In this document: positions 1 to 64,000 of the stretch, in pieces | Layout of the letters: every line of letters begins with the position of its first letter | Numbering within the stretch: position 1 is the first letter of the stretch | Assembly: GCA_964234715.1 (NCBI GenBank) | Contig: OZ174279.1 | Length of the DNA stretch: 64,000 nt | From: Podarcis melisellensis | Lineage: Eukaryota | Direction: 5' to 3' (one strand) | Notes under the pieces: generated by a model | The model's input: only the letters and a program-made list of their open reading frames with translations | Databases searched by the model: none | What the model was told of the DNA's origin: nothing | Program-made: the position numbers and the translations under genes

Positions 1-861
1 ACCGCCATCCTTCTCTCTCCTTGTGCTGCCACTGCTATGTTGAAAGTTTGAAAGGCTGCAATTATGCAAACAGTGAGGAAGGGAGGACCAAAAGAAGTCC
101 TCTGAAGGTTGGAATGGGCACAAAGAGATATGGCTTCAATGGCAAATGGAAGACATGTGATTTTCTCTTCAAAAAGAAAGTGTTTGTTAAGAGTGATGAG
201 TAGCAAACGCCGTAAACTGCGAAACTCCGCAGGGTAGGCATTGTCTGGCATGTTTTGAGTCAAATACAGTCTGATCTTTACCCACTGCTGTAAATTGCTC
301 ACTTAGTCTACTTGCTTTCACATGTCACCAGCTTCCTTTAGGCATTAAGAGGATAAAATTTGCGGACGTGTCTGTTTCAATACGGAATGATACAGCCCTT
401 GTAAATCAAGAGAGCTGTAAGAGGGGCATAAACATCTAGTTGGTGCATTTTATTGGAAGGGGAGAGAAAGCTCTTTTAAAGGCTTCAGCACTTGGAAAGC
501 ATTTTATTGACTGAGATGATCTTTTTAAAAATAAAAATCAAGCCTTCCTTTCTCCTCTATTCTATTTCGTCCTTCAATCCCTTGCATCATAGGAACATTC
601 TTTCTGAGCGTCTCAGTTTCGAGAACCTGAAGATACTTCTTTCTCTCTGAGAGCCATTGCAGAATCTGGCCAACAAGCCCCAAAAGCCAGTAGTTAATCC
701 ACATAGTCTCTTACACCATCAGAGCTGGTGTCGACACATGGCACTCTTGGACAGCTGTGCTGCCTTAGATGATTAGTTCTGCAGAACTGCCATTTTAATG
801 CACTGAAATAGTCTTCCTTTGAGGCATTGTGGGAAATTAAAATGAAGGCTGCAAGCCTCTA

Positions 862-1103
862 AAGTGGTACCTCAGGCTACATACAATTCAGGTTACATAT
901 GCTTCAGGTTACAGACTCCGCTAACCCAGAAATATTACCTCGGGTTAAGAACTTTGCTTCAGGATGAAAACAGAAATTGCGCTGTGGCGGCGTGGCAACA
1001 GCGGGAGGCCCCATTAGTTAAAGTGGTGCTTCAGGTTAAGAACAGTTTCAGGTTAAGAACGGACCTCCAGAACGAATTAAGTACGTAACCAGAGGTACCA
1101 CTG
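862..1103. mobile_element. Tc1/mariner (Tigger/pogo-like) MITE, family A
   Basis: TIR (c)AGTGGTACCTC...GAGGTACCACTG, TA flanks, repeated internal cttcaggtt motif; highly similar copy at 22882. Confidence 0.85.
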
Positions 1104-2528
1104 TACTGCCATCAGGTAAGCTCAAGGGTATAGGAAGGGGTCCACTGCAGAGCACTTTCTTGGACAGGGGCTCAAATCTACAGCTGACCCTGAATACCAC
1201 CATGCTGAAATTGTGCAGCATGAGCCCCTTGGGAGGCTTGTGCGTAGTGGGGATACAGCATCCTCGCAAATCCTTTCCTCTTCTGCTTTGTTTTAACTTA
1301 CATTTGGTTTTGCACTCATTTGCAGTTGAAGCTGCCAGTAACTTTTAAAGCGATCAGAATGTCTCTGGAACTGAATTTGGGCTTTGAAATGGATGCTGTA
1401 GAAGTAAAAGTGGTTCTTATGATGTTTTGGAGATTTATCTCTGCTTGAATATTATTATTATTATTATCATCAACATACCATTGTGGTTTATGGTGAACAT
1501 CTCCCTGCCCCAGTCCACATTCTGATACTGGGTCCTATTACAGGTCTATGGGCAGTTATGGACAAGATGGTGTTCAAGAAAGCACAAGGCTTTTGGTGGT
1601 GTCATGGAACACGGTGCACCCACTTTGAAATGAAGTGGACTTGAGCACACATGTATGGGATTCATCTGTGAGGGCATAAAGATAGATGGGATAAAGAAGG
1701 GAATAAGTTGTTTCAGCTGGAGGTGGGGCTGGATGGAAGACAGTGTAGGAGCTTAGACCATCTGTAGCCCTCTAGATATTGTTGGCCTACAATACACCCC
1801 TAACCATTGACTTTGCTGGCTGCGACAGTAGTAAAAATAGCTTTCTCCTCCTTGATCAAAGCAAGAACATTTTGATAGAGGATTTTTTGAACAAAGGCAA
1901 AATGATTGAGTTGTGACAAGGGAAGTCTACAGGGACAGCTGCGAAAAAGCATAAAGCATGAAACAAAAACTATACAGTGAGAGATGCCAGAGCTTGATTG
2001 TTTTTCTGAGGGAACTCAGAGGAAGAGGAAAATTTCCCCAATAATACATCTGAACAATTTTTTCCTGATTGTATATCTACTGACCATTTGCTCTGGAGGA
2101 AGCTGCCTTCAATTCTTTTAGCAGAGGTGTGTCACTTTCATTGTAAGTAATGGCTGCTTTGCCCTTACCCAGAACTAATTTAGAATATATCAGTCTTGTT
2201 ATTGTTAAAAGAGAGACAGAGAAAATTAGACTAAAATAAAACACTCGAAAATTGGCTCTCCAAAGTATCATAATAGATAAACATACTGTTCTCTTATAAG
2301 ATAGAAAATACAAAACCTGTGGTTTATTTATTTATTCAATTTATTAAACACATCTTTTACCTTGTACCTCAGCCAACAAGGCTCCCCAAGTGGTTTTCAT
2401 GATTAGAACAATAAAATATTATTAAAACCAGCCTTTGTGAACCTGGTGCCTTCCAGATATTTTGGACTACGGTTCCCATCAGCCCCACAGCATTGGGTCC
2501 ATCTAGTTTAGTTCAGTACTTTCTATGC

Positions 2529-2664
2529 CAGGGTTTTCCAAACTTGAGTCTCCAGCTGGTTTTGGACTAGAATTCCCATCATCCCTGACCAATATTCCTG
2601 CTAGTTAAGGATGATGGGAGTTGTAGTCTGACAACAGCTGGAGACGCAACTTTGGGAAACCCTG
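2529..2664. mobile_element. Palindromic hAT-type MITE
   Basis: CAGGGTTTTCCAAAC...TTTGGGAAACCCTG with internal inverted cccatcatcc/ggatgatggg; degenerate 8-bp flanks ttctatgc/gtctacac. Confidence 0.75.
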
Positions 2665-4077
2665 GTCTACACTGGGAAACCCTGGTCTACACTGACAGGC
2701 AGTTGCTTTCCAGAAACCATTCTGCATCACGTGCTGAAAATCAGCCTGGAGCAATCTGATCGCTGTGTTGAATTGACAATCAAACCAGAACCCTTTCCTG
2801 ATCCTCATTATAATCAGCCCTGAGAAAATGAAATTCAAAAGAGCTCTAAAAATCACGGTGGAAATTATTTTACAATAACATTGACCCTTACCCCACAACA
2901 GGAATCCCAAATCTTGCTGGCAGCTTTCTCTTCTCGTGTATTGCCATTTAGAATATCAAACAATGCAAACCCCCCCCATTCAAAACACAGAGTTGGAATC
3001 AAAAGGTGAGTAAATGCTGGGTGAACTGAAATAAATGTGGAACTTGTAATTTAAGCTGCTGCTGACACCCTAAAGTAAGACTTTAATTTTGTGCTTGCAC
3101 ATTTCAAGGCTCAAAGACCCTTCTCCAGTTTCTGCCTCTGCTTTCAACTGACCTCCTTTTATTTTTACAACTAGGCAGTGCACAGAATGAAGTTCTCTCC
3201 CCTCATCTGTGCTTCACATGGTTTATAATTTGCTGCCACAGAAAGTACAGGTTTCAGATGAAGGAGAATGGACTCTATCCAATTACAGAGCCATTTACAG
3301 GTAAAAAGTTGTGGGTGGTAAACTGAAAGAGGCTTGAGCAACATTGCCTCCCACTCCCCTTCCGACCTTTCGCTCTTTATGGCAGTCCCTCAAGTGAAGA
3401 ACAGGTTTGCAGTTCATTAGCTGGCCAGAATGGCATAGATTCGTTCGCAGCCCCCACCTCTTGTATAAGAGTTTTCAGGGCGAACAAAAGTATCCATAGC
3501 TTTCAGTCATAACAAAGAGCACTCAAATTAACACCATCAAAACATTACATGGCACAACAGAAAAGGCTAGCTTTATGCATTCTAGGAACCACATTGTTGA
3601 AATTTATATTTAATCAAATTACCAACCATACACACACCAGCTTTCTTTTCACACCTTGTATTTTTGTGGCGTTTATTCCAATGTCAGTTTCGTTTATCCA
3701 AGCTTAGAGGTGGGCTTCAGTGACTCCCTATAATTCATTTTACTTATTTCTAGGGAATTATCATTAGTTATGATTTAGAAATGGCAGCAGATGAATGGGG
3801 ACCATGTGCTAGCTATGTAAATAGCTTACCTCCTTACTACTAAAAGTACTTGTAACAATAAGGGGAATTAAAACCTTACATTACTACTTACCCATTTCTC
3901 CAGACACCTTAACAGCTATAAACGGGTGGTAATGTGGGAGAATTTTCATGGTGTGGTACCCAACATTAGTCATAAGAGTACACTCACTAAAATACATGGA
4001 CCAGGCCTTTTATTTCAGTGGGTCTGTTCTGAGTGTGTCTAACCTCCGTTTTTACCCGTTGTCCACATACTGTAGAG

Positions 4078-4402
4078 CAGGGATGGGGGAAACCTCAGGC
4101 TCGGGGGCCCAAATGCAGCCCATCCAGATTCTCTCTCTCTGGCCCACAGGACTCTCTCCAAGCCACACATCCTCTTAAACCACTGCTTTGCAGTGCCTGC
4201 CATATGGCCCTGAACTCATTGCATAAAGCCTTTTGCTTGCCTGCATGGGGCATAGAGAGTGGTGTGTGTAGAAACTAGTTTACTGTACAAAGATAACATT
4301 CATATGTATTGTTCCTCCTCCTTTTCCCTTGCCTCCACCGCTGGATAGTTGCCCAGAAGACAATGTGGGCATCAGGATGAAGCACGTTTCCTAGTCCCAC
4401 TG
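4078..4402. mobile_element. Degraded hAT-Charlie-like non-autonomous element
   Basis: Left end CAGGGATGGGGAAACC...ggcccaaatgcagccc; degenerate right end. Confidence 0.45.
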
Positions 4403-5556
4403 TTGAAGTATCAAAGAGTAACCTCCTAAGAGTTCACAGCATGGCTTTAATTCATCCGAATCTGTTCTTGCAACATTTCCCTCTTGACATAGGCAACCAG
4501 CAAATAAAATGCATTCTGTTGAATGGGGTCATCCATTCATGTCTTTCTTTCTCCTCTACATTTCTTTCTTTACCACTGTTGGATTCACCTTAAGGACCAT
4601 TATGTATGCCATATAAATGCTAGCTGTTCCTATCAACATTGCTTCTTTCTGTCAGTTCTTAACCTGCCAATGTATTGGCTGTGGGAAAGCAAGGACTTCT
4701 CACTCTTTTCTTTGGGTTTTCTACCATGCTCTTCCACAGTTACGATTTAATGAGAGTGCATCAGAAAGGAGTGAAAATTTTTGAGAGAACTGTCCTGGAG
4801 ACTTATGTAATTCAGAATTTAATCACCTAGAACAGTGAAGGAACTAGGGCATGATTCAATCCCACCCACTGCCCACTCCCTGCCTAAGCAAAGCCTTATA
4901 TTTTGGTCCAAGAGAATGTCTCATCTTTGTATACAATGGATTGGCAGTCGCTCCAGCTGTGAGAGATGCAGTTTAATGGTCTGCAGAGCTAATAAAATTT
5001 AAAATCCAGCAATCATTCTCTTTAACTGTAAATTGGAGGCGTGGATCTGCTACAGTTATCTTCTGTGTTTAATGGAGGTAGAATAAAATACTGCTGGCAA
5101 ATCTGGATGGCTTGAAAGCGATGCTGGCCTTAATGCAAAAGCTGTAGTGTGCATGGTTAGAGAAGTAGCACCTTCTGATGTTTGCCCATAAGTCAAAGAG
5201 GTAAGTTTTTAAAATAGTATTTGGGTTGCTGTTGATGTGCTGGACCTGCCGCTAATCATATTAGTCTGTTCCACATGTAGGATCGCTATACTACATTACA
5301 TCCAAATCTGAAACTTAGCAGTCCTAGTCTTTCCTTAAAAGGGAACGGCCCACACTCTTATTACAACATTGTGTAGTGTGTTTTCAACACTATGGCTACA
5401 TTCACATGGCAGTTTATTCCATTTCCTTGATGTTTCCTTAACTGCTGATTTCTGCGTTATATTTGAGCTTTCATGTGATGTAAAAGCCACTGATGAAATA
5501 TAGCACATTCTTATCATTTATTTCTGTGCTTTTTTAGTCCAGAAAAAACCATTTGC

Positions 5557-5737
5557 AAGGTAAACGGCATTTCCGTGCGCTGCTCTGGTTTGCCAGAAGT
5601 GGCTTAGTCATGCTGGCCACATGACCTGGAAGCTGTACGCCGGCTCCCTCAGCCAATAAAGCAAGATGAATGCTGCAACCCCAGAGTTGTCCGCGACTGG
5701 GCCTAATGGTCAGGGTCCCTTTACCCTTTACCTTTAC
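5557..5737 (+). mobile_element. Sauria SINE, 5'-truncated
   Basis: Sauria SINE body ending in an (ACCTTT)n tail; homologous to 20810..20957. Confidence 0.88.
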
Positions 5738-7344
5738 TGTCAATACAGGTTTTTCTTGCCATTTTCAGAAGCACCTATGCACAGAAAGGGTAGGGGAGTA
5801 GCAAAGTTGTCCAATGGCATTCATTCTTGTGTCGCGCCACACCTACTGGTGTGAATCGAATTCAGCTCAACATGCCACTATATAGCATGTCCAGCAGTGT
5901 GAAAAGAACATAAGAAAATGGAACAGAAGCACTAGGATTACAATCAGGCAAACTACCGCAATATTCCCCATGTCTGAATGCACCCTGTGTTTGGCAGCTT
6001 AACAAACCACTACAGAAAGTATGTCTAAATGAAGTAGGGTGGGTAATGCCTTCTACATCTATATGCTTTGATATGAAATGCATGATGTACCTTAGAACAC
6101 AGACAGACAGCAATTCATGTAGTTCTCAGCAAAGCACTGACACAACTTGTGCTGGGATTCTTCTACTGTACTTTTGCCTCTTAAGAAGCTCAGATGTCCA
6201 TGGCTGCTTCCCATTCCAGTTTCTGAAGTTCTTTCTCCTTATCCTAAGGTTATTTATTATCCCATGCCTTTCAAATTAGTATAGGCCTCACAATTTATCA
6301 AAGCTGGCGTTCTATTTATGGTGGATCAAGTTCTGCTCTTTGTTACAACTGCATGGGGCCCAGCAGTCTCCCAGCTTCCCAGGTTAGAGAGCCACTGGCT
6401 AATTCCAAATTGAACAAATTGCTTATAGCATTTCTTCAAATGTTTTGCAGTGCTAACTCCAACCACCCGTGTTATGTTAATCACTGTCATTCAAGCGTTT
6501 GGGAATGTTTCTTTTCTTTTGCTTCTTCTTTTTTTTGTAAGTGGCTGAAACATTCAGACAGATTTTTATAAATTACCTTCTTACTGAAAGACTTGTTTTC
6601 CTGTTTGTTTAAAACTGGCATTCATACATACAGGAAACATACACATTGCTTCCTGCCATGTTTCTGTTGGCAAGTATTAAGTTATCTTTGTCAGGACGTG
6701 CCAACAGGCTTTCTTAGCAAGCAAGCAGAAATAAAACAAGTAGTCCTCAGACTAAACAGATGCCTCGCTTGAGTTGCACTGCAGGCCCCCCGCCTCATCA
6801 AGAGCTTCCTTCCTAAACAAAACAAGGAGGGTTTGCCAATCTCTGCTTCGTAACTTTATTTGTAGTGGTCAAATAAAATCTATGGGCATGATCCAGTCAT
6901 AGTTAAAGCTCTTAGACTATGCACACTTAACATGGAAAAAGTTCCATTGGACACAGTGCAGCTTAACTTTGGAATAAGTATGCCTTGAACTGGGCTGCAC
7001 GTCTCATTGATTTTCGTGAAAGAAATTTACACATGTGTTCTCACATGCGTGTCCTACTCTCTCACCGAGATCAAGGGAACAAACCTTTGGCTGGATATTG
7101 CAGCTGTCAGAGCTCCAGATTGTAAAGTTGCTTCATGTTGGCATGATGATCTGAATTTTGTCTTTCAAGAAATGATTTTGGAGGCAGAGGAGCAGAATGA
7201 TAAAGATTTTGTCAATATACTTTTACAGAGTAAGGTAGTGTTTAAACTTTAAAACCACTATAGTCCTCAACTGTAGCTTGCATTTTAAACTCACTTAGTT
7301 ATAAGAAATGTCTGTACAGAGCAGCAGCACTGGGGGATGTGATA

Positions 7345-7604
7345 CAGTGGTACCTCTAGATGTGAACGGGATCCATTCTGGAGCCCTGTCCGCATCTAGA
7401 AGCAAGCGTAACCAGCAACGGCAAGTCTGTGCATGCGTGTGTCGCTTTTTGCCGCTTCTGCGCATGCGCATGGCGTAATTTTGAGCGTCTGTGCATGCGC
7501 AAGCGCCAAAACCCAGAAGTAATGCGTTCCGTTACTTCCGGATTGCCGCGGAGCACAACTCGAACACGCTCATCCTGAAGCACATTCAACCCGAGGTATG
7601 ACTG
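7345..7604 (+). mobile_element. Tc1/mariner MITE, family B (CpG-rich)
   Basis: ta|CAGTGGTACCTC...GAGGTATGACTG|ta; inverted homolog at 25789. Confidence 0.85.
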
Positions 7605-8834
7605 TATTTAATTGCTTCCTATGTTCTTGTGTTTCACTGTAGCTCTGCAACTGGCCATACTGTCTTTTCACATGGCCAGTGCACACCCAGTTTGCTGTGT
7701 GACTATGTCCACACCTGGAAATGAGGAACATACCCTCAATAAACTTGGAAGTCATAAGAGTGTTGCTGAATGCAAAAGCTCCAGCACCAAGCTGACTTGC
7801 AGATATTATTTTTAAATAGTTCTTTTCTCAACTGAGAAAGGAGTATTTATCCTAGTTTAGTGTATCAGCTTTCTTTAAAGTAATTAATAATGAAGCAGGC
7901 TTTTAGCATCCCTCAAACAAGGTAAAACTCTTAATCACAGTAGTATCATTACTGCTTTCAAGCATTTAATTTTGATCCTTGACAACATGTTGAAGCCATC
8001 AAGCATGGTTATGTTCCCCTTAAGGATGAAAGAATATTTGAAGAAACTGATTTAATTTGATGTGAAATATATATATCTGCAGTGATCCACTTTTAGTTGT
8101 GCACAGAGATTACTGTGTAGTGCTATCCAGATCTTCAGGATTCTCATTTTCATTGGTTTCCTGCAGACCAAAGACTTTTCACTTAGTTGATTTCTTCTTG
8201 TTACTTTCTTCTAATCTGAGTCAGTCATGAAATAGTGTTACCTGAACTCTACCATATTTAGCAAGTGCCAAAGGCCTGCTGCAATAACTCAGCGTTTGCT
8301 AGCCTAAGGAAATTGCTTTATTATGCTGTTTGGGCAAAGTTTTGTTCCAAGTCTGCTGTCCTCTTCTTTGTTTGTAGGCCACAAGCTCGGAACAGCAGTA
8401 ATAAAACTACTGGTAGGTGTTTAATGGTAGAGTACTGAGGAAGTAGATAAAAGAAAATTGCTCCATTCACAACAGTAGGGAGCAAGTCTTTCTGAGTGAG
8501 GAGGGGCAAGATAGTGAACTACTGAGTTTGGGCCTGCATAAAGTTACACAGCCATTTACTCAGGGACAATTTCCTCCTTATTCCACTCCCAGAGCATACC
8601 AAATTCACCAAGAAACATGTTATCTGCATGAATGAACATACAATGGATAACATACCATCTATGGAATAAATATATAAGATGCATATCCCCGATAATAAGT
8701 ACGGTATATAAGATGCATATTCCTGGTTGGCAACTAGCTTTCTTGAATGCACACTTTAGAAAAAAAAAGTGAGGGGCACGTATCTGAATTCTTGGGTTAT
8801 AGCACAAAAAGCATGGAAGGGAATATAGTTTTCA

Positions 8835-8990
8835 CTTGCCTTTAATCCAAGGCCACCAAGGTTTGTACAACAACCCCATGAGATAGAGAAGTTGAGACAC
8901 AGTGACTGGCCCCAGGTCATCTGATGAGCTTTGTTCATGCATGGAGATTTAAACATTTGTCTAAACACTCTAACAACTATCCTACACTGA
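8835..8990 (-). mobile_element. Degraded CORE-type SINE
   Basis: acaacaacccc...gagacacagtgactggccccaggtca is the reverse complement of the core seen at 35330..35400. Confidence 0.5.
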
Positions 8991-10978
8991 TTGTGTACAC
9001 AACAGCTGCTTTATATTGATGCAACAATTAGGGGACTTTTAGTTAGCATCTATTTTGTTAAGCTTTAGGTGCTGACTAAAAACAGCAAGTTCTGCTTCTG
9101 TTGAGAAGGATGCTTAGAAGAGTGGTGCCCTAGCTGTCACTCCACCCTTTTCTATCAGTACTTTTAACACAGGTATGAAACTTTGGGTCATAGATTTCAG
9201 CAGATCACTTCATCGTCTGTTGTGCTGTGATACTTTCTGTTTCCAAATATGTGTGACTGGAAAAAATGAAAGGAAGACACCTCCCTCCCCCCACTTCAAG
9301 AAAGAACATCCTCTTAAAGATAGATCGAATCAGAGCTGGTGAAAAATTATTTATGAAAGAAATATTCAGCTGTTCTTGAAGACTCACTCATTAACTAAGG
9401 CATTCAGCTTTCTGGTTGGACTGTCACTAATTTGCTTTTACTATAAACGGTGGTGGTGACTTATCCTGATTTCCTTCCTTGACTTTTGATGCCACTGCAG
9501 AGGGGGGAGAGAAAAAAGTCCTTGAAAAAAGTCTCCTTTGACTTAAAGGTTTTACACAGATATCAAGCCAGGACAGTTGCTTCTGACTGTATTGGGTACC
9601 TTCTATAAATAACTTGATAGCACCCCTTTGAACGAAACCTCCCTGTTTCTGTTATTCAGTATATCTTCATGCACATGAGACTCTGGGTGAGGAACAAACA
9701 GACAGATGGGTAGACGTGTTGAGGGAGGCAGGAGCAGAGCTCCAGAGTCATTTCTAACAGAGATGCCAAACTGTCAAGCAGTAGATCAAGAAACAGTCTT
9801 CCTGACAGACGCAATTCAGCCCAGAGAGTTCCTTTGTGACTATATGTGTGGTGCCTGCTGCTTCGTTTTTCTCCCATCAGACCTGTCTGATATGGTCAAG
9901 TAGTTTTGAAGCTTTCATGTCCGGTTTTCTTTTTGCTGTTGCTGTTTCATGTGACATTTATCTATTTAGTTATTTAAAACAATTCTCAATGAGGTCCTTT
10001 TAAAGATATTAAAATGTTCAATGATAGCTATATTTTCCCCCATAAGGCGTGGCTGTTTCTTTGGGGTCCCCCCCCCGTATGGGATGGAATTATGATTTCA
10101 GTCTGAAAGGTCTCCATAGATCTTCACCCTGCAGTTGTTGTGGGTTCCTGTTGTTTTGAAACACCTGCATATTTCTAGGGTTTTAGGGACAAAGGAGGGA
10201 ATATATTCAGTTTTGGAAGCTGCCTAATCTCTGTCTCTACAGAACAGCTTTTTGCAGATAAGATTTTTTTAAAAATTTCCCTGAATGCCCCCTTTTCTTC
10301 CCCAGAGACCCCCATCATTTGTACCGGTGCTTGTCAGTTGTGGCAGGACTTGATAACAGCTGGCTAGAGATGTGACCACACAGTAACAGAACAGCAAAGA
10401 GTGGGCAGCTTGGATCGTAAATCGTCAGGAAGCCCATTCCTCCAACAGAACTACGAATCTGTTATTGTCATTGTCAAAGGGGAAAGGCATTGTCCCCTGG
10501 CCTGTTAAACATCTCAAGTCCGGGCACCAATGATGCTGTACGGTAAACAACCAGGAGCATCTATTGAGATGTTTCTCATTTATCCCATTGTTTGTTTTAT
10601 CTTAGCTCTCCGTATTGCATTCAAAAATGTAATTCTAAAGAAGCGTGGACTTTCATCCATTTTATAGTACTAGTTGAATTGTCAAAAAAGCCTATTGACC
10701 TTTTTTATTTTTTGCTCTCCAGTGAAATCAAACTTTACTCAAATCAAGCTCTCTCTAGTTATTGGCTGTGTTGCATGCCCAGTGCCCATGGAGCTTCCTT
10801 CCCCTCATTCTCACTTGCACCTCTTAGGTAGCTGGCAATGACAAATGCATGCTTGTGTGGACAATTCCTTTTGTTTAGATTGCTGGCATCTTATTGCATG
10901 ACTCAGTTTGATACCTATCTGATCTTGTGGACTAGGAAAAACTATTTGTTTACTTAGCTAATAAAAAATAAAAGCAAA

Positions 10979-11095
10979 AGGTTGTATCTAAGTTCTACTC
11001 GGCGTAGACCCATTTAAATGAATGAATCTAAGTTAGTCATGCTCCTTAACTTCAATGAGTCTGCACTGAGCAGGGTTAGCTTTGGAAGCAACCCA
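10979..11095. mobile_element. Short hairpin MITE (GGTTGTATC...CAACCC)
   Basis: Inverted ends plus internal gacccatt/aatgagtc; related copies near 3955..4040 and 60556..60761. Confidence 0.5.
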
Positions 11096-11552
11096 AAGTT
11101 GTATGTTCATCAGTAAGCCTAGCGAAGGGTCAAGTGTGAAAACAATAAAGATGAGGGAACATTCATAGGAGACCAGAAGGTCACACAGTCAAATCCTAAA
11201 AGCAAGAATGGAGAAATCTGCTAGAGTTTCTAGCCTATTCTGTGATCATTTACATTCAGATTCACAATTCTACATTGTGAGTCTTCTTTGAAAGTTTTCA
11301 TGTGTCCTAGTGAAGCAAGAGCGGCATAGTTTATTAGTCAGATATCTGCTTTCAGTCTCTGAAGTTCTAATTAAGGCTGAGGGGAGGGGAATCTGTGATT
11401 TTGAGCTGTTTCTAGTCAGAGTAGACAGTACTGTACTTGGCTAGATGGTCCCATGGCTTGACTTGGTATAAAGCAGCTTTAGATGTTCAAAGAAAAGTCC
11501 TGTGTTAGGCCATAGAGCTTGCTCTTTAACCTCCAGGAATCAGTAGTATATA

Positions 11553-11685
11553 GGCTCTAGCTCAGTTGGTTAGAGCATGGTGCTGATAATGCCAAGGTTG
11601 CAAGCTTAATCTCCATCCAGGACAGCTGCATATTCCTACATTGCAGAAGCTTGGACTAGATGATCCTCAGGGTCCCTTCCAACTA
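11553..11685 (+). mobile_element. tRNA-Ile-derived SINE with CR1-like 3' tail
   Basis: tagctcagttggttagagcatggtgctgataatgccaaggt head and ggactagatgatcc...ggtcccttccaac tail. Confidence 0.8.
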
Positions 11686-12515
11686 TATTATAAATAAATT
11701 ATATATTATGGAAATGCCCTCTCGCCAACCACCTGAACTCAGTTAATGGCGGCTACCTGAGAAGGACCTCATTGGAAGACTGTAACACACAGGAAGGTTA
11801 AAATGGGAGGACAAAGTCCTCTGGGCCTCGTCCTACTCCCAACATCATGTAAAGTTTTGCAGGGCCCAGAAGATACCTTTCTCCCATACCTTTCCAGGTA
11901 TTAAAGGTTCCCATTGAGGTCCTTTTCAGGTCCCACTATCCAAGAGTTTCCTCAGTCGCAACTCCTGCTTGCTTCATGCCACTTTTTCAAATTGCCTGAA
12001 AGTGACAGGAAGGTTCATGGAGAGGGAGGGGAATAGGAGGGTTTGCATTGTGTGTGTGCACGCAAGCGATTAAATTGATCAATTTAGGATTGGCCCAGGT
12101 TCTGGATGGGTCCCGAGTCCAATCCTAAATTAATCTGGGAGAACTAATCCAATAAATTAGGTGGCCAGTCCTTCTTCTTTGGACTTTACCTCACTAATGA
12201 TTGTTGCTTAATTTTTATGTAGCGTGGTAGCTTAAACTTTATTGTATCTAGCCAGAGATGCTTTTTGCTGGTTTCAGTGTGGTACAAATGTATCATCAGA
12301 CCTGATGAATGAATGCATGCTACTGATTTCATCAAAGAATATTTCATTACTGCGCCTTGCCAGGGTAGCTTGAAAGACCTCATCAGGGGTCCGAGTCCTA
12401 AAAGAATGAAAGGTGGGCACAGAGCCATCAGACCAATGTGATGGGAAAGGAGGAGGCTCCTCACAGGCCCACAGGCTATATAGTACAATTTACGGCATGG
12501 GCAGTGTTTTAATAG

Positions 12516-48801
<36,286 letters not shown>

Positions 48802-49574
48802 GNNNNNNNNNNNNNNNNNNNNNNNNNNNNNNNNNNNNNNNNNNNNNNNNNNNNNNNNNNNNNNNNNNNNNNNNNNNNNNNNNNNNNNNNNNNNNNNNNN
48901 NNNNNNNNNNNNNNNNNNNNNNNNNNNNNNNNNNNNNNNNNNNNNNNNNNNNNNNNNNNNNNNNNNGATATATAAAGTTTGCCGGGAGTGTTGCGGGGAG
49001 GGGAACTACAGAAATGACAGCCCGTCATTTGTGAACAGGCCTGGAACAAATTTATTTCTTGGAATATACTTCTGTGTTGATCGACATTATGTAATATACA
49101 TGTATCTATATAACATCACATACAAGTTCTGATGCTGTGTTTGCTGCCAGATACTGTGCTTAAAGGAAGGAAGGTACTGTTGTTCCCTCAACAGCCACTG
49201 GGATTACAATCATTGTGTTTGGTCTGTGGGGTAAACCACAGTTATTCACCTTTTAGTGGAATGAAGAATCTTCTGTACCAAGACATGTTGGCATATTCTG
49301 GGCATCAACGGTACCTTGCAGAAACCTTGAGGGAAAATATCCTATGGGCTGATCAGTGCCTCTCAATCGAAGATTTGCCCACTTCCAAGCTGAGACGGAG
49401 AGCAATCTTTATGGATTACTGGATTATTATTTTTTTGAAGCTGGAGAGTTTATTGAGGCTTATACCGACCATCATTTTTGAACTCGCATAAGTCAGCCAT
49501 TCTTGACTGTGGATCTTCCAGACTTGCATCCTTTTGCCCTTCTAAGAGACAATTGATTGTGCAACGTTGAAAAG
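48802..49574 (+). other. EPHA4: EPHA4 proximal 3'UTR (rest of exon 17), ending at a candidate splice donor
   Basis: Follows the stop codon, has no recognisable repeats, and ends at AAG|GTCAGT (49574/49575). Confidence 0.65.
48803..48966. other. Assembly gap (164 N)
   Basis: Run of N. Confidence 1.
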
Positions 49575-49635
49575 GTCAGTGGGACTATGGTTTCCCCTTT
49601 CATTGTGATAATGGTGGCTTCATTTCCTTATCAGT

Positions 49636-49641
49636 AATAAA
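49636..49641 (+). terminator. Candidate proximal (intronic) polyadenylation signal
   Basis: AATAAA 61 nt downstream of the UTR donor, followed by T-rich (49691) and GT-rich (~49720) tracts. Confidence 0.35.
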
Positions 49642-52174
49642 AGAGAATGCACTGATGGGATGTAGCTAGTAAAATACCCTTCCCCCCCCCTTTTTAATTT
49701 AGTAAGACAATTTTTCTAGATGTTTGTTTTCTACATATCGTGGAGGGCATAAGATTTCATTAGTTGACTCCATCAACCAACACTAGAATGTATGAAATCT
49801 CTGCATTGGAAATCACTTTTGTAGGTCTGTGTAGGATGAACTTTACACAACATTTTGTGGTGTGCAGATTACATGGTTCAATTCTGCATGCATTGGGCTC
49901 TACACACATAGGTACCTATTTCATTATGACTCATATAGTCCATGGCACATAAAGAAAAAATGTTGACATGGGGGAAAACCACCAAAGGCCTAGGAAAAAT
50001 CTGTATTAGTTTGCTACATAAGAAGCTTGACAGGAACTACACCCCCACCCTAAATTAATATGCTTATTTTATAAGCCAGTCCCACTAGCTACCTGTTCGT
50101 TATGTGAAAATTCACTTATCAGAACGTAAACTTTATGCCCAGACATCGCTATACACTTCATAGATTCAGATTTCTGAATAGCTGGAGTTTGGCCACTTTT
50201 TTACTTCCTTGCTTTGTTCTGCTTTGTTGAGGAAGTCATTTTCAGGCAGAAACCATGCAGGGCGGGAAGGCAGGTGCAATTTTTGGACGAATCAGCGAGC
50301 TGGAGAGATTGGACAAATAAGTTTTCCCCTTTGTCTTTCTTCTGCTGGTAGGCTGCAGCCTTTTCAGGAAGAAATTATGGAGGAGTGGGGGGAGAGATTG
50401 GACAAATCCCTGATTAGAAATGTTCCCATAGGAAATAATGGAAATTGTGGACTTGCTATGCGAACATTCACCTAATGAACGATTTCCAAGGAACACATCC
50501 AAGGGGCCTGCATGTATTTATCCTTCTTAACATCACTGAGAGTTGGAAAAGTGCTGTATGCTCCAGGCTCACTTGCCAAGCTGTTTATATCAATCAGACT
50601 TTTTTTAAAAAAAAATTTAAATTAAAATCCTGCTCTCTGCATTGTATGTTCCTTGTCTATTTAGAACAAATATTAGATCAGCACAAGGAGTGCTGATGAA
50701 AGGGAAAATGTTTAATTTACAGCTGTACCCTTTTTACTTTGATCTGTCATTCAAAAGTGGTGCACAACCCAACTTCATCTGTGTTTATCTGGAAAACCCT
50801 CTCAGTTCAATGAGGCTCACTCCCAAAGAAGAGATTACAGCCTCAGATCTAGATCTTGGTTCATTTTGCAACCAGAAAAGTGTTCAGGAATGAAAGAGAA
50901 TCAAACCTATTGATGATTTGGTGTAGAGAATATGAGTGTCATAAGGTGAGGCCACCTGCTAGAAGTATTTCAGCGGAGCTTATTATTTTGAGGATGGCAA
51001 TATCACCTATTAGGTTTTCAGCTTTGATTTTCCCCTCTCTCTAGTTCTATCTACTCATGACAGCAGCTTCAGCACAAAAAGAGAATGACACTCAGGTTTG
51101 ATTTGTTAGAAATCACTGCACTTATTTGGAAGCCAGGAGCACTGAGTGAATTGAACGAGTCAAACTTGCCATATTCCCAACGTCACTCTTGTCATTTTTT
51201 GTCACTTGCAACAACAACTTACCATTTTTAACCACAAGCTTCCCCTATAAACTTGATTCTGAAAGCAAATGGTTGCGAACATGGGATGCTAAATTTGGAT
51301 CCTGTCAAAAACTGTGACAGCTTAGTAAAACCTCTTAGCAGAATTACCCATAAAAGCTTTTCATGTTGAAGACTATGGAGGTGTGTGTTCCTGAAAGGTG
51401 ACTTAAACAGTCATATTTTAACACATTTGCTGGTGAATGTTAGTCTTTGAGTTTTCCTGAAAATATTAAAGTCTTCCTCAGCCAAATAAGAATGGAAGCG
51501 CATCTCCCCCACTTCCTAAAACTTTTCCCAAAAAGCAGCTGGTGTGTGGGTATGTATGTTTGCATGAAAATTCAGATTAGAGTTAGACTCGGGGAGATGG
51601 GCTTTTATAACACCCCCCATGCTGTTAACCCAACTTAAAATGGTTTCCTCCAAGTTTCTATGTTTTTTTTAACCCTAAAAGGACAAATAGCAACTTCATT
51701 GAGAATGTTTTTACTGGGAAAAACAGCATGGCATTAAATTTCATCTCCACCCATTCCAAATTATTTGATTCTCCAGGTTTCCGCCCTCAAATTTAAAGAG
51801 ATCTTATCAGACCATGTTTAATTTTGTTTTGAAATGCAGAGAAATTTGGGGCCTCTCTTCCCAACCTGCAATGATGTAAGCTATATACATGTAGTCAAGT
51901 ATATAGACATACTTGTTTTGAACATACTTGGCTGAACTAGGATACAGCCAAAGAATGATTACCATGGACAATGGACTAAACCATGATTTAGCACTATGTT
52001 TAAAAATCAGAATGGACCTGAGTAAAGCCTCAGTCACCCTCTCACATACAAACCCCTCTCCAAATCTTATGTGGCTGGGAGAAGGAATTTGCCAGTATGT
52101 ATTTTCCCTTTCAAAGAATCCTGGCTTAGTGTTACACAGAAATCAGAAATTGTGGCTTAGCACAAATTCTAGAC

Positions 52175-52310
52175 CAGGCTTCCTCAACCTTGGCCCTCCA
52201 GATGTTTTTGGCCTACAACTCCCATGATCCCTAGCTAGCAGGACCAGTGGTCAGGAATGATGGGAATTGTAGTCTCAAAACACCTGGATGGCCGAGGTTG
52301 AAGAAGCCTG
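52175..52310. mobile_element. Palindromic hAT MITE
   Basis: CAGGCTTCCTCAACCT...AGGTTGAAGAAGCCTG; TSD ttctagac/gtctagac. Confidence 0.85.
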
Positions 52311-53329
52311 GTCTAGACAAACAATTCACCTTTGGCTTTGTGAAGCTGGCTTATTATCAAATTCACCAGAGCTTGTTTTAAACCACTGTCTCTGATTCAT
52401 ATCAAATCCTAAAAGAGGATTCTTTGAAATTAAACTAAACAAATCCCTTCTCCAAACCATGCAAGAGACAGAGAGTGCTCCAAGGCTCCAGTGAGGTATG
52501 TTATAGGTGTGTGGAACCTTTTTCACCCAATGGGTCAGATATTTATCTCCTCCAACCTGCTTTAGCAGGTGGGTAGAACCACCCACCTGTCAATCATCTG
52601 ATGTCAAAATGGTCCTGTCCATGTGTTGAAATTGACCTATGGGGATGAGGGGAGATATTGACCAAGCAGGAGTGAACTTTCTGCCCACCGGTTGATGAGG
52701 AGGGAGTTCAATTCTGCTGTGTTTGGCTACATAGCTGAGTTCCACATGGGGAATGCACTGGTTGCAGCTGATCATCGCAGAAAGCAGGATTGAACTCCCC
52801 ACCCTACAAGTCTTGACAGGAGTGCAGTCCTTCTTTCTGCAGGGTTCAGCTGTGCGAGCAAGCAAATAAAGTGTCAAATATTCAAAACAGGAGATAATGT
52901 CATTAATCTGTTGGCCCCTCTAGCACAGAAATATTGAGCGATTCTAGGAAAACAGCAACAGGCTCACACATCCCTCCTCAGATTTCTAGGGTAAACTCTC
53001 CTGTCTCCCCTACGCTGATTTGTGAGCCTCAAACATAAAAGGAACTTTATCAACATAAAATGCTGCCTTAAGCAGTGTCCATCTAGCCTGGGATTATCTG
53101 GTACTGGCAGTGGCTTTCCAGGTCCTCAAGCGAGATTCCTTTGTGTAATCAGGAGATTTCAGAGTATTGAATCAGGGACCTTATGAATGCAAAGCAATCA
53201 TAAACTGGCCTACAGTCATGGCTATAATAATTCAAGCAGATGATAGGCTGAAAAAGGCATTCCAATCCTCATCCTAGCATTGGCTGCTCAAAATAGCAGG
53301 TCTTCCCATGTGGTGACCCATTTGAACCA

Positions 53330-53699
53330 GTGTGGACCCTGTGATCATAACCTGAGGCCCTTTGTGTGCCTCTTCCATGAGAGGTCTAGAGAGAAGCAAC
53401 ATGAAAACAGGCCTTTTCTGTGTTGGCTCCCCATTTGTGGAATGCTCTCCCTGGGGCGGCTCGCCTGGCGCCTTCACTGTCTTTCTTTAGGCACCAGGTG
53501 AAAACATTTCTCTATAACCAGGCCTTTACTGATTAACACTTTATGGCCTTCAAAATGTGTTTGTGGGAGGAGAGTTATTAGTTTGTTTTCGTTTTCATTT
53601 TATTATGTATTTTGTGTTTTTACTTTGTATGTTTATGTTGTGAACCGCCCTGTGATCTTCAGATGAAGGGTGGTATACAAATGTAAAATAATAATAATA
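53330..53699 (+). mobile_element. L2 3' fragment
   Basis: aggccttttctgtgttggctccccatttgtggaatgctctccct (RPFLC/AFSV..P.LWNALP-like), tgtgaaccgccctg...ggtatacaaat and an (AAT)n tail. Confidence 0.7.
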
Positions 53700-53725
53700 G
53701 TTTGATGGTTGTCTTTTTTAAATAG

Positions 53726-56310
53726 GGAAAATGGATCCTGCTTTCTTGGACTCAGCCCTTCCTGGTGCCCATGTTGGCCTTGGATGATAACAGGCCAGAG
53801 ACAAAAGCCTTCCAGTGTCCCGGTTTACTCAGCACTGAAGATGGACTACATAAGCAGCATTGCTCCCTGAAGAGTGTCTCTTTGGCTTTCTTCTTTTTTT
53901 CTATTTTTTTCTTTTCCTTTTTTTGTTGTCAGCAACAAAACTGAAAGATGAAATGGCCCAGATGCGGCTCTTTCATTGCCACTTGAGGAATGTACTGTAT
54001 CAAAGCCCTACAGACTTCTCTTTCCTCGCTCCATTTATTTAATTTTTGTGTAAGTGCGTGTTCTCTCTTCTTTTTTTCTCCTGCATGTCACTGCTGCATC
54101 GGTATGAGTGCAAGTAGCAGAGCTCTACATGTCATAACGATGGACGCCAGGGTTAGGTGCCGTAGCACAGAGCCCAGTTCACAAAAGCTGAGACTGCGTG
54201 GGACAGTGAAGTGATCCTTTACAGGGGGAAAAATAAGTGTGCCATTGCGATAATATCGATATTTTTTAATAGAATGGAAAATAACTTATTATCTCTTCCG
54301 GGAATGTGTGAGTGTGTACGTATGGCCTTGGGTGTGTGGGTGTGTGCTTCTGTGTTGCCTGTTGCCCAGGGCCACCTGTGAACATGCAGATAGCATCTCA
54401 GAGAACTTGGCGGTTGTTGCTGAGCTGTTGAGTTTCCAGGCCAGTAGGTGAGCTATGCAACGGTGGCGAGAAAACACACACACTCCAGAATGTTACAGTC
54501 CTGTATCTATTCATGTATTATGTAGCTGCCACACTAACCTTAACAAATAGTTATTCAGCCTAGAGCAGGGGCGCCTTCACTCGAGTTGTGGAGTGATCCA
54601 TTGTGAGTTCCATAACTGTGATAAAGAATTCGATCGATGACCATTAGTCTTGTCGAGGCCTGTTCATTATCGAAGCAGCAGTACCTTAAGGGGGAAAGTA
54701 GGTGGAGATGAAGTCTTCATCCATCAGCGGGTTGTTTTGAACTGAACTATTAAATAGCTTTTTTTTCTCCCCCGCCTTGGAAAAAAAAAGCTTTGAGAGA
54801 CTTGATGAACACAAACAGAAATATGCAATCCTTATCCATTCACAGAAGTAAATTATTCAGTGTGCCACCTGCAAGGAGTTTGGGGCCCATGAATGATTGT
54901 TGAGCAAACTGTTTTATTTTCTCCCACGTTAAAGAATACAAAAGGTTTTGAAGGTTTAAGCAAGGGATTTGCAAAAAAAACAAAAACCCCTTTCATGTTC
55001 CTCTCATAGATAAATTGCAATACAGTTTGCAATAAGTGGTAATGACCTACCAGTCCTATCTAGGAAAGTTTACAGAGTCTGGAGAGTTCACTGTTAATTT
55101 TCTGAAGACTGTTCTTGGAGGCGAGCTGAATGCAAGAGTCTGGGGAATGGACTGCCATTCCACATTTTGAGCTCAGCAGTTGATGTGCTCGACCTGCTTT
55201 CTGGTCACAGAAGACTCTTCCCTACTGAGATACAGTGCAGCACATCAAGCTGAAACAGGACAGTCAAACCTACATGCCTGGCGGGGGGAAATCAAGGAAA
55301 AGAATGTGTAAATATTGCATTTAAAATGCTTGGCATTGAATGAGGCCCTAAAACAGTTTCTCTGGAGTTTATTCTTCATCCTCACCTCTCCCTCCCCCCT
55401 GTTTCTTCCTTTCCCATTTCTAAGGTTATTTTTTTGGTCTGATGAACACAAAATTGAAGATCAGTATTTCTCGGTTTGTGTAGTTGTGCTGATGGCAGGA
55501 CACAGCACTGTCAAGGAGCCGGGGGGCATAAAGTGTTGTGAACTGCAAACCCAGCATTCTCGGATTGCAGTCAAGTGTACTAAACTGAGCTTGGATGGGT
55601 AGAAAGACACAACACACTAACAACCTAACAACAACCAAAAATTGATAAGAGAACTGGCCTCCATTTCTTCCTGGTTAAAGATGAGGCATCAACAGGACTC
55701 CAAAACAGCAAACCTCCATACATTAGAAAATTGTTCTGCTCACAACCCCACCAGTTGATGTTTGTCCAGGTTTTTGCTGTATTAACTTTGTGATGGATCT
55801 ATGTATTAAATATATATATATGTATAAAACAAAAAGAAGAAGAAGCTGGTTCTTGCCAGTGAACAGGACTTCAAAGCAGTATTTTTCTTTTACGTGACAT
55901 TTTCATAACCAGAAAGAAAGCATCCTGAATACTAATTAGACAGATTTAAAAGAGAGAGAGAGTGCATTTATTTTTTGGTATCACTACAAGTATGTTGGAA
56001 TATGCAAGGACTGTGGTTTAAAAAAATTAGAATGTATGAGGCATATGATAATTTAGTCCATTCTGGGGAAGAAGAAAAAAATCTTAACAATGCATTGCTT
56101 GGTTCGCAGATTTGAATGAAATCTTGGTTAGAAATATAGATTTTCTATTTTGTTTTAATTTGTAATTTTTCCCTCGCCATCAATCTTAGGTACACATAAC
56201 TTATGTCATTTATTTATGGTCTTTTATACCTAGTTTGTAAAATTGTAAAATAGCAAGCTAAATGCAAAAGTTTGCATTTGAAAATAATAAAGTAGTTGCT
56301 GTACAAATCT
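53726..56310 (+). other. EPHA4: EPHA4 terminal non-coding exon (distal 3'UTR, exon 18 equivalent)
   Basis: Branch-like tttgat (53701-53706) and gtcttttttaaatag| acceptor; no recognisable repeats over ~2.6 kb; both ends resemble the human EPHA4 UTR as recalled; ends at AATAAA. Confidence 0.7.
56286..56291 (+). terminator. Distal EPHA4 polyadenylation signal
   Basis: AATAAA in ...tttgcatttgaaaatAATAAAgtagttgc, preceded by TGTA motifs; resembles the human EPHA4 mRNA end as recalled. Confidence 0.8.
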
Positions 56311-58655
56311 CAAATGTGATTCCTGTTATTAAATATAACTAGCCTTCCCTGCTACTTTCAGGTCTATACTGCACAAAATCAAACTATACTATTTTACTGA
56401 ATGAGTAGAAGAGTCAAAGCATTATCTTCGTGCGCACAATATAATTCGGACCATATCACTACAAAAACCTATAGAAAGATAGCATCTCAAGGAGAAGTCT
56501 AGGTCAGAATTCTCAGTCTTGGTATCTGGTTTTCTGTGTGTAGATATTTATTTTATATAGAGAACAATTCAAGCATGTTGCTTCTTCCCATTTCAGCTTG
56601 AAGTAGTATAGTCCAGAATCAGGTTTACCACCTTGTATCCATTGGGTGAATTAGCTCATGAACCACTGAAAATAATGGAAAAAGTAAAGTACCACTGAGA
56701 CTTAAGGCTCCTCTACACTCACCTTTTGCCCTGCATTTTCTAGGGACAAATCCATGCTTTAAGGCATTGTGTCCAAATGCTTCCCCTCCCAGTGTTTTCC
56801 CCATGAAAACCCATTATTGAATGTTAATTGGAGCCAACAACAATTTGGGTTTTCCGCAGATGGCTGTTTACTGGATCAGACCAAATGCCCAACTAGTCCA
56901 GCATCCCATTCTCAAGCAGAATCTACATGCAGAATCTACATGCAACACCACTCTCCTCACATGTGATTCCCAACAACTAACATTCAGAGACATTCAGCCT
57001 TCAACACTGGAGGTAGAACATAGTCATCATGACTTAAAGTCATTGATAGCTATATCCTCCATGCATAAGGACATGGTTGAAGGTACCAGACTGCGAGAGA
57101 AGGAAGGATGTGTCTGCAGTCTCTCAAAACAGCGGTCACATTTTTCCCTTGGCCACTCTCCAACTTTCCCAGGCAGGATGAAAGAACAAGGGCATAAATA
57201 TTAATCCTATCATACAGATCCTTATCATAAATGGAAGAACATCTAATCCAATACAATCAGTTTTTAGTTATGCAACTCAGTTCTCTGTTGAATGGCATTT
57301 CAATTTCAGGTCCATAAAAGATTTTATCGAACGGAGTACTTGGAACCGAACAAAGTCGTTAAATAATAATAATAATAAATAACCTAAGGAACATGCTTAG
57401 AAGTGAACAGGTACTAATCTCATTTAAGATGTGTGCCTGGCTCTCTGCAATTTACATTCCTGAAAGGTTTTGTTCTTGCTGTTTAGATTTGACATAAATC
57501 AGAAGTGCACACCCAACTATGCATTGAGAGGAAAGACATACAAATGAAGGAACACATCTGGAATGGAACACCTGTCACCTAATTCAGCAACTTTCAAAAG
57601 TTCACCTCCCGAGGACCTCCACAAGCAAATTGATAAACAAGGAATAACAACCATACCCTCTTTACAGTCACTAGCAGAACAGGAATCTTACCTGTTTACC
57701 TAAGTATGCATTGAAAAGCTGACAAATATGCAAAATTTCACCATTGGTCACCTGAATATAATTACAATATTGCAGATTAAAGCATATTAAGAGGTACCTT
57801 AACTTTGTTATGAAACTCGAAAATCCACCACAGTCAAGGATCATAGATCAGTTAATTGATCCTCCCCTTGTGCAGCCAAGATTACAAGCAGATGGCAGTG
57901 CCTATTGCTACCCCAACACTGAGCTAGACAGATCAGCGGAATAAATGTCTCACTGGGTTCCTGCTTTACCTTAACAAGGAAGGACTCGCAGAAGATCAAA
58001 AGCATTATCAAAATGTTGGTAGTAGCTCCATCTTCCACAAGCACCACGAGTCAATCAAACTACTGAAATTATATTAAATGGAGAGGAAACATGAACTTGC
58101 TGGCTGTCTCATAAAATGAAGGAGTGGAGCCACTGAAGCGTTTGCTTCACAAGCAACTGAGTGAGATTTTTAAGGACTGTAAGTCCTTAAAAAGAGGCAT
58201 TCTGAGGGCATGGCAAGGCCAGGACGGGGCTGGGGGACCGATTCTCTCTGCCTAGCTGAGTCAGGCAGACTGGCAAAAAGATTATTGTAAACTGACCTCA
58301 ATTTCAAAGCCCTGTTTTCCCTCTGACAACCTTGGGCTGCTTCATCTGGCAGTAGCCTTGCTCCAGAATGGGGTTTGGATGTGGCATGACTTTACACCAA
58401 TTTAACTTATACCAGCTTCATTTACGTCAGCTTCTTGTGTCCTAAACCCCTCAGGAAAGAACGGTAGAACAGGACCTGGTCTGGAGAATAAAGGCACTGT
58501 CAGGGTATATATTTTTGCTTTCTCGTCAAGAAATTTGTTTTGAGATCAGAAGGCAGGCCTTAAGGGGGTTGAGGCGAAGGGCTTTGTTAGCAGTGCTTGA
58601 CCCTCCTCCTTGACATCTGGGCCTGCTCTTATGCCCATGAGAAGAGGTTCCTTCC

Positions 58656-58710
58656 ATTGATGTATTTTGGTAGTGTAAACACTTTATTGATGTATTTTGG
58701 TAGCATAAAC
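58656..58710. repeat. 30-bp-period tandem duplication
   Basis: attgatgtattttggtag(tg/ca)taaac occurs twice. Confidence 0.85.
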
Positions 58711-60555
58711 AGAGTAGTACGACTGTAACAGAAATCCAAACGCATGTGCCCCTGGTTATGCTACGGCATGCTGCATGCAGTTTTGAGGTCTGTGTAGCCT
58801 AGTGAAAGATGCGGGGAAGCATGCCTTATCTTGAGATCTCAGACCATTCCGCTCATGTCAGAGAAGCTAAATGAATTTTGACAATTACAAAAAATGCCTG
58901 GTATACTCTAAATCAACAATGTGATTGAGTTCCAGCTACACTTGGGGCCTCAGCCTCAGTTATTTTACCCTTTCCCATTTAAGGAAGTGCCCTTGGGCCA
59001 TTTACTGATTCTCGATTGAATGGGTAATAGACCTCTGACATATCTTATTTCTAGCTGCAGTCCTGAACATAATTCTTTGTTTACAGCCGCCGCCAAGAGA
59101 CTTCTATGAATATGTAAATGTTTCTCTTAAAAAAAGTGGAAACCTAAGGCATTTCAGTTCTAATCATCCTTAGTAATGCAGAGATGGAAAAGTAGCTGCA
59201 ACGAAGACAAGTCAATGATTTGCTTGAGTATGTGTATAGAATAGGCAGAGCTCTAATATTACATAAATACACCAATATTCATTACACAATTATATCCCAC
59301 TTAATCGGTTTATGGATTATTCGTCTATAACCAAAGCAGTGTGTTTTTTGTAGGCATTCGCTTCTTGTTCAAGAGCATGTTCCATAAAACATACTATAAA
59401 ATCACTCGAGGTCCTTTGCAGGCAAAACTGCAAGGGGCTTTTATTACCATTCTGTGTATTAAGTCTAGAAGCAAGAAAATGGTTATTTTCTCACTTAACC
59501 TGTGTATGATTTAGAACAAAATCAATTGGAATTGTGTGCCCTAACTGCACACAGGATTACAACCTTGAGTGTTTTTGATCCTCGAGTGTTTGGAGTGAGC
59601 AACCATCAGTACCTCCAGGTAGGACTTGGGAGTAACACACTCATCCAGGATTTCAGACAAGGTCCTATCCCAGCCATATCCAATGATGCCAGGAACTGAA
59701 CCAGGGACCTTTCAAATGCAAAGCAGAGGCTCTACTACTGAGCTACAGCACTTTACCACTTCACCACTGGCATTGGGATAACATCTTCCACAGCACCTGA
59801 GGGCAGGCAATGTAGCACACATATGGCCCACTCCATGCCCCTCAGCATTGGCCATCTGAGGCAGCTGCTTCACTCTACCTCATGGTGCGGCTGGCCCTAT
59901 ATGAAAGTGTATTATTTTAACAGAGAGACTTCCGGGTATAGGGCAGTATATAAATTCAATAAATAATAACAATGACAATAGAAATAATAATATTTGCATA
60001 TACACTGGTATATAGGTGAGTACGACTAAAAACTAACAAGCTAAAGCATGTATCTTGCAATCAACCTATTTGCATATGAAAACCTTTAAATGGAAGCACA
60101 TTCTGATTTCTTACTTAGCATTTATGAAAACTGTACTGTAATTATTTCTGCACAGACTTCTCAACACAGTATGGCAAATAACCATGTAGCCATTAAGTAT
60201 ATATTCATCTTATCAGAACAATAATGTCTGTTTTAAAGTCTGTCTTGTTTCTTTTATTTTTTAACCTTGAAATCTAGTTATTAAAATGTTTATTTAGAGG
60301 CCACTCTGTAGAGTGGCAACATCAGTGTTGAGCGTCCTCGGCTCATGGGCAATTATGGCCATTTTCCATGTCGTTGACCTGAAACAAGTCAGTGGGCAAG
60401 CCAGGACACATGGTCCTGATGTTCCAGATTGATTGGCACAAGAGAGGTTCTTTCTTTTCTTTTTTGCCTGGGGCAGAAGTCCGGCCTGCTTGTTGAGTGA
60501 TACTCTGAGCTCCAAACACCAACTGAAGCAGTAATAATTTAGGGTTAGACACAGT

Positions 60556-60761
60556 GGGTTGTATCCCACTTAAGCCTTATCCAGAGCAGACCCACTGAAA
60601 TTGACAGACCTCAGTTAGTCATGTCCATTCATTTCAACTGGATGTATAGCCAATACTAGTCTTACTCAGAGTAGGTTTGCCAACATTAATGGACATGGCC
60701 AGCTAAGGCCCACCAGCCTTAATGGGTCTATTCTTAGCAAGACTAGTATTGGGTATAACCC
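60556..60761. mobile_element. Two adjoining copies of the short hairpin MITE
   Basis: gggttgtatcc...gggtataaccc with internal inverted aatactagtctt/aagactagtatt. Confidence 0.55.
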
Positions 60762-60892
60762 ATTAGACCTACTTTAAATATGATAAATGCTGGCTATCTG
60801 AATGGGAGTCAACTCAGGTAGAACTGACAGAGAATGAGGGCCAAAAGGGAGGCATCTTAATGCCTTTTTAGTTTTTGGTAGAAATTGGGGAA

Positions 60893-61015
60893 ATTGAGGT
60901 CTTCAGCTGTTTTTTAACTACAGCTCCCATCATCCATAGCTAGAAAGACCAATGGTCAGGGATGATGGGAACTGTCGTCCAAAAACAGCTAGAGACCCAA
61001 GGTTAGGAAATACTG
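60893..61015. mobile_element. Palindromic hAT MITE, left end lost
   Basis: Same internal palindrome as 2529 and 52175; right end ggaaatactg|gtgtagac. Confidence 0.65.
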
Positions 61016-62326
61016 GTGTAGACAGGACAGAGGTAGGCAGATGGTCTGATTCAGTAAAAGGCAGCTTCTTGTGTTTCTTATGCTCCCACTTTGCTCCCAA
61101 AGGATTCTACCCTTTAATTTCTTAGCAGTTAATTTGAACTACTGTACTATGTTCATTGCACAGAAGCACTGAATATTGCTAAGCATGATGTGCATTTTGG
61201 TCTTGAGTTTGAAATTATGTTTTGTCTTGGTCTGTTAAAAAAAAGGACAACTTTTTCTTTTCTTTTAAGTTAATATCTCCCACCATGAGAAGTCAAAGGG
61301 TACTAGGACTCTTCCTCTATACATTTTGTATGTGGTTTTTACTGTGCACACATATCATAAAATGGTACGTCTATGGCTATATCAATATCAAAAAAGAAAC
61401 GGGTGGGTTTTTTAAAAAAAAGAACACAGGACTGTCTTTGTTCATATCAGGCTTGCTTTCAAGTTCTTTTTTATGGCTGCAGATGGATTCCCTTTGGACA
61501 ACTGGTCTAGGGTTTCAGCATTTTATCCATGGAGACCAGAGTGTCACTTCTGTTAGAGTGCTCTTCAGTGGTTGCTGCAGAGACTGGGCACCAATGTTTC
61601 ATTCATCAACTCCTGATCTCCATTATATGAGCAGCAGGAGGAGAGAAGGAGGGGCAGTACGATGGGGAAGAAATGAATTTCAGGCTGGGAGGAAACCAGG
61701 TGTATGCACAACCCAAGAGTGCTCCCAATTATCCAACTATCAAAACACACAGCAGACGGTTTGGCTATGCATCGGAAGGCAACGTGAAGGGTACAGGCAG
61801 AATACAAAGACTTCTGTTAATCATCCACTGTTGTTTTTTAAAAGTCCATGGTGGTAGCCTGCTTCCCCCTGCCCTCACGGCACAATTTCATCAACAAGAA
61901 CATGGCAAGGAGGGATAATGTGAGATAATCCAATACAACCATTTTAATCAAAATCGTAAGATGTAGCAGCTGTTTTAAAAATAAATAATTGGTGATTTGC
62001 CATGGAACAAACCCACTGAAGAAGATAACAGTGGTTACCCAGACCTCGTTGTGAAGGGGGCCCCATATCAGTTCAAGCTTCAGGGTCCTCAAAATGTAGA
62101 TGCTCTATTGCCAATACTTGTTGCAGTTTGATAGGCAGGCAAGTGAGGTTGATGGAGCAGTGTCCCCTTCACCCCAACTGTCCAGCCTCAGTAAGCAAAG
62201 CATTATGTGCTCATCTGTGGCTGAGAGTCCTTCAACTTCCATCAGTTGATCTTTGCAATAGACTGCACTGTTTTATGGTCCTCATAGGGCTTTCATCTGA
62301 AGCAGCTGATTTCAGAAGGTGACCAA

Positions 62327-62830
62327 TGTTGTTGTTTAGTCGTTTAGTCGTGTCCGACTCTTCGTGACCCCATGGACCAGAGCACGCCAGGCACTCCTGT
62401 CTTCCATTGCCTCCCACAGTTTGGCCAAACTCATGCTGGTAGCTTCGAGAACACTGTCCAACCATCTTGTCCTTTGTCGTCCCCTTCGCCTTGTGCCCTC
62501 CATCTTTCCCAACATCAGGGTCTTTTCCAGGGAGTCTTCTCTTCTCATGAGGTGGCCAAAGTATTGGAGTCTCAGCTTCACAAACTGTCCTTCCAGTGAG
62601 CACTCAGGGATGATTTCCTTAAGAATGGATAGGTTTGATCTTCTTGCAGTCCATGGGACTCTCAAGAGTCTCCTCCAGCACCATAATTCAAAAGCATCAA
62701 TTCTTTGGCGATCGGCTTTCTTTATGGTCCAGCTCTCACTTCCATACATCACTACTGGGGAAACCATGGCTTTAACTATACAGACTTTTGTTGGCAAGGT
62801 GATGTCTTTGCTTTTTAAGAGGCTGTCTAG
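62327..62830 (-). mobile_element. RTE-BovB LINE, 5'-truncated 3' end
   Basis: Open 153-aa frame KAMVSPVVMYGSESWTIKKADRQRIDAFELWCWRRLLRVPWTARRSN...VHGVTKSRTRLND and a (CAA)n tail. Confidence 0.93.
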
Positions 62831-64000
62831 TTATACCATATCATATCTTAGGTGCTTTTATAAATAATCAGTTAGGATGACTGAACCTGTGGACCTAGAA
62901 CCAAGTGCCACTTCCACAGATGGGAGTAGGCCAGCCAACCTCAAAGGAATGCACATTTGCAGTCCTGACATTCCCGCAGGGTGAGTGTGTCCCGTGAATG
63001 AGTGCATCACATCTTGTCTTTAAAGGCTTGGTGGTGGTGATGGTGGTGAAACTATTGAGACTGGATAAGAGGTCTCTTACTTTCTTTTGCAAACAACACC
63101 GATAACTTAGTTGAAAGAAACACTGAATCAGCCAAACGTGAGCAATTCCAACTATCAAAACTCAAATCAAGTTCCTTCTAAAGGTATTTATAGTGATGCT
63201 GGGATTAAATCTAAGGCTTTCTGATTTATGGTGTCCTCTTAATGATGGGCTAGGACTTTGGCTGCAGTAAATCAGGGTTGATTCAGTCACCTTGGAGAAA
63301 TTGTTACATCGATTTCTAACAAGATCTAGTATTATTGTAATAATTTGTCCAAGTTTCCCCCTTTCACAAGTGATCCTGCCCTGTGCTGTTTCCTTCTGTT
63401 TCTCTGTCTCTACCCTGCTGATTATGACCCATGCATTAAAAACTGCAACTGTCTGAAGCTTTAAACCAGTTCCATATTGAAAAACAATAATGTCAAATAC
63501 TCATATTTGTAGCTGCTCAAGGAACATATGTTTTACCAATGCCTGCTTTTTACAATCCTTCTCTTTAAAAAATTAATCTCCTGATCTCCAATACGGAAGG
63601 ATTGCAGCCTCCTGCCTCCCCACTCCCCGCCCGACAAATCAAATGAAACAACACTACAGATTGCTGGCGCAAACATATAGACGCATGGGAGGAAATGTGT
63701 GATGTAGTTCAAACATCCGTTCTTCATTTTTGCTCATATCTAGAGGCTTCATCACAAAAATGGTTCATGCTATGGACCCTCTAATAAGCAACAGATTTTT
63801 TTCCATTCTTACGAATTTCTGAGAAGAGGTAATTAGGTAATACAGATAATATGTTGCCTCCATCTAATTGGTTAGAGAGGAGAAAAAGCTGAATATTACT
63901 AATTTGTGACTGCATTCTCTTTGTTGACAAAGATGAGGAAAAACCTTAAAGTGAATCCCACTGGATCCTGTTTAATTGTCACTTGGAATTAGCTCTAAAA

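Follow-up and report, generated by a model that had tools for sequence, protein, structure and literature searches.

The EPHA4 gene in a 64,000-nt stretch of the Podarcis melisellensis genome (contig OZ174279.1, assembly GCA_964234715.1; hereafter the window) very probably has a real intron, efficiently removed by splicing and located entirely within its 3′ untranslated region (3′UTR), that is ancestral rather than a lizard novelty; any effect of this intron through nonsense-mediated decay (NMD) is most likely modest or absent. In this arrangement, the last coding exon continues about 750–770 nt past the stop codon to a donor at 49574/49575, the 4151-nt intron is made up largely of lineage-specific repeats together with a single-copy block that is conserved, and the terminal exon, from 53726 to about 56310, bears an AATAAA signal and the part of the UTR end that is conserved. 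The 3′UTR-intron structure of EPHA4 is already known from the human annotation and from a published catalogue, and is not a new discovery.

Coding end and 3′UTR layout of EPHA4

The gene end and its untranslated region comprise the following features, with their basis in brackets.

48211..48366, + strand: second-last coding exon of EPHA4, part of the SAM domain, 156 nt (translation, structure match)
48687..48801, + strand: final coding part of EPHA4, with C-terminus ...GRMVPV, then stop codon TGA at 48799–48801 (sequence and frame)
48803..48966, no strand: run of N in the early 3′UTR, either an assembly gap or masking, unfilled (sequence)
48967..49574, + strand: 3′UTR part 1, extending the last coding exon to the donor (depth 87 in run X9 over 48967–49572)
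49572..49581, + strand: 5′ splice site AAG/GTCAGTG, cut between 49574 and 49575, C at +3 (unique in the window; identical in L001–L006)
49575..53725, + strand: 3′UTR intron, 4151 nt, GT..AG (joint in an X9 contig)
53701..53725, + strand: 3′ splice signals, namely branch-like TTTGAT, pyrimidine tract tgtctttttt and AG at 53724–53725 (sequence)
53726..56310, + strand: terminal non-coding exon, 3′UTR part 2, about 2.6 kb, with AATAAA at 56286–56291 (X9 cover over 53724–54766); its 3′ end is approximate, placed without direct view of a poly(A) site

The second-last coding exon is preceded by AG (48209–48210) and followed by GTAAGT from 48367, as read from the sequence. The best match of this exon-16 peptide among solved structures was the EphA4 SAM domain 1B0X (E 2.3e-28), with the paralogue EphA7 next (1.8e-14), and relatives carry PF00536/PF07647. 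We assigned the gene as the EPHA4 orthologue on a SAM domain nearest to EphA4 among the Eph paralogues, together with the C-terminal tail ...VPV. Protein searches of the spliced gene model were run exon by exon rather than on the joined sequence; the search with the exon-17 peptide, its query extended by four upstream codons, returned no candidates, and an Rfam scan of 48000–57000 returned no family. By reading frame, the coordinate 48802 that the preliminary description of this DNA had tied to the stop codon was one base late.

Immediately downstream of the stop lies the run of N, across which the frame is irrelevant because the stop codon precedes it. The flanks of the gap are collinear on single contigs of two other squamates, with 138 nt between them in L006 and 142 nt in L001, and the X9 contig extends 59 nt beyond 48967 into the place of the gap; from this flank spacing and extension, the stop codon and position 48967 are therefore likely to be continuous, which is unproven for this assembly. 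Downstream of the gap, a scan of 48967..49574 for polyadenylation signals found no AATAAA or ATTAAA.

Both intron borders named in the preliminary description, 49574/49575 and 53725/53726, stood up, with canonical GT and AG dinucleotides that are joined in the X9 contig. The donor had been called strong and is better described as good only, because of its C at +3. The acceptor context reads ...tgtcttttttaaatAG/GGAAAATGGATCC at 53725/53726, with the yUnAy-like TTTGAT at 53701–53706; an alternative acceptor that had been suggested at 53933 is not used by the X9 contig.

Evidence for splicing

The evidence for splicing is carried by a single 1705-nt contig of X9, a public run from a close relative; the contig has a depth of 87 and joins 48967–49572 to 53724–54766. 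Its joint skips 4151 nt bounded by GT..AG (with the cut moved by +2), which places the junction at 49574/53726, exactly where the preliminary description had proposed looking for it, and found here in an assembled contig rather than in raw reads. Depth is equal at 87 on both sides of the joint, falls to 0 over the unique bins of the intron and is 2.6 in the first intron bin; the next X9 contig within the terminal exon begins at 54793. The spliced form thus comes from one contig of one run whose source organism is about 1.4% different, not from raw Podarcis melisellensis reads, and the RNA status of that run is itself deduced from the missing intron cover, a depth of 87 on exon versus 0 on unique intron being hard to obtain from DNA. 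A GT/AG pairing by chance is thus excluded for this junction, and the intron looks constitutive: contig depth in that one run puts retention at about 3% or less, a bound that is not an isoform ratio, since contig depths give none.

Runs with small contig sets (65–153 million letters, against about 1300–1500 in the DNA runs) contain a fraction of 0.16–0.32 of the sampled words; exons make up a fraction of 0.31 of the stretch itself. The DNA run X19 spans 50419–53621 without a matching GT..AG joint. Exon cover is absent from X1, X2 and X19, probably through filtering, so these three runs neither confirm nor deny the joint at 49574/53726.

Conservation of the splice sites and divergence of the intron

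Evolutionarily, the borders of the intron have been kept and its interior has not. The donor AAG/GTCAGTG is letter-identical in genomic contigs of two other squamates (L001–L006), making three squamates with Podarcis, and one of the two, through L001/L002, also keeps the acceptor AG and exon start, next to upstream sequence that is unalignable (32% versus 63% identity). Compared with L006, the final 100 nt of the exon are 81% identical and intron positions +11 to +110 only 47%. Against L001, 64% of UTR part 1 and 52% of UTR part 2 can be aligned versus 4% of the intron, which is 2197 nt long there versus 4151 nt here; the last ~590 nt of the terminal exon are 84% identical. The distance from stop to junction is likewise similar in the three squamates: 773 nt here, with the gap estimated, and 752–760 nt in L006/L001. 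The intron is thus shared with other squamates.

Beyond squamates, a noisy contig (L007) has CAAG/GTAAGA 787 nt after its stop, which we treat as no more than suggestive of a donor at about the same place: only a donor is seen there, local alignment gives two competing placements, the site was chosen by reading, and MAFFT puts it about 10 columns off. In human, transcript ENST00000281821 of ENSG00000116106, the identifier of EPHA4 (PMC6381284), is catalogued as a ‘broadly expressed’ 3′UTR-intron (3UI) transcript in bladder and brain (Riley et al., NAR 2025, PMC13223760 Suppl. Data 9), a listing that records an intron 3′ of the reference stop without its position and could flag it against another reference isoform. 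The intron is apparently shared with human and has probably been kept across amniotes. We consider the arrangement ancestral, since squamates have conserved splice sites and a human EPHA4 transcript is catalogued as 3UI; the putative L007 donor points to an old intron as well. As a separate observation, three metagenome contigs of 1–2 kb (P0002, P0003 and P0005; JGI/ENA) are 92–94% identical and too short to include the donor; they may be mammalian, possibly human, contamination.

Could the joint instead be an artefact of assembly or library, or a retrocopy, with the true 3′UTR unspliced or ending at the AATAAA at 49636? Such an account draws on the reliance on one contig from a run whose type was guessed, on the position of that AATAAA only 62 nt into the intron, and on the low X9 cover (2.6) directly after the donor. 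It would nevertheless have to produce an exact GT..AG joint with equal depth on both sides and none on unique intron, and to do so at splice sites that are kept while the intron between them is not, in a gene whose human transcript is catalogued with a UTR intron; the AATAAA at 49636, moreover, is not conserved in L006/L001. We regard an artefact as scarcely credible. Early polyadenylation at 49636 was rejected as a candidate in its own right, on the unconserved signal and on a depth there of 2.6 versus 87.

Contents of the intron

Within the intron, three elements stand out.

51040..51420, no strand: conserved single-copy block with an invariant core, GATGCTAAATTTGGATCCTGTC (X19 depth about 50, single-copy level)
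52168..52317, no strand: extremely abundant MITE-like repeat, a palindrome whose 65-nt arms are 85% complementary (X19 depth 2.2 million)
53400..53699, no strand: SINE-like repeat, borders approximate (depth 45,000–55,000 in X19)

Repeat depth is very high at 52167–52366 and 53367–53766 and moderate at 50167–50566, 52567–52766 and 53167–53366. Recognisable transposons had been placed only between the two splice sites, at 51970–53699; by depth, their confinement to the intron holds, and their spread within it is wider than that interval. Between the (ATA)n tail that closes the SINE-like repeat and the acceptor AG lie 26 nt. The possibility that the conserved block is a cassette exon was considered and discarded, as no flanking AG/GT signals were found.

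Nonsense-mediated decay and possible function

Exon junctions more than 50–55 nt after a stop codon can trigger NMD. In the window, the donor lies at least 608 readable nt past the stop, or about 773 nt with the estimated gap, and across the contigs compared the junction falls about 750–790 nt beyond the TGA, so that the claim of an intron far enough downstream to satisfy the rule is borne out. Mechanistically, splicing would deposit an exon-junction complex (EJC) some 24 nt upstream of the junction, beyond the reach of ribosomes, and by the 50–55-nt rule this downstream EJC could render the EPHA4 mRNA sensitive to NMD. The status of this mRNA as an NMD substrate is a prediction from that positional rule, and a limit set by the intron on local EphA4 synthesis in axons, as the preliminary description envisaged, is speculation. 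Given that most of the message is seen in its spliced form, NMD most likely has either no effect or one of modest tuning. Transcripts with exclusively UTR introns do not, as a class, rise on UPF1 knock-down, on either side of the 55-nt limit (PMC13223760); these class-level data call for caution and do not justify assuming that the mRNA is sensitive to NMD. In the open-access literature, we found no paper that connects EPHA4 with NMD or with a UTR intron.

Two accounts of what a genuine intron does here have to be weighed. We lean towards a role independent of NMD, in which the intron would be a neutral relic in an mRNA that escapes decay, or UTR splicing and the EJC would aid export, translation or localisation, or splicing would remove destabilising sequence, as reported for HRAS. 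The behaviour of the exclusively-UTR-intron (e3UI) class and the case of HRAS, where splicing protects from UPF1 (PMC13223760), are consistent with such a role, as are the abundance of the spliced form in X9 and the freedom of the intron interior to evolve (4% alignable; 4151 versus 2197 nt); the unusual C-at-+3 donor, letter-identical in three squamates, and the conserved block inside the intron nevertheless hint at constraint beyond neutrality. Alternatively, the conserved distal junction would make the main EPHA4 mRNA a physiological substrate of EJC-dependent NMD or translation-dependent decay, much like Arc, limiting the EphA4 made per mRNA in, for example, axons or dendrites. The position of the junction past the stop and the retention of its splice sites across squamates, and probably amniotes, point this way, and some genes with distal 3′UIs do respond to loss of EJC components or UPF1 (PMC7310861); zebrafish epha4b is 1.6-fold up (log2FC 0.71, padj 3.5e-6) in mutants of the EJC core gene magoh at 21 hpf (PMC7310861 S2 table), although it appears in only one of three up-regulated lists, among hundreds of changing genes, and a UTR intron in epha4b is not established. 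The failure of the exclusively-UTR-intron class to rise on UPF1 knock-down argues against this decay-based account, as does the 3UI transcript being the major, broadly expressed human form with an abundant spliced counterpart in X9, and we judge it unlikely.

A more specific proposal, which we find quite unlikely, is that the intron and its unusual GTCAGT donor would owe their persistence in squamates, and probably in all amniotes, to an EJC about 750–790 nt past the stop. This EJC would link translation in its first rounds to decay or localisation, and each mRNA would then give only a brief pulse of receptor in axons or dendrites, a control of the Arc/Robo3.2 type acting on a guidance receptor. 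EphA4 dosage matters in axon guidance, synaptic plasticity and motor-neuron disease, and for that reason a built-in post-transcriptional limiter of EphA4 would be of interest. The structural premise, a seemingly constitutive exon junction far past the EPHA4 stop, is sound and probably ancient; the functional part is speculative.

Comparison with known systems

Human EPHA4 has 18 exons, 17 of them coding, and a 3′UTR of about 3.3 kb, in agreement with the about 772 + 2585 nt of the lizard gene. The two are the same gene, and in both the major transcript has an intron 3′ of its stop; the human transcript is expressed in brain, and the lizard intron is filled with squamate repeats. More broadly, EPHA4 belongs to the distal class, with introns 50 nt or more past the stop, of the 3′UI genes described in zebrafish, mouse and human, a subset of which is sensitive to the EJC and NMD (Gangras et al. 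2020, PMC7310861). The e3UIs of HRAS and CTNNB1 (PMC13223760) resemble the EPHA4 intron in having both splice sites within the UTR and an abundant spliced isoform; those introns are alternatively retained and their splicing protects from UPF1, whereas the EPHA4 intron looks constitutive. A neuronal parallel is Arc/Arg3.1, with two short 3′UTR introns and with NMD and translation-dependent decay demonstrated (e.g. PMC5934489, PMC5797788): both are neuronal mRNAs constitutively spliced far enough past the stop to satisfy the 50–55-nt rule, yet Arc belongs to the immediate-early genes and has two short UTR introns, whereas EPHA4 encodes a steadily expressed receptor.

Splicing of the EPHA4 3′UTR

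The 3′ end of EPHA4 lies on the + strand of the window, and the preliminary description was right in both its observation of an intron far downstream of the stop and its structural interpretation, as shown by the exact borders and by a spliced contig from a sequencing run of a close relative (X9, presumed RNA).

Features of the EPHA4 3′ end (coordinates; strand, with a dash where none is given; description)
48211-48366; +; second-last coding exon, from translation and structure match to SAM domain
48687-48801; +; last coding stretch, ending with stop TGA at 48799-48801
48803-48966; -; run of 164 N after the stop codon
48967-49574; +; first part of the 3′UTR
49574|49575; +; donor AAG|GTCAGT, from the window sequence
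49636-49641; -; intronic AATAAA, 62 nt inside the intron
50167-50566, 52567-52766, 53167-53366; -; moderately repeated pieces, from contig depth
~51040-51420; -; single-copy intronic block, conserved with distant squamate contigs L001 and L003
52168-52317; -; palindromic MITE-like repeat, 65-nt arms (85% complementary) and 20-nt loop
53725|53726; +; acceptor ...tgtcttttttaaatAG|GGAAAATGGATCC, from the window sequence
53726 to ~56310; +; second part of the 3′UTR, a terminal non-coding exon
56286; -; terminal AATAAA

The identity of the gene is clear from the second-last coding exon, which among solved structures is matched best by the SAM domain of EphA4 (1B0X, E 2.3e-28), far ahead of EphA7 (1.8e-14). 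The codon split between the last two coding exons (48365-48366 / 48687) is GAC, so that the lizard protein reads ...HMNQDDLARIG... across the joint. The stop, previously placed one base late at 48802, precedes the N gap, and the reading frame through the gap is therefore irrelevant to the protein. Sequences homologous to the gap flanks are collinear on single contigs of two other squamates, with spacings of 138 nt in L006 and 142 nt in L001, and the spliced X9 contig extends 59 nt past 48967 into the gap position; the stop exon and 48967-49574 are thus very probably one exon, although this assembly does not prove it.

Of the sequencing runs matching 48967-54966, those whose contig sets are limited in size (65-153 million letters, versus 1300-1500 in DNA runs) contain 0.16-0.32 of the words sampled from this interval, in which exons make up 0.31; three of them and one DNA run were placed on it. 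In X9 (organism B), one 1705-nt contig (depth 87) matches 48967-49572 and 53724-54766, and its joint, a skip of 4151 nt with GT..AG (cut +2), falls precisely at 49574|53726. This single contig of one related run bears out the junction proposed earlier; it differs from the window at ~1.4% of positions, so its source is a close relative or a different population. Depth in X9 is 0 on unique intron bins and 2.6 in the first intron bin; with both exons covered at 87 and unique intron uncovered, the pattern is one given by RNA, not DNA, the RNA nature of the run itself being a guess of the run-placing method. The DNA run X19, near-identical to the window, covers 50419-53621 with no GT..AG joint, and X1 and X2 (organism A, ~5% divergent) cover the intron piecewise at depth 3-5 with exons mostly absent; a filter silently removes some records, and exon holes in these three runs are not read as findings. 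The splice removing 4151 nt from the EPHA4 3′UTR looks constitutive. Further downstream, the X9 transcript contig is interrupted by a T-run/A-run (54767-54792, ttttttttctcccccgccttggaaaaaaaaag), and the contig that follows has about twice the depth (158 versus 87), a pattern that may be due to internal priming or to 3′ bias rather than to a boundary between isoforms.

Conserved splice sites around a changing intron

The donor, previously called strong, is a GT donor whose one departure from the consensus is C at +3, and is better called good; AAGGTCAGTG is a 10-mer unique in the window. The 5′ splice site (49572-49581), with this uncommon C (GTCAGT), is the same letter for letter in three squamate species. 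A branch-like TTTGAT lies 20 nt upstream of the acceptor.

For comparison, the exon-16 peptide alone, with no joined exon model, was used as a query, and it matched genomic-type Logan contigs of other species.

Contigs matched by the exon-16 peptide
L001-L005; up to 9297 nt; tail peptide ...ITALAHQ..., with squamate-type A as in the window
L006; 3072 nt; squamate contig
L007; 5549 nt; noisy and frameshifted, ...ITAVTHQN..., non-squamate

None looks human, and the short metagenome-derived matches P0002, P0003 and P0005 were left out. L001 is collinear with the window over exon 16, exon 17, the first UTR part, one intronic block and several blocks of the second UTR part, with 84% alignment identity over the final ~590 nt of UTR. 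The donor RAAGGTCAGTG is letter-identical in L001-L006, including C at +3 (L001 3656-3666; L006 2777-2787), and the acceptor AG and first exon letters GGAAA(A)TGGAT..TGCTTTC are kept in L001 and L002, the sequence upstream being unalignable. Identity to L006 is 81% over the last 100 exon nt and 9/10 over the first ten intron letters, falling to 47% further in, and identity to L001 is 32% at intron -110..-11 and 63% over the first 100 exon nt. The alignable share is 64% and 52% for the two UTR parts and 4% for the intron, which measures 4151 nt in the window versus 2197 nt in L001; the stop-to-junction distance is 773 nt in the window (gap estimated), 760 nt in L001 and 752 nt in L006. The splice sites are kept while the interior turns over. 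L007 has GTAAGA instead of the GTCAGT of the squamate contigs; its consensus-like donor CAAG|GTAAGA, 787 nt past the stop, lies near the corresponding place, but as it is ~10 columns off in the MAFFT alignment and the contig ends short of the acceptor, its identity with the squamate site is only suggestive. Within squamates the evidence supports an ancient intron, and human annotation is compatible with one.

Repeats of the EPHA4 3′UTR region were found in the intron only, as previously described, yet more widely spread (50167-50566 also) than the 51970-53699 claimed. The MITE-like repeat is among this genome's most abundant elements and appears to be transcribed, given its summed contig depth of ~2.2 million in the DNA run and very high depth in presumed RNA runs too. 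Only 26 nt separate the acceptor AG from the (ATA)n tail that ends a SINE-like element (53400-53699); the 3′ splice signals have tolerated an insertion this close, directly next to the branch point and pyrimidine tract but outside them. The single-copy block is conserved about as well as the UTR exons (blastn 75% over 173 nt, with an invariant 22-nt core, GATGCTAAATTTGGATCCTGTC), and organism A contigs show just 1-2 differences at 51082-51243 versus ~5% in the rest of the intron. As no exon-like splice signals were seen around 51040-51420, the block may be a regulatory or splicing element. Neither AATAAA nor ATTAAA occurs in the first UTR part. The intronic AATAAA, which is not conserved in L006 or L001, could yield a short unspliced UTR isoform; X9 depth there is 2.6 versus 87 on exons.

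Possible consequences for mRNA decay

From established knowledge, splicing would place an exon-junction complex (EJC) ~24 nt upstream of 49574, far past the reach of terminating ribosomes, which would satisfy the 50-55-nt rule for EJC-dependent NMD, and EPHA4 mRNA might then be degraded through the UTR junction. A strong effect of this kind is argued against by the abundance of the spliced form in X9, by the human transcript with the 3′UTR intron being a major, broadly expressed form, and by exclusively-UTR-intron transcripts, which as a class do not rise on UPF1 knock-down whatever the 55-nt distance, some even being protected by splicing (PMC13223760). Some effect is weakly hinted at by zebrafish epha4b (ENSDARG00000011600), which, UTR intron or not, rises 1.6-fold when the EJC-core gene magoh is mutated (21 hpf; log2FC 0.71, padj 3.5e-6; PMC7310861 S2, mg21_upregulated), but it is one among hundreds of genes changed in these mutants (PMC7310861) and is absent from the other up-regulated lists examined from that supplement. 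The proposal that the mRNA is subject to NMD, which could limit EphA4 in axons, is a hypothesis built on the positional rule, and evidence at the level of the transcript class leans against it.

Comparison with human EPHA4

Among open-access papers, none was found that connects EPHA4 to NMD or to an intron in its UTR. Human EPHA4 presumably comprises 18 exons, of which 17 are coding, and its 3′UTR of ~3.3 kb matches the 772 + 2585 nt in the lizard. Riley et al. (NAR 2025, PMC13223760, Supplementary Data 9) tabulate by tissue the transcripts with a 3′UTR intron that are ‘broadly expressed’, and ENST00000281821 / ENSG00000116106, which is EPHA4 (PMC6381284), has at least three entries there, bladder and brain included; the listing gives no intron position, and the method could in principle flag a transcript against another reference isoform. 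The 3′UTR intron of EPHA4 is of modest interest and is already known, since it is present in both human annotation and a published catalogue.
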